From: Dimorphilus gyrociliatus
Lineage: Eukaryota; Animalia; Annelida
Direction of reading: 5' to 3'
Assembly (NCBI GenBank): GCA_904063045.1
Contig: CAJFCJ010000001.1
Location: 1,054,001-1,118,000, forward strand
Length of the DNA: 64,000 nt
Positions 1-64,000 of this stretch are shown here, piece by piece. Both the position numbers and the translations under genes were made by a program. Under the pieces are notes generated by a model. That model had not been told where the DNA came from, made no database searches, and saw nothing but the letters and a program-made list of their open reading frames with translations. Numbering within the stretch: the first letter of the stretch is position 1; each line of letters starts with the position of its first letter.

Positions 1-1698
1 GCAAAACCGAAAACTTTGATTGTCAGGATTGAGTATGTATCATAACCATTTTTGTCCGTAGTTTTCATAAAATCTCCATTCGATTTCCAAGAAATGTTAC
101 TGCGGCAAAATGATAAACTAGTATCCAAACAGGATGTTGACATATTTATTCCTTTTGATATAGAATCGAAATTTTGAATAATTAACTGCTTATCACCGAG
201 TTTTTTAGTGGATGGACACTTAATACATGGACCAGAGCCATTTTCACTGTAATAGCCATTTGAGCAAAATTGGCAAATTCCATTGACCAATTCCATTCCA
301 GGATTACAAGGTGGACAGTCTTGATTAGTTTTAGTCTCAGGTAGAGCGACCGAATCTTTATGTTCACTATTACATATTTTTGGTTCTAACCAGGCATATC
401 TAAGTTCTGTTTTGTTCTAAGAAAACACAAAAACAGACAGTTACAAATTTCAAATTACTGATAGTCAAATTACTTATTTCTTCTCACCTGTTTACAGACG
501 GGATCGACCATTTTATAGTCGTCTTCTCTACACGGTAATTTCTTAATACATTTGGTATGTCCTTCGAAGGAATAGCTATCTTTTTCACAATCTTGGCACG
601 AAATTGATCCAAGATTGTCAGAAAAGGTATTGATAGGGCAAGGTTTGCATCCTACAGATTTTGGTTGATCGGAGTAGCTGCCCGCTGGACAATCGGTACA
701 CTCACTGACAAATGCGAGACCAGTAATTTCAATGGATTGTATAAAGATGGAATGTTGCAACTCATCGCTTCTAGAATCTAAAGGTACTACTTTCCATGTC
801 AAAAAATTCAAACCTGGATTTAATCTAACAGTCTGTGAGACCCAATAGCTTGAACGTGTCAGTGACTTTCTTTGATCATTTTGCCTCTGACACATTTGAT
901 TAGTAACCGAAAATGCGAAATAAGCTGTAGTAGCTGTATCATAGAGATATCTGAAGGTGACGCTCCCCTCTTTTACCAAATTGGCAACGTAGGTTAAACG
1001 TATCATGCAGGAATCTGGTTGCGCTACTATATAATCTTTTTTACCAATCCAACCAGCAGATTTCGGACAAGTAGTATTCTCCTCCTAGATATTATTGAAA
1101 CATTAAATATTATATATAGAATAATAAATTTTCAACTAACAGCGTCAAAATTGGCAAAGTATTCCACTTTAATGTCGAAATCTTTAGGAATTTCATTCCA
1201 TGTATCGTATCTCTTTCCACCATCTAAAGAATAGCTGCCTTGTGTGCAATCTTTACATTTTTGAATATCTTTATCTAAATATTGTCCCGGTTTACATCTA
1301 ACATCTATACAATAAAGGATGTTTATAATGACAAGAAATCGCCTTGTTTAAGTTCTTTATTGAACTACTTCTACTTACTACAATCGGGTGCTCTTTCTGG
1401 AGGTTGAGGACTACCCCCTGTACATTTGTCAAATTCAGGTACTTGAACTCTCCAACGTTTTCCTTGGGAATCACATTCTGTATATTCATAATGAAAGTCC
1501 GAGTTCTGTTTAATAAATATCATTCGTATTATACCATAAATTACTTGCAGGTTATGTTTTTAAAACACGCTTGACTGAAGTAGTTATAAAGAATATAATA
1601 TATTCAATACTTACTGGTTTACACTGCGGTAAATTGGCTTTCACGTAACATATATTTAATAAAATGAGGAAGATGTACACGAATCTTGCTAAAATCAT
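1..1698 (-). CDS. ELAPOR1: ELAPOR/KIAA1324-family Cys-rich type I membrane protein; multi-exon, 3' part runs off the left edge
   Basis: Signal-peptide exon MILARFVYIFLILLNIYYVKANLPQCKP from ATG 1698. Next exons read NSDFHYEYTECDSQGKRWRVQVP and CKPGQYL...GSYSLGGG..YD.W; ORF 470-1006 contains CTDCPAGSYS..CKPCPINTFS. All match KIAA1324-family motifs. Paralog 1 vs 2 cannot be resolved. Confidence 0.88.
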
Positions 1699-2733
1699 TG
1701 TAAAGACTTGTACATACAAATGTACGGAATGGTTTAACTCTTAAATATCGTCGTATAATCCAAAATAACTACGATATATTGTCAGATCTAAAGTTCGATG
1801 TATAATACCCTATTTCCGAGCATGAACAGTCTGTTACAATATTTATAGATGTCGCACACTACCTTTCAATTCACACAATACATATGGCGTCACAGTGAAA
1901 TACGTGTGTTTTATTATCTATAGATCAGATGTTGTTTCCCAACAAAATTTCAAAATGGCGTAAATACAAAGATATTTTTTATACTAAAAAGAAAAAACTA
2001 TGTATTAGATATACATATTTATATATATATATATAGATAACAATATATTATATTATATTTATGTTTTTAAGACAGATTTTTACAAAAAATCACTTTAAAA
2101 ACTTTATAATACTTTATTTTATCAATTAATTTATTCAGTCATTCAAAAATATAGTTTGTATGAATTAATTAATTTATTTCTTTACAGTTTAGGATAATAG
2201 TCACTCTGTCTATATTAGTTTAAGTATTATCAATCGCATCTGATTATTGATCTCTATTGTCATGGAAATTAAAGTTATAAACAACTTAATTGTTAACAAT
2301 TTCTGAATTAAGTATGTTATATATAGAAAAAAAATTACTTTTTTTATTTAGTAATATTGCATAATAGTAAGATAGAAAGAATAAATTAAAAAAAATAACA
2401 CTGTGAGTATAGGGGTGACAATTAGTAATTGTACAAACTGTTATTCAAAAAGCGTTATAAACATTCTATAAAGTTATTAATTGTGTTTTAAAAAAATAAA
2501 ATTTTATTATTCTTTTAATTTATTATAGTTTTAATATGTATATATCTAAGATTTTGCTATTTTAATTAAAAAGAACAATTCTTTAAGCGCTGGTAGAGCC
2601 ATCTAATGGTAGGATTGATTTGTCCAATTTTCAAACGGAACCAAATTCTAACACGTAAGTGTCTGTTCTTGAAGCAGTAACATTTATTTGATAAACTATA
2701 TTAATAAATACTAAATATAATATATTTATAAAA

Positions 2734-3679
2734 ATGCTTAGGAAAATGAAACTTTGTAAAGTTGTCGCGATATTAGAAAATTTTGCTCCACTAAAACTTG
2801 CCGGCTCATGGGACAATGTCGGACTATTAGTCGAACCATCTTCTCACACTGTTAAGAAAATGCTTTTGACCAATGATTTAACCAAAAGAGTCCTAGAAGA
2901 GGCTATAGAAACCAAATCTGATATGATATTAAGCTATCATCCACCAATTTTTAGCCCATTAAAAAGATTGACCCAATCAAGTTGGAAAGAAAGAATCGTC
3001 ATAAAATGTCTAGAAAATAAAATAGCTGTTTTTTCACCACATACTTCCTGGGACGCAATTGAAGGTGGTGTTAATGATTGGCTTATAAAACCATTTGATA
3101 AGATAATACAGAATTGTGAAGCTGTTGAAAAAATTGATGGAATTGATTATTCAACGGTAATAAGCTTACTACTTATAGTTTCTATTAGACTAATAAATAA
3201 ATTTTCAGACTTCTACTAAAGTTGGCTATGGCAGACGTGCCAACTTGAATAAGTCAATAGCTTTGAAAGATGCCATAGAAATTGTAAAAACTCATCTAAA
3301 CATGCAAAATGTTAGACTTGCTTTCGACAACAAGAAAACAATTGGTAAATAAAGCTGTCATCTCTTAATTTCTCTTTTTTAAATCTCTGCTTCTTTGTTA
3401 TTAACAGATGATATTAAGATAAATTCTATCGGAGTATGTGCCGGCTCTGGTGCGAGTGTTTTGCGTTATGCCAAAGCTGATTTGTTAATATCTGGTGAAA
3501 TGTCTCATCATGAAGTTTTGAACTACGTTGCTGGTGGGTCTTCAGTTATACTCTGCGAGCATTCGAACACTGAAAGAGGATTTCTAAAGCATATACAAGC
3601 TAAACTTTCGGAACAACTGGAAGACTCTATAGAAGTGTTGGTATCGTCCACAGATGCCGATCCCTTACAAATTGTTTGA
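2734..3679 (+). CDS. NIF3L1: NIF3-like protein 1; exons 2734-3156, 3209-3344, 3408-3679 (276 aa)
   Basis: Motifs APLKLAGSWDNVGLLVEP, SYHPPIF, SPHTSWD, GVCAGSG, SGEMSHH and CEHSNTERGFL; GT-AG introns with compatible phases. Confidence 0.95.
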
Positions 3680-3758
3680 ACTATACGAGTTAAAGTTATA
3701 TCTACATGTCATTTTTTAATTTAAAATCATCATTTTTTTTTAAATATATAACCTAAAT

Positions 3759-4511
3759 ATGTATTTTGTTCTTTTTCTATTTTCTATAGGCAATGTAATT
3801 TTAACAGAAAATCACCTTTTGAGAAAAACACATGTGTGCATCTGGAATGCTAAGACGAACAATACCTCTCTATCATTTGTGGGACGATTCAATTTGAACA
3901 TTTGGCGAAAGGAAAATTATAATTCGAATTATTATAAATATCTATTCTGTCCTCCAGCAGAATTATCTCGTAACGTATATTGTTGTCGTTTTAAACATAG
4001 TATTGAAGAAGCTGGTTTAGAATGTTGTAGAGATGATGAATATTTTCGATCTCTTGGTTCTCATTCTGCTGGAAATCGGCTAGCAGCCCTTGGATTATTT
4101 ATTTTTATTGTTCTTTGCGTTCTATGCGCACTATGGATAACAATAACTCTAACTAAAAGACATCCACCGCGGATTACACCGAATAATGAGAATAACTGGA
4201 ATTCAGAGATAATTGTTCGAAATGTGCCTTCAAATGAACAAGTAAATCTTTTTCCGTCTGCAGGAATAGCATCTTTTAGCAGAAAACCTCCGTCTTATCA
4301 AACCTTATATCCTAGATCACAGGAATCAAAGAGTGAAAGTACAATGGATCCCTCTTCGATTGGATTAGGAGTAAGCAGTCCATCCCCGGATGTAGGTGAT
4401 ATTCTCAAAGAGAGGAGAGAAAGAAACTTATTAGACAATTCTAGCACAGAGACGAGTACAGTTTATTCAGCTAATAATTTTGAATCTTCTCCCGCAAAGT
4501 GCGAGGCATAA
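3759..4511 (+). CDS. Shisa/WBP1/VOPP1-like single-pass membrane protein with Cys-rich ectodomain and cytoplasmic PPxY motif (250 aa)
   Basis: Hydrophobic N-terminus, then C..C...YCC...CC, a TM helix (LAALGLFIFIVLCVLCALWITI) and KPPSY in a Ser-rich tail. The start codon is uncertain because ttttctatag at about 3790 looks like a splice acceptor. Confidence 0.6.
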   Translation: MYFVLFLFSIGNVILTENHLLRKTHVCIWNAKTNNTSLSFVGRFNLNIWRKENYNSNYYKYLFCPPAELSRNVYCCRFKHSIEEAGLECCRDDEYFRSLGSHSAGNRLAALGLFIFIVLCVLCALWITITLTKRHPPRITPNNENNWNSEIIVRNVPSNEQVNLFPSAGIASFSRKPPSYQTLYPRSQESKSESTMDPSSIGLGVSSPSPDVGDILKERRERNLLDNSSTETSTVYSANNFESSPAKCEA

Positions 4512-4605
4512 AAAAGTTAATCAAATTACATTTAAAATATGAAAGCTATTGTTGTTAACAGAGCAAAAAATCTAATTGCAGGAATATGATTAGGGAAGTC
4601 TGGAA

Positions 4606-7600
4606 TTACAACTTTTGGGGTAAAATATGAGGTCTCGCTGCAAAATGTGTATCTGCAATATTAATATGATATTTGGCATTCTTATCCATAACAAATTCAT
4701 TTGTGACTGTAGATTTTCCATCTTTATTCGATACGAATCCAAGACAGACGTGTTTCTTCAGAGTAAATCCATAAGCAGCAGAAGTTACCCATCCAACCAA
4801 TTGATTATTTCTGTAAATAGGCTCTCCTCCCCATGGCCAAATATCGTGATCAACATTATGATCGGTTAGGACGAATTGAACGAGACGTTTTTTAATGCCC
4901 TCCTTCCTTTGTTTGATAAGAGCTTGTTTACCAATAAAGTCCGCACCCTAATTAAGAAAAAAACAAAAAAACCAATTAAGCCTAAATGAGAGTTTAAAAG
5001 TTAAACATTTCAAGAAAATAAGTGTCTTACATCAAATTTCACACGAAATTCCCTACCACATTCTAATGGAGTTACTACTGGTGATAAATCGGTTCCCCAA
5101 TATGCAAAGAATCTTTCAGTTCTTAATGTTCTTAAAGCATAATATCCTGCATTTCTTATTCCATAGTCTTTTCCTGCATCTAAAATGCAGTCATATACAT
5201 GTAAGGCATATTCCGAGGGAACATAGAGCATCCAACCATCTTCACCAGCATGAGTTAATCGCATAGCAACTATTCCAGAAGCCTGACCAACATCCATTAC
5301 TTGGCAGCTCATTGCCTTAAAGTTTGTTGAAGACAGCGAAATATCAGTAAGTTCCGACAAAACTGCATGTGCCTTTGGGCCAAGGAGATTAATTGCCGCG
5401 TACATGGATGTCACATCCGATACCTAATAATATATAAAACGAAAACGGTCTTTTAAGAGGTTTATTTTTTAGTTTTTAAACAAGTACCTGAACAGATCCG
5501 TCTGTCGGTAAATGCTTTCTTAACCAAGCAAGTCCTCGGGTTTGTTGAGTGGTAGGAGCTACCATAAAAAATCTATTTTTGGCCAATCGAATAATAGAGC
5601 AGTCGTTTTCAAAACCTCCTCTTTCGTTAAGCATTCCAGTGTGAACGACTGAGCCAATTTCACCATCAATATCATTGGCACAAACATATTGGAGAAAATC
5701 AACAACTTCTTTATCTGCTGACTTTATGTAAATATTTCAATTAAGGAGTTTTTAATCTGTTAAATAAAAATATTTTCATATTCATGAAATACCTGCAATT
5801 CAAATTTTGTAAAAGTTGACATATCAATAACGCTAACTCCTTCTCTGCATGCACGATATTCCGTTTGTACTTTTTCAAACCAGTTTGGCTTTTTGTAAGC
5901 ATTAGTAGGCTCTCTAGGAACTTCAAGTGAATTTGAACCTATTTGATATGAGAAGAGAATGTTTTTAGTAGTTTTAAGACAAACGATATAAGATATTTAT
6001 AAAGTTCACGATAAGTGCATTAATTTGCTTAAAAAATAAAAAAGAGTTAAAAAGTTTATAAGTCACCCGAATACGTGAACAGAGAACTATCACTATTATC
6101 AAAATAAAGCGCTCTCTCGAATCCCATTATTTGGCCCATTTGCATTCCATTTCTAGTTAATCTAGGATATAAACTAGATGTTCTAAGTCTTCTACCTCCT
6201 TTATACGCAATCTCAGGACCTACTAAAGCGTGCAGTCCTGGAAAGAAAAACGGTGCCATTCAACAACACACAACTAAACTAGATTAATAAATAAGGGGCG
6301 TCAAAATTCGAAAACAGTTACAACATTAAGAGAATCTTACATCCTGGACTTTCGGCTCCACTGGCCAATTTATAAGAGTCTCCATTTGCCGTCGTTTCAA
6401 AATAAACAGGTCTTTCGTACCCCATCATTTGTGCTAATTTGGCATCATTTTCATATCGACAATATAGAGGTGAAAGTCTGAGTTTTCTTCCTCGATTTAA
6501 CTCAAAGATATTTCCAGCTCGAGAAGCTAATCAGAATTATAGTTTCAAAAATAGACGCCCCCACCAAAAGATACTTACCGGGGATTTCCTTAACTCTATC
6601 CCTTAAAAATTTTCTATTATTATGTAAGTCTACAAAACGTCGGCAGTCTAAAGGTAAAATATTTTCTTTTACATCCCCATCTATAATCCAATCTGATATC
6701 AGATTTCCAACTCCTGCTGAATTGGCAATTCCAGTTGAGTTCATACCAGCGGCAATGAAATAATTTGATATTTCTGGAGCTTCACCTAAAATCGCTTTAC
6801 CTACAAAATGAGTCAGTGAAAAATATCATAAATATAAGTACAAATGAAACACTTAAATTTCCTATCTAAAAGTTACAAAGGGTATATATACCGTCTGGAG
6901 TAAAACTTTCTGGCCCGTTATACATTTTTCGTACTTGTGCAGTTTGTAATGAAGGAAATCTAAGTAAGAGTTGTTCTAAAATTGGCCCAAAGTGATCCCA
7001 ATCTTCAGGTAATAGACCGAATTCAAATTTCTCTGGCACGCCGTCGTGAAAGCATGGCTTAGCTTTAGCTTCAAAACAACCACCTAACAATCCACCACTC
7101 CATTCTCTAGCATAGATTGATCCATCATAATCTCTTATGACAGGCATCATTGGATAAACATCAAATGGTTTTGTAACAATGTAAAAATGTTCGCATGAAT
7201 GTAAGGGTATTCGAACATTAGGTGAACTTTTTTCGCCTAAGAATCTTGCCCACTGAAACATATTCATATTTTATCTGCTTAACTGATAAGCTTCGTTTAA
7301 ACTACCTGTCCTGTGCAATTAACAAAAGTTTCGCAATCGATTTGTCCCTTATCTGTTACAACTCCGGACACTTTATTGTTTTTAGTTTGAATTTCTTCGA
7401 CTCGGACTTGCTCCTGAATTGTTACTCCTTTAAGAAATAATATTATCTTATTAGTTCAAATGAATCTGATTGTTGATAACACAGTTATGATAATCTCGTA
7501 GAAAAAAATTATCTTTACCTAGTTGTTTTGCTTTACTTTTATACGCCATTGTTAAATCGGAGGGACTTAAAACTCCATCAGACGGGACCCACACACCCCC

Positions 7601-8365
7601 TATCAACCCTTCAGGATTAAGAAGGGAGCATTTTTCTTTAAGTTCCGATGGTGATAATACTTCAGCATGTATACCCATGGCCCTAAACAACAAAATATAT
7701 AGATTTCAATTGTAAACATAGGCTGTAGAATATCTTACTTTGCATTTACAAAAGCCCTTTTATAATAAGTCATTCTGCTTGCAGTTCTTGCTAAATATAG
7801 CGACCCACATTCTTTCCAACCTGAAATTCAAGTTTATTGAACAATAAATTAAATAAATCATTTTTTAACAAAGAAATTTGATAGAATTACTTATTCCTAA
7901 TTCTTTTTCCAAATCAGTGTAAAGGTCTCGACCATATTTCGAGAATTTTGATTCAATAGAAGTTCCACGAAGCTGGCCAATTAAACCAGCAGCATGCCAT
8001 GTCGTACCACAAGTTAATCTTTAATATCGGTTGCAAAAGGTATTTGGGGATAGGAGATTGTTATAATTGTGAAAATACAAACTGTCCTTGTTCCAATAGT
8101 ACAACATCGCTGACACCTCTTTTAGCTAAATGATATGCCAAAGAACATCCTACAACGCCTCCACCAGCAATTACAATCTAAAATGGACAGACATTATGAA
8201 ATTTTTCTGTTCTTTATAAATAGCAATTTCACTAACTCTACTTGAAGATGGAACTTGCTGTTCTTTAAATCTAAGAGAACTGCATAAGCTAAAATGCCTT
8301 AAAATTTTATTGCTGATTAACAGATGCTTATGTAAGCCTAAGGCCTTTCCATGACTTGACAGCAT
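4606..8365 (-). CDS. PDPR: Pyruvate dehydrogenase phosphatase regulatory subunit (DMGDH/SARDH-family flavoprotein), multi-exon
   Basis: Mitochondrial-type leader; [17 protein letters not shown] (FAD site), [25 protein letters not shown]. The C-terminal [31 protein letters not shown] and [17 protein letters not shown] match PDPR rather than DMGDH or SARDH. Confidence 0.85.
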
Positions 8366-8849
8366 CCTTCGGCGGTGAACGAGCTACATTAAGCTTCAAT
8401 GAAAGCTCTTTTCATTCTTCCTATATATTATAAGTTAGTATCGTCTGCTAAATCTTCCGATTGGCTTCTACCGAAACCATACTATCTAATTGTTTGGTTC
8501 CGTATTCCTGAAAAAAATTTAAAGAGACTCTTATGTTTGATATTGTTCGTACTCTGTACGAAAAGGTTTTTGTATATCTTTAAATTGACGACATTGACAA
8601 TTACTTTTTCGAAACAGAAATATTCAATAATAGCAAAAGGAATATGACATGAAAAATGTTAGGTTACAAATTTATTATAAATTGTCATGGCCACATTTTT
8701 CTTTAATGTTATACCATTGTAAAAAACAAAACAAAAAATCCTACAGCTGTTATCAATATTTATAATAATCTATTGAAAACTGGTAAACTTCATCAAATCT
8801 GTTTTTCCTTTTCTTATTGAAAAAACTATATTTCAATAGCATATCCAAA

Positions 8850-9536
8850 ATGGATGAAAATAGATTGGTTAGAAACGTATTTGAAACTCTATCTGAGCCA
8901 CTTACAGATAAGTTAGAACCTCAGTTTATAACTCCTTGTTTGATATCAAAAGGTGTCTTAAGCATCGACGAACAAGCTGATGTTTTATCAAATTCCACAC
9001 GACGACAACAAGCTATTTGTTTGATTTCATTCCTGTCTCGCAAAGATGTAAAAGCTGTGGAGGCGCTCTGCTCCTGTTTATCGAGAAATAATGATACAAA
9101 GCTTGCAAGCGAGATAGTAAGAGTTTTCAAAAATGTAAAAGAGAAAATTCAGAACGAAGAAAAAAGAAATGACATTACGGACGCTTTCCAAGAGTATCAA
9201 ATTGAAGAATTACTAAAAACACTAAATGAAGAAGACTTGGAAAAAAAAATAGGTGACAAGCTGTATTTTGAAATGGCTAATAATATGACCAAATCAGAGA
9301 TACAAAAATCCCTCTTAGATTCAGAGGTACTGAGGATGGTTGATTTTGAAGCCGTTGAGACTAGCTATCCTACAGATGTGTTTAGGCAAAAATATAAATT
9401 GATTGACAGTTGGTTTGCCAGACAACCAGAAGAACTCAATCTGAAAGACTTTATAGAAACTATTAGAAAGCGCATTCCATATAGTGATAATTTCAAGACA
9501 GCTATTTCTCAATATGTGAAATCAACGAAGGCTTAA
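8850..9536 (+). CDS. Intronless death-fold adaptor: N-terminal CARD plus putative C-terminal death domain (RAIDD/CRADD-like architecture)
   Basis: LEPQFITPCLISKGVLSIDEQADV...RRQQAICLISFLSRK...LCSCL...KLA fits the CARD pattern. The C-terminal helical region with KYKLIDSWF resembles a death domain. ATG at 8850. Confidence 0.6.
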   Translation: MDENRLVRNVFETLSEPLTDKLEPQFITPCLISKGVLSIDEQADVLSNSTRRQQAICLISFLSRKDVKAVEALCSCLSRNNDTKLASEIVRVFKNVKEKIQNEEKRNDITDAFQEYQIEELLKTLNEEDLEKKIGDKLYFEMANNMTKSEIQKSLLDSEVLRMVDFEAVETSYPTDVFRQKYKLIDSWFARQPEELNLKDFIETIRKRIPYSDNFKTAISQYVKSTKA

Positions 9537-9734
9537 AAGCCTTAAATAACAATAATTTATACTATTTGTTTGTTTGATCAAATGATTAGATCACAAATTT
9601 TTTTCAAATCTTGATTGTCTAATAAAAACAATAACTAAAATATCAAAACTTCATTAAATGCAATTTGAAAACAGGAACCGGAAATAGGCTGGGATGTCTG
9701 CTAAAGGATATCTAATAAGCCAAAACAATTGGAA

Positions 9735-10574
9735 ATGTCTTTCAATGAGATATACGAACGTTATCGGGATGGAAGAATATTTGTTGGAAACCTACCCAAA
9801 TCAATCAAAAGTAAAAGATTAGATAAAATGTTTCGAAAATTTGGAGAAATTGAATTTATTGATGTCCATGACGGGGGCGAAAGAGGGCCTGCATTTGCTT
9901 TTATATGTTTTGAAGATCCGCAGGTACCTTAGTCATTTATCTACACATATTAATATTAAATTTATTAATGAAGTAACTCAAATTAAAATACTGAATCGTT
10001 TTTTTATAATTCATGAGATTTGCTTTCATTTAATATTTCATTTTCAAAAAGGATGCTGAAGATGCTATTCATGCCCGAGATGGCTATGATTATAAAGGAT
10101 ACAAACTGAGAGTAGAATTTCCAAGAACGCCACGAGATTATGTACCTCGAAGAGACCCTACTATTGATCCAAATCGGGATAGATCTAGATCAGGTTCAAG
10201 ATCACCAAAATCACGACGGTGGTGTACTGGAGCTGGGCCTCCTATGCGTCGACCTGATCAGCGGGTTATAGTTTCAGACTTACCTCCTGGGACGACATGG
10301 TATGACTTGAAAGATCACATGCAGGTATTGACATATTTGTACTCTAAATATTCAATAATAGAATTTAATTTAGGAGGCAGGAGAGGTATGTTTTGCTACT
10401 GTTTACGAGGACGGAAATGCTGGATTTGTTGAATACTTTCGCTTAGAAGATATGAAAGAAGCAGTAAGGAAAATGGACGACACGAGGTTTATGTCCAGAG
10501 AGGGGACCATATCATATATCAGAGTCAGAGAGGATGAAAAATGGAAGAAAGACGATGAACATAAAGATGACTAG
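9735..10574 (+). CDS. SRSF1/SRSF9 (SF2/ASF)-like splicing factor with two RRMs; exons 9735-9923, 10052-10324, 10374-10574
   Basis: [46 protein letters not shown], pseudo-RRM [50 protein letters not shown]. Confidence 0.88.
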
Positions 10575-10719
10575 TACTCATGATATTTTCATCGATTTTT
10601 GTAAAATTGTAAATGTTTTGCTTAATTTTTCGCTTTAAATTATTTTGATACGAAATACAAAATAACTTGTAAATTGAACGTAATTATCCTTATTTCAAAC
10701 TGTATTCGACGTTCCCACC

Positions 10720-11658
10720 TCAAAAGAAAGTATGAGGTCTCCTAGTGCTGAATCTAGGTTTATGCAAGTTCTTGCAAATACGGTGTGGTAGCGGAAACTT
10801 AATCTTGCTATCATGAAATTGTTTGATGTGGGGTCGACGACATTTTGAAGACGGCACTATTTCAACTCTCATGATTTGGATAGAGCTGGCTCTGGCGCGG
10901 TGACGAGCTCCCATATCGCGATCTGTAATTGAAAGACACGATTAGATTTTCATGCTTTAATAGGCTTGTCGCAGGTTCGGTTCACTTCGTTTAACCTTAA
11001 AGCTAACGAAGGCGACGAATCGCTTTAATTTTCGACTACAATTTAGTTCGACTACCAGAAGTTTCAGCACCGAACGAAAGGGATAAGAGTCGATTGTATA
11101 AACTCGCAAATAGCAAAAACTACTTACAACACTGGGTAACAGCTCCAGAGGTTGTCAAATCCCGATATTCTCGGTACATGTTGTGAATACCCGATCGGGA
11201 AACGTAACGCAACCATATGCCGAAGTTCTTGATGACCGACGGTCTCTTTTCGTAAATCTATAAACAATATCAATGGTTAGGTGAACTTGCCGCTAATAAA
11301 AATGCGCACCCTTTGACAGCAAACGATTTCGCCTTTAGTCTTCTTCATTTTCTTAAGGTTCGAGACGAAATACCAATAACGGGATTTCGCGGTACAAATG
11401 TCCGTAGCGAAAATCCTCATTTGGTACAGAGGAGGAACCCTGTTTTTTGGGGTCGGGAGGGCCCTTCCAACGATCTTGTATTCTTTCAGCTGAAATCACG
11501 TGGCCAATGTTAATTTGTCGAAAAAGCAAATTTTTGGATTAAAAAAGCAACACGTTTATGTATAAACATTTTGTAATTAAAATGGACTATAAATTTTTGC
11601 CCAGTTCGGGGTATTTTAAGAGAAAAGGAGATAAACTCACTTCACTGCGAACTTTCAT
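10720..11658 (-). CDS. RPL18A: 60S ribosomal protein L18a (eL20), 4 exons
   Basis: MKVRSE|[34 protein letters not shown]|[30 protein letters not shown]|MGARHRAR...[12 protein letters not shown]...RPHTFF. Confidence 0.97.
10964..11095 (-). ncRNA. SNORA68: Box H/ACA snoRNA (SNORA68-like) in the penultimate/last large RPL18A intron
   Basis: Two hairpins, H box AAATTA (11026-11031) and ACA 3 nt from the end (10967-10969). The hairpin-2 pocket CGTCGC/TGAAC is complementary to 28S GUUCA-UA-GCGACG, with 15 nt from pocket to ACA. Vertebrate RPL18A hosts SNORA68. Confidence 0.8.
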
Positions 11659-11670
11659 GGTGGAACAACC

Positions 11671-11682
11671 GGAAAAGGAAGA
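11671..11682 (-). promoter_or_regulatory. 5' TOP/TCT-like pyrimidine tract at the RPL18A transcription start, inside a roughly 260-bp bidirectional promoter shared with CNEP1R1
   Basis: TCTTCCTTTTCC lies 12 nt upstream of the RPL18A ATG, which is typical of ribosomal protein genes. Confidence 0.6.
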
Positions 11683-11917
11683 TCGTAGCGCGTTGATCCA
11701 CGAGATTTCAAAATTTAGCTCCGCATTGAATACGCGCCTAAATTCAAACAAATATTTATCTCTCTTTTGAATTTTGCCCTTTGTTGTGTGTAATAATCAT
11801 GTTTTTGGTATGTCATCAAAGTATAAACACCAATCGAATATATTTACTAATTGTTGCTTAGATTTGAGCAAAATTCTAAAGTGAATATTAGTTATAAGGT
11901 TTAAGAACAATTTAGAG

Positions 11918-12687
11918 ATGGCGCTACTTGAACTCGCTTCCGATATTCTACTTCCTGTTATGATGAGCCGTGGTAGAGACGAACAAACTGAAGGTTTAAA
12001 TTTACTTCAGATACTGACTTTTATATTTTGATTTATGCCTCAACATATATTCATTATATCTTTTTATTCGATTGTCTAGATTTGAAGATCTTTGAAAAGC
12101 GTTTGACTGAAGTAATATCGAGTTTACAACCTGCAACTAGATGTTGGAGATGTTCGTTTAATCAAAAAAATTTAAATAACTTATATAATCTTTTAATTCC
12201 TTAAATTTAGTGGCCCTATTTGTAATATCAATATGCACATCACTCGGAGCATATTATTGGCTCTCTGATCCTCAAACGTCAGAGGTTGTATAATAGTTTG
12301 AATGTTTAACATTACAATTCGCGATCTTTTCAGGTAGGGTTTACGGAATCCCTCTTTAATCATCCTCTTTTTACCATAAGTTGTTTAATATTTATGGCTC
12401 TCTTCTTTTGTGGTATTCATAAAAGGGTTGTTGCCCCTTCTATGTATCCTTTACAATTTGCAAAAATTTGTCTTTACTTTATCTACTTAGGTAACAAAAA
12501 AGTAAAATCCTTAACATTTTAAAGAATTGCAGCAAGATGTCGAACTGTTCTAGGTGACTATAATATGTCATGCGATGAGGTAATAGTTCTTGCAGTCAAC
12601 TTAAAAGTAGCCAAAGTGTAATTTGTTGTTTTTTTTAAATAATAACAGAGGGGAAAATTAATTTTAAAACCGAGACCGACGACTTGA
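11918..12687 (+). CDS. CNEP1R1: CTD nuclear envelope phosphatase 1 regulatory subunit (Spo7/TMEM188); exons 11918-11993, 12080-12151, 12211-12284, 12334-12443, 12525-12579, 12649-12687
   Basis: Hand-spliced product: [86 protein letters not shown]. It is missing from the ORF track. The start could be 11918 or 11960. Confidence 0.93.
12444..12524 (+). other. U12-type (minor spliceosome) GT-AG intron in CNEP1R1
   Basis: Donor GTATCCTTT; branch site TCCTTAAC at 12508-12515, about 10 nt from the AG; no polypyrimidine tract. Confidence 0.85.
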
Positions 12688-13646
12688 ATTTTAAAGAAGA
12701 TTCTTGTTGCTGTAAAATAAAAACTATGGGAGTACATGTTTTGAATATACTTTTAATGTGTAAATATGTGACGTCTCATTCTATTGAGCAAAGGAAATGT
12801 TAGAGTTTATAATGGATATGAAAAAATAAAATTCGTTCCTTCTATTAAGATTTCTACGTTTTTATAAGAAATATACTGAATCAAAACTACGAATTTCTTA
12901 AACTACTGAAAATTACACAACTTCGAAAGCTGTCTTTTTAATTACAGCTAATTTACCCATTACGCTATGTAGTATTTCGAAGTTATATCAATTAAAATTT
13001 ATGAGTACTTCAGGAGCTCCCTTCAAATCAAGTTTTAGAACTTCATTATACCGGCTGTTTTAGATATTTTCACCTCAGTAAAATAGTACTTAAACACACA
13101 AGCAGCCAATATGTTAGAAAAATGAGCTTGCAAGTTAAAATGTAGTTAAATTTCTAAAAATATATGGAAACCCCTGCTGTAAAAAGGATTTAATTTCCTA
13201 AAAATATTCACATTTTTAAATTCAATTTTTATTAAAATTTGACAATAGATGGCGCTAAAAATTTTAACTAATACTTAACGTTAAATATTCCTTATTTAAA
13301 AAAAATAAATTTTTAAAGGTAACTATTTGTTAAAAAAAATTTTTTACAATATTTATTTTTCCCCTCGGCTACCATAATGCAACATTCAAAATGGCCGCAT
13401 GGAATGAATTATTTTAGACATTTAACAAACTGAATTGTTCTAGTGAAGCGGCCTTTTGAATTTCAATATTTATACGGTAATTATTTATAAATAGGTGCTA
13501 CTATCTAATCCCGTTGCGTAGAATATTTGGAAATTTTGAAAAACAAACTGATTAACTATCTTTGGTTCATCCCACTCGGATATTTATCATTAATCCGGAA
13601 AATTATTAATCTGTTATGAATACAGTGTGCAAAGAATAATCTCAAA

Positions 13647-16600
13647 ATGTCGTCTGGTGACGAATGTAGTATCAGAGTAGTTTGCCGTGTTCGGCCCTTA
13701 AATTCTATTGAGGAGGCAAACAATAGCAAATTTGTTCTGAAGTTTCCATCTGCTGACAGTATAGGATGTGGGGTTAGTAATTTTTACAAAATTTCTAACT
13801 AATTTTTATTTTAAAATATTTCCCTGTAAACCATATGTATTTGTTAAGCATATGGCGCTGATTGATTATAATTGTATTAAACGTGTTTTACTTTTTTAGG
13901 GTAAAGTATATACATTCGACAAGGTATTCAAGCCGCAAGATGATCAGGAGACCGTCTATACTCAAGCTGCTAAATCTATTGTATCGGGTATGTTGACCAG
14001 ACGTGTAACAATGAATAAAAATATTATTCGAGATATTATTGTTAAACAGACGTGCTAAATGGGTATAATGGAACCATATTCGCTTATGGTCAGACCTCCA
14101 GTGGTAAAACACACACGATGGAGGGTCAAATTGGTGACCCTAGTCTGGAGGGTATTATCCCAAGAATTGTAGATGATATATATGCCTTCATCTACCAAAT
14201 GGAGGAAGTTGTTGATATAAATATAAAGGTTTGAACGCTTTACTCACGATGTTATTTATATCTTATCACTACAATGTTAATTTGTAGGCGTCTTACTTTG
14301 AAATTTATATGGACAAGATTCAAGATTTGCTAGATATTAGTAATAAAAATTTATCTGTACATGAAGATAAAAATCGAGTTCCTTATGTGAAAGATGTAAC
14401 AGTGGTTGGATGCGGATCTCCTGACGATGTAATGGATATAATAGCGCAAGGAAAAGCAAACAGACACGTAACAGTAACTAGTGAGTTGTTTTTCAAAAAT
14501 TTTGGACATAATTTTAATCCCAAAAACTTTCCTATTTGTCACGCAGACATGAATGAACACAGTTCAAGATCACATTCCGTTTTCTTGCTCAAAGTTGAAC
14601 AAGAAAATCCGAAAACAAATAAAAAGCTATCCGGTAAACTTTATCTAGTCGATTTAGCCGGCTCTGAAAAAGTTGCTAAAACCGGCGCCGAAGGCTCAGT
14701 TCTTGATGAGGCGAAAAACATAAACAGATCTCTGTCTGCTCTTGGCAATGTTATTTCTGCGCTAGCCGATGGAAATAAATCCCATGTCCCATACAGAGAC
14801 TCAAAACTAACTAGAATCCTTCAAGAATCTTTGGGAGGCAATGCTAGGACAACGATGATTATATGCTGCTCTCCCGCTAGTTTCAATGAGTCCGAAACTA
14901 AAAGTACTTTGCAATTTGGACAGCGAGCCAAGACTATTAAGAATAAGGTTGTTGTCAACGAGGAATTAACAGCCGAAGAATGGAAGAGAAGGTATGAAAA
15001 GGAAAGAGAAAAGAACCTTAAACTGAAGAAAATGGTTGACAAATACTTAGATGAACTTCAGAGATGGAGGCAAGGAGAATCTGTTCCGACAGATGAACAG
15101 GTTTCTCAAGCCTCTGCTGTATCCGGTGCTGATTCATTAACTCCAATTGAACCAGATGTTAGCTCTAGTGCAATAATTGCAGCTGGTGGAGCAGTGTCTA
15201 ACGAAGAACTTTCGGTTCTTCAAGCTGAGAAGTTGAACTTGTACCATCAATTGGATGACAAAGATGATGAAATTAAGAATCAATCTCAACAAATTGATAG
15301 CCTTCGAGAACAACTGATTGAACAAGAAGATATGATGGATAGCACTAAGAGAGATTTTGAAAATCTTCAAGTAGAAATGCAAAGAATGCAAAGTGAAAAC
15401 GAGAGTGCAAAGGAAGAGGTAAAAGAAGTGTTGAATGCACTCGAAGAATTAGCTATTAACTACGATCAAAAAAATAGCGAGGTTGAGAGAAAATCTCAGC
15501 AACTTGAAGATATTGCTGAAGATCTTGAATTAGCTAGATCTAAAGTGAAAAATTACGAAATGGAAATGAAACAATTGAAGGATATTAATTTACATTCAAG
15601 AAACAGAAGTTTGGATATGATGTCTCAATTCCTCAAGGAAATAGGAGAAATGGCAACATTTGTCAATGGAGAGAATTTGAGTGTACCTACATTTACCTCA
15701 ATGGATAAGATTGAGGAGGAATTTACTCATGCTAGGCTATTTTTAAATAGATTAAAGACAGAAATGAAAAATGTGGCTAGTCGATGCTCTCAAGTTGAGA
15801 CGCAGCAAACTGAGTTAACAAAGGCCCTAGAAAGTAGAGAAAGAGAGTTATCTGAAAATAAATTAGTCGTTCAACAACATGAAGCAAAAGTAAAATCTGT
15901 AACAGAATTGCAAAGAGAAACTGAACAGAAAAAGCGTCAATTAGAAAGCGAGCTGGACAACTTAACGGATGAAATGGAGCAATTGAAAACTCAGAAGGAT
16001 ATTTTAGCTAGAGAAGAGAAGGAACGTTCAATGACTGCTGACGAAATGAAAGAGGCGCTGGAAAGACGGCTCTCTGAACATCATGAGCAACATACTAAAC
16101 AATTGTCTGGATTGCGAACAGAGATTTCAGACAAAGAAAGACAGCTTGAAGAAACAAAGGACCAACATCAAAAATTACAATTGGTTCATGAACAATTAAG
16201 TGAAGAGTTGGCCAAGTTAAGGGTAGAAAATGCTGAGAAAACTCAAAAATTAGGTGTACTATCTCAACAAATGGAAAGACAAGACCAAGCGAAGGCTGAC
16301 CTTAAAGGTCTGGAGGAAACAGTAGCTATGGAGCTTCAAAAGTTACATAATTTAAGGAAATTACTTGTAGCTGACTTACAAAATCGTGTTAAAAAATCGT
16401 CAAAGATTAGTGTAGAAGAAGACGATGGAGCGGCTGATGCCGGAGGTTCTGTTGCTCAAAAACAGAAGATATCCTTCCTAGAAACAAACTTAGAGCAGCT
16501 GACAAAAGTGCACAAACAGCTCGTAAGAGATAATGCTGATCTAAGATGTGAATTACCTAAATTAGAGAAAAGATTAAGGGCTACAATGGAGAGAGTAAAG

Positions 16601-16825
16601 AGCCTGGAAGGAGCCTTAAAGGAAGCTAAGGAAGGAGCTATGAGGGATAGAAAGAGATATCAGAGTGAAGTCGACAGAATAAAAGAAGCTGTTAGACAAA
16701 AGAACTTGCAAAAGAGAGGTCATATGCCGATGATTTCTAAGCCAATTCGAACAGGCCAAAATTTAAATGCGGCTGCCATCGGAGCTATGAGAGCAACAAG
16801 ACAGCCTCATCATAGCAACAACTAA
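13647..16825 (+). CDS. KIF5: Kinesin-1 heavy chain; exons 13647-13772, 13900-13987, 14050-14228, 14288-14480, 14547-16825
   Basis: [54 protein letters not shown], long coiled coil, [39 protein letters not shown], and tail ISKPIR (IAK motif). Confidence 0.98.
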
Positions 16826-17454
16826 TTTTGTAACCATCTAGTCAGCTTTCAAAGAATTCAACTACGTATTCTTATAGTTTTAGTTTTTCTCTTATATAAA
16901 AATGCGTACTTGTGAGGCTTTGAATTTTCGATGAACTTTTTTCGATCAAAGCCTCATAAGTTATTTGGGTTTGTTAGTTTATACTTATTTACTCATTTAT
17001 GCCTTTATTTATCTAAGAGTCGAATACTTAATATCTATAAAAAAGAGAATACTGCATAAGATTTCTGGTCGTATGTATTAAGTAGGTTCATTTAATTTAT
17101 TCTTGCAAAAAAAATATTTGGATGGTCGTCATTTAAAGAAAACTTCCTATTTATTGTGCCTGTTTTTTGTTTAAGAGAACGCATGGTTATTGTATGCCAT
17201 TTTTTTTCTTTCCATAAAGGTTTAGGGAATGCTTATTCGCTTTGAAGTAATAAAAATGGTTCCGTAAAAAAATAAAAATACTTTCAACCTATCCAGCGTA
17301 CAATGTACTGTAAAAAATAATTACTATAAACATTAGTCAAAATTAATAATCTCTACGTCATTGTTATTTAATTAGAGCACAAATGTAACTATTGTTTCAA
17401 TATACTAGTAGAGAAAAAAATACAAGGTAAAATTTTCGCTATTCGTGAGGAACG

Positions 17455-17974
17455 AAGTGATGATTTGGCTAAGTTAATGATAGAAAATGCTGAGGAATCT
17501 CAAAAATTGAGTGTACCATCTAACAAATGGAAAGACAAGACCAAGCGAAGGCTAATCTAAAATGTGAATTACCTAAATTAGACAAATGATTTAGGGTTAT
17601 AATGGAGAGAGAAAGGGCCTAAAAGGAACTGTCAGAGATAAAAAAAAAGATATCATAGTGAATTCGACAGAATAAAAGAACTTGCAAAAGAGAGGTCATA
17701 TGCCAATGATTTCTAAGCCAATTCGAACAGGCCAAAATTTAAATGCGGCTGCCATCGTGCTATGAGAGTATCAAAACAACCTCATCATAGCAACAACTAA
17801 TTTTGTAATCTAGTCAGCTTTCAAAGAATTCAACTACGTATTCTCATAATTTTGGTTTTTCTCTTAAACAATGAAAAAATCAATAATCACTACGTCAATT
17901 AGAATATTAATGTAAATTGTTGTTTTTATATATTTATAGAACAGAAAAAACATAAGATAAAATTGTCGCTATTC
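17455..17974 (+). pseudogene. Degraded tandem duplicate of the kinesin 3' coding end and downstream flank (source about 16198-17444)
   Basis: Collinear matches to 16198-16296, 16538-16894 and 17340-17444, with frameshifts, stops and internal deletions. Confidence 0.92.
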
Positions 17975-18149
17975 TAATCTAATGCGATCTCTTGTATTTA
18001 TGCTCAGATGAAAAAAATGCATCTAATTTGAAAAACTACTTTTAATACCTATTTTCCTACTACGATCGAAGATTTTTTAAAAAAAAGCATTCAAACTTTT
18101 TCAAGTAGCTAAAAATAAAAAGTTATTGTCATATTTTCATTTTCCACTC

Positions 18150-19013
18150 TCATGTCCAAAATTTCGATTTAGCGTACTTTCTGTTAATATCTGCTAAAAT
18201 TATTTTATATTGAAGTTCTTTTTCTGACAATAAACTATCGTGTAAATCAATATCTTCTCTTTCTAAAAATAAATCAAAGAAATATGAAATTTTCTTCATT
18301 TATGATGAATAATATAAAAAAAATATGGTAAACCTTCTTTTGGTACTCTCCCTCTTCTTTTTAATCCATATTGTATAGTTGAAGATATTGACGGCTTCTG
18401 ATAGAAAAAATATTCTAATTAAATACAAGAAAGCCGGTAATAATGAAAGAATGAGAAAAATGAGTCTTTCATCTATTATTCAATATTTGTAATTTCATTT
18501 ATGAAAGAAATATATTAAATGCTAAATGCAGTAGTAAATCTATCGAATGTGGGATAAATAGCACATCTAATAATATGAACCTTTGATGAACTCAATGTCA
18601 TGGCTGTTCTTTCTGGTCTCTCTGGTCTTTCTAATCTTTTGAGACGCTCTCTTCTTTTCCTACTACCTATACTTTCCTCTTCGGCTAAAAAGAACATGAT
18701 AAAGATCTTTAAATATGCTTTTAAAAATGAATATTTCTCAAATTAAAGCTCTACTTACTGTCAATATTCTGTAATTGAGCGATTTTTTTACAAAATATAT
18801 AACCGCATACACAGGTTTTACAAGCTACTGGCCTCTGTAACAATTCATTGTTTTTGTAAACAAGTTCACGAAAAAGAAAAGCGCTAAACTTACAAAAGTT
18901 GAGCATTCGGGACACCTTTTTAAAGCATGTCTTCCATTAGGTTTTTGTTCGGTGGCCTTTTTACCATGATTTGATTCTTGATTTGGCGTTAGACGCTCGT
19001 TGTTTTCATTCAT
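18150..19013 (-). CDS. C16orf87: UPF0547 zinc-ribbon protein, C16orf87 ortholog, 5 exons
   Basis: Hand-spliced: KRCPECSTF|RPVACKTCVCGYIF, RKRRERLKR, GLKRRGRVPKE and EDIDLHDSLLSEKELQYKIILADINRK. These match the recalled human motifs [31 protein letters not shown] and ALAEINRK. Confidence 0.88.
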
Positions 19014-19364
19014 CGTAATTAAAGTATACAATGAATCTTACGCACCGGTGAGTCACCGGTTGGGAACCGATTGAAGCAAATGGTTAAAATAAATAAGACT
19101 GAATAATCGATTACTAATATTCTATTATTATATTGAACAAAAATAAACCCGACTTATTTAAATTCTAAAAATAGCTTTTAAAAAAATAATTAAATTTCCT
19201 AATAAAAAATAGATATCAAACTTTTTTTGGTCTTATTATAGATAAAGCGCTATACTTTTCACAAATTCTATATATTAAAATAATAATTATATCACTGTAA
19301 CATTTATAACACTTTATATCAAGCTTGATTAAATTCGAAGATAAGAACAGAAAAATATCAAAGT

Positions 19365-21871
19365 TTATCTATCGGAACGAATTTTGCCAGAGAGTAATTT
19401 TTTCGCTTTCACAGATTTCGCTAGTTCTATAGGCCTTAAATTGTCGATGTTACGAATATTAGTATCCGCACCTTTTCTTAATAAAGATGCTATAACATCT
19501 TGCTTATCTTCCATTGAGGCCAAATGTAAAGGAGAATTCTTAACGCGATTGAGTACATTTACATTTGCACCCCTACCCAATAAGGCTTCAACAACACCCT
19601 TATGGCCTTCTTCTGCAGCCAAGTGTAAAGGTGTCATACCGTCTGAAGTTTTGTGATTTACATTGGCGCCTCTTACGCACAACAATCTAACAACGTCGTA
19701 ATGTCCTTGTTCAGCTGCCAAACAAAGAGGACTTTCGCCTTTATTACCTTCTCCATTGATTGTTTGATGTCCATTTCTGATTAAAGCATCTGCAACCTGA
19801 CAATGACCTGCCTGAGCTGCAAAATGAAGAGCTACCCATCCCTCGGAATCTTCTATTTGTGTGTTTGCTCTATAGTGTAGTAAGAGTTTAACAACGTCTA
19901 AGTGATCGTTCTGTGCAGCGTAGAAGAGAGGGGTAAAGCCATTATCGTTTACGGTATTAATTTCGGCGCCGGCTTTTATCAACAATTCGGCTGCATGAGG
20001 CTGGTTTTCTTCGGCTGCAATTTGTAAAGGTGTTCCACCAGTTTTATCTTTGGCTTTAGGATTAGCTCCTCTTGCTAATAGCAGTTTAACGACTTTGATC
20101 CTTCCAAGACCAGCTGCGTCGTGTAAAGCTGTGCTTCCATCATTTCTCTGGTGATTTACATCAGCCCCGGCATCTAAAAGCATTCTATTTACGAAATATT
20201 ATTTATTATATGTACTATAATAAACGCCTAATATAAACCTAGATATTTCTTCATTGCCTTGAGCGGCAGCCACTTGTAAGCAGGAAATACCACCCCGCAG
20301 AGAACCGTTGGGATCTGCTCGCCCTGTCAATAATATTTCAACGCTAGATATTTTCTCAGACCGCACTGCATGAAAGAGGTGGTTATAACCATCGGATCTG
20401 GCTTTATGAACATCTGCTCCAGCCTGTAGTAGTAGTTCTGTCACATCTCTGCATAAAATTGAGTCATATTAATAACAAATTTATTGATTTGATTACGAAC
20501 CTATGACCATTTTCTATTGCCTCTCCTAGAGCTGTACTCTTATTTGGATCACTTGCCACATGATCAACATTCGACTCGTATCGTAATAGAAGGTCAACCA
20601 CTGCTGTGTGACCTCCGCCACTAGCTACTATTAATGGTATGCAACCAATCTTTGATGGACGATCTACAAAGGCACCTTGCCTAAGTAGATAATCAACAAC
20701 AGGAACGTGTCCATTTTGAGAAGCTAAGTATAAAGGGCTGAAGCCTTCGGAAGTCTGACAATTTATGTCCGCCCCGTTCCTTTGTAATTCCTCAACGCAA
20801 GGCTTATGACCCCAAAAAGCAGCCATATGGATAGGCCTCCAATCCTTATCAATATGACCTCCTCCAACAAGCTCATCTTGAAAGTATCACGACCATTGTC
20901 ATCAAAGTCAGAGTTGATTGCAAAATACTTACCAGTATCTCGTTCAATACAGATTGGTCCAATGGCTGTATCAACATTCATCGTACTCATTGTATCAGCA
21001 CCTCCAATGTTAGCAAGAGTTCTTATTACTCCTTCTTTACCATATCGAGCACCTATATGCATTGCAGTAGCTCCATTTTTCATAGTTCCATCTACTAGAG
21101 CTCCAGCTTTAATTAGCATTTGTACAATTTTAGGGCTACCGATATGGCTTGCCGAATGCAAAGGTGTTTCTCCGTCCTTTCTTACGCTGTTAGGATTAGC
21201 TTGATTGCTATAAAAATCAAAGAAATATTATTATAAAGTTTATCATATGGAGTAGTTTTTACAGTACTTTAATAGTAGATCTACAATATCCTCTCTTTTC
21301 TTATCAATAGCAATGTGCAAAACTGTTTCATTCTTTTTTGTTTTTATATTGCAGTCTGCTCCTGCAGCCAGGAGCATTTTTGCTGGAATTTTATGTTCCC
21401 CAAGAACGGATAAATAGAGAGCTGTATAACCTTCTCCAGTTTGAGTATCAACTCTTGCTCCTCCATCTATTAAGGTACCAATCGTTTGAGGATGACCTTT
21501 TTGAGCCGCCAAATGAAGCGGGGTATAACCGTACTTGGTTTGCAGATTAGGATTAGCGTTCTGTTCCAGAAGATATTCGCATACAGCTACTTGACCATTG
21601 TAAGCTGCCAAAGACAGAGCCGTTCCACCCCATTCGTTTCTTTGTAGATAAAAGTTAAAAGATGGAAATGAGATGTTTTACAAAGATAAGATAAAGATAA
21701 AAGGCTGTTTTTTTCCCATCTAAAGTGTATACACTACCTACTATCCAATTTCGCGCCCCTTTTCACTAAATGCTTTACCACTTGTAAGTTGCCTCTTTCA
21801 GCAGAATCAAAAAGTTCGTATTGTAGACTCGAAGAAGTGTTCTCCGAAACAATTGAATCGCTATCCGCCAT
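19365..21871 (-). CDS. Ankyrin-repeat protein of about 730 aa, roughly 20 repeats with no other domain seen; 6 exons
   Basis: Repeated G.TPLH.AA..GH..VV..LL..GA.VN units across ORFs 21243-21611, 20763-21161, 20464-20826, 20199-20444 and 19365-20183, joined by short GT-AG introns. ATG at 21871. Confidence 0.9.
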
Positions 21872-23006
21872 TTTAAAATTAAAAATATAAGCAGAAATTA
21901 AACTGTAAAGAGTAAAAATACTCTGCAAGAGGAAAATAAACGCAAGAAGGTAATTCTTGAAAAGCTTGAAAAGAATCTTAGAAATAAAGATATAAACTCT
22001 GAGATCAACTTTAAAGGTTGACTCTAAGTTTGAGAATGACAGGGAGAAAAAGGGGGCGGTGGAAGGTAAAGAATAAGAACATTGGAATTATCTAAGAAAT
22101 TAAGGGTAAATAAACTCTAAAATAATACTCTAAACTATAAAATAATCACGAATCTTTCATTTATATATAATATTTGTTTTTCTAATAAGAAAATAAATAT
22201 AACATGTATATAGAAGATGTATAAAACAAAACTACAATGTCATATTCTATAATATATTCGTGATAAGATGCACGTAAAGATTCGAGCTTTAACCTTAAAA
22301 TTTTAACATTGATAATAAAGAGCTAATTGAAAGTTATCTGGACAATCTTTCAGGAATTAGACAGAACTACATATATTTATTTACATAGATTATAAATCTA
22401 TTTACTCGGTAGAATAGAATTAGAGCACTTGAAATATATTCATATATATATTATTGTTAATATTATGATTATTTTATAAAAGCAATTGTCTTTCTTTATT
22501 ATCAGAAAAGGTTTTATCTAATTAAATAAATTTCACGTATATATTTCCTTTGCCTTGCATATATACATATGCAATATATATATGATAAGCAATGGTGTAC
22601 AAAAGTCGACAACTACTAGAGTCATCTGCTGTTTATAAAAAAAGAAAGCATCAATAGTTTTCGACAAATATTGAATTCTAGAAGAAACAGATATGACTAC
22701 ACATTTTACATTTACATACAGCATATATACTGTACATAGTGTATACGAAAAAAAGAGACTCATGAAACTATAAACATTTAATTCTTTTACTTAGTGAAAA
22801 AAAAAGAAGAAAGATATATGCTTGTTTTTTCTTTAAAAAAAAAAAAGGAAGATACGCTTTATCATCATTTCATAAAGAAATAAAATCAAAATACAAAAAA
22901 AAAATAAATCTCTCTGCTCTTTTTTCTTTTTTTTTTACAACTCTAAAATTCATTAGAACAGTAGAAAAATATTCCTTTTAAAAAATATCTAAAATATTTT
23001 AAGTTT

Positions 23007-23047
23007 TTTCTTTCTTTCTTTCTTTCTTTCTTTCTCTCTCTCTCTCT
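23007..23047. repeat. (TTTC)n/(TC)n microsatellite
   Basis: Read directly from the sequence. Confidence 0.9.
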
Positions 23048-23333
23048 TTTTCCTTCTATCATTCATTCATTGTTTTATATTTTTTTTGGTTTATTTTCAA
23101 TTTTAGTTTTGTAAAGTGACGTGACAAAAATATTCTAAAATTATATAGTAATTTTGCTCTTATACGTTTTTGTTGTTTATCAGCTATTAACGACTATTTA
23201 AACTAGTTATATATATATATATGTATATACATGACAATTATATATACACTATATATATTACTGTACATGTATATGCATACGTAAATATTACTGTTGTTTT
23301 TCGCTTAGTAGAGATGGGGGCGAGGAGTAACTA

Positions 23334-23336
<3 letters not shown>

Positions 23337-23368
<32 letters not shown>
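23337..23368. repeat. (GA)n microsatellite
   Basis: Read directly from the sequence. Confidence 0.95.
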
Positions 23369-23371
<3 letters not shown>

Positions 23372-23561
23372 TGGAAGGGGGAGAGAGAAAAAGAAAGAAT
23401 AAAAATGGTGATTAAACAGTTTCTATAAGACAATTTAAATGATTTGGTTTCTTTTTCAAGGAAGAGAAGAGACTAAAGTTAAAGTTTTCTTTTTCTGTAA
23501 ATAGAGATGCTTAGTTTTCTTTCTTTAAAAAAAAAAGACTCAAAAATAACTAATATTCTTT

Positions 23562-24417
23562 TTAGACTTCCATCGATGAGATACTCTTATCCGAACACAA
23601 TCGTTTCTCTTCCGGTTCATTAGCAAGGTTTTGAACGCTATTAAAATACTTGTTTAATATGTCTAAACGTTCTTCAGAAACGAAATCTTCCAAACGTTCT
23701 GATCGTAAATCGGCCAGAGTTAATTTCCGTTTTCTACCAGAATTGTGTTGGTTTTCAGTTGAATCGTTTACGGAACCGATTTCAGTCTGTTTTGCGGGCA
23801 TCAACTCTGTATGCATAATCTCCTCCTCTGTGAGTGTAGCATCTTCAATTTTCCAGCCGATTTCGTTAAAAAATGAATGACAGCCTTCGTCTTGAGCGAA
23901 AAAATAGGTTTTTACACTATTGAAATATCTATCTAATTTGCCAAATTCAACATCTTGCAGAGCAAATATTTCAATATCTGCTGGATCTGGAATATCTTTC
24001 AAACCGACATACAACTCGTATTCTGGTTTCAAAGTCCCTTTTCTGTCAAATACTTCAGATGATATCCCACTAGTCGAAGAAGTTTTCATAGTTTCTTCAT
24101 TCCTCTGTTTTCCTTCAGCCTTTGACTTTTTTATCGATGGCAAGAATGAACTAGTCTTTTTACTGAGTTTTCGTTGCATAACACTTTCTTCTACATATAA
24201 AACCATAATTAATCGTCAGAATTAACCCAAATGCATAATTAACTTACGTCGGCTATCGTTGGTATGATTTGAGTCGTTGTCTATTTTCCCTCTCGAGTTG
24301 AGTTTATACTAAAAAGATCGTATGAGTATCTTGAAAGTCACATTATTTCGGTTAATCAACTTTTTATGGTCTAAAAAGTTTGAGAATCATATAGAAAATA
24401 AATTCTCTTACCTTCAT
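23562..24417 (-). CDS. Uncharacterised 231-aa protein; exons 24412-24417, 24248-24308, 23562-24190; head-to-head with ARL6
   Basis: 214-aa open frame plus two small upstream exons with GTAAG donors and consistent phases (696 nt in total). No family recognised. Confidence 0.65.
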
Positions 24418-24800
24418 TTTTATTTTTCCAAATCTTTTTAAAATCGGAAAATATTTAATTAATGCTTTATTTCTCTCAGCCATCTAGGTATTTAAAGGCG
24501 GAAAGTAAAAAAGAGGTTGCGTGTTCCGAGCTCAAAATTGAGCATCAATTTCTAAATCAAAATTCAGCCACATGTAACTAAGAACGCCGGGAAGTGAAAT
24601 ATTTTCTCGACCACATTTTTGAGGTAGGAAAAATCGATCAGTCTTGCGAAACTGATACTTAAGAGGAGTAACAAATCACAATTGGAGCATTTTGTTGAAA
24701 TTAGCACTTGAATAGCTCAGAAATATCAAAGGAAATTATTATTTAAATTAGAATCCTTTTACTTCATCCTAATTACGTTGGGGCTTTAAATTTCGCAGTT

Positions 24801-25382
24801 ATGGGAATATTTAGCAAACTTGCCGAATGGCTAGGTGTCAAGAGAAAAGAATGCAACATAGTTGTAGTAGGCTTAGATAATAGTGGAAAGACCACTATTC
24901 TGAACAAATTGAAGCCGGATGATTCACAGACTTCTGATATTGTACCAACTATCGGTTTCAATGTGGAGAATTTTTCATCCAAATCACTACAATTCAATGC
25001 CTTTGATATGTCAGGCCAAGGCCGTTATCGTAACTTATGGGAACATTATTATAAAGATTGTCAGGGTGTGATATTTGTAATTGACAGCGCTGATAAATTA
25101 CGAATGCCCGTAGCAAAGGACGAATTGGACCAGCTGATTCAACATCCAGATTTAGTTTCAAAAAGAGTACCAGTTTTATTTTTTGCAAATAAAATGGATC
25201 ATAGGGACGCATTATCTAGTGTCAAATGCTCGACACTGCTGAAGTTGGATGAAATAAGCAACAAACCATGGCATATTTGCGCAAGTAATGCGATAACAGG
25301 AGAAGGTCTTGATGAGGGTGTAAACTGGCTTTCAGATCAAATAAAGTCATACCTAAGAGATCTCGAAAGAAGAAGAAGATAA
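24801..25382 (+). CDS. ARL6: ADP-ribosylation factor-like 6 (BBS3), intronless
   Basis: MGIF myristoylation start, [60 protein letters not shown]. Confidence 0.96.
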
Positions 25383-28088
25383 GAAATTTGATCTCAAAAA
25401 TCAGATTCTAAATTGACATAATATGTTCTGTTTTTTTTTCGTCTTTATTGTCTGTGATAATAATTAAACCATTAATTAATTAATTTGTCAAAATTATAAA
25501 CGAAACTTTTCAATGATTGATTGATTATGTTCAACATAAATTTCAATCGAAAAACAATGTATCTGTCTTTGCCGTGGAGTCACAGCTCTAACTAGGAAAA
25601 CTATACAATAAAGTGTAAGACATTTAATAAATTTAAACCAAAAATTCGAATATATTGTTTGTCAGTTAACAAAATATATGAATTATGATATTCTTGAAAA
25701 ATTTTACCTTAAAAAGTTTCATATTGTTAATGTTTCAAAGGAGGATCTTTCTGCTTTAATCATCTTTTTTTCCCACAGTCATTCATTTGCATTGAGAGAA
25801 GATCTTATACCATGTCCTCTTTATTAAAATAATTTGGTTTTAAACCTTTAATTAATCAATAGTAGCTGAAAAAAGGAAATTATAAAGTGAGTGTTCAATA
25901 AAGATCAATTAGAGGGGAAAAGGTAGTGATCAAAGTTTCAATATACAGTAGATGCACAGTATACTAGTAAATCATTAATAATAAAGTTTTTCTATAGAAA
26001 TTACAGAGACAAAACCTTAAAGAATTGTCAGATTTTGTTACCAGTTTTGATGATGTAAAGCATTATTTTTAAGTTTAAAAATCTAATTGAAATTTTAATA
26101 CTTTTGTTGTTCTCATATGTTTTCTATTTTAAATTTTGTATATACTGTCTTGCGCGCCACCTAGTTTTCTCTTATCTTGTATGCTAATTTCACTATGAGC
26201 ACGGCAAAGTACAATAATTACAAGTTATAAGATTTACTTGAGCACTTCTCTTTTGCACAAAATATACTTTGAGTAAGAAAAAAAAACTCCATAAATATCG
26301 GTGATAAATCGCTAATAAAAATGAAATTCTACAGATAAGAAGAGTTAGAGAAGGAAGAAGGTGCGTCTAATTTTATTTTTTTTTTTTGTGTGTGTGTGAA
26401 TTGCTCTTTTTTTTTGGGCGTCAGCATTTTCTGTGTCCGTACTTAACTAGGTATGTATAATGTATTATCTTCAAGGATAAATTTGTATTTAAATATCGAC
26501 CTCTATCAAATACCCTTCGGTCTATTAAGTAAAATGCCTTTTTTTATGTAAACTACGACATTTTGCATCAAACTTGATAATTAAGCTCAACCTTCTAGAA
26601 CAGATCTCTTGATATTATTTAAAATGTGATTAAAACCCAAGTCTCGATAACATTCCAATTATCATTATACTCGCTATTATAAGACATATATAAAGGAATC
26701 TAATTAAAAACTGATCAGAACAGGTTACAGCACCTAAAAAATAATAGAACTTGGAGTAGCTAAGAATTTGATAACAATGTTCCGTATTTTTTCCTATAGC
26801 TATATTAGGATGACTTTCAGAATGAAAGATATCATCCTCTCGCTTCCTTCACTCTTCCACTTCATCCTCTCTCTCTGTCTAGTACAATTTCCCATACTTT
26901 GAATTCTTAAGAGCAGCCAAAAAAAAAATCAACAAAACAGTAAAAAATATACTTAAAGTTTCTAAGAATTATCTAAGATAATGAGCAATTAGAGGTTGTA
27001 TGTATAAGAAAGACAAAATTAGAAATTCTCTAAAGTACAATTTTATATACTAAATATAGAGTAGTCGAATGGAAAAGAACATTTTTAGAAATCGAACATT
27101 TAAAAAAAAAAGAAAAATGGAGGTTAATCTATTTGTCGACAAAAAATATAAAAGATTTTAATTCTAGAATAGTTTATAAAATCACGATCGAGTATCTATT
27201 TAATAATATTTGTTGGGTTTCTAGATGAGAAATATTAGTTTGATTCTAATATTATATATATATATATTTTCTTTTCTTCGGAGCCTTTTCCTTTCTCGGT
27301 CCAATAAACTTCATATCTTAGAAACTAATTGAAAAGGTATTTTATTTAATATTTGACTAATAAAGGTATTTTATTGATGTTTATAAAGTTTTTGTTTCCG
27401 TTTTTATTAAAAAAAACGGTCATAAAAGAAAATGGCTGACTTTTTCTTTAAAATCTAAAATCAAATGTATGTGTAAACAATGATTGCATAATGAATAATA
27501 GCTTTATCAATAGGGAGAAAAAGTAGGAGTGTTTTATAAATCTGTCATATCTTATTGAAATGTTTTGACGTATATCTTATTGCATGCATGATAGCGAGGG
27601 CTAAAATTTGATTAGATTATAGCGCAAGTAGATACTCAATTATATACTTAGCTATTATACAACACGAAAAAACCAAACCATATTAAGAGAAGAATACACC
27701 TAAAACTATGCACTTTTATATGCAGTATACATATATATATATATGTATATAAAATTATGGTGTATATAATACAATAAGAGAACATAACCATGGTAACTAG
27801 AGTTTTTCGAGCAGGTGCAACCTAAATAATATATAGGCCTAACTTTCGGATAAATATACGTCATGTCAATTTCGCAGGAGGTTGAGTCACGTTCATATGA
27901 ATTGTCGACCGGTTTAAATTGAAATTTTGGTCCGTGCTCTTCTTAAGCATAAAAAGAAAGGATAAAAACGTTAGATTTACTCTTATCTTGCACTTAACAA
28001 AATAGGAGAAAGTCTTTCTAAAGAAGCAAAAGAATCCAGGAGGGAGCGGTAAAAAAACTTGAAGACAGAAGAAGTAAAAATAAAAGGA

Positions 28089-29231
28089 ATGCCCTTAAGT
28101 ATGGATCCTATTGAAGTTTTACATCCAAATACACCAGATCTCTCAGAAAATGACAGTAGACCAGAATCTGGAAATTCAGTTTGCAGTTCGAATTTTCAAC
28201 CAGGACTTAATGCAATATCATTGGTAAGTTTTGAAAAAAAAATTAAACTTCTTTAAGTTACTACTTTTATTATCATTTGTTTACGATTGTTTATATATGT
28301 TGCTTGACTCTAAAAGTTTTTTATAAGGTTATCAGTAAATAAAGAGATTGCTATCGTCTCGTTGCAGTGTTTGCTAATCGTATTGTTTTAGGATTGCTGT
28401 TGAGTGTACTTATCGACGTAGGTTTACCTGATAAGTCACGTAGTATTACTTTAAATTATTTAAAAATGTCAATTTGTTTGGAAGATAGAAAAAACTTCAA
28501 AGGTACTTCAAAAAGCATCTCATCAACATAATTTTTTATGATTAAATTAATTAATAGAAATTAATAAAATATATGTGCTGACGTTAGATGAAAATAGACA
28601 AGTTTAGATATATATATATATATATATATATACAGTATATATATATTTTAGCCATGTGTTTATATGTAGCCAAAATATGTGTATTGACATATAATTCTTT
28701 TATTTATTATTAAGGATATGGATAAAACTTCCAAAAATAAAAAGAAGCGCGTTTGGCAAACGTTAAAGAATAAAGGAAAAAGCGTAAGTAGTACTTATTC
28801 GATTAGTTAAGGGATACCGATTTTAAATTCCTTTTATCTATTATCAAAGACCAAAAGAAACTATAAAGGAGCACTTATTGTACTCATTTTCATAAACTTT
28901 ATCATAATTACAAAATTCTTTGTAATCTGCTATATTTTTTTAAAAAAAAGCAAAGGAGACAATGAGAGATTTGAAAACTTTTTCATTTATTTATATTTAT
29001 ATACAGCTGCAGTCTGCAAAAGATTTCCTCAAAGACAAGATTAAATTAAAAAGAAATAAGAATCGTGTCCAGGAAATTTCAATACAACAGGAGGATGACA
29101 ATGATAAATGGTCAACGAGAGTTATTCGTCGACCAAAATCTGAACCAAATTTCTTTTCTTCGCGATCTCAGCCTGGAAAACTTAAGAAGGAAGATTCACT
29201 TTACGTTTGTGACATTGACGAGAATGAATGA
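28089..29231 (+). CDS. Uncharacterised basic, disordered protein of about 142 aa; exons 28089-28223, 28715-28783, 29007-29231
   Basis: Three coding-like segments with GTAAG donors and AG acceptors, all in phase 0. No family recognised; further upstream exons are possible. Confidence 0.5.
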
Positions 29232-29978
29232 CAATTCCAAATTTAGAAAAAATTTAATTAGCAGTTCTTCCCTTTCAAAAGAAGGGAATATCGAAAATTT
29301 TTGCTATTTAAGCATTTTATATATACAGTATATATAAATATATATTTTTACAAAATAGTTAAAATACGGCGATGTTATTTAATAAATAGGAAAAATAAGT
29401 TCGTTTTGTTTGATTAAAAAATAAAAGATAATTATATTACTTTTAGTGATTAGATATAGAATTAGGATAACTGTATGAATCATACAGTAATCCAGATGGC
29501 GTTGGTTGTTTATCCTATTCGAACCTATCGCATCTTGTTAAAAAAAAAAGAAAAATCGAAAATGAACTAATAAAAAAGATGAAAAACAAACCGAAATTTT
29601 CCTAGAAAACCAGACTTTCTCATGAGTTATAACGAAAGAAAAAAAAACCTTTTACATATTCAAAGAGCACAAAAAGATAAAAGTATGGGATGATTTATTT
29701 GTGATATTCCACCAAGTATACTATATACATATTATATATATATATAGTATATATATAAAGTACAAATAGAAAAACTTAAAACATCAATAATAAAGATTAA
29801 GGCCTTTTATATGTTTACAGCAAAAAAAAAAATATACGTAAAAGATAAATGTATCTTTTTTTAAAATTAATATTGCCAATACAATATGTTCCTTGTTATT
29901 TGTAAACTTAGTTTGTTTAACATTCCTTTCCCACAAAATTACTAAATGAAGCAGTTATTTTTATATATGAGAATATAT

Positions 29979-29986
<8 letters not shown>

Positions 29987-30020
<34 letters not shown>
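29987..30020. repeat. (AT)n microsatellite, one of many in the window
   Basis: Read directly from the sequence. Confidence 0.95.
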
Positions 30021-30028
<8 letters not shown>

Positions 30029-30145
30029 TTCTTTTTGCTTTTCGTCAAGCTAAATATGTTGATATTGACTTCTGTGAAGATTGGAGTAATATGAAAAAGC
30101 AGAAGAGAATTTTGGAGTGTAAAATTTTTAAACAATAAATTAAAC

Positions 30146-30694
30146 TTACTTTCTTAATCTGCTAATGATAACAAATGCTGCGGCAATAACTAAAATACCA
30201 ATTATTCCGAATAGAAACCCAAGTGCTACTCCAGTACTTCCACCTTTATTTTTTGGCTCTTCCTGCGTGGTATTTGTTGGAGCTGTTGTAACGTTTAATT
30301 TATGAGTGGGACCCACTGTAGTTATAGGTGGTTTCAAAGTAGATTTCTTAGTTGTTTGTGCCATTGTTGTTATATTCACACCTTTGGTAGTTTGTTTAGT
30401 TGATTCCTTGTTAGTCGTGTCCCCTGTGGGTTGTTTTGTTGTAGGCTTTTCAGTTGAAATGGCATGTTGGGTAGTTTTGGCCAATGTAGTACCTTTAGTG
30501 GTATGAACAGAACTATGGCTTCCTGTAATTTCAGCTTTAATCGTTGTATGTTTTATTGTAGTGATAGCAGGGGTTTTACTTGTCATATCACTAAAAACAA
30601 AGTGACCACAGAGAGCTGCGTAAAGAAAAATATTAATCCTAACTTCATCTAAAGTAAGTAATAAATAAGTACCGATAATAATGAATCCAAGCAT
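30146..30694 (-). CDS. Mucin-like Thr-rich type I membrane protein (porimin/CD164-like architecture)
   Basis: Removing a 57-nt in-frame intron gives the signal peptide MLGFIIIALCGHFVFS. This is followed by a T/K/P-rich stalk, a TM helix (GVALGFLFGIIGILVIAAAFVII) and a short SRLRK tail. Confidence 0.75.
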   Translation of the reverse strand: MLGFIIIGTYLLLTLDEVRINIFLYAALCGHFVFSDMTSKTPAITTIKHTTIKAEITGSHSSVHTTKGTTLAKTTQHAISTEKPTTKQPTGDTTNKESTKQTTKGVNITTMAQTTKKSTLKPPITTVGPTHKLNVTTAPTNTTQEEPKNKGGSTGVALGFLFGIIGILVIAAAFVIISRLRK

Positions 30695-30887
30695 GATCGT
30701 TTTATTCGCTTAACTGTGACCGAGACTGAGACTAGATGAGACTGTTTTAAATATATATATAATTTAGAATATTGATAAATGACGGACATCTGCTGGCTAT
30801 GCGTCATTGAGCGAAGAGAAAAAAAATGCTTGTAATCGATGTTTTGTAGTGTTTTAGAAATATTTTATTAGCTTTAAACATATTTTA

Positions 30888-31466
30888 TTAATTATTTCTT
30901 ATTCTTTCTTCTTTCAAATAATCAACCCATGTTTTGACAGTTTCGGTTTTGAACTTTCCTTCGACCGAATTAAAAAAGTCTTGTAGTCGGCCAGGTTTAT
31001 TTTCTGCCTCTTCGTATTCAAACGCTTGCATTATCATATCAAATTTATCTAGATCTTTTACAAATTGTGCTTCTTTAGTTAATTGCTTCTCATACTCATT
31101 CCAAAGATCAAGCAACTCATTTCCAACTGTATTGGAAACTAATTTGGCTATATTTTCCATGGCTTCCTTTTCTCGCCTATGCTTTTCTTCGACTGTGATA
31201 CCTTCAAAAGGAGTAATATCACCTACGATTGATTCTGCTAAATCATGAACCAGGGCGAGTTTGATGCACTGGTCTCGGGACACGTGGTCCCGCTTTTCGT
31301 CAATTATGAAACTAAGCATAGCCATACGGTACATATGACCTGAAACAGTCTCGGGGTCTTTAACCCCTGCATTGACCCATCCTGTTCTCTTTAACGACTT
31401 TAATCGGCCTACAACGCGTATAAATTCGAATAATTTTTTCATTTCCGCCATTGCGGAAGTGGCCAT
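30888..31466 (-). CDS. HDDC2: HD domain-containing protein 2 (5'-deoxynucleotidase), intronless
   Basis: LKSLKRTGWV, ETVSGHMYRMA, LALVHDLAESIVGDITP, EAQFVKDLDKFDMIMQAFEYE. Confidence 0.95.
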   Translation of the reverse strand: MATSAMAEMKKLFEFIRVVGRLKSLKRTGWVNAGVKDPETVSGHMYRMAMLSFIIDEKRDHVSRDQCIKLALVHDLAESIVGDITPFEGITVEEKHRREKEAMENIAKLVSNTVGNELLDLWNEYEKQLTKEAQFVKDLDKFDMIMQAFEYEEAENKPGRLQDFFNSVEGKFKTETVKTWVDYLKEERIRNN

Positions 31467-32123
31467 TTGTAGCTTTCGTAGTCAGAGAAATAGGATTTAT
31501 TTTAATAAAGAATTTATTCTTAAATTTTTATAAAATTTTATTAAACAAGTTTTTATATTTTGTTGAATATTACTTAATTTTTTTCTCCATTATTTTGCAG
31601 ATATATATTGTGTTCAACAGAGGGCGCTCTCATTGGATGCAATCAACTGGAAAAACAAGAAAAAAACTCCGTGGAAACTTTTTTGTAACTCTTGACATCT
31701 AATCTCAACCAGTAAGTTATTACGATATAGAATTAGGCAACTTCGTAGTTGTTGAACTTTTCGATTGGTGAATTTTTAAGAGGCATATTGTATATTTTAT
31801 CTAACTATCACTTGGGCAAGGCGCGTTTATATGTCTGCATGAAAATTGGTTAGTATAATTTTGGCAAAGGCCATGCATGCCTTTCCTTTGCGGCAGTCCT
31901 GTTAAAGCTATAATCTTTATTAAAGCATGTTTAGACTTCAAGGTGACTTGTCATTCTAAAGTTCATTGAGTTTTCTTAGTTTATTGCTGAATATTTGTTA
32001 TATACATAACAATATATATTATATATATATATAGATATATATATACATATATCTGACTCTATTGGATTAAAATGTTTTTATTAACGAAATTTTGCTTATA
32101 AATATCACTTATCAAACAGAAAA

Positions 32124-35100
32124 ATGACAGATATTGAAAGTGATGTTGGTAAGTTTCTGTCAATTATTCTATTTTTTAAGTATTTTGTTTCACGAATGTT
32201 GACAAGGATACGTTTTCAAGCCATTGATAAAATTAAAGATAACTAGAATTATTGACATACTATTAAACTTGTAGGCCTATTTTCGTATATATCGTATATT
32301 TCATGACTGCGTAACATTCGTTGAGTGGAGGAAGTCGTTTTTATAATCAATAAAAAAAAGTACTGTAGTCATGACCGATTAAACTTTAAACAAAACACCT
32401 GACGCCTTTTCTCCAGATCCAAATGAAACGGAATCCGTGGAGACCTATAGAACTCGTTTAAACGATGTTCTTAAAAAGAAGGATCTAGCCGGTAGTTATT
32501 TTCATATTAAGAACAATTTACGCATGGCTTTTTCTATCTTCCAGTCTTTGTGACAGACGAACAACTCTGTTTAATTATCTCTTTGCAGCTAAACTGCGAA
32601 GAACAAACAACAAAGGTTACTAATTGTACTCCATTCAAACAGATCTGGAAATGAGTGGATCTATAGTGACAAATAATGGAGACAACGTGCAAACTATGTC
32701 AACTGACTACGATTACTTAATCAAATTCCTCGCTCTAGGTAAGTGTATCATTTAAAAAAGTGCTTAGACAAATTATTTTTTGTATAAATGGTTAATATAA
32801 TCCAGTCTGCAAGCTTTAAGATTCAACAGAAACCTTTTTATGTTTAGTAAGTAAAGAAAGAATTGATAGGAGGTGTACTCTGATGATAGAGCGACAAGTA
32901 TATGTTTTCCACTCGGTTCTCTTTGCTGTCATAACCAATAGCGAGAGCTTAATTATCTATAGTTTCTAAATTTTGCGCTTGTTATTATATTTTTATACAG
33001 CGCCACCTCGATAAATCATCCACATCTAGATAAGCGACAATGTATAGGACTAATATAGATAAATTGATGTAATCTAATTAGCGAAACTCCCATATTTAAT
33101 TGTTTTTCATGAGCAGCAGGAGTTGGATGTATACTAGCTTGGATCATAATAAAGCTAATAGGAAAATATACTGTATATACTGTATATACTGTATATATAA
33201 TGAAAATGTTTATACTTATCGCTTCTGTTATGTTTATATAATACTGCGTTTATTGTTATTGTTACATTTTTAAGCATAAATTATAATTATAAAGTGTTAT
33301 AATTGATGTAAAATATGAAAATTGATAGGTGATTCCGGTGTCGGAAAATCCCATATGATACATAGTTTCGTCAATGAATCTTTCCACAACGAATCAACGC
33401 TAGGTGTTGATTTTAAAGTGAAGACTATTCGATTTAAAACCGGGGCAGGCTCTGAATATAATATACGTCTTCAAATATGGGATACGTGCGGTCAGGAAAG
33501 ATTCCATAGCATTTGCAAATGTAAGAAGAAATAGAATTTATACAGTGTTTTTTCTTTTTTTGAGACACTCCCTTTACCAAAAGAGAGCCTTTAGTTCTTG
33601 TTTTTAAGGCAAAAGAGTTTGGTAAAGATGGGGTTTCTCAGAAAACACTTGTATTCTAATTTTGCGATAGAATTCTGGGATTTCTTTAAATTTTTTGTTT
33701 CGTATAGCGTTTTATCGCGATGCAATGGCTTTCCTTGTCGTCTTTGATTTGACAAACAAAAAGACGCTCAAAAATGTCGAGTGGTGGCTGAAGGAGGTGA
33801 AACGTAACGCTTATTCTACAACACCTGATTTGGTTTTATGCGGTAATAAGAGTGACGATTTAAGAAGAGATGTTAAGGACAGTGAAATTGAACAGATCGT
33901 CAGCGCTTTCGGGTAGATTTTTGAGATGACCGTTACAACTTTTCCTTTTCTATTTCCAAGAGAGTCGGCTCCCAATCTCGTATTTGTCATAATCCTATGT
34001 AAATCTTTTTATAATGAAATATTACGAAATTCTATATATTTCTTTTATGTAAATAGTTTAAAGAAATTTATCCTTTTCTGCAAGAAAACCGTACCTCTAG
34101 AATCCCAAAGGCTTAATCTTATAGTATTTACTTCCAAGATTCAGGTCAACAAGCCTAACAGTGGAGTCCATTTAAGAAACTTTGCTACAATTATCGCGAT
34201 AGCCAAGATGACATTGCTCGTTCTCTCCCAAACTAATACCTTCCGAATTACTAATTACTGTAGTGCATCTCCAAATGCCCCAAGCTAATACTCAGGCAAA
34301 AGTTTTATATATTAGCTGACTTTCTTGGAGAAGAAGAGGAAACTGAGGGAAATATATATTATTCTATTACAATTATCGTAAAACTATTCCCTCCTTATTA
34401 ATTAGAGAAATTACATTCAAGAACTAAAGACAACATCTAAACATTTTTGCAGTTTAAATTACGTAGAAACATCTGCGTTAACGGGTGATAATGTTGATAA
34501 AGTCTTCCATTTCTTGCTCAATAATGTTTTAAAAGTGAGTGCGCCATAAATTTGCGGGAGGGAGAGAGAGAGAGAGAAAAAAAAAAACAAAAAAAAAAGA
34601 AACATCCATCAATTTTTGCAGAAAATCGAACTTCATTCAGAACAACCGGGACCTCCACGTAGATATTGCAGTCAAATAGCTTTAGTACCGAAGTCTGATA
34701 AAGCCAAATGCGCTTGTTGAATTATATACGCTTTTAATTGCTTTAAAATCACATATATTTAGTCATTATTTAGTCGTTTTTGCTGAATTTTTTTTATACC
34801 TGATAAACATTTTAAAACTATTTATAGATATTAATAATTATCCCAATATATTTTTAATAAATTACTTATGAGCCGAAAAATATATTTTTCATAATTCTAT
34901 CAGTTTCCTCTTTGTTTTCTTCAATACAGCTTGTTTTTTTTTTCTTCTTCTTCTTCTTCCTTTCAATTCTGATTGAAATATTTTTGTTTTTTGTTGGTCA
35001 TTCTTTTTATAACTTAAGAAGGAAAGTGTTAAAGCATATTGTGCATATTAAAAACATACTATTATTTATTATTATTGTATTTTTTTACTTGTTTTTATTC

Positions 35101-36179
35101 ATATTTGTAATAATAATAATATTTATATTTTCTATCATAATTGAAATGTCTTACAGGTGATTCGGGAGTTGGTAAAACAAGTTTGCTCTTTCAATATACC
35201 GATAGTAAATTTAATAGTAAATTTATAACAACTGTCGGAATTGACTTTAAAGAAAAAAGAGTTGTTCATCGGGCCAATTTACCGGATGGATCATTAGCAC
35301 CTACTTCTCATAAAATTCATTTACAATTGTGGGATACGGCTGGACAAGAAAGATTTAGAAGTTTAACTACAGGTTGTTTGTTCATTGTGAATTTGTCAGC
35401 TAGTTGGGAAAACTAGTAAACCTATTATTATCTATTTTTCAATTTATATATATTCAATAGATTGTATTGACCATGTAGATAATGGCAAACGGGAAATAAT
35501 TATCTGAAAAAAATAGATTATCAATAATTTAACCGGTAGTTTTTCCTCCCAACAGCTTTCTTTCGTGATGCAATGGGTTTTCTATTAGTGTTTGATTTAA
35601 CAAATGAATCGAGCTTTCGCAACGTTGGTGATTGGTTAACCCAACTGCAAACTCACGCATATTGTGATAATCCGGATGTAGTACTTTGCGGTAACAAATG
35701 CGATTTGGACGAGAATATTAGAGCTGTGTCTCAAAAGGAAATAAGAGAATTTACAGATCGTTATGGGTATAAACACTTTTTCTCTTCTTTTCACATTGGC
35801 TTATGCCATAAAAAAGGATAAAGCATATAGATTGTTAAAATAAATGTAAAAATAAAAAAAAACCACTTTCATTGCCAAATACGAAATAACGTTAAGTTTA
35901 CTTTCCTTTTTTTAACAGATTGTCCTACTTTGAAACATCCGCTAAAACTGGTGAAAACGTTTCACAGGCTGTTGAATGTTTACTTGACAAAATAATGCTT
36001 GTTAGTAAATTAAATATTGATAAATTTAGATAAGCTAATATATTATATATTTATTATTATTATTATTATTAAAGCGAATGGAAAAGGCTTTGGATAAAAA
36101 TAATTTTCCAGCTTTGGCTAGAGGTGGAGCTAAAATAACTGAAAAAGAAACAGCACAAAAAAAGGATTGCGCCTGCTAA
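32124..36179 (+). CDS. RAB27: Rab27, canonical isoform: 5' exons 32124-32148, 32417-32491, 32643-32738 joined to the distal cassette 35157-35372, 35556-35766, 35919-36000, 36075-36179
   Basis: [12 protein letters not shown]|[94 protein letters not shown]-terminal CAC. Confidence 0.92.
33167..33195. mobile_element. Triple tandem TATACTGTATA, a putative Tc1/mariner-type excision footprint array (representative of 11 sites)
   Basis: TA-CTG-TA inside a TA repeat. The same 11-mer occurs at 28629, 29322, 47962, 49990, 60154, 60260, 60328 and 62442. Confidence 0.5.
33329..34720 (+). CDS. Divergent Rab27-like proximal cassette (exons 33329-33520, 33708-33912, 34453-34534, 34622-34720) with no first exon of its own
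   Basis: [45 protein letters not shown] and a C-terminal CAC. The frame is open across four exons, with the same intron positions and phases as the distal cassette. Confidence 0.82.
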
Positions 36180-37481
36180 AGTTATGGAGAAAAATAAAAA
36201 TTCATCTAGAAAAAGAAACTATAAAAAAAAACAAAAAAAGGCTAAAATAAAAGTAAAAAGAAGGAAGTTTTAACAAATAATTAATCTTATATATCAGTTT
36301 TAAATTCAATTAACGACATTAAGGAAAGACATACAACATACGGTATATATTCTGTATATATACTGTATGTGTTTCAAATGAACTTTTCAAGCTTAACTAT
36401 CCTTCATCAACTAAGAAACAAAACTAAAACCTGCTTTAAAAAAACTATGTCTTCAATGTCTTTTTTTTAAACAAAGAATTCTTTATACGACATTCCTAAT
36501 CAATTTTATTTTTTATATCATCTTTCTTATTAGGTCATAATGTTTTTTTATGGAATCTCTAACCAATGTCTTGTTTTTCTTTCTTTCTTTCTTTTAAGGG
36601 TTAAATAGCGTTTATACATAATATAGGTTGTGTTTTATATTAATATATATATATATTCGTTGACTATGATAAAGTTTTTAGCAAGTTGCTTCTATATTTG
36701 TATGACTAGAGCGTACAACTGTCTTCCCCGTTCAAATTTTCCTCTCTTATAGCTATGACGATTGTTATATTTAGTTGTTTTTCTTTTTTTGGTTTGAAAT
36801 TTAATTGTGTTGATGAGAAGAAAGAACACATTTGTGCAATATAGGGAAACTTGTTGTAAACATTGCTTCTACATATATATACTAATATATTCTTTTCTTG
36901 CCATAAACTAACAGATTAAACAACTATGTTAAATCATCTGAAACCATTAATATTTTCTTGTTTATTCTGGGAAAATGATATTGAAATTAACAAATTGTAT
37001 AACAATGATAATGATAATAATATGCTTATATAAGAATAAACTAATTGTTAAGTATACAATATAAGTATACTATATTCGTATTATAAATATTGATATAGAA
37101 GATATACGAAAAAGATGGAAACGTCTTATTCTGTATGAAACGAACGCGACCTAAATGATAATACCGTTGAAAATATGGTATTAGTATACAATATTCTTTA
37201 GACCTATAAAGTTTCCCGCGTCCTATACTAATATATATGTCTCTATTCTAAATCTTATTACAAATAACATACATCTCCTAACGTCTTTTGTCCTGAATTA
37301 TTAAATTAATTCCTGACATAAAATGCATTAATGATTTGCGACTATTCCATTTTTCACCCTAATTATAATAAATAATCCAATAATTAACATGCTCTATTTT
37401 AGACGTAACGTATATATTATCATATTTTTAAAAAAATATTTGCAGTCTATAATTTAACGATTGTTTAAAATTGATGAGGCA

Positions 37482-40400
37482 ATGAAGGAGGAGAAAATTC
37501 ATTCCCAAAGTACAATTTCACAATTCGACAATCATGTGGTTAAAAAGGCAAAAATTCTAAAAACTAGCAGCTGGCTGTCGCAAACTTGTACTGTTTTTTT
37601 CCTGGTTTGTCATATGAAGATTCACAAATGGAAAAGTTTCATAAAGGAAGTTGTTTATTCGATCGGTGGCGCTCTTGTACTACTAATTTTCTCCCAAAAT
37701 CTAAAGTCAACGCATATACAGGAATTTTACGATGTTGACAGGGAAATTCAACCATTGGAGGTATCTATTGACAAAAATTGGCATTGGTAAAGAATGGATA
37801 AAAAGAGTTCTAATAATATAAAACCCTTAGGTAAGAGGATTACTGATATCTCCCAACACAACAGTCATCAGATCTTTTATCAAGTCAATAAACTTAGATA
37901 TTCTAAGGTTAAAAGAATTCACTTATATGAACGAAAGTCAATTTGAAAGTATAAAGAACTTTAAAGAAAAGACAGCCATAATCTTCCATAACTTGTCTAC
38001 TGATTGTATAAGTTATACCATCCGAATGCCTGCTTGGAAGATTGCTTCAACCAATCTAAAGTCATGGAATTCTTTGAGTAACTACTGTAGTGAAAAGAGA
38101 AGGACGTCTCCGTCCGAATGTCCAACTGATTCGTACATTCGTTCAGGATTTTTGCACTTGCAACACGGAATTTCATTGCAGTTTCTAAAAAAATTAGGCT
38201 AGTCATTCTTTTACTTCTCATTCTTTAAAAAGGAAAATTTAACCTTAAATTATCTTTCTCTCTCCTCATCTTCTTCTTCTTAAATGTTACATTACATTAC
38301 AGCTAGGAAGAGGGGACTTACAATTAAGTTATCACTTCAAAGATTTCCCAAATCAGAATATGTGCATATTTCAAATAACTTATATCTAGTTCAAATTCTC
38401 CTTACTTTAATAATATTATTAAATTTTGGTTTGTTAATGAGGCATTTAGCTTCTGAACTGGCATCGGGCTTCGAAAGATCTCCAAAAATCTATTCATTTA
38501 CTAACTCGCTAAGACCGTCGAGTTACTGGACAGCTAGAATCTTAGCTATTGTCATCTTTCTTCAACCGGCTGCACTTATTATATCTATCTTCCTTAGTGT
38601 TCTTAAAACTTTTGAGCAACGGATTGCATTTCATATATCATTATTTATGTCCTTTTCTATTACAATGGCAAGTCTCTCCGCATTAATAGCAAACTTAGTC
38701 AGGAGTCCAGCCAAAGTAAATTCATTTGTTATTGGATTTATCTTTACTATGGTATGGCCATTTCTTATTGTTGCTGTTTATCCTACTTTAACTGAAGCGT
38801 TTCCTTTCTATCGTAAATGGTTTATTGTCACCACTCCCTTAAGCGTATTTGCAGCTGGATTTTACCAGGTCAATTTATAAATAATTAAATAATTAAGCCT
38901 CTTTTTTTTATTCTTAGCTCTCCTTCCTTAATAGATTCTTACTAGTATTTGTTTAAATAAGAAGCTCTACTGGACGGAAGGGGATTTTCCGGTTTTACTC
39001 TGCATCTCCTGCCATATTATTTATGGCATTTTACTACTTTTAGTTGTGATTTGCATGGAGAATTTTACGGATAATAGAAGGACTAGAATAGTTTGGAAGA
39101 GAGTGTGTTCCTGTTCAAATATTACTTGTCAAACCAACGAAGAGATTACCTTAGATGAGAAGGGCGACCAAAACATTATATGGTACGTTTCTGAGTTAAT
39201 TCATAAAGTTCCCTTGTAATTCACCGTTTGAAATTCAATGCCTTCTTTTTTTAAGCTTGAGGAATGTTTCAATGATTTATAAGAAAATAGGGCAAAGGAG
39301 GGTTACTGCTCTTGAAGATCTTAATCTAAGACTAACTGAAGGTAAGATAATGGTTCTCTTCGGTCATTTGAACTCCGGAAAGTCAACTTTAATTCGTATC
39401 ATTTCGGGAAGAGAGAGGCCAACATCTGGTAAAGTAATCTTCCATGGTTACAACTGGCCTTCAGATATTTACAAGGCTATCGCAACTATACCGGAAAGAT
39501 CGGATCTGTATGATTGGTTAACGCCGTACGAAATACTAAAGTATTACGCTAGAATTAGAAATGTAGACATAGTCGATCAGCATTTATTAATAGAAAATCT
39601 CTTGTTAGAATTAGGTAGGACTATTATTTGTTTATTAACGTTTTAGAGCGTAAATTCTATCAAACAGCCATTATGGACGTAGCCCATTCACCTATTTATG
39701 AGTTGAGTAAACATGATGAAAAGAAATTAAGAATAAGCCTAGCTTTAATAGGTCATTCTAAAGTTCTATTACTCGATGAACCCCTTCTTAGCTTAGATCT
39801 AAATGGAAGAAGAGCTGTTTGGCAGCTGTTAAAAAAGCACAAAAAGGGCAAAATTATTCTAGGTCTGTGGGAGACATACTTATATCCTTTCAGTTTTTTC
39901 TTTATATTCTATCCTATTTCTTATTCTTTTCTATCAATAAAATACTTTTTAGTTACAACGCAATTTATGAATGAAGCAAATCTATTCTGTGATGAAAAAG
40001 GCATTCTCTATAGGGGCAAAATTAAATATTGGGGTACAACGGACCGTTTAAATGACATATTCAAATTAGGATACTTAATTAAGTTTGTTTAAGAAGGATA
40101 TATTAAATCTTACTTGTAAACGTATTTTTCTTCTTTAAATTATAGGTTTAACTTGATAAATGATAGTGAAATTGACGAATTACATCAAGTTGTGGAACAG
40201 AATGCACCAGACGCTAAATTACAAGCCAGAAGCCAAAATTATCTTTGCTATAGAATACCAAAATCAAAAATTGATCAAATTTCTCTTCTCTTTTCAAAAT
40301 TAGAATCAAATTCTAGTCATTCTAATCAAGATTCTAGTTTATTGAATAAGGCGTCTTGGTCATCCGATAGGTGTCAGACTAGCAGGTATATTGCAATTTT

Positions 40401-43400
40401 ACTTTTAAAGTGTTTACTTTTTTTCTGCTTTCTAAATAGACTTAACTCCTCTTGGGCTGAACCAAATATTGAACATATGAGAGATGATTTAGAGTTGAAA
40501 GACTTTATAAGATTTGCTAAGAGAACCATTATTGAAGAAGCTAGAATTCCATACTCGAAAACTGTAGCAGCTTCATTTAAAATTCACAACTGTTCCGTTA
40601 CTTTAATAACGTTTGAGAGCTGTATCTCTCAGATTCTTGTTGAGGAAGCTAATCCATTTGAATCTAGGACTCGACTTTCCGAAGAGATGAAAAGGATAAG
40701 TTGGGCCAGGAAAACATATCATTCGACTGATGATCCTGGTCTCTTAGACGATGTTTTAGATGGTAAAGGATTGATAGATAGTCCACCAACTATGCACACA
40801 GATGGGGAAATGTCTGAAGAGTCTGGAACTTCATACCAAAAGTTTCGACATCAGGTTCAAAAAATTTGGTGGAACGGAGAGAGAGTGCCATTTTTTTACG
40901 CTCAAATTCAACGATTGATATTTCTTTTGTTGGCTAATATCCAGTCCGATTTTTATCCATCTCTATTATCGATTGGTCTTTTAGTAATCCCGGTTTGTTT
41001 TATCTGGTTGGGATTAATAATTGAAACTTGGTATCCAATAAACGAACCTAAATCGGACAGCCTAAAAATTGATTCTTTCATTTACAATTCAAGACCATTA
41101 TTAATAAATTCACCTAAGCGTCTTCCAAACTATCTCATGGATTCGTTAGCGAACGCATCCGGTATAAGATTGACCAAATTTTTCAGATATGATATAACAG
41201 ATATAAGAAATATAAAACCGCAAGCTTATGGCCTAGATTTTAATGATTTTTTACTTAGTAAAAATGGCAGTATTAGAACAGAAGTAGCTTTAAACTTTAA
41301 CGACTCAGAAGTTCATTCTCCCGCTATTGTTCATAGAGCTTTGATGGGAGGGTTAGCTGGAGTTATAACGAATGGTCGTTTAAATTCCTCTAATATAATT
41401 GTTAACAGTCACCCATGGAAAGAAGAAAGATCTTTCTTCGAAGATCACGCACATCTATCTGCTACAATTTTAGTTAATTTCATGATTGGTCTACTACCAG
41501 CGTTAAGCTTGAAACGTTTGGTTCAGCAAAATCAAATTCGAATAAGATTGACATTACTAGGGATAAACCGCATAGTTTTCTGGTTAATGACATTAATTAC
41601 GGATTTAAGTGAAATTTTTCTCATATTCGCTTTATTTGGTTTCTTGATAACGTCTTTTCTTGATCAGAATTTCACAATACAACGCTTTTTATTGTTGGGA
41701 TGTAAAATTTGTTCAACTTTACCCTTTGCGTATATTGTTTCCTTTTGGATAAAAAATTTTGGTGATGCTGTTTTCTATTGCGTCGCTTTAACTACGTCTC
41801 TAATTCTTCCTACGTTTACATTATTACTGTTTCTATTATGGGAAAGGGAGGACTTATCACTTATAGTTGTTGCTATCTCTTCTCTTCTAATCCCTCAATT
41901 TCACATTTCAGATCAGCTTGCAATTTATTTATCATTAAAACTGGATAATGTGACCTTTTCCTATATTCTTTTCATATCTCTTGGACCAACTATAATTCAC
42001 TTAATTGGTTTTCCATTTTTTATTCATCTACTTGAATTGAAGAGAGCTTTCGGCATGGAATGGAAGAGATCGTTATTTATTACTTTGGGCCTGAAAAAGG
42101 TAGAAGTTGATGCTACAAACGATACACAATGGGATACCGAAATTTTAGATAAAGATATAAAGACGGAATATATGACAGTTGAAAAGTGGCGGAAATACGA
42201 AAACAGAGAATCAACAGCTGCAGTAGTATTAAATAATGTTAGCAAGTTTGAAAAGGATTCCTATGTAGATAATATATCTCTGTACCTAAAGAATTCTGAC
42301 ATTTTTGGTCTAATAATGCCTAAAACTTCAAAGAGTACTATCTTATTTGATATAATTAGTGGACAATCGACAATCGACTTTGGGGAAGTTTTCATAGACG
42401 ACATATTGCTGTATAGTGGAAAAACTGATTTACTTCCATGTAATCCGAATTTATTAAAGAAAGAACTGCTCGCTGTTTCTCCTGCAAAAGGTGCTTTTAT
42501 ACCCTGTCTAACAGTCATTTCAAATATCCAATTATTTGCAAGACTAACTGGCTATCCTAATAAGAATCTTAGGGAAGTTACCGATTTCTTTCTTGAGGTT
42601 TTCTCTTTAAAGCAGCAAGCTGATACAAGAGCATGCTTACTTGAGAGAGACTCGAAAGGATCGCTAAATCTCTGTATAACTCTTCTACAAAGACCAAAGA
42701 TTTTGATACTAGACGATCCTTTCTTTGGGATGAGTAATAAGACTATTAAAACTATGAAAAGTATACTTAAGGTATTCGTTGAAGTTGGTCGAATGACAGT
42801 CCTTATGTCGGCTAGAAGCTTGCAGGAAGTCGAATCATTTTGTACAAAGATTGCATTTATGAATAATGGCCGCTTTTTTAGTATTGGAACTATAGATTCT
42901 TTGAGAAAAAAACACAGTAGAGGAAAGCAATTAAAGTTTAGACTAAAAGAAAATTTTACACTAGAGCAATCACTTCAGATTCAAGCTCTTATCCTTGAAA
43001 TTATCCCTGAGGCTATAATCTCGGAACAATATAGTAATTTCATAGTTTTCAATATTCCAGAGGATAACGGAGTGAATTACGGTGTATTATTCAAATTGCT
43101 CGAATTAAGTAAAAGTATAATTCAATACGAATCATTCGAAGTTTGTCAAAATTCTCTTGGTCGAATGTTTTGCCAATTTGTGTAAGTTTTTTTTTAATCA
43201 AAGCGAATGATACAGTCTATGTAAATTACCACAATTGTCTTTCTTTTTCACTAATAAGCTACCACTCAAAACAAACTGAAGGAGTTGAAAGGAGAAGTGG
43301 GAAGAAGAGAAACATAGTTACTAATGCAACAAAGATAATTCCAGCTAAAGATATGCTATTTAAGAGTATTTCTGGAATTGAACCCTTGAATCGTCGTAGA

Positions 43401-43481
43401 TTAAGCTCATTAACAAGTGAACTATCTTTTATCGGGAAAAGTAGAAAGATTTATCCTAAAACGCTCGACTCAACCGTTTAA
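37482..43481 (+). CDS. Highly divergent full-length ABCA-family transporter (TMD-NBD-TMD-NBD), multi-exon
   Basis: NBD1 has GHLNSGKST and VLLLDEP; NBD2 has ILILDDP. Two ABCA-type regulatory domains (YLIKF..; FNIP..YGVLFKLLE..YESFEVCQNSLGRMF), two multi-TM regions and large ectodomains. The last exon follows a GTAAG donor at about 43182. Confidence 0.85.
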
Positions 43482-44010
43482 TTAAACTATCTCTTTTTCT
43501 TAATTCAATTTTCTCTTTCCATTTTCTTACATTTCGAATTTTTGATCTAATAAAATAATCTATTTAGTATACATTACAAATGCAACCGCAAACAAATAAT
43601 GACCGATAGATGGTGCTAGAGTGTAAAATCTGAATTTCGTTAGATGCAGTATGAATGTGGGCGAAAATACTTCTTGGTCTCTAAGTCTCGAAAATATTGT
43701 GAAATAACAAGATTTAGTATAGACATACAAAGTAATAAAAGGACTCAAATAAAATTTATCTAGTTTGTTATTTTAGGTAAGTTTTTACATTTGAAACCTT
43801 AAATGAAGAAATTATGGATACAATCGTCAGCGGGCTCTGGAATAGCCAATTAACCGCTTCAAAAGAGGTGTTAAATCGACTATTTATAGGATAAGGCTTA
43901 TTACATAAAAGAAACGATGGTGCACTAGTATCTAGAATTGGAAGCGAAAGAAGTGCTTTTTTTCTCTCAGCAGGTGAAGCTAAGAAGAAAAACTAAAGAT
44001 AAAGAAAAGC

Positions 44011-47000
44011 ATGCAAACTTCTCCACTCAGGATTCGTCGTCTCAGATCCCCAAATGGCTTACAAGATTATAGGAACCAGAGAATTGACAGAAGAACTGGC
44101 CGGACAAATACAATACATGGTCTAGATAAAGTTTTCGATTTTGAATCATCACCTTTACGTAGGTAATGTATCATTTATTTCTTTTGTTATTAAAAACAAC
44201 AAAGATCATCGCTATCTCGAAAGAATATCTATTTAACTTTTTGCTTATGAGAGGATGAAAACAAAATTGCTTTCATTAAGTATAACTTGTTATCATAAGA
44301 GAAATAGGCCTAAATTAAATCCTGAGGGCACTTTAGCATTTAAAAAAGAAAATTAAAGACCACGAAACATTTGGCACTCAAGAAAAAATGCCGACTGCAA
44401 AATATTATGCTGCTTCAGTTAGCAGCTTCGTTAGAACCGCTTTGTTAAATAGAAACCAGCGTTTAACGGTAACGAGGCGTCCCTCGAGTAGAGGCAACCC
44501 GGGTTCGTAATGACGCTTCTATTTTTTAGAATATTTTGGGCGTCCCTTCTCCTCGTTTCGACCGCCTTCTTCTTCTTCTTAGCTGCAAATTCCGTCCGAA
44601 AATATGCAACCGCCGTCCGAATTAGAAGAACAATCGTTGAGCATAGGAAAACGTTCCCGTCTCCTTTTTTAAGTATCTGCCAGGCGTCTTTGCGGTTGAG
44701 TAGCATTTATAATTCTCATCTTATCAAGAAGAATGCGATTGTCGATGAACTAATGGCGGTGGGAGCACATCGGCAAGTCGACACCATTCTCCAGTAAGAT
44801 TGATTAAATAAGTGGCCTCAGTAAACTTTTCAAATTGACCGTCATATTTATGGAAATGCAGGTGCCAGACCGAAGGCTCCGAATGCAAATGGAAAACTAC
44901 GAGTAGCCAAGCAGGAATCTGCTTTACTACACCACTCCATAAAAAAGGTTCATATTCTAATCTCTTAATACATCACCGATAAGGATTATCTTTAATCCAG
45001 GTTTATCATTATTACTTAATGCTGAATCTTATGAAAATTCCCCCGTCGAACTCGGCAACAAGGGTTTGAAAATGTATGTTGGCGAAAGAGAGCCTATATT
45101 GGCTTACCGAAATGCTCTAAGCTTGATCCCTGGACGACAATTCAGCGTCGGAGCGACACCGATAATTTACGATTCAACAGAGTGTTCTGAAAAGTCTGAA
45201 AAATGCTTGGCTGCTTGTTTAATCGAACATCAGAAGAAGGATTGCGCATGCGCCGAACCATTCTCAAAACTTTTAGGTCTCAACATATATTTTTATATCA
45301 TTTTACATATGTATATTGACATCTAATATCTCTAAGCGTTCTTGACAAGCGGTTTATCTGTTGATAGATGAACGGGTTCCCATCTGCAATCTATCTACTT
45401 ATCGAACTTGTATCTCTCGCGTAAATAGTAAGTATACTACTGGAGTCATTTCGTGATTAATCACGTGACTAACCTTTAAATACCGTTTACTACACGCTTT
45501 TTTCAATTTTCTCAACTTAACCGTTTCCCATGTTAATAATTTTCTTTCATATGATAATTTCTCTAAGAGACGAACAGATCTTCTTTCTCTCCCCTTTTTT
45601 TTCTCCTCCATTTTTTTATCCTATCGCACTCTAAAAGATTTGCGGCTTGTCACATAAATTGAGTGTCTGATGGTTCTTGTCATGTGAACATCTCTAAAAA
45701 ACAACACCCGTTGCAATCTATCATCTTTATAGCGTTCCAACTACAAACTCGGCCTGTAAAATGGAATACTTTCGCGCGCGATTGCAAACAGCAAATTGCC
45801 CTTTAAAAAGATAAACAACGCTAGCTTAACCCGGTTTATTTACGTTTCTCGCAGAGAATTGGCGTCCAAGATGTTCTTGTAAGAAAGCTTGCCGAAATCT
45901 TTCTTTCAAACTTCGATCATTATCAGTCGACGCGTTCTCTCGACCGGAAGTCGACGAATTGTTGGAAACTGGAGAAAGGCTTGAAGCGGGTTTTAGGACA
46001 GCTTTAGGTGTTAGAGATAAACTAAATAATTTAGATGACGACACAAAGGACTTTCGTCACCTTAAAGAATCGTTTGATATTAGTATAGCCGCCTTTGATA
46101 ACGCCATGCACAAGTTAAATAAAACAAGAAAGAAATTAAGGAAGTTAGCGGATGAAATAGAGAGAAGATCGGATTTCCACAAATTCCACACAAAACAAGA
46201 GCAGAAAACTCTAATTCGTGATGAAATTTTAGCACCTTGGTGGAGTTACCGCGAAAAATATCTTAATAAATTCGAATACAACGCTAACCAGGCTGCAATT
46301 GATTTCAATTCGAGTATCCAAGTGCTTTTGTCAAAGAAGAGTCGAACAACCAAAGAAATATCCGCTGCCATTTCCAAGAGAACATTGACATTAACAAGGA
46401 TGATGGCCCAAAACGCCATAACGAAAATGGTGTCTTTCATCTCGCTTTTAACTAAACGTAAGGAGGTGTCTAATGCTTTACTACCATTCGACGCGTTAAG
46501 AAAAATCCATAACCAGACATTAATCAACTCCATTAACGAGTGCCTTATGCAAGTTGTAATCTCCGCCTCCAAAGCCCTAACCCTCACAAATAAGGCCGAT
46601 GTGGAACCTTCAAATTATAGCAAAAAAAATGCTAGCGACGCTCAAATCTGTATTTCTATGATGATGAAAAATAGTAGGGCTTTATCAATTTTGAAATATA
46701 AATTAGAAGAGAGCTTTACCAACTTCGATAGAGACTTAAAATCATCCGATAGCACTTTGGAAGATAAAAGTAATTCAGTTAGACGTCTATTAGGTAATTT
46801 CTTACAAAAATCAAATTCTATTGAAGAGTTATTTAATAAATTAAAATTACGATTAAATACGGATGTAAGAAATTTTATATTGGAATATCAAAATTATACG
46901 AAGAACTATCACCTGACTAAATTAAATATTAAGGTTAAAGGTATTTCAAACTTTGAATTTGACACTCAAAATATTTTAACGGAGTGGAAATTGAAAAGCG

Positions 47001-47788
47001 ATAACCTCTTAGAAGTAGTAACAAAATTTGGCGACCGCCTAACGTCTCTTTGGCGTCTAATTCAGGCGGACGGTAACACGAAAACCTATTACGAAAGAAT
47101 CTCGGCCGATATCGACAATCTGAATTATTCATCAAAAGAGGCGATACAACTAGCTCGATTAGCCCGCTTTGACGCTCCAGACGCTCAAAGGATTCCAAAA
47201 GCCGAATGGAAGAGCAGATTAAATGCCGATGTGGACAAGCTAGATGACAATTTAAAACGAGTCCGATCAACTCTAGATGGCGTTCGTCGATTAGCAAAAA
47301 ATGATATATTTTTGAGGTCCAGCGTCTCTTTCGCCAAGACATTGCGATTGGTGGAGGCGAAATTGAGAAAATTCGCCGAGAAATGCGAACTGTCAGGCGA
47401 ATTTATAAGGTAATTTATATTCATTATCCGCGCATATTCTATAGGCGAGTTTCTTTTTTATCTAGGCAAAATCTCGTCCAAGTTGATGTTCATCTAGAAG
47501 ACTATGTCGAGAGAATTAGGGAGGTGTGGGATTATGAATGGACAGACTTAATATGTAAGAATGAAATTAGCACATGTTTTCATCGACTAATTACATTTAA
47601 TCAACTAAACAGGCGACATTGGGGGCTGCCTAGCATTACTTCTTGGAGCGAGTGCTTTATCTATGGTCGATCTTTTCGATTATTTATTATTTCGCAGACG
47701 GAACAAAGAGCATGAAAGGCGTCTAAACGACGTCGAATTTAGTCCTAAAAAAACAGAGAATAAGGCTGATTGTGCAACTGAAGTTTGA
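44011..47788 (+). CDS. DEG/ENaC channel subunit 1 (885 aa); exons 44011-44162, 44530-44793, 44862-44947, 45001-45276, 45368-45427, 45855-47409, 47466-47554, 47613-47788
   Basis: N-terminal TIHGL motif, TM1 RIFWASLLLV, FPSPFLSIC, GICFT, GLSLLLN, Cys-rich thumb ending CSCKKAC, beta11 NLVQVDVH, TM2 CDIGGCLALLLGAS. Exons sum to 2658 nt in one open frame. Confidence 0.88.
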
Positions 47789-49327
47789 TTTTGACGTAAC
47801 CGGTGCTCTCTACGTCATATTTTTTTATGTGCCTGATAGAAATCGAACAAGCTTTTTTACTCAATCATTCCGATTTGTTTGGATGATTTACAGCTTAGCG
47901 AGATTTAGACGTCTGTTTATATAGACAACTGTTAGAATTTCATGATTACGTGCACTTTTTGTATACAGTATAATTTCTCCTGTTATTTTTTTCCTATACA
48001 AATACGCCATCTGTGTGTAACAGCTATAAAAAAAAATCATATCTTTTCTCTCCCACTCCCCCGTCTAATTCTTACAAAGCGATTCTTTCCGCCCCCTGCC
48101 ACCCCCTTCGTCAAGAAACTATAGTATAGAATGAAAATTTAATCAGAATTTGTATTATTTTTCAATTTATTTCTTGTATTCAATTTGTAAAGGAAATTTC
48201 CTTTTCTTTATCATTTTGAGCAAAAAGAAAGCAACCTTTATGATATTTATAGTAATTATCATTTTTCTTTCTCATCATTTTTCGTCATCTTTTTCTTGTC
48301 CCTTCCTCTAATTATCTTCAATTAGTAATATAACTATATAGTGAAAAATTCACAATATTAGTTAATTTCAGGGACGGAAGGCGTTAAATTTCCACTTTCC
48401 TTTATTTATAAACAAATTGATTAATATTTAATACGATAATACACAGCTTACTAATTAATTCATAAATACTTTAATAAAAAAATTGTTTACGAACCGAAAA
48501 TCAATATAATAAACAAAAGGAAAAATATTTCCTCCTTTCGCAGCTTTCTTTCTTTCCAGGAAAAAAGTAAGAAACAAACTAGTTAGGTCAATTTTTCTTT
48601 TCCAAAATATTTTTCTCATCTCTCTCTCTCTCCTTAACCTAACCCTTCCTCTGAAAAGAGAAATGATGGAAAATGAATAAACAACTTAATTGATTCTACC
48701 ATCTGAGGAGATGCTACTAATAAGATATTTTCTGTATAAATAAACAAGACAAAAATGTCTAGATAATTAAACGTGGTGAAAATAAGTACGTTATAAGACA
48801 CCATTGTATAAACAGCTTCTATCAATTATCTAAAAATAATGTTTAAACTACATTTATACTTTTGTTTATCAACGGATAGAAACGTTACACTCATATTTAA
48901 GTTCTCCCAATAATAAACTCATGATTGACTAATTGTTCAACAGTTCGATATGATTAATTTATTCATAGATCGCTTTTTTAGGATTTGTGAGAATTGTTAC
49001 ACGAAAGTTAGAAAGAAGAAATGTAGGAGATTATTAAAGTCTTATGGTTTCATTACGAAAATGGTTCTTCTCTCTTAGAGTTATATCCTTTCAAGGGTTT
49101 TATTGATATTGGATGTCAATTGATAAACTACACTCTGGCGATTCTAAATTGATATTTATAATTTATTAAGCGAAATTCTATGCCGCTAGGCGGAGTGGAA
49201 ACCACTGAATAGATATGGCGCTTTTGCGTTGTGAACATCCTTCATGCATATTTCATATAGAAAAAATGTCCATTGTTTGTACAAACCGGATTTATTAATG
49301 TGTTTTTTTTTTTAAATATTTGCTTAC

Positions 49328-52129
49328 ATGATTACCTTGAAGCCACCAGACTCGATGTCAGATAACGGCCGATTAGCAATGTCTAACGGAAACAATATCG
49401 AAAGTCACACAGATAATTTGAAGTTAGATTTTCCATCCATGCTAGATGATGAAGATGTTACTTGTTCAACTGAATTAAAAGCATCTTTTTCCAATTCATC
49501 ATTTCATGGAATCCCAAGAATTTATGGTAGAAAGTCACCAATAATTTGCAAATTCTTTTGGTTCCTTGTTACGATAATGGCATGTGGAATATTTTGTTTT
49601 TCAACTTATACATTAGTAAGCCATTACCTTGAGTATCCAACAAAAACAACTGTCAAACCGTATAATAATATATTACCAATATCGATATGCATAAAAAATG
49701 GGTAAGTATTTTTCCAAAAGAAGAGCAAACTCGTGTTAAGAATATTAATATATTGTTTTTTATGGTAAAAACATTTTCTTTTTTTAGAGAAAACGTGACA
49801 AATTCGAAATCATTCAATGAATCTTTCAGGTAATTTAAAATTAATCATCGAATTTTTATTATATTATTCTCTTCCCTATATAAAGATGTTTAATAAGAGA
49901 AACATTCGAAAATTGTAACATATCGAAGGGAACGGCTAATTGCTATAAAATTTCATTAAAAGACAGTATGTTGCTAACAATTGTTTATATATACTGTATA
50001 AAATTAAGGCGTCGTTTTTTTTAATAATATAGGGTTTACAGTGGATATAATAACATACAATAATATAGAATTATATATTCACCACGATTCTGGAGAAATA
50101 TGGAACAAAATTTCGAAACACGAAACATGCGAGATGGAATACTTAAAAGTAAGATGTTCAATCTATAGACTATTTAAAAAAGATACTATATCATGTAAGC
50201 CTATTGGAAACACACAGTATTAACATATGACAAACAATGTTAATGATATTCTTATTATATTTATATACAGTATGTAATTAATTCTATACATTGAGGTTTA
50301 TACCTAAAAGAGTTAACATTAAAATGTTGCACTTTGAATAGTCAGAATGTCCAGCAAAATATGGATAATTAACTCTTCTGTAAAAAAACGCATAACAATA
50401 GTCTAGCTATAATCTATTATCTGTAATAAAGCATAATTATATACCCGTTTATTTGTGCATATTTTTACATTTTTCTCATTGTCATTACACTTTTAAACAA
50501 TACGTTTCTTTTGTTTATAAATTGATTAATTAATTAATGCTTTAATACTAATTATGTTTCTTTTTTACCTTGTATATTATGAAAAGATTTCTTTTTCTGT
50601 TGAAATTTAGATTTTACGACTAGACGCTCCTTATGGATCATGCTCGAATAAAACCTGTAAACAGATAATAGTTAAAAACTACTGCAATAGCCGGTCCATT
50701 GACATTGCTGATTTATCTGCAATTTATTCAAATGCCACTAGATTGAAACTGGAAGTGGTGCAGAAAGATCTCTATAACGATTCCTTTAACAATTGTCAAA
50801 GAGAAATGAATCGTTTAGATGATTTCCTCTCTAAATACAATCTAAAATTAACTAACCGATGGAATTTTCACCATTCTATGCTTCAGCTACAACAAGTATA
50901 TTTTAATGAAAATTTTATTGAAAAGTGGAAGGTTAACTATCCCAATTGGGAGAAATTTTTCAATGATAAGTTAACTTTTGAGTACTATATTAACGTGTCG
51001 AAAATAGATGATGTTGTATTGGATAAAGATTTCATCAAAAACTTTATGTATATCTTTGTATTATCGAAAAAATTAATGATTAATCAAACATTTCAATTTA
51101 ATCATATTTTTGAAATGAATGATAAGGATACAAATGAGAAATATGAACAAAGTCTTCTAAGAAACGTCCTAAATAATTTTAATAATGAAAATTCTAAAGA
51201 TAAAGAAAAGATTAATCAATATATAAATATTTTGAAAATATTCTTTCAAGATATTGAAAATACAGTTCAGAATCAAGTTGAAGATTTTTATAATGAATTT
51301 CATAGTTTAGTTACAAGAGTTTTAAATTTTCATTCAAATTTATTAATGAAAGAAAAATCTATTAATGATGAATCTACTTACAAAAAGGAAATTGATAAAT
51401 TCAAAGTTACAGAAGAGAATTATCTAATTGAATTTAAACGGCTATTGGTGTTACATGAACCAGATTCTCTCAATAAACTAACAGAATTAATTAATAAGTA
51501 TGATATACAATCCGAAAAACTCTGGAATTTAACAAAAAAACATTATGGAACAATTCTAAAAGATTTTTATAGACATTTGGAAGACGATGTTTTCGAATAT
51601 TATAATACAAATGAACAGAGTCAAAGGGAGAAACTTTTAATTGGCTTTTCTAAATTGACCAACATTGATAAAGACATTCTGAAAACCTATGATAAATCAA
51701 GAATTTATAGTACATTAAATTATATGAGGTCTACAACACTGGATAAATTAACAAGTCATTTAAAACCGTTTAATGACGAATGTTTGAAATTAGTTGAAAA
51801 GCGAAAAGAATCTAATTACAAGTGAGCTTTGTGTTATATTAAAAATGTTTATTTTTAAATTTTTATTCAAATAGCGGCATGTCAATTATGACAATATTAA
51901 AACGACCTAGTTTTCTTTTCGAGGAAGAAGCAGAATTGACCCTTCAAGATCTATTAAGTAAATAGACTTTATTATTGATTTATAAAACAATATCAAAATT
52001 TTATTATGTACAGGAAACATTGGAATATATATGGTCATCTTCCTGGGAGCAAGCATTTTATCCTTAATAGAAATACTCGACTTTTTCTGTTCAGCCCCCT
52101 GTCGGATTGCCTACAATAAACGATATTAA
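49328..52129 (+). CDS. DEG/ENaC channel subunit 2 (673 aa); exons 49328-49701, 49788-49829, 49886-49965, 50033-50148, 50611-51821, 51875-51957, 52014-52129
   Basis: FSNSSFHGIPRI, TM1 KFFWFLV..HYLEYPTKT, NCYKI, LDAPYGSC, TM2 RNIGIYMVIFLGASILSLIEILDF. Exons sum to 2022 nt in one open frame. Confidence 0.85.
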
Positions 52130-52470
52130 TCTTATTTTTATTATGATCTTTTTTATTAAAAAGAAAAACATAATTTATAGTTGTTACTACTGAAATATCG
52201 GCTTTACCTCAATTCACGTTTTGTACTTATTTTTTAAACTTGTTCGAATCTGACTCCCCGCTCTAAAGTTTTGGCGCGAAACACGTGATGCAAATTTCCG
52301 GCGCTTTGATTTAGTTCGTTCTTGAATTATCGCTCAGTTTGAACCGTCTTTTTTTTATTATTGAAATACTTATAAATATTCAGTGATAAATACACAAAAT
52401 CAGAGGATTGATTGAATAATTAAATAATTTACCTATTTCAATAGTTTTTGAAATATTTGTCACCTTGATT

Positions 52471-53197
52471 ATGGATAAGGAGAGTGAACTCAAAATTCAT
52501 CATATCGTTAGCGAACTATACAGAATAATAGGGTTAGTAAGGGACAAAATTAAAAAACTATTCCTAAAGCATTTTAATATATCTTCAGAGTTCAAGGAGA
52601 CTCAGACGATCCCTCTGTAGAAAATCTCGTAGAAACTCTGTTAAAAAACCGGCAACCATTTGTCTCAAGTCAGGTAGGTAGAATTTTGAAAGTTTGTTGA
52701 ATTTTTTATACTCTATTTATAACCATCAGGTATCCGTTCATCGTGCAAAGCGTACTTTAGCTGAAACTAGTTCTCAACCTAACGAGTTTTTAGAAAAATA
52801 TGAAGAGCTAAAAGCCAAAAAGTGAGTCCAATCACAATTATTAGAGTGCAGTTCAATTAACCCAAAAATTTTCAATTTTAACAGTATTCGACATTTAGAT
52901 GCGTTCGTTTATTTATTATCATTACTTAACCGGGATGATAATTTTCAAGCGGTTATGAAAAGTATTGGACCAAAATTACAATCCGATGACGTTTCAAACA
53001 CTCCAAGTTCTCTTAAACCGGACGAATTAAAGAAATTAAAATCCGATTTATTACGCGAAACAAATACTCTGAAAAATTACGAGTCTACTTTAACTTTACA
53101 CAGTGCAGACGGTAAAAAAGCATCTCAAAGTAAGCAAAGAATTATCATAAAATTTTATAACTTGATAGCTTTATATAGATATATTGATAATGAAATA

Positions 53198-53235
<38 letters not shown>

Positions 53236-56200
53236 GTAATTGAAATTTATGACTATTTTATAAATAATAAATCATCAAATGCAAAGTTAAATATCTAATA
53301 TATATATATATACTGTATCTGTTTATTTATGTCTATTTTTAACTAATTCTCAGAAATTCTACCGGCTCAACCCGACTGGCTTTTCGAACGATCCGCTTTG
53401 ACTATGGACTTTCTACCAGTTAGAGAAATTGGCAATGTAATTGTTATGACAATAATACTGGATTTTTTTTGTAAACTTATCTCATTATTCAATCGTTCAA
53501 TCCCTGATTTATCATAGGATTTACTTTTTTTTGTTACATTAGAATCAAATGAGAAAAATTGTTACATTTAAACGATGAATAGCTGAGATAACATTTTTTA
53601 TGGAAATCCAAAGCAGATGACATAATAAAACTAGTTATTCTTTATTTTTAGAATGATCAAATATTCCCAACTGTTAAATCATCGACGTCAATACAAGAGC
53701 AAGAGATAATTGAAGATATACTCTTCATTATGGAGGGTGTAACTGGCAGACATATCAAAGAAATACCACTCTCCGAAAACTATGGAAGAAGAGATTTCAA
53801 TATAGATCCTTCCATTGGTTTGTAATCCAAATAAAATACTCTTTCAAAAGTAAACACTTATTTTCCTCAACTGACATTAGATCCAATGAATAAAGAATTG
53901 ATTAAGAGAATGTTACCTCTCTGCTCAGATTATTCTACTGTAGTTCGCTTTATTGAAGGTTAATGAATATGATATTTAAATTTAAGCATTTATTTTAGTT
54001 TGTTTTATTATGCTTTTAGAGAAACAAGCTTTCGAGTATGGTTTGGTTAACCAAGCTGTTGGTGCTGCAATGAGAAGCTTAATAAATGTATGTATAGTGA
54101 CGCCATCTGAATTTATGAGACGCATGTCGATAGACTCTTTCTTCTGTTATCATAAACTTATTTTGCAAAGCGCTTATTGCCACTACTTGACTTTTTAGGA
54201 TTATTTAGTTCTGATTTGCCAACTGGAACATCAAAGTCGGGAAGGTCAGCTAACTTTACAAAAACTTTGGTATTATATGCAACCAACTATAAGGACTATG
54301 GAAATATTAGCTTCAATATCTAACGCAATTAATCAGGTATAGATGTACCTTTACTTTTACGTTTACTATTGAATTTTCTTGAGAGAACCCGAAAGTGTCA
54401 CGTAGGAATTAACTTTGTCGATTGTTTTCAGGGCGAATGCACTGGTGGAGCAGTATTATCTTTATTGTATGAAAAGACCCATAAACATACTGGGTTAGTA
54501 ATTGTTGATAAAATTTTTTATGGTTATTTTACTTTTCTCTCGATACTAAATGATTGACAAACTTTACTCTATAAATTGTTATGGGAAAAGGTATCTTTTT
54601 TATTATAAACGTTTAGGCTATCCTCTGTAAAATAAGAGGAGTCTATTTATATACCTGTCAGTCAACGGTAGATGCAAAAGTTTAATAAATAATATAATTT
54701 AGATTTTTTTTATAAATAAATATTTATTGGTTATAAAATTTAGAAGAGCGTAATTTGTAATTACTTTCTCTCTTACAGGGATAAAAGAGCCCAAGACTTA
54801 TGCTCTTTTCTAATGCAATCGGCTAACAAGCCTTATTTCGACATACTAGAGAAATGGATTTTCAAGGGCGCTATAGTTGACACTTACGCCGAGGTAAGTT
54901 TATGGATTTTTTTATTAAAAAGATTATCGATTTTTTACTTAAGTTCTGTTTTTATTCCAACTTTCTTTCCCCTCTCTCTTTATCTTCCTTAGTCTATTTA
55001 GTTATTATTTCATATAAAAAAAAGACGTATTTAACCAATAATATCAGCTCGAGCAAAAGAATTGCTCTGATTGCTGAGTATACAAAGCGTAAATAATTGC
55101 CATTTATTAATAAATTTGTATCGCTATTCCTATTTATAATAACCTTGAAATAGAAACACCTTATTTTTTAGATAAAAAAAAATATATATAAACCTTTCTT
55201 AATAGGCCTTTAACACCCTGTCCAAATGGGCTATTTATCACATCTCGTTATTTCCGATTGTATTTGTTTTTTTTCCAACTGCCTGGTTCCATTAGACGAT
55301 TACATCGGTCGAAAAACTGCTTCGGTAGGCATAATGTTCCGGTTGCCAGCCTATATGCCAGAGATTCCCTAAGCGTTACCCTTATCCTGGACACCTCCAA
55401 TACACCAGAGGGAATGATTAAGTGAAAGTTTTTAGTTTTGATTCTGTCACTCTTTTTGGACGTATTTAAGCTTTCCCTTCTTGAAAATAAACTGTTACAG
55501 TTTGGAGTTTACTTTTCTAAGCCATCTGTTTTGATGGGAAGAGAAACGGTGTAATTTAAGCTTAATATTATTATGTAACCTTAATCTTTGGCTTGTAAAA
55601 AATTTAGGTGGTATCTTTTAGTATTAATAATACTTAATAATAATAGAGCATAATCAGCATGAATATCGATCAAATTCTAAAAATAAACTCTACATATGTG
55701 TTTATGTTTTCAATTAATGCAGGTGTAGGGGTCTTATTCATTAAGACTTTTACGGCCATTACCGCTGTTTTCTAGGGGAGAGAAAGAAACTCCTTTATGT
55801 TTTTTGTAAAATATAAATTGATTGTTTAGGGAAGTTAGTTTAAAGATAGAGATATAAAGAATGGAATCTTTATTAATCCCAACATAGCGATAGAAAAAAA
55901 AAATTGAACCATGTAAATAATATGTAATAATATCATCCTCTATTGGGATCCATCTACGATTACCCCTATCCACTAACCAGAAAGAGCGCGAAAGGGTGAT
56001 CTATACAGATATTGACCTAGACGAGATTGATAGTGACAGGAAATAACGCGGGCCGTTTGCGTCGGCTATTTTACCATAGTATCGTTAGTATAGAGAATAT
56101 TTCAGCGGGACTTGATTAGTGTTTTTTCTAAATCCCTTCTTATTGACCTTCAACACCTTTCACTCCTTTTTTTTCTCTTTGTAGCGTTGTAGAGTTTTTT

Positions 56201-59200
56201 ACTAGCTCTACTACGAGGTTTCATTAGCTCCTTCTGCTCTCTGTCCTCATTTCTCATTTTGTTCTCTTTTTATTTCTTCCCTACTAGATCTTTCTCGGCG
56301 TGGCAGTTTTTTTCCCCTGTACTGTTTCTTTTCTTTCACTATTACTGTCTATTTATTTTTCTATTTTTCTTTTGTATATCCTTTACAGTTCATGATTGAG
56401 GAAAGACAGAGCCTAGTGAAGGAACGTTTACAAAATGATTATAATGATGATTATTGGGAACAGCATTATATTATTTGTAGGGATAGAGTTCCCGTCTTTC
56501 TCGAGCGACAGGCTGGATTAATTCTGAATACGGGAAAATACTTAAATGTTGTTCGTTTATGTGGAGAACATTTCCAATCAACACCTTCTAAACCCTTTGT
56601 CTATACGGATAATGAAAGAGAGTTGGCATCGAGAATCAACGAAGCTTATGCTTACGCTTCCGGTCTACTGTTAAACATGCTTTTGGAGAAGCAACGCCTA
56701 ATGGACCGTCTCCGGTAAGGCTTTCAGAGTGTTCGAGGATTAGTTTTTTTACATTTCTTAGAAGCTCCCCGTTCTTATGTCGACTTTAAGAATGACCTCT
56801 GACAGATCGTTCTATTTTAAGTGATTTTTAGTTTTTCCCCTGGTATTTTAAACAATCGTACTCCATCAGAAATATCTATCCTCATAATAGCCTCCGATAT
56901 CGGCTCTTTTCATGTTTCTTTGTATGACAAATTGTTAAACATTTATCCAAACAGATCAATCAAGCACTATTTCCTACTCAATCAAGGCGACTTTATTGTC
57001 CAATTTATGGATTTGGCGGAAGAGGAGCTGAGGAAGAACATGAACGATATTCAAGAAAGTCGTCTAGAAGCGTTGTTGGAATTATCTTTGAGAACTAGTG
57101 CCGCGAATATCGATCAATTTAAAGACGACGTTCGGTATACGCCCTTATCCTTTTTTTCCGCTTGCAATTTCTCTTAGCTATTAATTACATACGCTTTTAT
57201 TATTATTAGACCTGAACTTCTAAAGTATGATCTCGTCTCTCAAATTTTTAAGATAGCCTCTATAGAAACAAAGAGAGAAAAAGGTGACAACCTAATTCGA
57301 ATTCGCTACTGATTAAATAATTAACCAAATTATTACTACTTCAAATTATAGAGTATGCAATAGAGCATTCCGATGAAAATTTAACTGGCTTAGAGGCTTT
57401 TGCCTTTAATTATGTTGTTAAGTGGCCAGTCTCTTTGGTTCTGAATAAGAAGGTCAGTATTATTTATCATCCATCTTTTTTTATCCACTTAACTAAAGAT
57501 TTCACTAGGTTTATTGGATTATATTTTATATAGGAATAGCTAAAACGTATAATAACTTAGAGGGTACAGATTTATAAGTTAATTAAAAAATTTGTTTATC
57601 CATTACACAAGATAATCTTCAATAGCAATTATAACAACTATCTTGACGCATATCATACTTCACAAGACGATTTTGTAAAAATCCTATCCATCATATAAAT
57701 TATTCGTAAAAAGAGGGATTGAATAGACCCTTAGAAAAGTTACTAAACTGCTTTGGAAGAAGAAAAGATTATGTACCTTTTGTTAGATCTTTCTTCTTCC
57801 CTTTTCCCTATTTCTTTGCGCGAAGAATAAACATATAGGAAGAGGAAAGATAAAATGAGTGAATTTTTTTTCTCGTATACTACGTTAAGCCTAGCCAGCA
57901 CAAAAACGAAAAAAAAGAGAAACGAATGCGAAAAAAACTAAGTGGGAGGAATCATTTTTTCTGAGAATAATATTTATTATAGCAAAGTTAATATAGCTAC
58001 TAATTATCTTTATAAAACTAGTATAGTATTGCAAACTATTTATTCCTTAACGATAAATAGAAAAATGCTGATTTTTCTTTCTTTAATGTTTTTTTTTCAT
58101 TATAATATTGGAAAAATTTGTTTTGTTAAGGTAAATAATTTTTTAACATGTAACAGGAACTCTCCTTATCAGCTTTGACTAATTATAGTAAAAATTCATT
58201 ATCATATACTACACTTAATTATTCCTTCTTTAATTATATCGCTTTTTTTTTTTCATCTATTTTGTACGCAGTTTTACATTTCGGATCATTTTTTTTTTAA
58301 TATCATAATTAACATCCGGTCGGACTTTAAGATAGGGACGCATACTTTATATTAATATACGTGTATAAATATATAAATAGTTTACGACAAACGAAAGTTA
58401 CTTAGTCTCAGAATTCTTTTATTTGAAACTAGTTCTGTTCATTTGTTGACATAAAAAAAGGGAGCAGAAAAAAAAAAGCAGCTTCGATTGTTTGCCTAAA
58501 ACATTTACGGCCTGATTCGGACGATGGATAGTGTAGAGTCGAAGCCTCAAAGTAGAAAGATGACGTCATTAGGCAAATCGACGTCGCGTGTTTGTCAGAT
58601 AACATTGTTTCTCTTTCCCCGACAGGCTTTAACACGTTATCAAATGCTTTTTAGGCATTTGTTTTATTGCAAGCACGTCGAGAGGCAATTATGCAAGTAA
58701 ATTATTCGTCCTTGACATTTCTTGTTATATAACATTCATTTTTTCTCTCTTATAAAAAACTAATTAGCACATGGGTGACAAGTAAACGAGTTAAATCCAA
58801 CGACTGGGAAAAATATACTGCAGCATTTGCACTCAGACAAAGGATGTTAAATTTTGTGCATAATCTGCAATATTACATGCTATTAGAAGTCATCGAACCT
58901 AATTGGCATCAGCTGGAAAAGGCGATTAGTTCAGCAAAGAATATCGATGATGTACTAGAGGCTCACAATGAATTCCTGAGCTCTTCCATGCGGGACTGTA
59001 TGCTAACTAACCCTGAATTACTGTCGATGATCCATAAACTGATGGTTGTTTGCGTCACTTATTCGAATTGTATGCAAAAAGCTTTGAAATCTGGTTCGGC
59101 AAGAGGGTCGTCTCATACCATTGAATTTCAAAATACCATATCGAAATTTGATGACAATTTTAGCGCACTACTCGTAAGATTATTGGATAAAGTTCTTGAT

Positions 59201-59361
59201 TTTAGCCTTTGCAGTATGACCGATTTGAAGTTGGTGAATATTTTGCATAGGTTAGTCTTTTGCATACGATTAATTATCGGCAGATGTAAAAAGTTGGAAA
59301 CATTTGCAGGCTCGATTTTAACGGTTTCTACCAAGATCAGCTGGAAGCTAGGCACGGTTGA
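52471..59361 (+). CDS. TUBGCP2: Gamma-tubulin complex component 2, multi-exon
   Basis: SELKIHHIV, LLKNRQPFV, FLEKYEELK, EKQAFEYGLVNQA.GAAM, LQKLWYYMQP, KPYFDILEKWIF.G.I.D.Y.EFMI, YWEQHY, ILNTGKYLNVVR.CG, SIKHYFLL.QGDF, YQMLFRHLFYCKHVERQLC, RLDFNGFY. Stop at 59359-59361. Confidence 0.96.
53199..53235. repeat. (ATT)n microsatellite in a TUBGCP2 intron
   Basis: Read directly from the sequence. Confidence 0.95.
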
Positions 59362-60594
59362 CAATTGGGCAAGAAAGAAGATATTTTTTTGGATAAATGA
59401 CAAACTAGACCGTCTAGAAATGGCAAATTCATTACCAGGAACAAACTTTTTTATTTTACTACGAATAAATTGCTGTATCGTATGACATATAGATAATGAG
59501 GTTTATTTTTTTCAAATTGCTGTAATCACCGTCTTCCCTCGTCATGCGCATGAAAAGACACTCATATTGTATAGCTGATTGGTAAGGCTTATGTATTTTA
59601 CATCTACAACTAAAAGTGTCTGTTGAAGTTGGTAGGGTTGCTTTAATTGACGGTTTTCCCTTCCGCGTAAGCTCAACTAGATATTATATCCACTTTCTTT
59701 AAATCTTCAAAACTTTGTTCTCCTTTATTTAAGACACTAAAATCAACAGAAAATACATTTTAGTTTATTGTTCTTTTTTTTCTTTCTTTTCTTTCTTTTC
59801 TTTCTAATTAAAAAATTTATTCTTAAAAATATTATCGCGTGACCAACAAATTACGTTCATTAGAATCAAGATGAAGGTTGACAATCAGTAGGGCAAACTA
59901 GTAGAAGAAATATCGATACGAAGAAGCACTACTTCGTTGAAGAAGCAAAATAGGCCTGCTCCCTCTCTCTCGTCACGAATAGTTCTCGTCGCCGTCCTAG
60001 GCCTATTAAAATTATAAAAATCATTTTAATATATACTTTAGACATATCTCTGCAACAAGGGAAATCTAATAGACAAAAAAGATAAAATTCCAGCAATATA
60101 CTTTGTAAATGTAAAGAAACTTGGGATCTTTTACTGTAACATCTCCAGCAAGATATACAGTATAGACATATACCACACATATGTGTTCTATAATTTCATA
60201 TAAACATGCTTATGTATATAAGTACAGATTTACTACTTTTATATAAATATATACATATATATACAGTATATTTATTTATTTAATGTAAAAATTATATGCT
60301 ATGGTTATAAATAAATATATATACTAATATACAGTATATAATATATATAAAATATATATAATTAGAGACAGATGGCGCAACTTAAAATCTAAACCTTTAT
60401 AGTGAGGATAATTTTTTTAAGGAGAAGATAAGTAAAGGAGAAATCTACAGATATCAACACCGAGGCCATTGAGGAGTTATTGAAGAAATTTTTCCTAACT
60501 ACTATAATGAACTGATAACAAAATCGTACGGAAAGTAGTGGCCAAGGTGAAAAGATGTCTAAAACTGTAGCAACAAAAGAGAAAAGATATTATA

Positions 60595-61707
60595 TTAAAG
60601 TATAATCACTTTTCTTGGCAGTAGGGGTATATTCTGCCTATATCGCTTCTTAAATCCATCAACATTAGTATTCTGAGTGAACGGAGAGGAAGGCCATCGT
60701 CTTTGTAAGATTTCTCTGAGTTTTGCTCGAAATCTTCTGCCGAATGCTAAAAAAAGGAAGAAGTTAAGCGAACAGTTGACAACCATTAATAGTTCGTTGA
60801 CATCACGCAGAGTTTTCACGTTAGCGGCGTCCAATCGTACTTGTATGATAGCAAAGAAACCGTGCACTGTTTCTGGTGTTTCGCAAACTAAAAAGGCGGC
60901 AACTATTGCAATTAATACGACTGTTGCCGATCTCTCATTTATCTGTTGTTGCCTATTCGCTAAGTGTGCAGCAAAATTGCACCTCGAACTTGGCGTAGAA
61001 TTGCGCCTTTCCCTTGATTTACAAATAACAACCAGTAATATAGTGTTGAAGGTAGACAATAAGATGAAAGGTATAAAAAAGAGAAAAATTGGAAGGAGAG
61101 TATGATTATATATTTCATGCCCTTCATTGTTGAGAAAAAAGTTCGATATGGCCATTATATATCCAGGTCCTTGGCAGTCTATATGAACCATTACACAACT
61201 GTCGAAGTAGAGAGGTGCCGCGAAGGAGTTGGTTGCAAGAAATAGTAGAAAGGCCATTAATTTTCTTCCTCTCTCGCTAAATATTCGCTTCGAACGAATC
61301 GAGCCTTTGACGTGTACATACCTGTCGATTGTTACTAAAACGGTAGTCCATACTGACATCAACTGAGCAGTTTTTAAGAGAGGGTAAACAATCGGCTGAA
61401 GTATAAAATAGTAATAAGCGTCTGTGGTAACATGTTTAAACGGGCTTCGGAGGAGAGCAAATATCAAGTAAAATGTATCAGCAAAGGCCAAAACTTTGAG
61501 CAAAAAGTGAACATTACGACGTTCCTTGTCGCTGTGTAGAACAATGAAAGAGATAGAATTCCCTAAAATTCCTATACTAGCAACAATTAGAATCAGGTAC
61601 AGCTGGAGAACCACAGAAGCTTTATTGGCATTCTCAAACACAGTACCATTCGAGGTGTTTGACGGAAAACATACATTTAACGGTTTCGTCGAACATAGCG
61701 GCCACAT
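60595..61707 (-). CDS. Intronless rhodopsin-class peptide GPCR (FMRFamide/myosuppressin/sex-peptide receptor-like)
   Basis: Seven TM segments; GILGN, LAFAD, SVWTTVLVTIDRY, FLVCETP, and NCSLNFFLF..GRRFR, typical of this protostome receptor group. Confidence 0.88.
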   Translation of the reverse strand: MWPLCSTKPLNVCFPSNTSNGTVFENANKASVVLQLYLILIVASIGILGNSISFIVLHSDKERRNVHFLLKVLAFADTFYLIFALLRSPFKHVTTDAYYYFILQPIVYPLLKTAQLMSVWTTVLVTIDRYVHVKGSIRSKRIFSERGRKLMAFLLFLATNSFAAPLYFDSCVMVHIDCQGPGYIMAISNFFLNNEGHEIYNHTLLPIFLFFIPFILLSTFNTILLVVICKSRERRNSTPSSRCNFAAHLANRQQQINERSATVVLIAIVAAFLVCETPETVHGFFAIIQVRLDAANVKTLRDVNELLMVVNCSLNFFLFLAFGRRFRAKLREILQRRWPSSPFTQNTNVDGFKKRYRQNIPLLPRKVIIL

Positions 61708-64000
61708 TCTATCTGCTCGTCGCTTAGACTGAAAAAAATAAATACCTCGGAATCTGCAACAGTTGGCGCTCGTGCGCTTTGCTCACCTTCCCTATTCTCT
61801 CATGCAGCGGCTCCATTTATCCATTATTCTTACTTATTAATATGCAAAACTTTAAGCAAAAATGGTAATATAGCATATATCAAAGTTCATTTTTCATATT
61901 GTCCACAAAATTAGCCTCTGGGGTTTGAATATCATCAAATTATATTCAAAGTTTTAAAGAAGTAGGGGGCACTACTATCAATTCAAAGGAAATTGTCGAC
62001 ATCTATTGGCAAAAAATTTATCTTTTTTTTTAAAATATAAAAACATTTGTTAATTACTTGTTTATGGTTTCTTTTCGGAAATGCATAAGGAAAAAAGAAA
62101 CACATACGTTGAATTTAAGATAATATACACATAGACATACTATATATATATATATATATAATTCTGGTAGTAAATCAGCTTACGTTTTGCTTAAGTAGAA
62201 AAGAATTATATCTCTTAATAAAGTATCAAAACGTTGTTAAATCTTTCTATCTAATTACTGATTAGAAATATTGTTATTATTAGAGAATATTTGCCCGAGA
62301 AGCCCCACCGTCTTTTCGTTTTTAGTAGATGTAATCCTCCTCAAGCTTATTTTTGTATTTTCTCTCGAACTCCCTTTTTTCATTTCTGCCGTCTTCTCTT
62401 GTCATATACAACCAAAGTAAACAGTTCACTATGCATTCTTATATACAGTATACATATATATATATATATATATATATATCAAAAAAGTATTTATCAGTAT
62501 TTAAAAAAACGATTGCCAATATGCAACATTCCATGATTGAATATTTTTTTAATATATATCTGCTTTAATGGCATAAAAACAGTGTTTACAACATTCTTTT
62601 AGCACTGACTGATATTCTATGATTAAATTATAAGATATCATATTAAATATAAAGCAATTACGTAATCATTACTATATTAAAAATGGGAACTTGTTCAATC
62701 TCTTCTTTCTACTCTTCCCTGTCTAGTTTGTTTTTTTTTTCAACCAATCAACAACTATCCTTTTATCTACCTTTTTTTTTCAACCCTTTTTCCTTATCTG
62801 ACAAAATGCTCTAAATGATAATTGAAAAAGATTAAATTACAAATTTATAGCTCTCTTTCTCTCTGTCTCTATCTCTCTCTCTCTCTCTCTTTCTCTCTAT
62901 CCTACAAAATATAATATAAATCATAATCTAACAGCTGGTGTTATAGGAACTGGTAAGTTTTTTATTTTGATGAAAAAAAAGTTGGACATCAAATTTATTT
63001 TAATCAATTAAATACTTTTGTATACTAAAATTTCCACCTTAGAATATTTTAATCGATAAATATTCCCTCAACTTACAACCAGTTAATACTATTTATAGTT
63101 TTTTTTATTATTATTCTACTTTAGAGAAAGTCAACATTTAAAAGAGATAGTATGATAAATAAAAAATATCTATATTAAATAATCTATGTTAGTAGAAAGT
63201 TTGTAATTGTTTTTATCTTTAATATATTTTTTTCGATATCAGTTTCTAAAGAAGAGATAAGCCTCTCTCTTTCTCTCTCTCTCTCTGTCTAATTAACTTC
63301 GCAATGGTAATCATTTTTTTGCAAATAATCAAGTTGCACTATAATACTAAATGTATTTGTCTTTGCAAAAATTGTTCTTTCTTTTTTTTATCTTCCTCTG
63401 CAGTATCACATTGTTTTTATATTAAAAAAAAAAAAAAGAAAACAAGAATGCTACTACTTCTAATGAAACAAACAATTTTTTTGAAATTCATCCTAAAATC
63501 AAGAATTCATAAAAGTTTTGCAATAAGTCTATCGAATAAAAATCCTAAAAACAGTTTTTTTTAAAAATCTTCATAATTTTTTAAGTTTTTGCTTTTTTTT
63601 GTCGTTTTCTGTTTTTCTTGCGGACAATCCATCAGAGTAATGATGTCTTTGATTATTCATTCATCTATTAAGGAGGGTTATTTCGATACTTTACGTGATT
63701 TAGTGCCCGAAAATGCTTGATGAGTTGAGAAAGCTGTATGAATATGAAAAATATAAATATTTATGATAAGCCAATTGAACAAGATTCAAAAACGAAATTT
63801 TAGTAAGATTATTTCGTTTGTGGATTTCATTTAAATGGTAAGCTTTGTATTTTTAAGTATTTAAAAATGTAGTAGAGAAGCATTATATTACCTTTATAAA
63901 ACATGGCTATAATTTGTACACCGGATAATAATCGTCTTACGTCATTTTCAATCGAAGCTTTATCATGTAAATCAGCCCTAGTATTCCATATTTGAATAAT

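What the first reader, a model, noticed from the sequence alone, without database searches (positions are those of the whole stretch)
32643..36179. One Rab27 first exon, two complete alternative GTPase bodies
The only exon encoding the Rab beta1 strand and the start of the P-loop ([13 protein letters not shown], ending 32738) is followed by two tandem four-exon cassettes. Each begins at G|DSGVGK, has identical intron positions and phases, and ends in its own CAC prenylation motif. The distal cassette (35157-36179) is canonical Rab27. The proximal one (33329-34720) is intact but divergent in the effector-binding switch regions ([26 protein letters not shown]). I found no separate first exon or in-frame ATG before either cassette; stops lie just upstream of both. 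Inference: acceptor choice (33329 vs 35157) and alternative polyadenylation yield two different Rabs from one promoter, i.e. neofunctionalisation by internal partial duplication.
Basis: partly seen in the sequence, partly recalled or inferred. Interest (0 to 1): 0.82.

Follow-up and report, generated by a model that had tools for sequence, protein, structure and literature searches.

The report
Rab27 gene with two alternative bodies
In the miniature annelid Dimorphilus gyrociliatus, one Rab27 gene has a single exon for the start of the GTPase followed by two complete alternative bodies, one canonical and one fast-evolving; RNA from a close relative shows the canonical one in use, but use of the divergent one is still only inferred.

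Summary
The window is Dimorphilus gyrociliatus (GCA_904063045.1).

- **Shared exon:** one coding exon (32643-32738, ATG at 32651) encodes beta1 and the first P-loop glycine.
- **Two cassettes:** two intact four-exon cassettes follow (33329-34720 and 35157-36179). Both have intron phases 1,1,2,0, and both end in CAC.
- **Distal cassette:** canonical Rab27, about 65% identical to Rab27 of other phyla. A transcript contig from a close relative joins a non-coding leader exon (31641-31710), the shared exon and the distal cassette exactly as modelled. That junction is therefore real.
- **Proximal cassette:** it lies in the 2.4-kb intron.
  - It is Rab27-derived and specific to this lineage. Both cassettes share an intron pattern not seen in Capitella, Helobdella or Priapulus.
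  - It keeps 30 of 32 Rab-wide invariant positions but only 12 of 35 Rab27-specific ones.
  - It has no first exon of its own.

The most likely reading is an unc-60-type gene, with a choice of 3' splice site plus intronic polyadenylation. No RNA showing the exon1-to-proximal junction could be obtained.

The deposited model, DgyrCDS264 (452 aa), wrongly fuses both cassettes.

I did not test it.

The parts
31641..31710 (+). Non-coding leader exon of the Rab27 transcript, donor gtaagt at 31711. It lies about 175 bp from the ATG of a divergently oriented HD-domain gene.
   Evidence: The first ~64 nt of the relative's transcript contig L004 align here at 89% and then jump to 32643.
32643..32738 (+). 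Shared first coding exon: acceptor cag|, ATG at 32651, 29 codons plus 1 nt. It encodes the N-terminus, beta1 ([11 protein letters not shown]) and the first base of the P-loop Gly codon.
   Evidence: It is the only beta1-like motif followed by a phase-1 donor on the + strand of 15-45 kb. It is 96.6% identical in nucleotides to the relative's transcript.
33329..33520 (+). Proximal cassette exon A (P-loop, switch I, interswitch, switch II). Weak, purine-rich acceptor.
   Evidence: The best solved-structure matches are Rab10/12/1, not Rab27.
33708..33912 (+). Proximal cassette exon B (FYRDAMAF...GNKSD).
   Evidence: Best solved-structure match is Rab27A at 62 bits, against 39 for the next family.
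34453..34534 (+). Proximal cassette exon C (ETSAL G5 motif, last helix).
34622..34720 (+). Proximal cassette exon D: hypervariable tail, CAC prenylation motif, TGA stop.
34856..34861 (+). AATAAA hexamer 136 nt after the proximal stop, followed by a T-rich stretch. Candidate intronic poly(A) signal.
   Evidence: Motif only; about 0.5 expected by chance in this interval.
35157..35372 (+). Distal cassette exon A (canonical Rab27 P-loop to switch II).
   Evidence: Rab27A, 111 bits. Joined to the shared exon in L004.
35556..35766 (+). Distal cassette exon B.
35919..36000 (+). Distal cassette exon C.
36075..36179 (+). Distal cassette exon D: CAC motif, TAA stop. The 3' UTR runs to at least about 36560.
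   Evidence: AATAAA at 36193 and 36246.

Best explanation
This is one Rab27 gene in which exons 2-5, including the stop codon and 3' end, were duplicated in tandem within the Dimorphilus lineage.

Transcription starts at a leader exon (about 31641) next to a divergent HD-domain gene. The first coding exon supplies the start codon, beta1 and the first base of the P-loop glycine codon.

Splicing of that exon to the distal acceptor (35157) makes the canonical Rab27. This is shown in a close relative. The step removes a 2.4-kb intron that contains the whole proximal cassette.

Splicing to the weaker proximal acceptor (33329), followed by cleavage and polyadenylation before 35157, would make a 221-aa Rab. 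That protein keeps the GTPase core and CXC prenylation but has changed most Rab27-specific surface positions, so it would have different partners. This step is inferred.

The logic is the same as in C. elegans unc-60A/B.
For: Anatomy:
- Identical phases, both cassettes intact.

No other first exon:
- None was found in the motif scan of 15-45 kb.
- No ATG-initiated phase-1 exon restoring Gly lies in either interval, and none at all lies between 34721 and 35156.

Distal junction proven in a relative:
- P0465, 233 aa, comes from the spliced 1092-nt Logan contig L004.
- It is 91% identical to the distal isoform over the cassette columns of the tree alignment, with exon boundaries exactly as modelled.

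Duplication is lineage-specific:
- Both cassettes lack the column-65 intron.
- Both have a column-101 phase-1 intron where Capitella, Helobdella and Priapulus have a column-94 phase-2 intron.
- Both share an extra column-199 intron.
- Capitella and Helobdella have only one cassette within +-10 kb.

Proximal cassette looks functional:
- 30 of 32 Rab-wide invariant positions are kept (P about 1e-10 if retention were uniform at 39%).
- Only 12 of 35 Rab27-specific positions are kept, against 30 of 35 in the distal cassette.
- The stop-free frame has a chance of about 1e-6.
- The AlphaFold model of shared exon plus proximal cassette has pLDDT 85, with beta1 at residues 22-29 at about 96.
- Its best structural matches are Rab27A/B.

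Context:
- No trans-splicing or operons in this species (PMC7854359).
- The shared exon is unusually constrained at third codon positions: 2 of 29 differ, against 83 of 205 in the distal exons, p=3e-4. This fits an added RNA-level role.
- Precedent: unc-60 (PMC3469465).
Against: - No RNA evidence exists for the 32738-33329 junction or for a 3' end after 34720.
- No protein like the proximal isoform exists in the 5.8-billion-protein collection apart from the fused genome model. The relative's canonical isoform was assembled.
- The run search listed no RNA holder for this stretch.
- Whether the relative has the proximal cassette is unknown. Its contigs stop 141-189 nt upstream of distal exon A.
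- The poly(A) hexamer is no more than chance would give.
- A cassette that lost function only recently would look the same.
Confidence: 0.6

Rival explanations
1. The proximal cassette is a silent or recently silenced relic of the duplication. It sits in intron 1 of a normal Rab27 gene, and only the distal isoform is made.
For: - No transcript-derived protein resembles it.
- No RNA holder was listed for the stretch.
- Its acceptor is weak and purine-rich.
- No orthologue was found elsewhere.
- It sits on a very long branch.
Against: - A copy that has diverged this far (about 40% identity) without constraint should carry stops, frameshifts and broken splice sites. It carries none (P about 1e-6).
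- 30 of 32 invariant GTPase positions are retained.
- The model folds confidently.
Confidence: 0.22
2. The proximal cassette is a separate nested gene. Its own promoter and its own beta1-encoding first exon were missed by my scans.
For: - Introns of 590 nt and 2.4 kb are very large for a genome with a 66-bp median intron, and could hold regulatory elements.
- The in-frame mini-exons at 32124-32615 used by the deposited model hint at alternative 5' structures.
Against: - No ATG-initiated phase-1 exon giving Gly, with or without a hydrophobic strand, exists between 32745 and 33328.
- No other beta1-like motif with a donor lies within 15-45 kb.
- The mini-exons lie upstream of the shared exon and still need it.
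Confidence: 0.08
3. The deposited model is right: one read-through mRNA encodes a 452-aa tandem double Rab, using a donor inside the last Cys codon of the proximal cassette (about 34714) to reach 35157.
For: The DgyrCDS264 model. The donor/acceptor pair is in frame.
Against: - The second domain would lack beta1.
- The model trims SLTTA and RMEK, residues that are present in the relative's real transcript.
- The relative's mRNA joins the shared exon directly to the distal cassette.
- The N-terminal extension is absent from that mRNA.
Confidence: 0.05

Closest known systems
C. elegans unc-60 (UNC-60A / UNC-60B ADF/cofilin), PMC3469465
   Same: One common first exon is followed by two homologous series of four downstream exons in tandem. 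Each series has its own stop and 3' end. The choice is made by 3' splice-site selection and polyadenylation, and the proximal series lies in what is an intron for the distal isoform.
   Different: - In unc-60, as I recall (not checked in the paper), the shared exon contributes only the initiator Met. Here it encodes 29 residues including a structural strand and part of the P-loop.
- unc-60 usage and its regulators (ASD-2, SUP-12) are shown experimentally. Here, proximal usage is not shown.
- The protein family differs.
Cholinergic locus (ChAT / VAChT)
   Same: [quoted passage not shown]
   Different: The shared exon is non-coding as far as I recall (not checked in the paper), and the two products are unrelated proteins rather than duplicates.
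Isoforms of small GTPases from duplicated exons (Rab6A/A', K-Ras4A/4B, Cdc42 brain/placental) - from my own knowledge, not checked here
   Same: Duplicated exons of a small GTPase gene give alternative isoforms.
   Different: Those swap one exon (a few residues or the C-terminal tail). Here about 87% of the protein, all G motifs after the first glycine, and the 3' end are exchanged.
Canonical Rab27A/B
   Same: - The distal isoform is 62-69% identical to Rab27 of annelids, molluscs and vertebrates.
- The proximal isoform keeps the RDAM..F..FDLTN signature, the CXC tail and a Rab27-like fold.
   Different: - The proximal isoform has lost about two thirds of the Rab27-specific conserved positions.
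- It has a shortened beta2-beta3 loop and DTCGQ in place of DTAGQ.

Membership tests
Rab27 subfamily (distal isoform) | Best sequence matches are Rab27A/B, and it falls inside the Rab27 clade. | tested here: met
   Exon A scores 111 bits to Rab27A, against 60 for the next family. It is 62-69% identical to Rab27 orthologues. It sits inside the starred Rab27 clade.
Rab27 subfamily (distal isoform) | C-terminal CXC geranylgeranylation motif and complete G1-G5 motifs. | tested here: met
   It ends in CAC. 32 of 32 Rab-wide invariant positions are present.
Rab27 subfamily (proximal isoform) | Groups with Rab27 to the exclusion of other Rabs. | tested here: met
   It is sister to all canonical Rab27 with support 100/97. 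The full-length best hits are all Rab27A. The top fold matches are Rab27A/B.
Rab27 subfamily (proximal isoform) | Retains the Rab27-specific conserved positions (switch, interswitch and specificity regions). | tested here: not met
   Only 12 of 35 are retained, against 30 of 35 in the distal isoform. For exon A the best solved-structure matches are Rab10/12/1, with no Rab27 in the top 60. It is Rab27-derived but not an orthodox Rab27.
Rab27 subfamily (either isoform) | Binds Slp/Slac2/Munc13-4 effectors. | not testable with these tools
   Needs pull-downs.
unc-60-type gene (common first exon, two alternative downstream exon series) | A single common first coding exon and no private first exon for either series. 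| tested here: met
   The relative's distal mRNA contains the shared exon.
unc-60-type gene | Two homologous exon series in tandem, each with its own stop codon. | tested here: met
unc-60-type gene | Both series are found spliced to the common exon in mRNA. | tested here: inconclusive
   Distal: yes, in a close relative. Proximal: no RNA data obtainable.
unc-60-type gene | The proximal series has its own polyadenylation site. | tested here: inconclusive
   AATAAA at 34856 with a T-rich stretch downstream, at the chance level for this composition.
Mutually exclusive exon cluster | Alternative exons are flanked on both sides by constitutive exons. | tested here: not met
   Each cassette runs to its own stop, and there is no common 3' exon.

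The most novel reading that the evidence does not exclude
A compact annelid genome makes two different Rab GTPases from one promoter and one shared exon that encodes a structural strand. One product is the canonical Rab27; the other is a fast-evolving derivative with re-specified partners. The strong synonymous constraint on the shared exon would then reflect the splice-choice machinery. Together with the nuclear-receptor array noted elsewhere in this genome, 'shared first exon plus alternative terminal cassettes' would be a recurrent route to new genes in D. gyrociliatus.
Probability: 0.45. Interest if true: 0.65.

Novelty: new member of a known kind. Interest (0 to 1): 0.5.

Why it matters
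- If the proximal isoform is made, a partial internal duplication can create a new trafficking GTPase without a new promoter or a new start codon. The shared part here would be a folded structural element, not just a Met or a UTR.
- It would give a natural experiment on which Rab27 surface positions set partner specificity: 23 of 35 specific positions changed while the catalytic core was kept.
- It corrects a fused gene model (DgyrCDS264) that would mislead orthology and expression analyses.

Tried and rejected
**Reads**
No reads were laid.
I worked beside them, and a local scan left out candidates touching them.
- The run search listed no run on record as RNA. Two small-share runs are probably the relative, and one is a D. 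gyrociliatus DNA run.

- The spliced distal isoform of the window has no single reference, so it was never sent to a remote tool. It was analysed only locally.
- Scaffold-plus-all-exon-piece alignments (A1, A2) misaligned and were dropped. A3 and A4 were used instead.

**Searches for a proximal-type protein**
- The representative search with proximal exon A found nothing above 64% identity.
- The word searches found no proximal-like protein from any source except the fused model.
- Exact look-ups of ten window ORFs or isoforms found none in the collection.

**The relative's upstream region**
- Three fetched contigs (L002, L003, L008) and a fourth listed without DNA, from four runs in all, end 141-189 nt upstream of distal exon A. 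I could not tell whether the relative has a proximal cassette.

**Other items**
- Owenia and Lineus Rab27 loci are not on record.
- N-terminal extension: the open frame through mini-exons 32124-32148, 32417-32491 and 32589-32615 is used in part by the deposited model. It is absent from the relative's transcript, so I treat it as unsupported.
- An ancient paralogue is disfavoured by the shared derived intron pattern. The AU test does not reject a proximal+distal clade (p=0.30).
- Trans-splicing to supply a start is excluded for this species by PMC7854359.
- Literature searches found no description of this Rab27 arrangement.
Full report
**1. What is there**

The window is contig CAJFCJ010000001.1 of assembly GCA_904063045.1. 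The gene is annotated as DgyrCDS264 of Dimorphilus gyrociliatus.

- A coding exon at 32643-32738 (ATG at 32651) ends ...[11 protein letters not shown] plus the first base of a Gly codon, followed by gtaagt.
- Two four-exon cassettes follow.
  - Proximal: 33329-33520, 33708-33912, 34453-34534, 34622-34720.
  - Distal: 35157-35372, 35556-35766, 35919-36000, 36075-36179.
- Both open at G|DSGVGK, both have start phases 1,1,2,0, and both end in CAC plus a stop codon.
- With the shared exon they give open frames of 221 and 233 aa.
- In-frame stops lie 4 and 6 codons upstream of the two acceptors.
- All large exons hit Pfam Ras.
- The cassettes are 39-42% identical in protein.

**2. Identity of the two bodies**

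The distal cassette is canonical Rab27.
- Exon A scores 111 bits to Rab27A, against 60 for the next family.
- The full isoform is 62-69% identical to Rab27 of Owenia, Solemya, nemerteans and vertebrates.

The proximal cassette is Rab27-derived but strongly diverged.
- Exon B still matches Rab27A best (62 bits against 39).
- Exon A, which carries the switch regions, matches Rab10/12/1 best.
- The whole isoform (P0151:37-257) finds only Rab27A orthologues, at 40-50% identity.
- A search of 1.8 billion representatives found nothing above 64% identity to exon A.
- In a maximum-likelihood tree it is a long branch sister to all canonical Rab27, with support 100/97. An AU test does not reject a clade of proximal plus distal (p=0.30).

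**3. Age of the duplication**

I mapped the exons of Capitella, Helobdella and Priapulus Rab27 exactly and placed all introns on one alignment.
- The beta1|P-loop intron (phase 1) is shared with the two annelids.
- Both D. gyrociliatus cassettes lack the column-65 phase-0 intron.
- Both have a column-101 phase-1 intron where the other three species have a column-94 phase-2 intron.
- Both share an extra column-199 phase-0 intron.

These three shared derived states mean the duplication happened in the Dimorphilus lineage, after those intron changes. The proximal copy then evolved fast. Capitella and Helobdella have a single cassette within +-10 kb.

**4. One first exon**

- A permissive beta1 motif scan of both strands over 15-45 kb finds one hit followed by a phase-1 donor, which is the shared exon.
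- I listed every ATG-initiated, stop-free, phase-1 exon. Between the shared exon and 33329, none restores Gly. Between 34721 and 35156 there are none at all.
- The species has no trans-splicing or operons (PMC7854359).

**5. RNA evidence**

Nothing from those places was sent to a search tool afterwards.

Indirect evidence came from the protein collection.
- The cluster of a genomic ORF of distal exon A (P0346) contains P0465, 233 aa.
- P0465 is encoded on a 1092-nt Logan contig of run SRR31837527 (L004).
- L004 comes from a close relative. It is 91% identical in protein over the cassette columns and 79-86% in nucleotides in the distal exons.
- It aligns to the window as 31641-31705/10, then 32643-32738, then 35157-35372, 35556-35766, 35919-36000 and 36075-36179, plus 3' UTR.

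This shows three things.
- The junction from the shared exon to the distal cassette is real.
- The exon boundaries are those modelled here.
- A non-coding leader exon lies about 175 bp from a divergent HD-domain gene.

No comparable evidence exists for the proximal cassette. No proximal-like protein is in the collection. The relative's genomic contigs all stop 141-189 nt upstream of distal exon A.

**6. Is the proximal cassette functional?**

- The chance of a stop-free frame of this length is about 1e-6.
- Of 32 positions conserved across Rabs it keeps 30. The two changes are A to C in DTAGQ and one S to T.
- Of 35 positions conserved only in Rab27 it keeps 12, while the distal cassette keeps 30. 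Keeping 30 of 32 under uniform 39% retention has P about 1e-10.
- AlphaFold2 on shared exon plus proximal cassette gives mean pLDDT 85. The exon-1 strand (residues 22-29) is integrated at about 96.
- The best structural matches are Rab27A/B complexes.

This pattern fits a working GTPase with a changed partner surface. It does not exclude a very recent loss of function.

**7. An extra hint**

Between D. gyrociliatus and the relative, third codon positions differ at 2 of 29 sites in the shared exon, against 83 of 205 in the distal exons (p=3e-4). Nucleotide-level constraint on the shared exon is what a splice-choice hub would show. Constraint on the translation-initiation region could also explain it.

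**8. The deposited model**

DgyrCDS264 (452 aa, two Ras domains) strings together:
- an N-terminal extension from mini-exons at 32124 and 32417;
- the shared exon;
- the whole proximal cassette;
- a donor inside the last Cys codon;
- the distal cassette, with SLTTA and RMEK trimmed.

The relative's mRNA contradicts the extension and both trims. The model is a fusion artefact.

**9. Mechanism and comparison**

The best-supported reading (about 0.6) is an unc-60-type gene.
- The common exon is spliced either to a weak proximal acceptor, with intronic polyadenylation (AATAAA at 34856), or to the distal acceptor.
- C. elegans unc-60A/B has exactly this layout and is experimentally established (PMC3469465).
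- ChAT/VAChT is a second analogue.
- The difference here is that the shared exon encodes a structural strand and part of the P-loop.
- Literature searches found no such case for a Rab.
- An earlier AI note (s1-080184) reports a shared first exon with alternative nuclear-receptor cassettes elsewhere in this genome. I did not test it.

**10. Verdict**

- It is a new member of a known kind of gene architecture.
- Interest is moderate until junction reads for 32738-33329 are seen.

Noticed in passing
window 32124-36179 (L001 5288-9343): The deposited gene model DgyrCDS264 (452 aa, two Ras domains) fuses both cassettes through a donor inside the last Cys codon of the proximal cassette. It also trims SLTTA and RMEK from the distal part. 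The relative's transcript contradicts it.
   Followed up: yes
window 32124-32148, 32417-32491, 32589-32615: Three mini-exons with good splice sites read in frame into the shared exon, giving a 45-residue N-terminal extension. Two of them are used by the deposited model. They lie in the 5'-UTR intron of the relative's transcript and are absent from it. They may be an alternative 5' structure or chance.
   Followed up: partly
window 32651-32738 vs L004 79-166: The shared exon is far more conserved at third codon positions than the distal exons between the two species: 2 of 29 differ against 83 of 205, Fisher p=3e-4.
   Followed up: partly
window 30888-31466 (-): A single-exon 192-aa HD-domain protein (Pfam HD, HD_3, YfbR-like) lies head-to-head with the Rab27 leader exon, about 175 bp apart. 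This is a compact bidirectional promoter region.
   Followed up: no
window 30146-30694 (-): A 182-aa Thr-rich ORF with hydrophobic stretches near both ends, mucin-like. The deposited annotation calls a 163-aa product here with no Pfam hit.
   Followed up: no
window 24801-25382 (L001 16085-16666): Another small GTPase gene (193 aa, apparently a single exon, Pfam Arf/Ras) lies about 7 kb upstream of the Rab27 gene.
   Followed up: no
L002, L008 and a third contig start 189 nt upstream of distal exon A; L003 141 nt (window about 35004): Contigs of the relative from four independent runs all break at nearly the same point, just downstream of a T-rich/CTT microsatellite stretch (window about 34930-34960). 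So the relative's intron 1 is missing from every assembly.
   Followed up: partly
P0152 (metaclust), P0156 (Schistosoma bovis), P0161 (Adineta steineri): Rab27 models from other taxa carry near-identical internal repeats of the exon B/C region. They are probably assembly or annotation artefacts, or very recent exon duplications. They are not diverged cassettes like the one here.
   Followed up: no
They were left out of all later searches and are not described further.
   Followed up: no

Follow-up and report, generated by a model that had tools for sequence, protein, structure and literature searches.

Gene A of the annelid Dimorphilus gyrociliatus encodes a DEG/ENaC channel subunit whose knuckle (the part of the extracellular domain farthest from the membrane, between strands beta10 and beta11) contains approximately 489 extra residues. 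The gene lies on the forward strand of the window, that is, the whole 64,000-nt stretch of DNA analysed here. The kind of channel is a known one; judged by sequence comparison, the knuckle insert matches no other known protein except its ortholog. The exon carrying the insert is part of the predominant assembled mRNA of gene A, and selection on the insert equals that on the channel core in strength.

Exon structure and transcripts of gene A

In RNA contigs from run X9, which were 100% identical to the window, 7 GT..AG introns were removed from gene A. The exons set by these contigs give an open 885-aa DEG/ENaC protein, the same as that proposed in an earlier sequence-only reading of this DNA; the RNA basis is a chain of joined short-read contigs, not single molecules. 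The joints of gene A were also present in a relative (X8, approximately 90% identical) and in a marine metatranscriptome (X3).

Exon 1 (44011..44162) contains the start codon and encodes the cytoplasmic N-terminus with the His-Gly motif TIHGL (aa 34–38). It was joined to exon 2 by an X9 contig, and exon 1 of the ortholog is likewise 152 nt long. Exon 2 (44530..44793), also placed by RNA joints, encodes TM1 and the first part of the extracellular domain; it is followed by exon 3 (44862..44947), delimited by the GT..AG joints 44793>44862 and 44947>45001 in X9. Exon 4 (45001..45276), again with RNA joints, encodes the central extracellular domain with thumb cysteines, and two more thumb cysteines are on the 60-nt exon 5 (45368..45427), bounded by the joints 45276>45368 and 45427>45855. 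The latter joint had a depth of 50 in the X9 contigs. An identity profile showed exon 5 and its flanks to be 100% identical to those of the relative. An unspliced form of intron 5 was also found, at a depth of 16.

The next exon (45855–47409) is 1555 nt long and is flanked by an AG acceptor at 45853–45854 and a GT donor at 47410–47411. The RNA contigs place it in the reading frame, with the last thumb cysteines and beta10 on one side and beta11 on the other. Its translation begins with the last thumb cysteines (C-x-C-x3-C) and a beta10-like strand (45855..45940), completing the 14 cysteines outside the insert. The rest (45941..47409) is the insert proper, approximately 489 aa (aa 309–797), predicted to be all-helical and extracellular, and it is in frame in the RNA of both the organism and its relatives. 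Exon 7 (47466..47554) encodes the palm strands beta11–beta12, with the joints 47409>47466 and 47554>47613 seen in X9 and X3. The coding part of exon 8 (47613..47788) encodes the DIGG motif, TM2 with the G-A-S filter and the C-terminus, as indicated by PDB and Pfam matches and by X9 contig 17, a single contig running from the insert exon through beta11/beta12 and TM2 into the 3′UTR. The stop codon is at 47786–47788 and the 3′UTR extends past 48300. The window is AT-rich and gene-dense, and an ABCA gene neighbours the locus. These traits, with coral and marine metatranscriptome matches, had raised the idea of a placozoan TadNaC gene, which nothing bore out; they would equally suit a compact annelid genome of the type described in 10.1101/2020.05.07.078311.

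Omission of the long exon shifts the frame and leads to a stop at aa 290, ahead of TM2. The long exon is thus obligatory, and the channel is impossible without it. The sequence-only reading had named cDNA in which this exon was skipped, or formed a separate gene, as grounds for rejection; neither was the case in the RNA contigs of the organism and its relatives.

Assignment of gene A to the DEG/ENaC family

When the exons were scored singly, Pfam family ASC (PF00858) gave three colinear matches, at model positions 22–80 in exon 2 (19.7 bits, E = 4.9e-4), 205–318 in exon 4 (17.9 bits, E = 1.7e-3) and 433–455 in exon 8 (15.6 bits); every single-exon score is below the cut-off of 23.6 bits, and their rough sum is approximately 53 bits. 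Exactly two Kyte-Doolittle peaks exceeded 1.5, at aa 49–67 and aa 824–842, corresponding to TM1 and TM2. With a 52-aa TM2 query, the best PDB sequence matches were ASIC2 and ASIC1 (E = 0.06–0.15), and exon 8 contains DIGG...LGASALS, including a G-x-S filter. ASIC1 has 14 conserved extracellular cysteines forming seven disulfides; the stretch from TM1 to the insert in gene A also has 14.

Gene A is like canonical ASIC1/ENaC in having two TM helices, the His-Gly motif and, with the insert excluded, 14 extracellular cysteines, and also in the C-x-C-x3-C end of the thumb, the spacing from beta11/beta12 to DIGG and the G-A-S filter. It is unlike them in its short extracellular core ahead of the insert, approximately 230 aa, and in the segment from the thumb to beta11, which is 502 aa long compared with approximately 36–40 aa in ASIC1.

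Position and predicted structure of the insert

Between the motif CSCKKACRNLSF, whose last residue is aa 297, and NLVQVDVH, which begins at aa 800, lie 502 aa, all from one exon. This bears out the proposal of a segment of about 500 aa encoded by one 1.55-kb exon. It had also been described as almost Cys-free, and the 502-aa stretch indeed has 3 cysteines (aa 509, 545 and 790), 2 of which are kept in the ortholog; a disulfide linking C509 and C790 is predicted. The insert has no membrane segment, the hydropathy maximum inside it being 1.02, and is therefore placed outside the cell. In canonical ASIC1/ENaC, the knuckle consists of two short helices, alpha6 and alpha7, between beta10 and beta11. 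The final residues of the insert exon, SGEFIRQN, resemble the end of the second knuckle helix of ASIC1 (SEQYIGEN), and for this reason the extra residues seem to interrupt a knuckle helix or to separate the two helices rather than to replace the knuckle. Of the earlier description of a helical domain replacing the knuckle, the helical and extracellular nature and the location hold, but "replacing" is probably too strong. The flanking motifs clearly place the insert between beta10 and beta11; at its edges it may retain remnants of alpha6 and alpha7.

Two AF2 runs predicted approximately 90% helix for the insert, with helices of up to 80–120 residues. Hydrophobic residues showed periodicity at 3.5 (z = 6.6) and 3.6 residues (z = 5.2). 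A blind heptad scan with 28-residue windows placed 8.4% of windows above threshold, compared with 0.4% in shuffled sequences (0 of 300 shuffles reached 8.4%), and gave seven overlapping heptad-like stretches, or about four regions; both heptad-like runs quoted in the sequence-only reading were recovered by it. The AF2 fold models were of low confidence (pLDDT 45–47, pTM 0.25–0.34), and a deeper alignment to which gene B inserts were added gave no better model (pLDDT 45.2). Because this confidence is too low for tertiary structure, a bundle, stalk or crown is conjecture.

No furin consensus (R-x-K/R-R) was present inside or beside the insert, which had one minimal R-x-x-R, so that nothing points to excision. 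Dibasic sites numbered 13 across the whole gene A protein.

Relatives of the insert and selection

In a HMMER search of 1.84 billion representative proteins, the ortholog was the sole credible match to the insert. No Pfam family was matched by the insert, a PDB profile search with it gave nothing credible, and exon-sized queries had no match in PDB. Thus the suggestion that the insert resembles no characterised domain stood up in Pfam, PDB and HMMER, and Foldseek, run on the insert alone with the low-confidence model, likewise found no PDB match at E ≤ 0.001. The best score in an Atlas search was 0.63. The JGI metagenomes yielded no further relatives, protein searches with insert B and with an A+B profile added nothing, and Rfam found nothing in the conserved intron blocks of the locus.

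Three kinds of match were rejected. The other HMMER match, P0002, a 2862-aa fibronectin-III/LRR repeat protein (E = 1e-4, 11 stretches), was taken as chance similarity boosted by repeats. The best PDB profile match, MAPK14 (E = 0.046), paired the HKFH region of the insert with the poly-histidine run at the N-terminal end of one chain. Foldseek matches to ciliary microtubule inner proteins, designed bundles and MSP1 were considered meaningless (E > 0.1, model pLDDT 46).

The ortholog of gene A has the same exon structure and lies in a syntenic locus. Compared with it, dN/dS was 0.125 for the insert (485 codons) and 0.159 for the rest of the protein. Six of the eight N-glycosylation sequons (N-x-S/T) of the insert are kept in the ortholog, and charged residues are the best-conserved class, 84% of them being identical. 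The net charge of the insert is strongly positive (+21; ortholog, +17).

Gene B and the origin of the inserts

A second DEG/ENaC gene, gene B, is predicted in tandem at 49328..52129 on the forward strand, with 7 exons, an open frame, AG/GT at each boundary and a product of 673 aa with a reduced extracellular core. Its exon 1 alone scored 39.6 bits with Pfam ASC (E = 4.4e-10), and TM2 was also matched. In this gene model, a long exon (50611..51821, 403 aa) contains the last thumb cysteines and an insert of approximately 370 aa; it is 44% identical to its ortholog in L001.

Insert B is at the same site as insert A, and the next intron, before beta11, is in the same phase. The two inserts are marginally colinear (Smith-Waterman z = 2.5–4.1; masked test z = 3.76, 5 of 1000 shuffles), with forward scores of 85–98 versus 60–70 for reversed sequences, and each is the best match of the other within the window. 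Homology between them was not significant by hhalign (probability 0.14%) or BLASTP (E = 2.4). From the shared site, intron phase, colinearity and mutual best matches, we tentatively infer that the insert was gained once, before the tandem duplication giving genes A and B, and has diverged fast since. Both inserts contain heptad-like segments. Insert B, which is uncharged, evolves approximately 3.7 times faster (dN 0.43), and a binding function shared by A and B is therefore doubtful.

Possible roles of the insert

The reading that we favour, tentatively and at somewhat less than an even chance, is that the insert is an extracellular tether or docking arm modulating gating. The helices would fold back into an elongated bundle, with both ends re-entering the palm side by side, so that the trimeric channel would be topped by three arms or by a single shared crown. 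These might bind matrix, glycocalyx, cuticle material, a neighbouring protein or a ligand, and pull or occupancy at the knuckle would be passed through beta10/beta11 to the palm and the gate. The arm would then supply, as a covalent part of the channel chain, the kind of extracellular tether that has been postulated for mechanosensitive DEG/ENaCs. That the helices form such a bundle, and that arms or a crown above the trimer bind something outside the channel and act on the gate, is a possibility that we hold with reserve. The boldest form, a built-in gating tether whose three arms or single trimeric stalk would anchor the apex of the channel in matrix or cuticle and exert a pull on the palm via beta10/beta11, is unlikely as it stands. 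If true, this would be the first DEG/ENaC with the long-postulated "force-from-filament" tether inside the channel polypeptide.

Several other readings have to be weighed. DEG/ENaCs are trimers, and the arms of three subunits could instead zip together and set the subunit partners (A with B, or with other insert-bearing paralogs), which would make the insert an assembly or stabilising domain and not a sensor. The heptad-like segments in both inserts and the very different insert sequences of the tandem paralogs are in keeping with this, and paralogs that diverge fast with orthologs that are conserved would fit a specificity code. However, clean heptads were found in only 8% of windows and canonical DEG/ENaCs assemble without such a domain, and we consider an assembly role improbable. 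Somewhat poorer prospects are given to a folded, glycosylated helical domain that merely adds height or bulk (surface coat, protection or localisation) and has no input to gating. In its favour, the insert is extracellular, its sequons are conserved and it lacks catalytic or binding motifs, and the knuckle tolerates loop insertions in placozoan channels (PMC6827283). The constraint (dN/dS 0.125 over 485 codons, with charged residues best conserved) is nevertheless more than a spacer should need, and in ENaC the knuckle is coupled to gating (Na+ self-inhibition, in work cited by PMC6827283).

Post-translational excision or shedding of the insert, to yield a released factor or an autoinhibitory plug, is very unlikely. 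The inhibitory extracellular tracts of ENaC, matured by proteolysis, are a precedent, and the protein as a whole has 13 dibasic sites; the lack of R-x-K/R-R in or beside the insert, where a single minimal R-x-x-R occurs, speaks against processing, and a cut at this point, between beta10 and beta11, would leave the subunit as two chains. Least probable of all is an artefact, with a true channel that has no insert and a long ORF that stems from another gene, from the remains of a transposon or from wrong joining of exons. A homolog in one close relative only and some retention of intron 5 could be put forward for it. This reading is already contradicted: in at least two relatives as well as in the organism itself, spliced RNA contigs connect the exon in frame to both of its neighbours, skipping destroys the frame, the exon is under purifying selection with conserved synteny, and the last thumb cysteines and beta10 lie on the long exon itself.

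Significance

DEG/ENaC channels are models of how an extracellular domain converts protons, peptides or force into pore opening. A natural subunit with a conserved module of approximately 490 residues on the knuckle provides a handle on what the extracellular tether of the mechanosensitive members is, as the module may be deleted, swapped or pulled. A trimer apex that can bear a domain exceeding the rest of the extracellular region also matters for channel engineering and for annotation, since gene predictors may split or truncate genes with such inserts. As an orphan domain under strong constraint, the insert would represent a sizeable new protein domain arisen inside an old fold.

Comparison with known systems

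Smaller loop insertions at the knuckle were described in 2019 for placozoan TadNaC-type channels, together with the view that the knuckle region makes up the upper vestibule and is able to affect gating (PMC6827283). The placozoan channels are like gene A in accepting extra residues in the same region of the fold. They differ in that their insertions are loops in homology models, whereas gene A has approximately 490 predicted helical residues with conserved cysteines and sequons of their own.

In alpha-ENaC, the N511 N-glycan atop the knuckle is needed for the shear-force response via the matrix (bioRxiv 10.1101/102756; PMC7958617), and the knuckle as a point of force entry thus has a precedent. 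The likeness to our favoured reading of gene A, a docking arm or tether modulating gating, lies in the top of the knuckle serving as the entry of an outside link into gating, and insert A has six conserved sequons. The tether of alpha-ENaC is a glycan on a knuckle of normal size; that of gene A would be a whole protein domain.

The ENaC GRIP domain and the extra regions of nematode MEC-4 are family-specific extracellular additions on the finger side. They are far smaller and beta- or Cys-rich, unlike insert A, which is at the knuckle, helical, nearly Cys-free and without furin sites. All of them are lineage-specific, extracellular and set on a conserved trimeric core, and the GRIP and MEC-4 additions modulate gating.

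Organization of the locus and identity of gene A

The window consists of AT-rich eukaryotic DNA with short introns. Two DEG/ENaC genes were found in tandem on the plus strand, gene A at 44011-47788 and gene B downstream at 49328-52129, flanked by an ABCA-type transporter upstream and a gamma-tubulin-complex gene downstream. The transporter, located just upstream of gene A, is a single open exon of approximately 1010 aa (39628-43185), which matched the ABCA1 R1 regulatory domain and, weakly, ABC_tran.

Gene A has seven GT..AG introns (44163-44529, 44794-44861, 44948-45000, 45277-45367, 45428-45854, 47410-47465, and 47555-47612), as defined by contigs of X9, an RNA run matching the window. Splicing of its exons gave 885 aa, the same length as in the sequence-only reading. 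The protein has a TIHGL motif near the N-terminus, only two hydropathy peaks (aa 49-67 and aa 824-842), 14 cysteines in the extracellular part ahead of the insert, and a DIGG...LGAS motif, the best solved-structure matches of this region being ASIC2 and ASIC1 TM2. Exons searched singly against Pfam ASC gave colinear matches at profile positions 22-80, 205-318, and 433-455 (of 455), each below the curated cut-off. Judged from these features, the gene A product is a DEG/ENaC channel.

The long exon in the channel mRNA

The long exon of gene A (45855-47409, plus strand; AG acceptor at 45853-54 and GT donor at 47410-11) is one unbroken reading frame. X9 contained 100% of its sampled words and 75% of those across the whole gene region, the latter approximating the exonic share of gene A. 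Contigs of X9 matched the window at 100% identity with the seven introns removed; one spanned exons 1-4, and another, of 2458 nt, started with the first long-exon base, crossed beta11/12 and TM2, and extended into the 3'UTR. The joint 45427>45855 was covered at a depth of 50. Support for this splicing pattern comes from chained short-read contigs rather than from single molecules. The same joints were observed, gap-free, in related contigs from X8 (approximately 90% identity), X1 (approximately 93%), and the marine metatranscriptome X3 (approximately 99%).

The long exon is 1555 nt, a length not divisible by three. Computed translation showed a stop at aa 290 upon its skipping and at aa 289 upon retention of intron 5; because of these early stops, the long exon cannot be missing from any productive isoform. 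The exon, joined on both sides in X9 contigs, is thus part of the channel mRNA, as had been proposed. An unspliced intron 5 contig (45398-45884) was present in X9 at a depth of 16, versus 50 for the spliced joint, and unspliced intron 5 was likewise seen in the relatives X1 and X8.

Words of gene A were also present in marine and coral metatranscriptomes (X3-X7). Contigs of X3 reached approximately 99% identity and shared the splice joints, so this animal, or one very closely related to it, lives in such habitats.

Position of the insert in the fold

The long exon opens with the last thumb cysteines (C-x-C-x3-C), followed by a beta10-like strand. The next exon opens with NLVQVDVHLE, and DIGG lies 30 residues further on, a spacing and pattern that agree with beta11-beta12-preTM2 of ASIC1 (NILVLDIFFE ... 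DIGG). In ASIC1, the thumb-to-beta11 segment is approximately 36 aa and holds beta10 and two knuckle helices, whereas in gene A it is 502 aa. Exon-sized queries against solved structures yielded no ASIC alignment. The final residues ahead of beta11, SGEFIRQN, resemble the end of the second knuckle helix of ASIC1 (SEQYIGEN), and because of this likeness the extra residues are read as an insertion within the knuckle. The sequence-only reading had a helical domain of about 500 aa replacing the knuckle; its site and size stand, but clean replacement is disfavoured. The insert, hereafter insert A, comprises aa 309-797 (nt 45941-47409, plus strand).

Conservation and database relatives

The only database relative was P0001, 78% identical and present in three Logan assemblies. 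It lies on L001, a 29.9-kb contig of a related species with the same order of ABC transporter, gene A, gene B, and gamma-tubulin-complex gene. The ortholog of gene A built from L001 was 881 aa, with identical exon lengths except for a long exon 12 nt shorter. By the Nei-Gojobori method, insert A (485 codons) showed dN 0.116, dS 0.93, and dN/dS 0.125, versus dN/dS 0.159 for the remaining coding sequence, indicating that the insert is as constrained as the channel itself.

Four non-coding blocks of gene A (44300-44529, 45300-45450, 45650-45854, and 47750-47950) were 92-100% identical to L001, versus dS of approximately 0.9 at synonymous sites. The first covers the 3' half of intron 1, and the second flanks the 60-nt exon 5 (itself with zero differences) on both sides. 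The third is the final 200 nt of intron 5, directly before the insert exon, and the fourth belongs to the 3'UTR. No Rfam match was obtained for these blocks, which may have a role in splicing or other regulation. Within the insert exon, approximately 100 nt (47050-47150) showed 96-98% DNA identity with synonymous sites also frozen, and dS was 0.48 in the last third of insert A versus 1.2-1.6 elsewhere; this stretch is a candidate for a regulatory element within the exon or for a structured RNA element.

No Pfam family was found for insert A, PDB profile search gave nothing credible, and the best ESM Atlas score was 0.63. Foldseek of the model, a poor one, against PDB gave no match at E<=0.001, and JGI metagenomes held no relative. 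HMMER against 1.84 billion representatives recovered the ortholog only, besides a repeat-driven chance match to a fibronectin-III/LRR protein, which was rejected as a homolog. A match to an already characterised domain, which would have counted against the sequence-only reading, was not found in these searches. Full-text literature searches found no description of a large helical knuckle domain in the DEG/ENaC family; within the reach of these searches, no orphan helical domain of approximately 490 residues has been described in the knuckle.

Properties of insert A

Insert A has no hydrophobic segment (19-residue hydropathy maximum 1.02) and is therefore predicted to be extracellular like its flanks. 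Two AlphaFold2 runs (2- and 4-sequence alignments) gave approximately 90% helix in roughly 10-12 helices, some 80-120 residues long; confidence was low (mean pLDDT 46.5 and 45.2; pTM 0.34 and 0.25), so the models carry no packing information. Hydrophobic periodicity reached significance at 3.5 (z 6.6) and 3.6 residues (z 5.2), with none at 2.0 or 4.0, and both heptad-like runs noted previously were among the top windows of the scan. Six of the 8 N-x-S/T sequons are kept in the ortholog, as are 2 of the 3 cysteines (aa 509 and 790). Net charge is +21 (+17 in the ortholog), and charged residues are the best-conserved class. Weak internal likeness was detected between aa 527-613 and 697-783 (nt 46595-46855 and 47105-47365; Smith-Waterman z 3.4, score reached by 3/300 shuffles), with the shared pattern AD....NYS.K.A ... 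STL(E/D) .. VRRL .. FL..S, which hints at an old internal duplication.

Gene B and origin of the inserts

Seven predicted exons of gene B gave an open 673-aa frame, for which an 80-nt exon (49886-49965), recognized by comparison with L001 14155-14234, was needed. The extracellular core ahead of the insert is much reduced (approximately 130 aa), so that insert B would form most of the outer domain. As in gene A, the long exon (50611-51821) opens at the last thumb cysteines; it terminates in phase 2 immediately ahead of beta11 and holds approximately 370 extra residues in between. Insert B is uncharged, shares 44% identity with its ortholog (dN 0.43, with saturation at synonymous sites), and changes approximately 3.7 times as fast as insert A.

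Neither BLASTP (E 2.4) nor hhalign (probability 0.14%) gave significant homology between inserts A and B. Smith-Waterman alignments were colinear over almost the whole inserts (z 2.5-4.1), with forward scores of 85-98 exceeding those of reversed controls (60-70); restricted to residues conserved within each ortholog pair, z was 3.76 (5/1000 shuffles). The two were reciprocal best matches in the six-frame window, and rare landmarks are retained across the alignment of the four sequences (R..FH, W, EK(Y/F)(L/F)N..FE, LW, and a Cys close to the end). Searching with a profile of the four inserts found no further relatives. From these alignments, the insert was probably acquired once, before the tandem duplication giving A and B.

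Possible roles and comparison with known channels

The gene A protein carries an integral, strongly conserved domain, predicted to be extracellular, helical, and glycosylatable, at the trimer apex. As both insert ends have to rejoin neighbouring palm strands, the most likely arrangement of the helices would be an antiparallel bundle that points away from the membrane. The knuckle influences gating in ENaC. Activation by shear force via the matrix requires the glycan atop the alpha-ENaC knuckle (10.1101/102756; PMC7958617). By analogy with these two properties, the reading tentatively favoured is that the insert is an arm that would bind a partner outside the channel and pass force or occupancy to the palm.

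Several other roles were weighed. An assembly or specificity crown at the apex is unlikely, and a passive spacer or shield is a still weaker candidate. That the insert is a processed product seems very improbable; no furin-type site was found in or beside it. An artefact is scarcely credible for an exon spliced into the mRNA.

Insert A, in the knuckle, differs in place from the ENaC GRIP domain and the extra regions of MEC-4, which are on the finger side. Knuckle insertions in placozoan channels are small and unstructured in models (PMC6827283), in contrast to the approximately 490 residues of insert A, which are predicted to be helical.

Follow-up and report, generated by a model that had tools for sequence, protein, structure and literature searches.

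In DEG/ENaC channels the finger, thumb, and palm convey gating by protons, peptides, proteases, and force, and, to our knowledge, every solved member assembles as a trimer via the conserved core. MEC-4/MEC-10 and ENaC combine paralogous subunits into true heteromers, and heteromer formation in these channels is independent of their extra domains. The canonical knuckle (helices alpha6-alpha7, as in ASIC1, ENaC, and FaNaC) lies after the CxCxxxC motif and beta10 and before beta11-beta12 and the second transmembrane segment (TM2). A knuckle helix of FaNaC forms part of the wall of the ligand pocket in the adjacent subunit (PMC11026163), and in alpha-ENaC glycans on the knuckle serve as matrix tethers (PMC6955349).

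We describe two adjacent DEG/ENaC genes of Dimorphilus gyrociliatus, both on the + strand (44011-47788 and 49328-52129 of the window, the whole stretch of 64,000 nucleotides that was analysed), whose knuckle occupies the canonical place in the fold but has a very different size. The spacing from CxCxxxC to the TM2 filter is ~548 residues in gene 1 and ~418 in gene 2 (the latter without the full motif), compared with 77-88 in canonical paralogs. The insert end nevertheless keeps the canonical knuckle-end pattern, an aromatic residue, I/F, and R/L followed by the beta11 hydrophobic run. The GRIP domain of ENaC and the extra domains of MEC-4/MEC-10 are likewise lineage-specific ectodomain additions that tune gating, but they lie in the finger or after TM1 rather than in the knuckle, are far smaller, and are not all-helical. 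The gene models comprise 865 codons (gene 1) and 673 codons (gene 2), with GT-AG at every intron:

44011-44162, + strand: gene 1 exon 1, N-terminus with HG motif; donor phase 2; open frame kept in L001
44530-44793, + strand: gene 1 exon 2, TM1 and beta1-beta2; Pfam ASC 22-78, E 3e-4; splice sites; dN/dS 0.17
44862-44947, + strand: gene 1 exon 3, beta-ball piece with Cys; entry phase 2, exit phase 1
45001-45276, + strand: gene 1 exon 4, beta-ball, palm, and shortened thumb; Pfam ASC 203-318, E 1.6e-4
45855-47409, + strand: gene 1 exon 5, CxCxxxC and beta10 (~36 residues), then predicted all-helical insert of ~490 residues (body from ~45941); donor phase 2
47466-47554, + strand: gene 1 exon 6, beta11-beta12; donor phase 1
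47613-47788, + strand: gene 1 exon 7, TM2 with G-A-S filter, C-terminal tail, and stop; Pfam ASC 432-455
49328-49701, + strand: gene 2 exon 1, N-terminus, HG motif, TM1, and beta1; Pfam ASC 2-72, 39.6 bits, E 4e-10
49788-49829, + strand: gene 2 exon 2, micro-exon of 14 codons
49886-49965, + strand: gene 2 exon 3, beta-ball piece with Cys; entry and exit phases those of gene 1 exon 3
50033-50148, + strand: gene 2 exon 4, beta-ball and palm
50611-51821, + strand: gene 2 exon 5, thumb/beta10 remnant (~40 residues), then predicted all-helical insert of ~364 residues (body from ~50731); donor phase 2
51875-51957, + strand: gene 2 exon 6, beta11-beta12; donor phase 1
52014-52129, + strand: gene 2 exon 7, TM2 with G-A-S filter and stop; Pfam ASC 432-455

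In each gene a single giant exon runs from within, or immediately upstream of, the Cys-rich stretch and beta10 up to the precise edge of beta11; the two genes also agree in four intron positions and phases. The preliminary description of this DNA had reported adjacent same-strand DEG/ENaC genes with a giant insert at the same position, a phase-2 intron after the insert, and a phase-1 intron before TM2; we find all of these in both genes, with the insert between beta10 and beta11, that is, in the knuckle. Searches with the two genes were run exon by exon. The matches to Pfam PF00858 (ASC) are collinear along the model; gene 1 exons 2, 4, and 7 score 20.4, 21.3, and 17.0 bits, each below the cut-off of 23.6 but with a rough sum well above it, and gene 2 exon 1 exceeds the cut-off by itself. 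Both genes encode HG before TM1, two transmembrane segments, and G-A-S in TM2, and the close relative keeps the HG and filter of both, except for G-G-S in its gene 2. The pair retains the HG motif, two transmembrane segments, and GxS filter that a working subunit needs. The finger and thumb are reduced in both genes, and the CxCxxxC motif before beta10 is present in gene 1; in gene 2 the corresponding stretch contains just three Cys and no CxC.

The order of an ABCA gene followed by the two channels is syntenic in the close relative, where the gene pair is kept, and we compared the insert exons with their orthologs there. We obtain dN/dS of 0.14 for gene 1 and 0.20 for gene 2, about equal to the values for the core exons. 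In exon 5 of gene 1, amino-acid identity to the ortholog is 78% and identities at the three codon positions are 86/90/65%, third positions changing fastest; amino-acid identity for gene 2 exon 5 is 45%. Gene 2 is the fastest-evolving gene at the locus, with saturated dS, and dN is about fourfold apart (0.11 in gene 1 vs 0.43 in gene 2). By these measures the two inserts are genuinely coding, and purifying selection acts on them as strongly as on the channel core. One could also suppose that gene 2, or at least its insert, is in decay or no longer functional: its fast evolution, low identity, and saturated dS, its collapsed finger and thumb, and the G-G-S of the relative would fit decay, but its 404-codon frame is open in both species at 26% GC (probability of no stop at its own composition, 7e-18), dN/dS is low, the splice sites of its seven exons are all GT-AG with phases that agree, and the HG motif and GxS filter are retained, so that we regard a decaying gene 2 as scarcely credible.

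The enlarged knuckle extends well beyond this pair. At least 19 other D. gyrociliatus paralogs have 430-560 residues from CxCxxxC to TM2, and in ~20 loci a gap of 1.3-2.8 kb interrupts the Pfam ASC match at model positions ~391/399; among annotated proteins, the ASC domain is likewise divided in two in DgyrCDS14464 (P0002, 905 aa) and DgyrCDS12248 (P0005, 953 aa). These insert-bearing paralogs (the two annotated proteins and L037-L054) share the insert site and size class, and their sequences align as long helical segments, like the AF2 prediction for genes 1 and 2. They differ from the pair in having a full finger and thumb and a strong ASC core (E 1e-62 to 1e-85); the ectodomain of genes 1 and 2 is much reduced, and their cores have diverged so far that exons taken singly fall short of the Pfam cut-off or lie close to it. 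A phase-2 intron at the boundary of insert and beta11 is found in gene 1, gene 2, L040, L046 (A3 clade, at the identical place), and L054, and is absent from L050 and L051; L054 also has the phase-1 intron before TM2, plus an intron before a PWG.C motif. Since an insert at this site recurs in 19 or more further paralogs, some of them with the same introns, the insert is by all appearances a family-wide "mega-knuckle" and no special mark of the gene 1/gene 2 pair.

An hhalign comparison of gene 1 with the A3 clade (E 0.0065) links only CxCxxxC, beta10, and the knuckle start, and short HMMs of the beta10 region give gene 1 15.5-17.6 bits for insert-bearing paralogs vs 14.3-14.5 for canonical ones, with gene 2 at ~1 bit on both, scores that do not separate the two groups for either gene. 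The best TM2-exon matches of both genes include L054, L049, and L037. Within the insert body, sequences of genes 1 and 2 are not significantly like those of the paralogs, except marginally for gene 1 with L050, an unlinked paralog: the alignment is collinear end to end with z 5.8-7.0 (reversed controls, <=1.7), and hmmsearch gives E 0.0013 at Z=1, but hhalign gives E 0.11. The gene 2 insert matches no other insert group (E ~1; z ~0.6 with L050), and hhalign between any two of the five insert groups yields E 0.1-0.44, none significant.

The preliminary description further held that the inserts of genes 1 and 2 align by eye, and that they represent an ancient domain retained after duplication in spite of very different base composition. 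The difference in composition is real (insert GC, 0.375 in gene 1 vs 0.260 in gene 2), and introns contrast likewise; the motifs that it quoted are also present where it placed them. The alignment itself did not hold up, as BLASTP between the inserts is non-significant (E 2.8-3.3) and the HMM-HMM comparison that it had named as the check gives no significant profile similarity (hhalign of two-species profiles, E 0.4, probability 0.1%; hmmsearch in both directions, E ~1 at Z=1), the outcome that it had itself named as refuting its reading. Alignment scores exceed those of reversed and column-shuffled controls by a small margin. Against shuffles, Smith-Waterman z reaches 2.7-4.5, with reversed-sequence controls from -0.9 to 3.7 and two of the four pairings above every reversed control; identical columns number 40, vs 34 when one insert is reversed and 21-39 in column shuffles (n = 12). 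The best alignment is collinear and contains all three by-eye motifs, its LW...Y region takes in the best-conserved block of each insert between species, and a Cys in a similar L-x-x-F-x-x-x-C context near the end of each insert is kept in both species; a second conserved Cys is at non-equivalent positions in the two. The by-eye matches are about what two K/L/N/E-rich helical sequences would yield. When the inserts of gene 1, gene 2, and L050 are aligned together, 11 columns are invariant (among them R-x-x-F-H and a Trp); we rejected this as evidence, reversed controls giving 6-12.

Since the inserts are real, selected, and located at an identical structural site with the same flanking intron phases, a common origin is likely on grounds of position. 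A duplication specific to the pair finds no support here: the core exons of genes 1 and 2 have no mutual match, although other paralogs are matched, and the cores are not nearest relatives at any exon. The argument for common descent of all inserts is drawn from position, introns, and marginal scores, and not from significant sequence similarity.

We consider it probable that the two genes are very divergent members of a lineage-expanded D. gyrociliatus group of DEG/ENaC channels in which the knuckle has been enlarged to an extracellular all-helical domain of 360-560 residues, and that the traits they share are inherited family architecture. The common site, size class, helical character, and intron phases would all have come down with that architecture, and the insert bodies would have diverged past detection by two-species profiles. 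Secondary structure predicted by AF2 is all helix in both inserts, with a similar number and order of long helices; the AF2 models were built on two-sequence alignments and their 3D arrangement is unreliable (pLDDT 39.5 and 47.2), so that only the secondary structure was used. The insert enters and leaves the fold at two neighbouring strands atop the palm, and we infer from this that the chain has to double back on itself, forming a helical bundle or hairpin that stands on the trimer. Attached directly to beta10 and to beta11-beta12, which lead to TM2, it would be well positioned to transmit binding or pulling forces to the gate. Such an insert may work as a module for sensing or tethering; it would not serve to pair the gene 1 and gene 2 subunits. 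If this is true, a branch with shrunken finger and thumb and a selected 360-560-residue helical domain on the strands leading to the gate represents a different way to build a sensor.

Independent expansion is an unlikely alternative, in which the knuckle loop is permissive and the gene 2 insert, perhaps with others, grew separately (for example, by runaway AT-rich helical extension), leaving non-homologous bodies. The isolation of the gene 2 insert from every other group, its being 126 residues shorter, N/K/I-rich, and encoded by 26% GC DNA, and the mutually non-significant hhalign scores of the five groups are what such growth predicts. It does not readily account for an exon end before beta11 at the same codon position and phase in gene 1, gene 2, the A3 clade, and L054, nor for the similar count and order of long helices, and divergence at this locus is fast enough to erase similarity, with under half of the gene 2 insert identical between species while dN/dS still indicates constraint.

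The reading favoured by the preliminary description, in which a homologous domain particular to the pair was kept since tandem duplication and the subunits co-assemble through it as a heteromeric channel, we judge very unlikely. Adjacency on one strand with synteny kept in the relative, the identical insert site with its four intron positions and phases, the collinear optimal alignment with z partly above all reversed controls, the conserved block in the LW...Y region, and the Cys near each insert end speak for it. Weighing against it are the non-significant BLASTP, hhalign, and HMMER comparisons with identical-column counts at the edge of controls, core exons that match other paralogs but not each other, the occurrence of the same architecture and introns in many unlinked paralogs, a gene 1 insert whose score with L050 exceeds that with the gene 2 insert, the fourfold difference in dN and the non-equivalent second Cys, and the assembly of solved DEG/ENaC trimers via their core. 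Co-assembly through the insert finds no specific support, and within the insert-bearing branch the pair is not special, the case for partnership coming down to adjacency only. A more elaborate version, to which we give still less credence, has the three knuckles intertwine as a stalk whose sequence sets subunit pairing, the slow-evolving gene 1 and fast-evolving gene 2 forming an obligate heteromer and the stalk linking the gate to an extracellular structure; if true, DEG/ENaC channels would have in the stalk a novel means of determining which subunits pair and of sensing force or ligands. We favour inherited family architecture over these readings, and the bundle or stalk picture of the insert is to be taken as a model.

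We searched for the insert more widely. A whole-genome search with both inserts as queries did not find a paralogous insert, and ESM Atlas look-alikes gave no usable match for either. Exhaustive HMMER with the gene 1 insert profile against 1.84 billion representatives returned nothing beyond the ortholog, save one doubtful match to a 2862-residue repetitive protein (E 1.5e-4 over 47 residues) that we take as spurious; by this profile, no relative of the insert body is detected outside dinophilids. None of the literature searched describes a giant knuckle insert. Ultra-conserved intronic blocks also occur at the locus, and Rfam (the whole window at the gathering threshold; 44150-45900 at an E-value threshold), tRNA, and inverted-repeat scans leave them unexplained. 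In word-based protein searches with the gene 1, A3-type, and L050 inserts, each covering 8000 candidates and saying little on other phyla, the matches listed are the queries themselves, orthologs in the close relative, and a single D. gyrociliatus paralog.

Two adjacent DEG/ENaC channel genes on the + strand, gene 1 (44011-47788) and gene 2 (49328-52129), each carry a giant helical insert at the knuckle site between strands beta10 and beta11, and we find that such a giant knuckle is family-wide in the Dimorphilus gyrociliatus genome. We read the three + frames and splice sites to build the gene models, which were then verified exon by exon; all searches used single exons, one at a time. Every intron is GT-AG, most of them 53-86 nt long, with three longer (367, 578, and 462 nt).

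Exons of the two channel genes
44011-44162, 44530-44793, 44862-44947, 45001-45276, 45855-47409, 47466-47554, 47613-47788; + strand; gene 1, 7 exons, 865 codons
49328-49701, 49788-49829, 49886-49965, 50033-50148, 50611-51821, 51875-51957, 52014-52129; + strand; gene 2, 7 exons, 673 codons

Collinear exons of both genes carry Pfam ASC matches, and in each gene an HG motif precedes TM1 and a G-A-S filter lies within TM2. Gene 1 retains a strongly reduced finger and thumb, and gene 2 hardly any of either. Exon 5 of gene 1, the giant one, begins with a CxCxxxC motif followed by beta10, a stretch that, together with the first knuckle helix, matches the equivalent stretch in nine paralogs (hhalign, E 0.0065), and that of gene 2 begins at a P-Y-G-x-C motif, after which come a remnant of the thumb and beta10. 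In both genes exon 5 closes with a phase-2 split codon immediately ahead of the beta11 hydrophobic run, beta11-beta12 occupy a short exon (89 nt in gene 1, 83 nt in gene 2), and a phase-1 intron lies ahead of TM2. The knuckle (helices alpha6-alpha7) is replaced or extended by an insert whose body has roughly 490 (gene 1) or 364 (gene 2) residues. These models bear out the preliminary description, which had placed the insert at the same site in both genes and had read the same two intron phases. An ABCA-type transporter, encoded in a single 1010-codon open frame (40153-43185; ABC_tran matches in the syntenic locus), immediately precedes gene 1 in the same orientation.

Both inserts are genuine coding sequence under selection. 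With the gene 1 insert as query, a word search matched one protein, from the Logan assemblies, where a 29.9-kb contig of a close relative (L001) is syntenic, carrying an ABCA gene followed by channels 1 and 2 and then the same downstream genes. Identity of the insert to the relative is 78% for gene 1 (86, 90, and 65% at the three codon positions) and 45% for gene 2, with Nei-Gojobori dN/dS of 0.14 for gene 1 and 0.20 for gene 2, the latter ratio being rough because dS is saturated; the TM1, beta-ball, and TM2 exons of both genes give the same values as the inserts (0.09-0.20). The stop-free frames of 527 and 404 codons have a chance probability near 1e-17 at these compositions. AF2 predictions from two-sequence alignments consist nearly entirely of long helices (30-60 residues each), with a tertiary fold that is unusable because pLDDT is 39.5 and 47.2. 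Each insert holds 6-8 N-x-S/T sites, several at conserved positions. In the relative's gene 2 the selectivity filter reads G-G-S, not G-A-S (L001 16396-16521).

We scanned the genome (77.9 Mb, 349 contigs), in which the window is C1:1054001-1118000, with the ASC model and obtained 108 exon-level matches. In about 20 loci the match is split, with positions 1 to about 391 separated from about 399-455 by a gap of 1.3-2.8 kb that is open frame for the most part. Furthermore, on the fetched paralog loci the number of residues between CxCxxxC and the TM2 filter (or exon end) is 430-560 for 19 distinct paralogs vs. 77-88 for canonical ones; the giant knuckle is therefore family-wide. The ASC domain is likewise split in two in P0002 (905 aa) and P0005 (953 aa), both annotated proteins. 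One paralog locus, translated, is 100% identical to DgyrCDS14464 (NCBI), which confirms the species as D. gyrociliatus. At two paralog loci, L038 (contig C116) and L042 (C146), the apparent open frames (1505 and 3790 residues) are masking artefacts over long stretches of N (2800-5200 and 3500-10000, respectively). A third DEG/ENaC gene about 17 kb past the window end (C1:1134706-1136164, - strand; L032/L056) is counted as canonical, without insert, because its ASC matches (positions 21-310 and 306-454) are contiguous.

The intron phases do not single out the pair, since they recur elsewhere in the family. In the insert-bearing A3 clade (13 genes), too, the insert exon finishes on a phase-2 split codon at this very position ahead of beta11. 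The paralog L054 shares with genes 1 and 2 the phase-2 intron, the beta11-beta12 exon, and the phase-1 intron preceding TM2, in the same arrangement, and has a further intron at the place matching the start of the gene 2 giant exon. The preliminary description had also held that the two inserts are homologous by alignment and were retained after duplication of the pair. The HMM-HMM alignment named beforehand as the refuting test found no significant profile similarity: hhalign of two-species profiles gave E 0.42 with canonical flanks and 0.40 without, BLASTP E 2.8-3.3, and hmmsearch of either insert profile against the other gene's sequence pair E 0.9-1 (Z=1). Among 1.84 billion representatives searched with HMMER, the gene 1 insert profile matched only its ortholog and one spurious repetitive sequence. 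Lenient Smith-Waterman alignment of the two inserts is collinear and includes the three motif pairs first pointed out, with z of 2.7-4.5 against shuffles across four species pairings; about 70 reversed-sequence controls, chosen because shuffling removes helical periodicity, range from -0.9 to 3.7 (mean near 1). A four-sequence alignment has 40 identical columns, compared with 34 after reversal of one insert and 21-39 over twelve rounds of column shuffling. Two small points favor likeness: the top-conserved block of each insert falls in the aligned L-W...Y region, and each has a conserved Cys near its end in a similar L-x-x-F-x-x-x-C context. The other conserved Cys of each insert sits at a nonequivalent place. 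As judged from sequence, similarity of the two inserts is marginal at best. A three-way alignment with a third insert, sharing an R-x-x-F-H motif and a Trp, was discounted (11 invariant columns, 6-12 in reversed controls).

Comparison of the insert groups with one another by hhalign was also nonsignificant (E 0.1-0.44), and the strongest weak signal obtained joins the gene 1 insert not to gene 2 but to L050, an unlinked paralog on contig C3. That pairing gives z of 5.8-7.0 (reversed controls 0.4-1.7), an hmmsearch E of 0.0013 at Z=1, and an alignment that is collinear from end to end (490 vs. 505 residues). Searches gave no sign that the two genes are sister duplicates: probed against the whole genome with its TM1 and TM2 exons, each gene matches other paralogs and not its neighbor at E up to 1, and six core exons per gene likewise fail to match the neighbor among all fetched loci and the window. 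Both are long-branch members of the family, and for the TM2 exons the nearest paralogs are L037, L054, and L049; a beta10-region HMM test assigns neither gene to the insert-bearing over the canonical group. Because the family often occurs in tandem arrays in this genome (e.g., four in a row on C20), adjacency is weak evidence of anything beyond old local duplication. Genes 1 and 2 as a partnered pair are largely unsupported. Heteromer formation through the insert is possible, with no specific support, and the fourfold difference in dN between the genes suggests no co-evolving interface.

Our best guess is that the insert is a sensor or tether module standing in for the reduced finger and thumb. 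Beta10 and beta11 are neighboring strands atop the palm, so an inserted domain would have to come back to its starting point, which would imply a helical hairpin or bundle on top of the trimer; attached to the strands leading down to TM2, it could pass on to the gate either binding or a pull. In FaNaC the peptide pocket is lined by the canonical knuckle (PMC11026163), which in alpha-ENaC bears the glycan tethers responsible for shear sensitivity (PMC6955349). We found no account of such a giant knuckle insert in the open literature; the D. gyrociliatus genome paper says of ENaC only that the repertoire is canonical for annelids, and cloned Platynereis channels have 508-614 residues.

In gene 1, noncoding blocks in introns 1 and 4 and at the 3' end (44300-44527, 45300-45500, 45700-45860, and 47700-48000) are 95-97% identical to the relative, far better conserved than coding exons (71-86%), with third-codon positions and other noncoding DNA at about 58-70%. 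Rfam and inverted-repeat scans left these blocks without explanation; intronic RNA, an alternative exon, or splicing control are candidates, and intron 1 contains a conserved 57-codon open frame (44337-44507). The difference in base composition between the genes noted at the outset holds in exons and introns alike: within this AT-rich window, GC is about 36-39% across gene 1 and 25-29% across gene 2, with a sharp step between 44000-48000 and 48000-52300. Since the step affects introns as much as exons (intron GC 34-35% vs. 21-23%) and is seen in the relative too, it reflects regional mutation bias, not codon choice.
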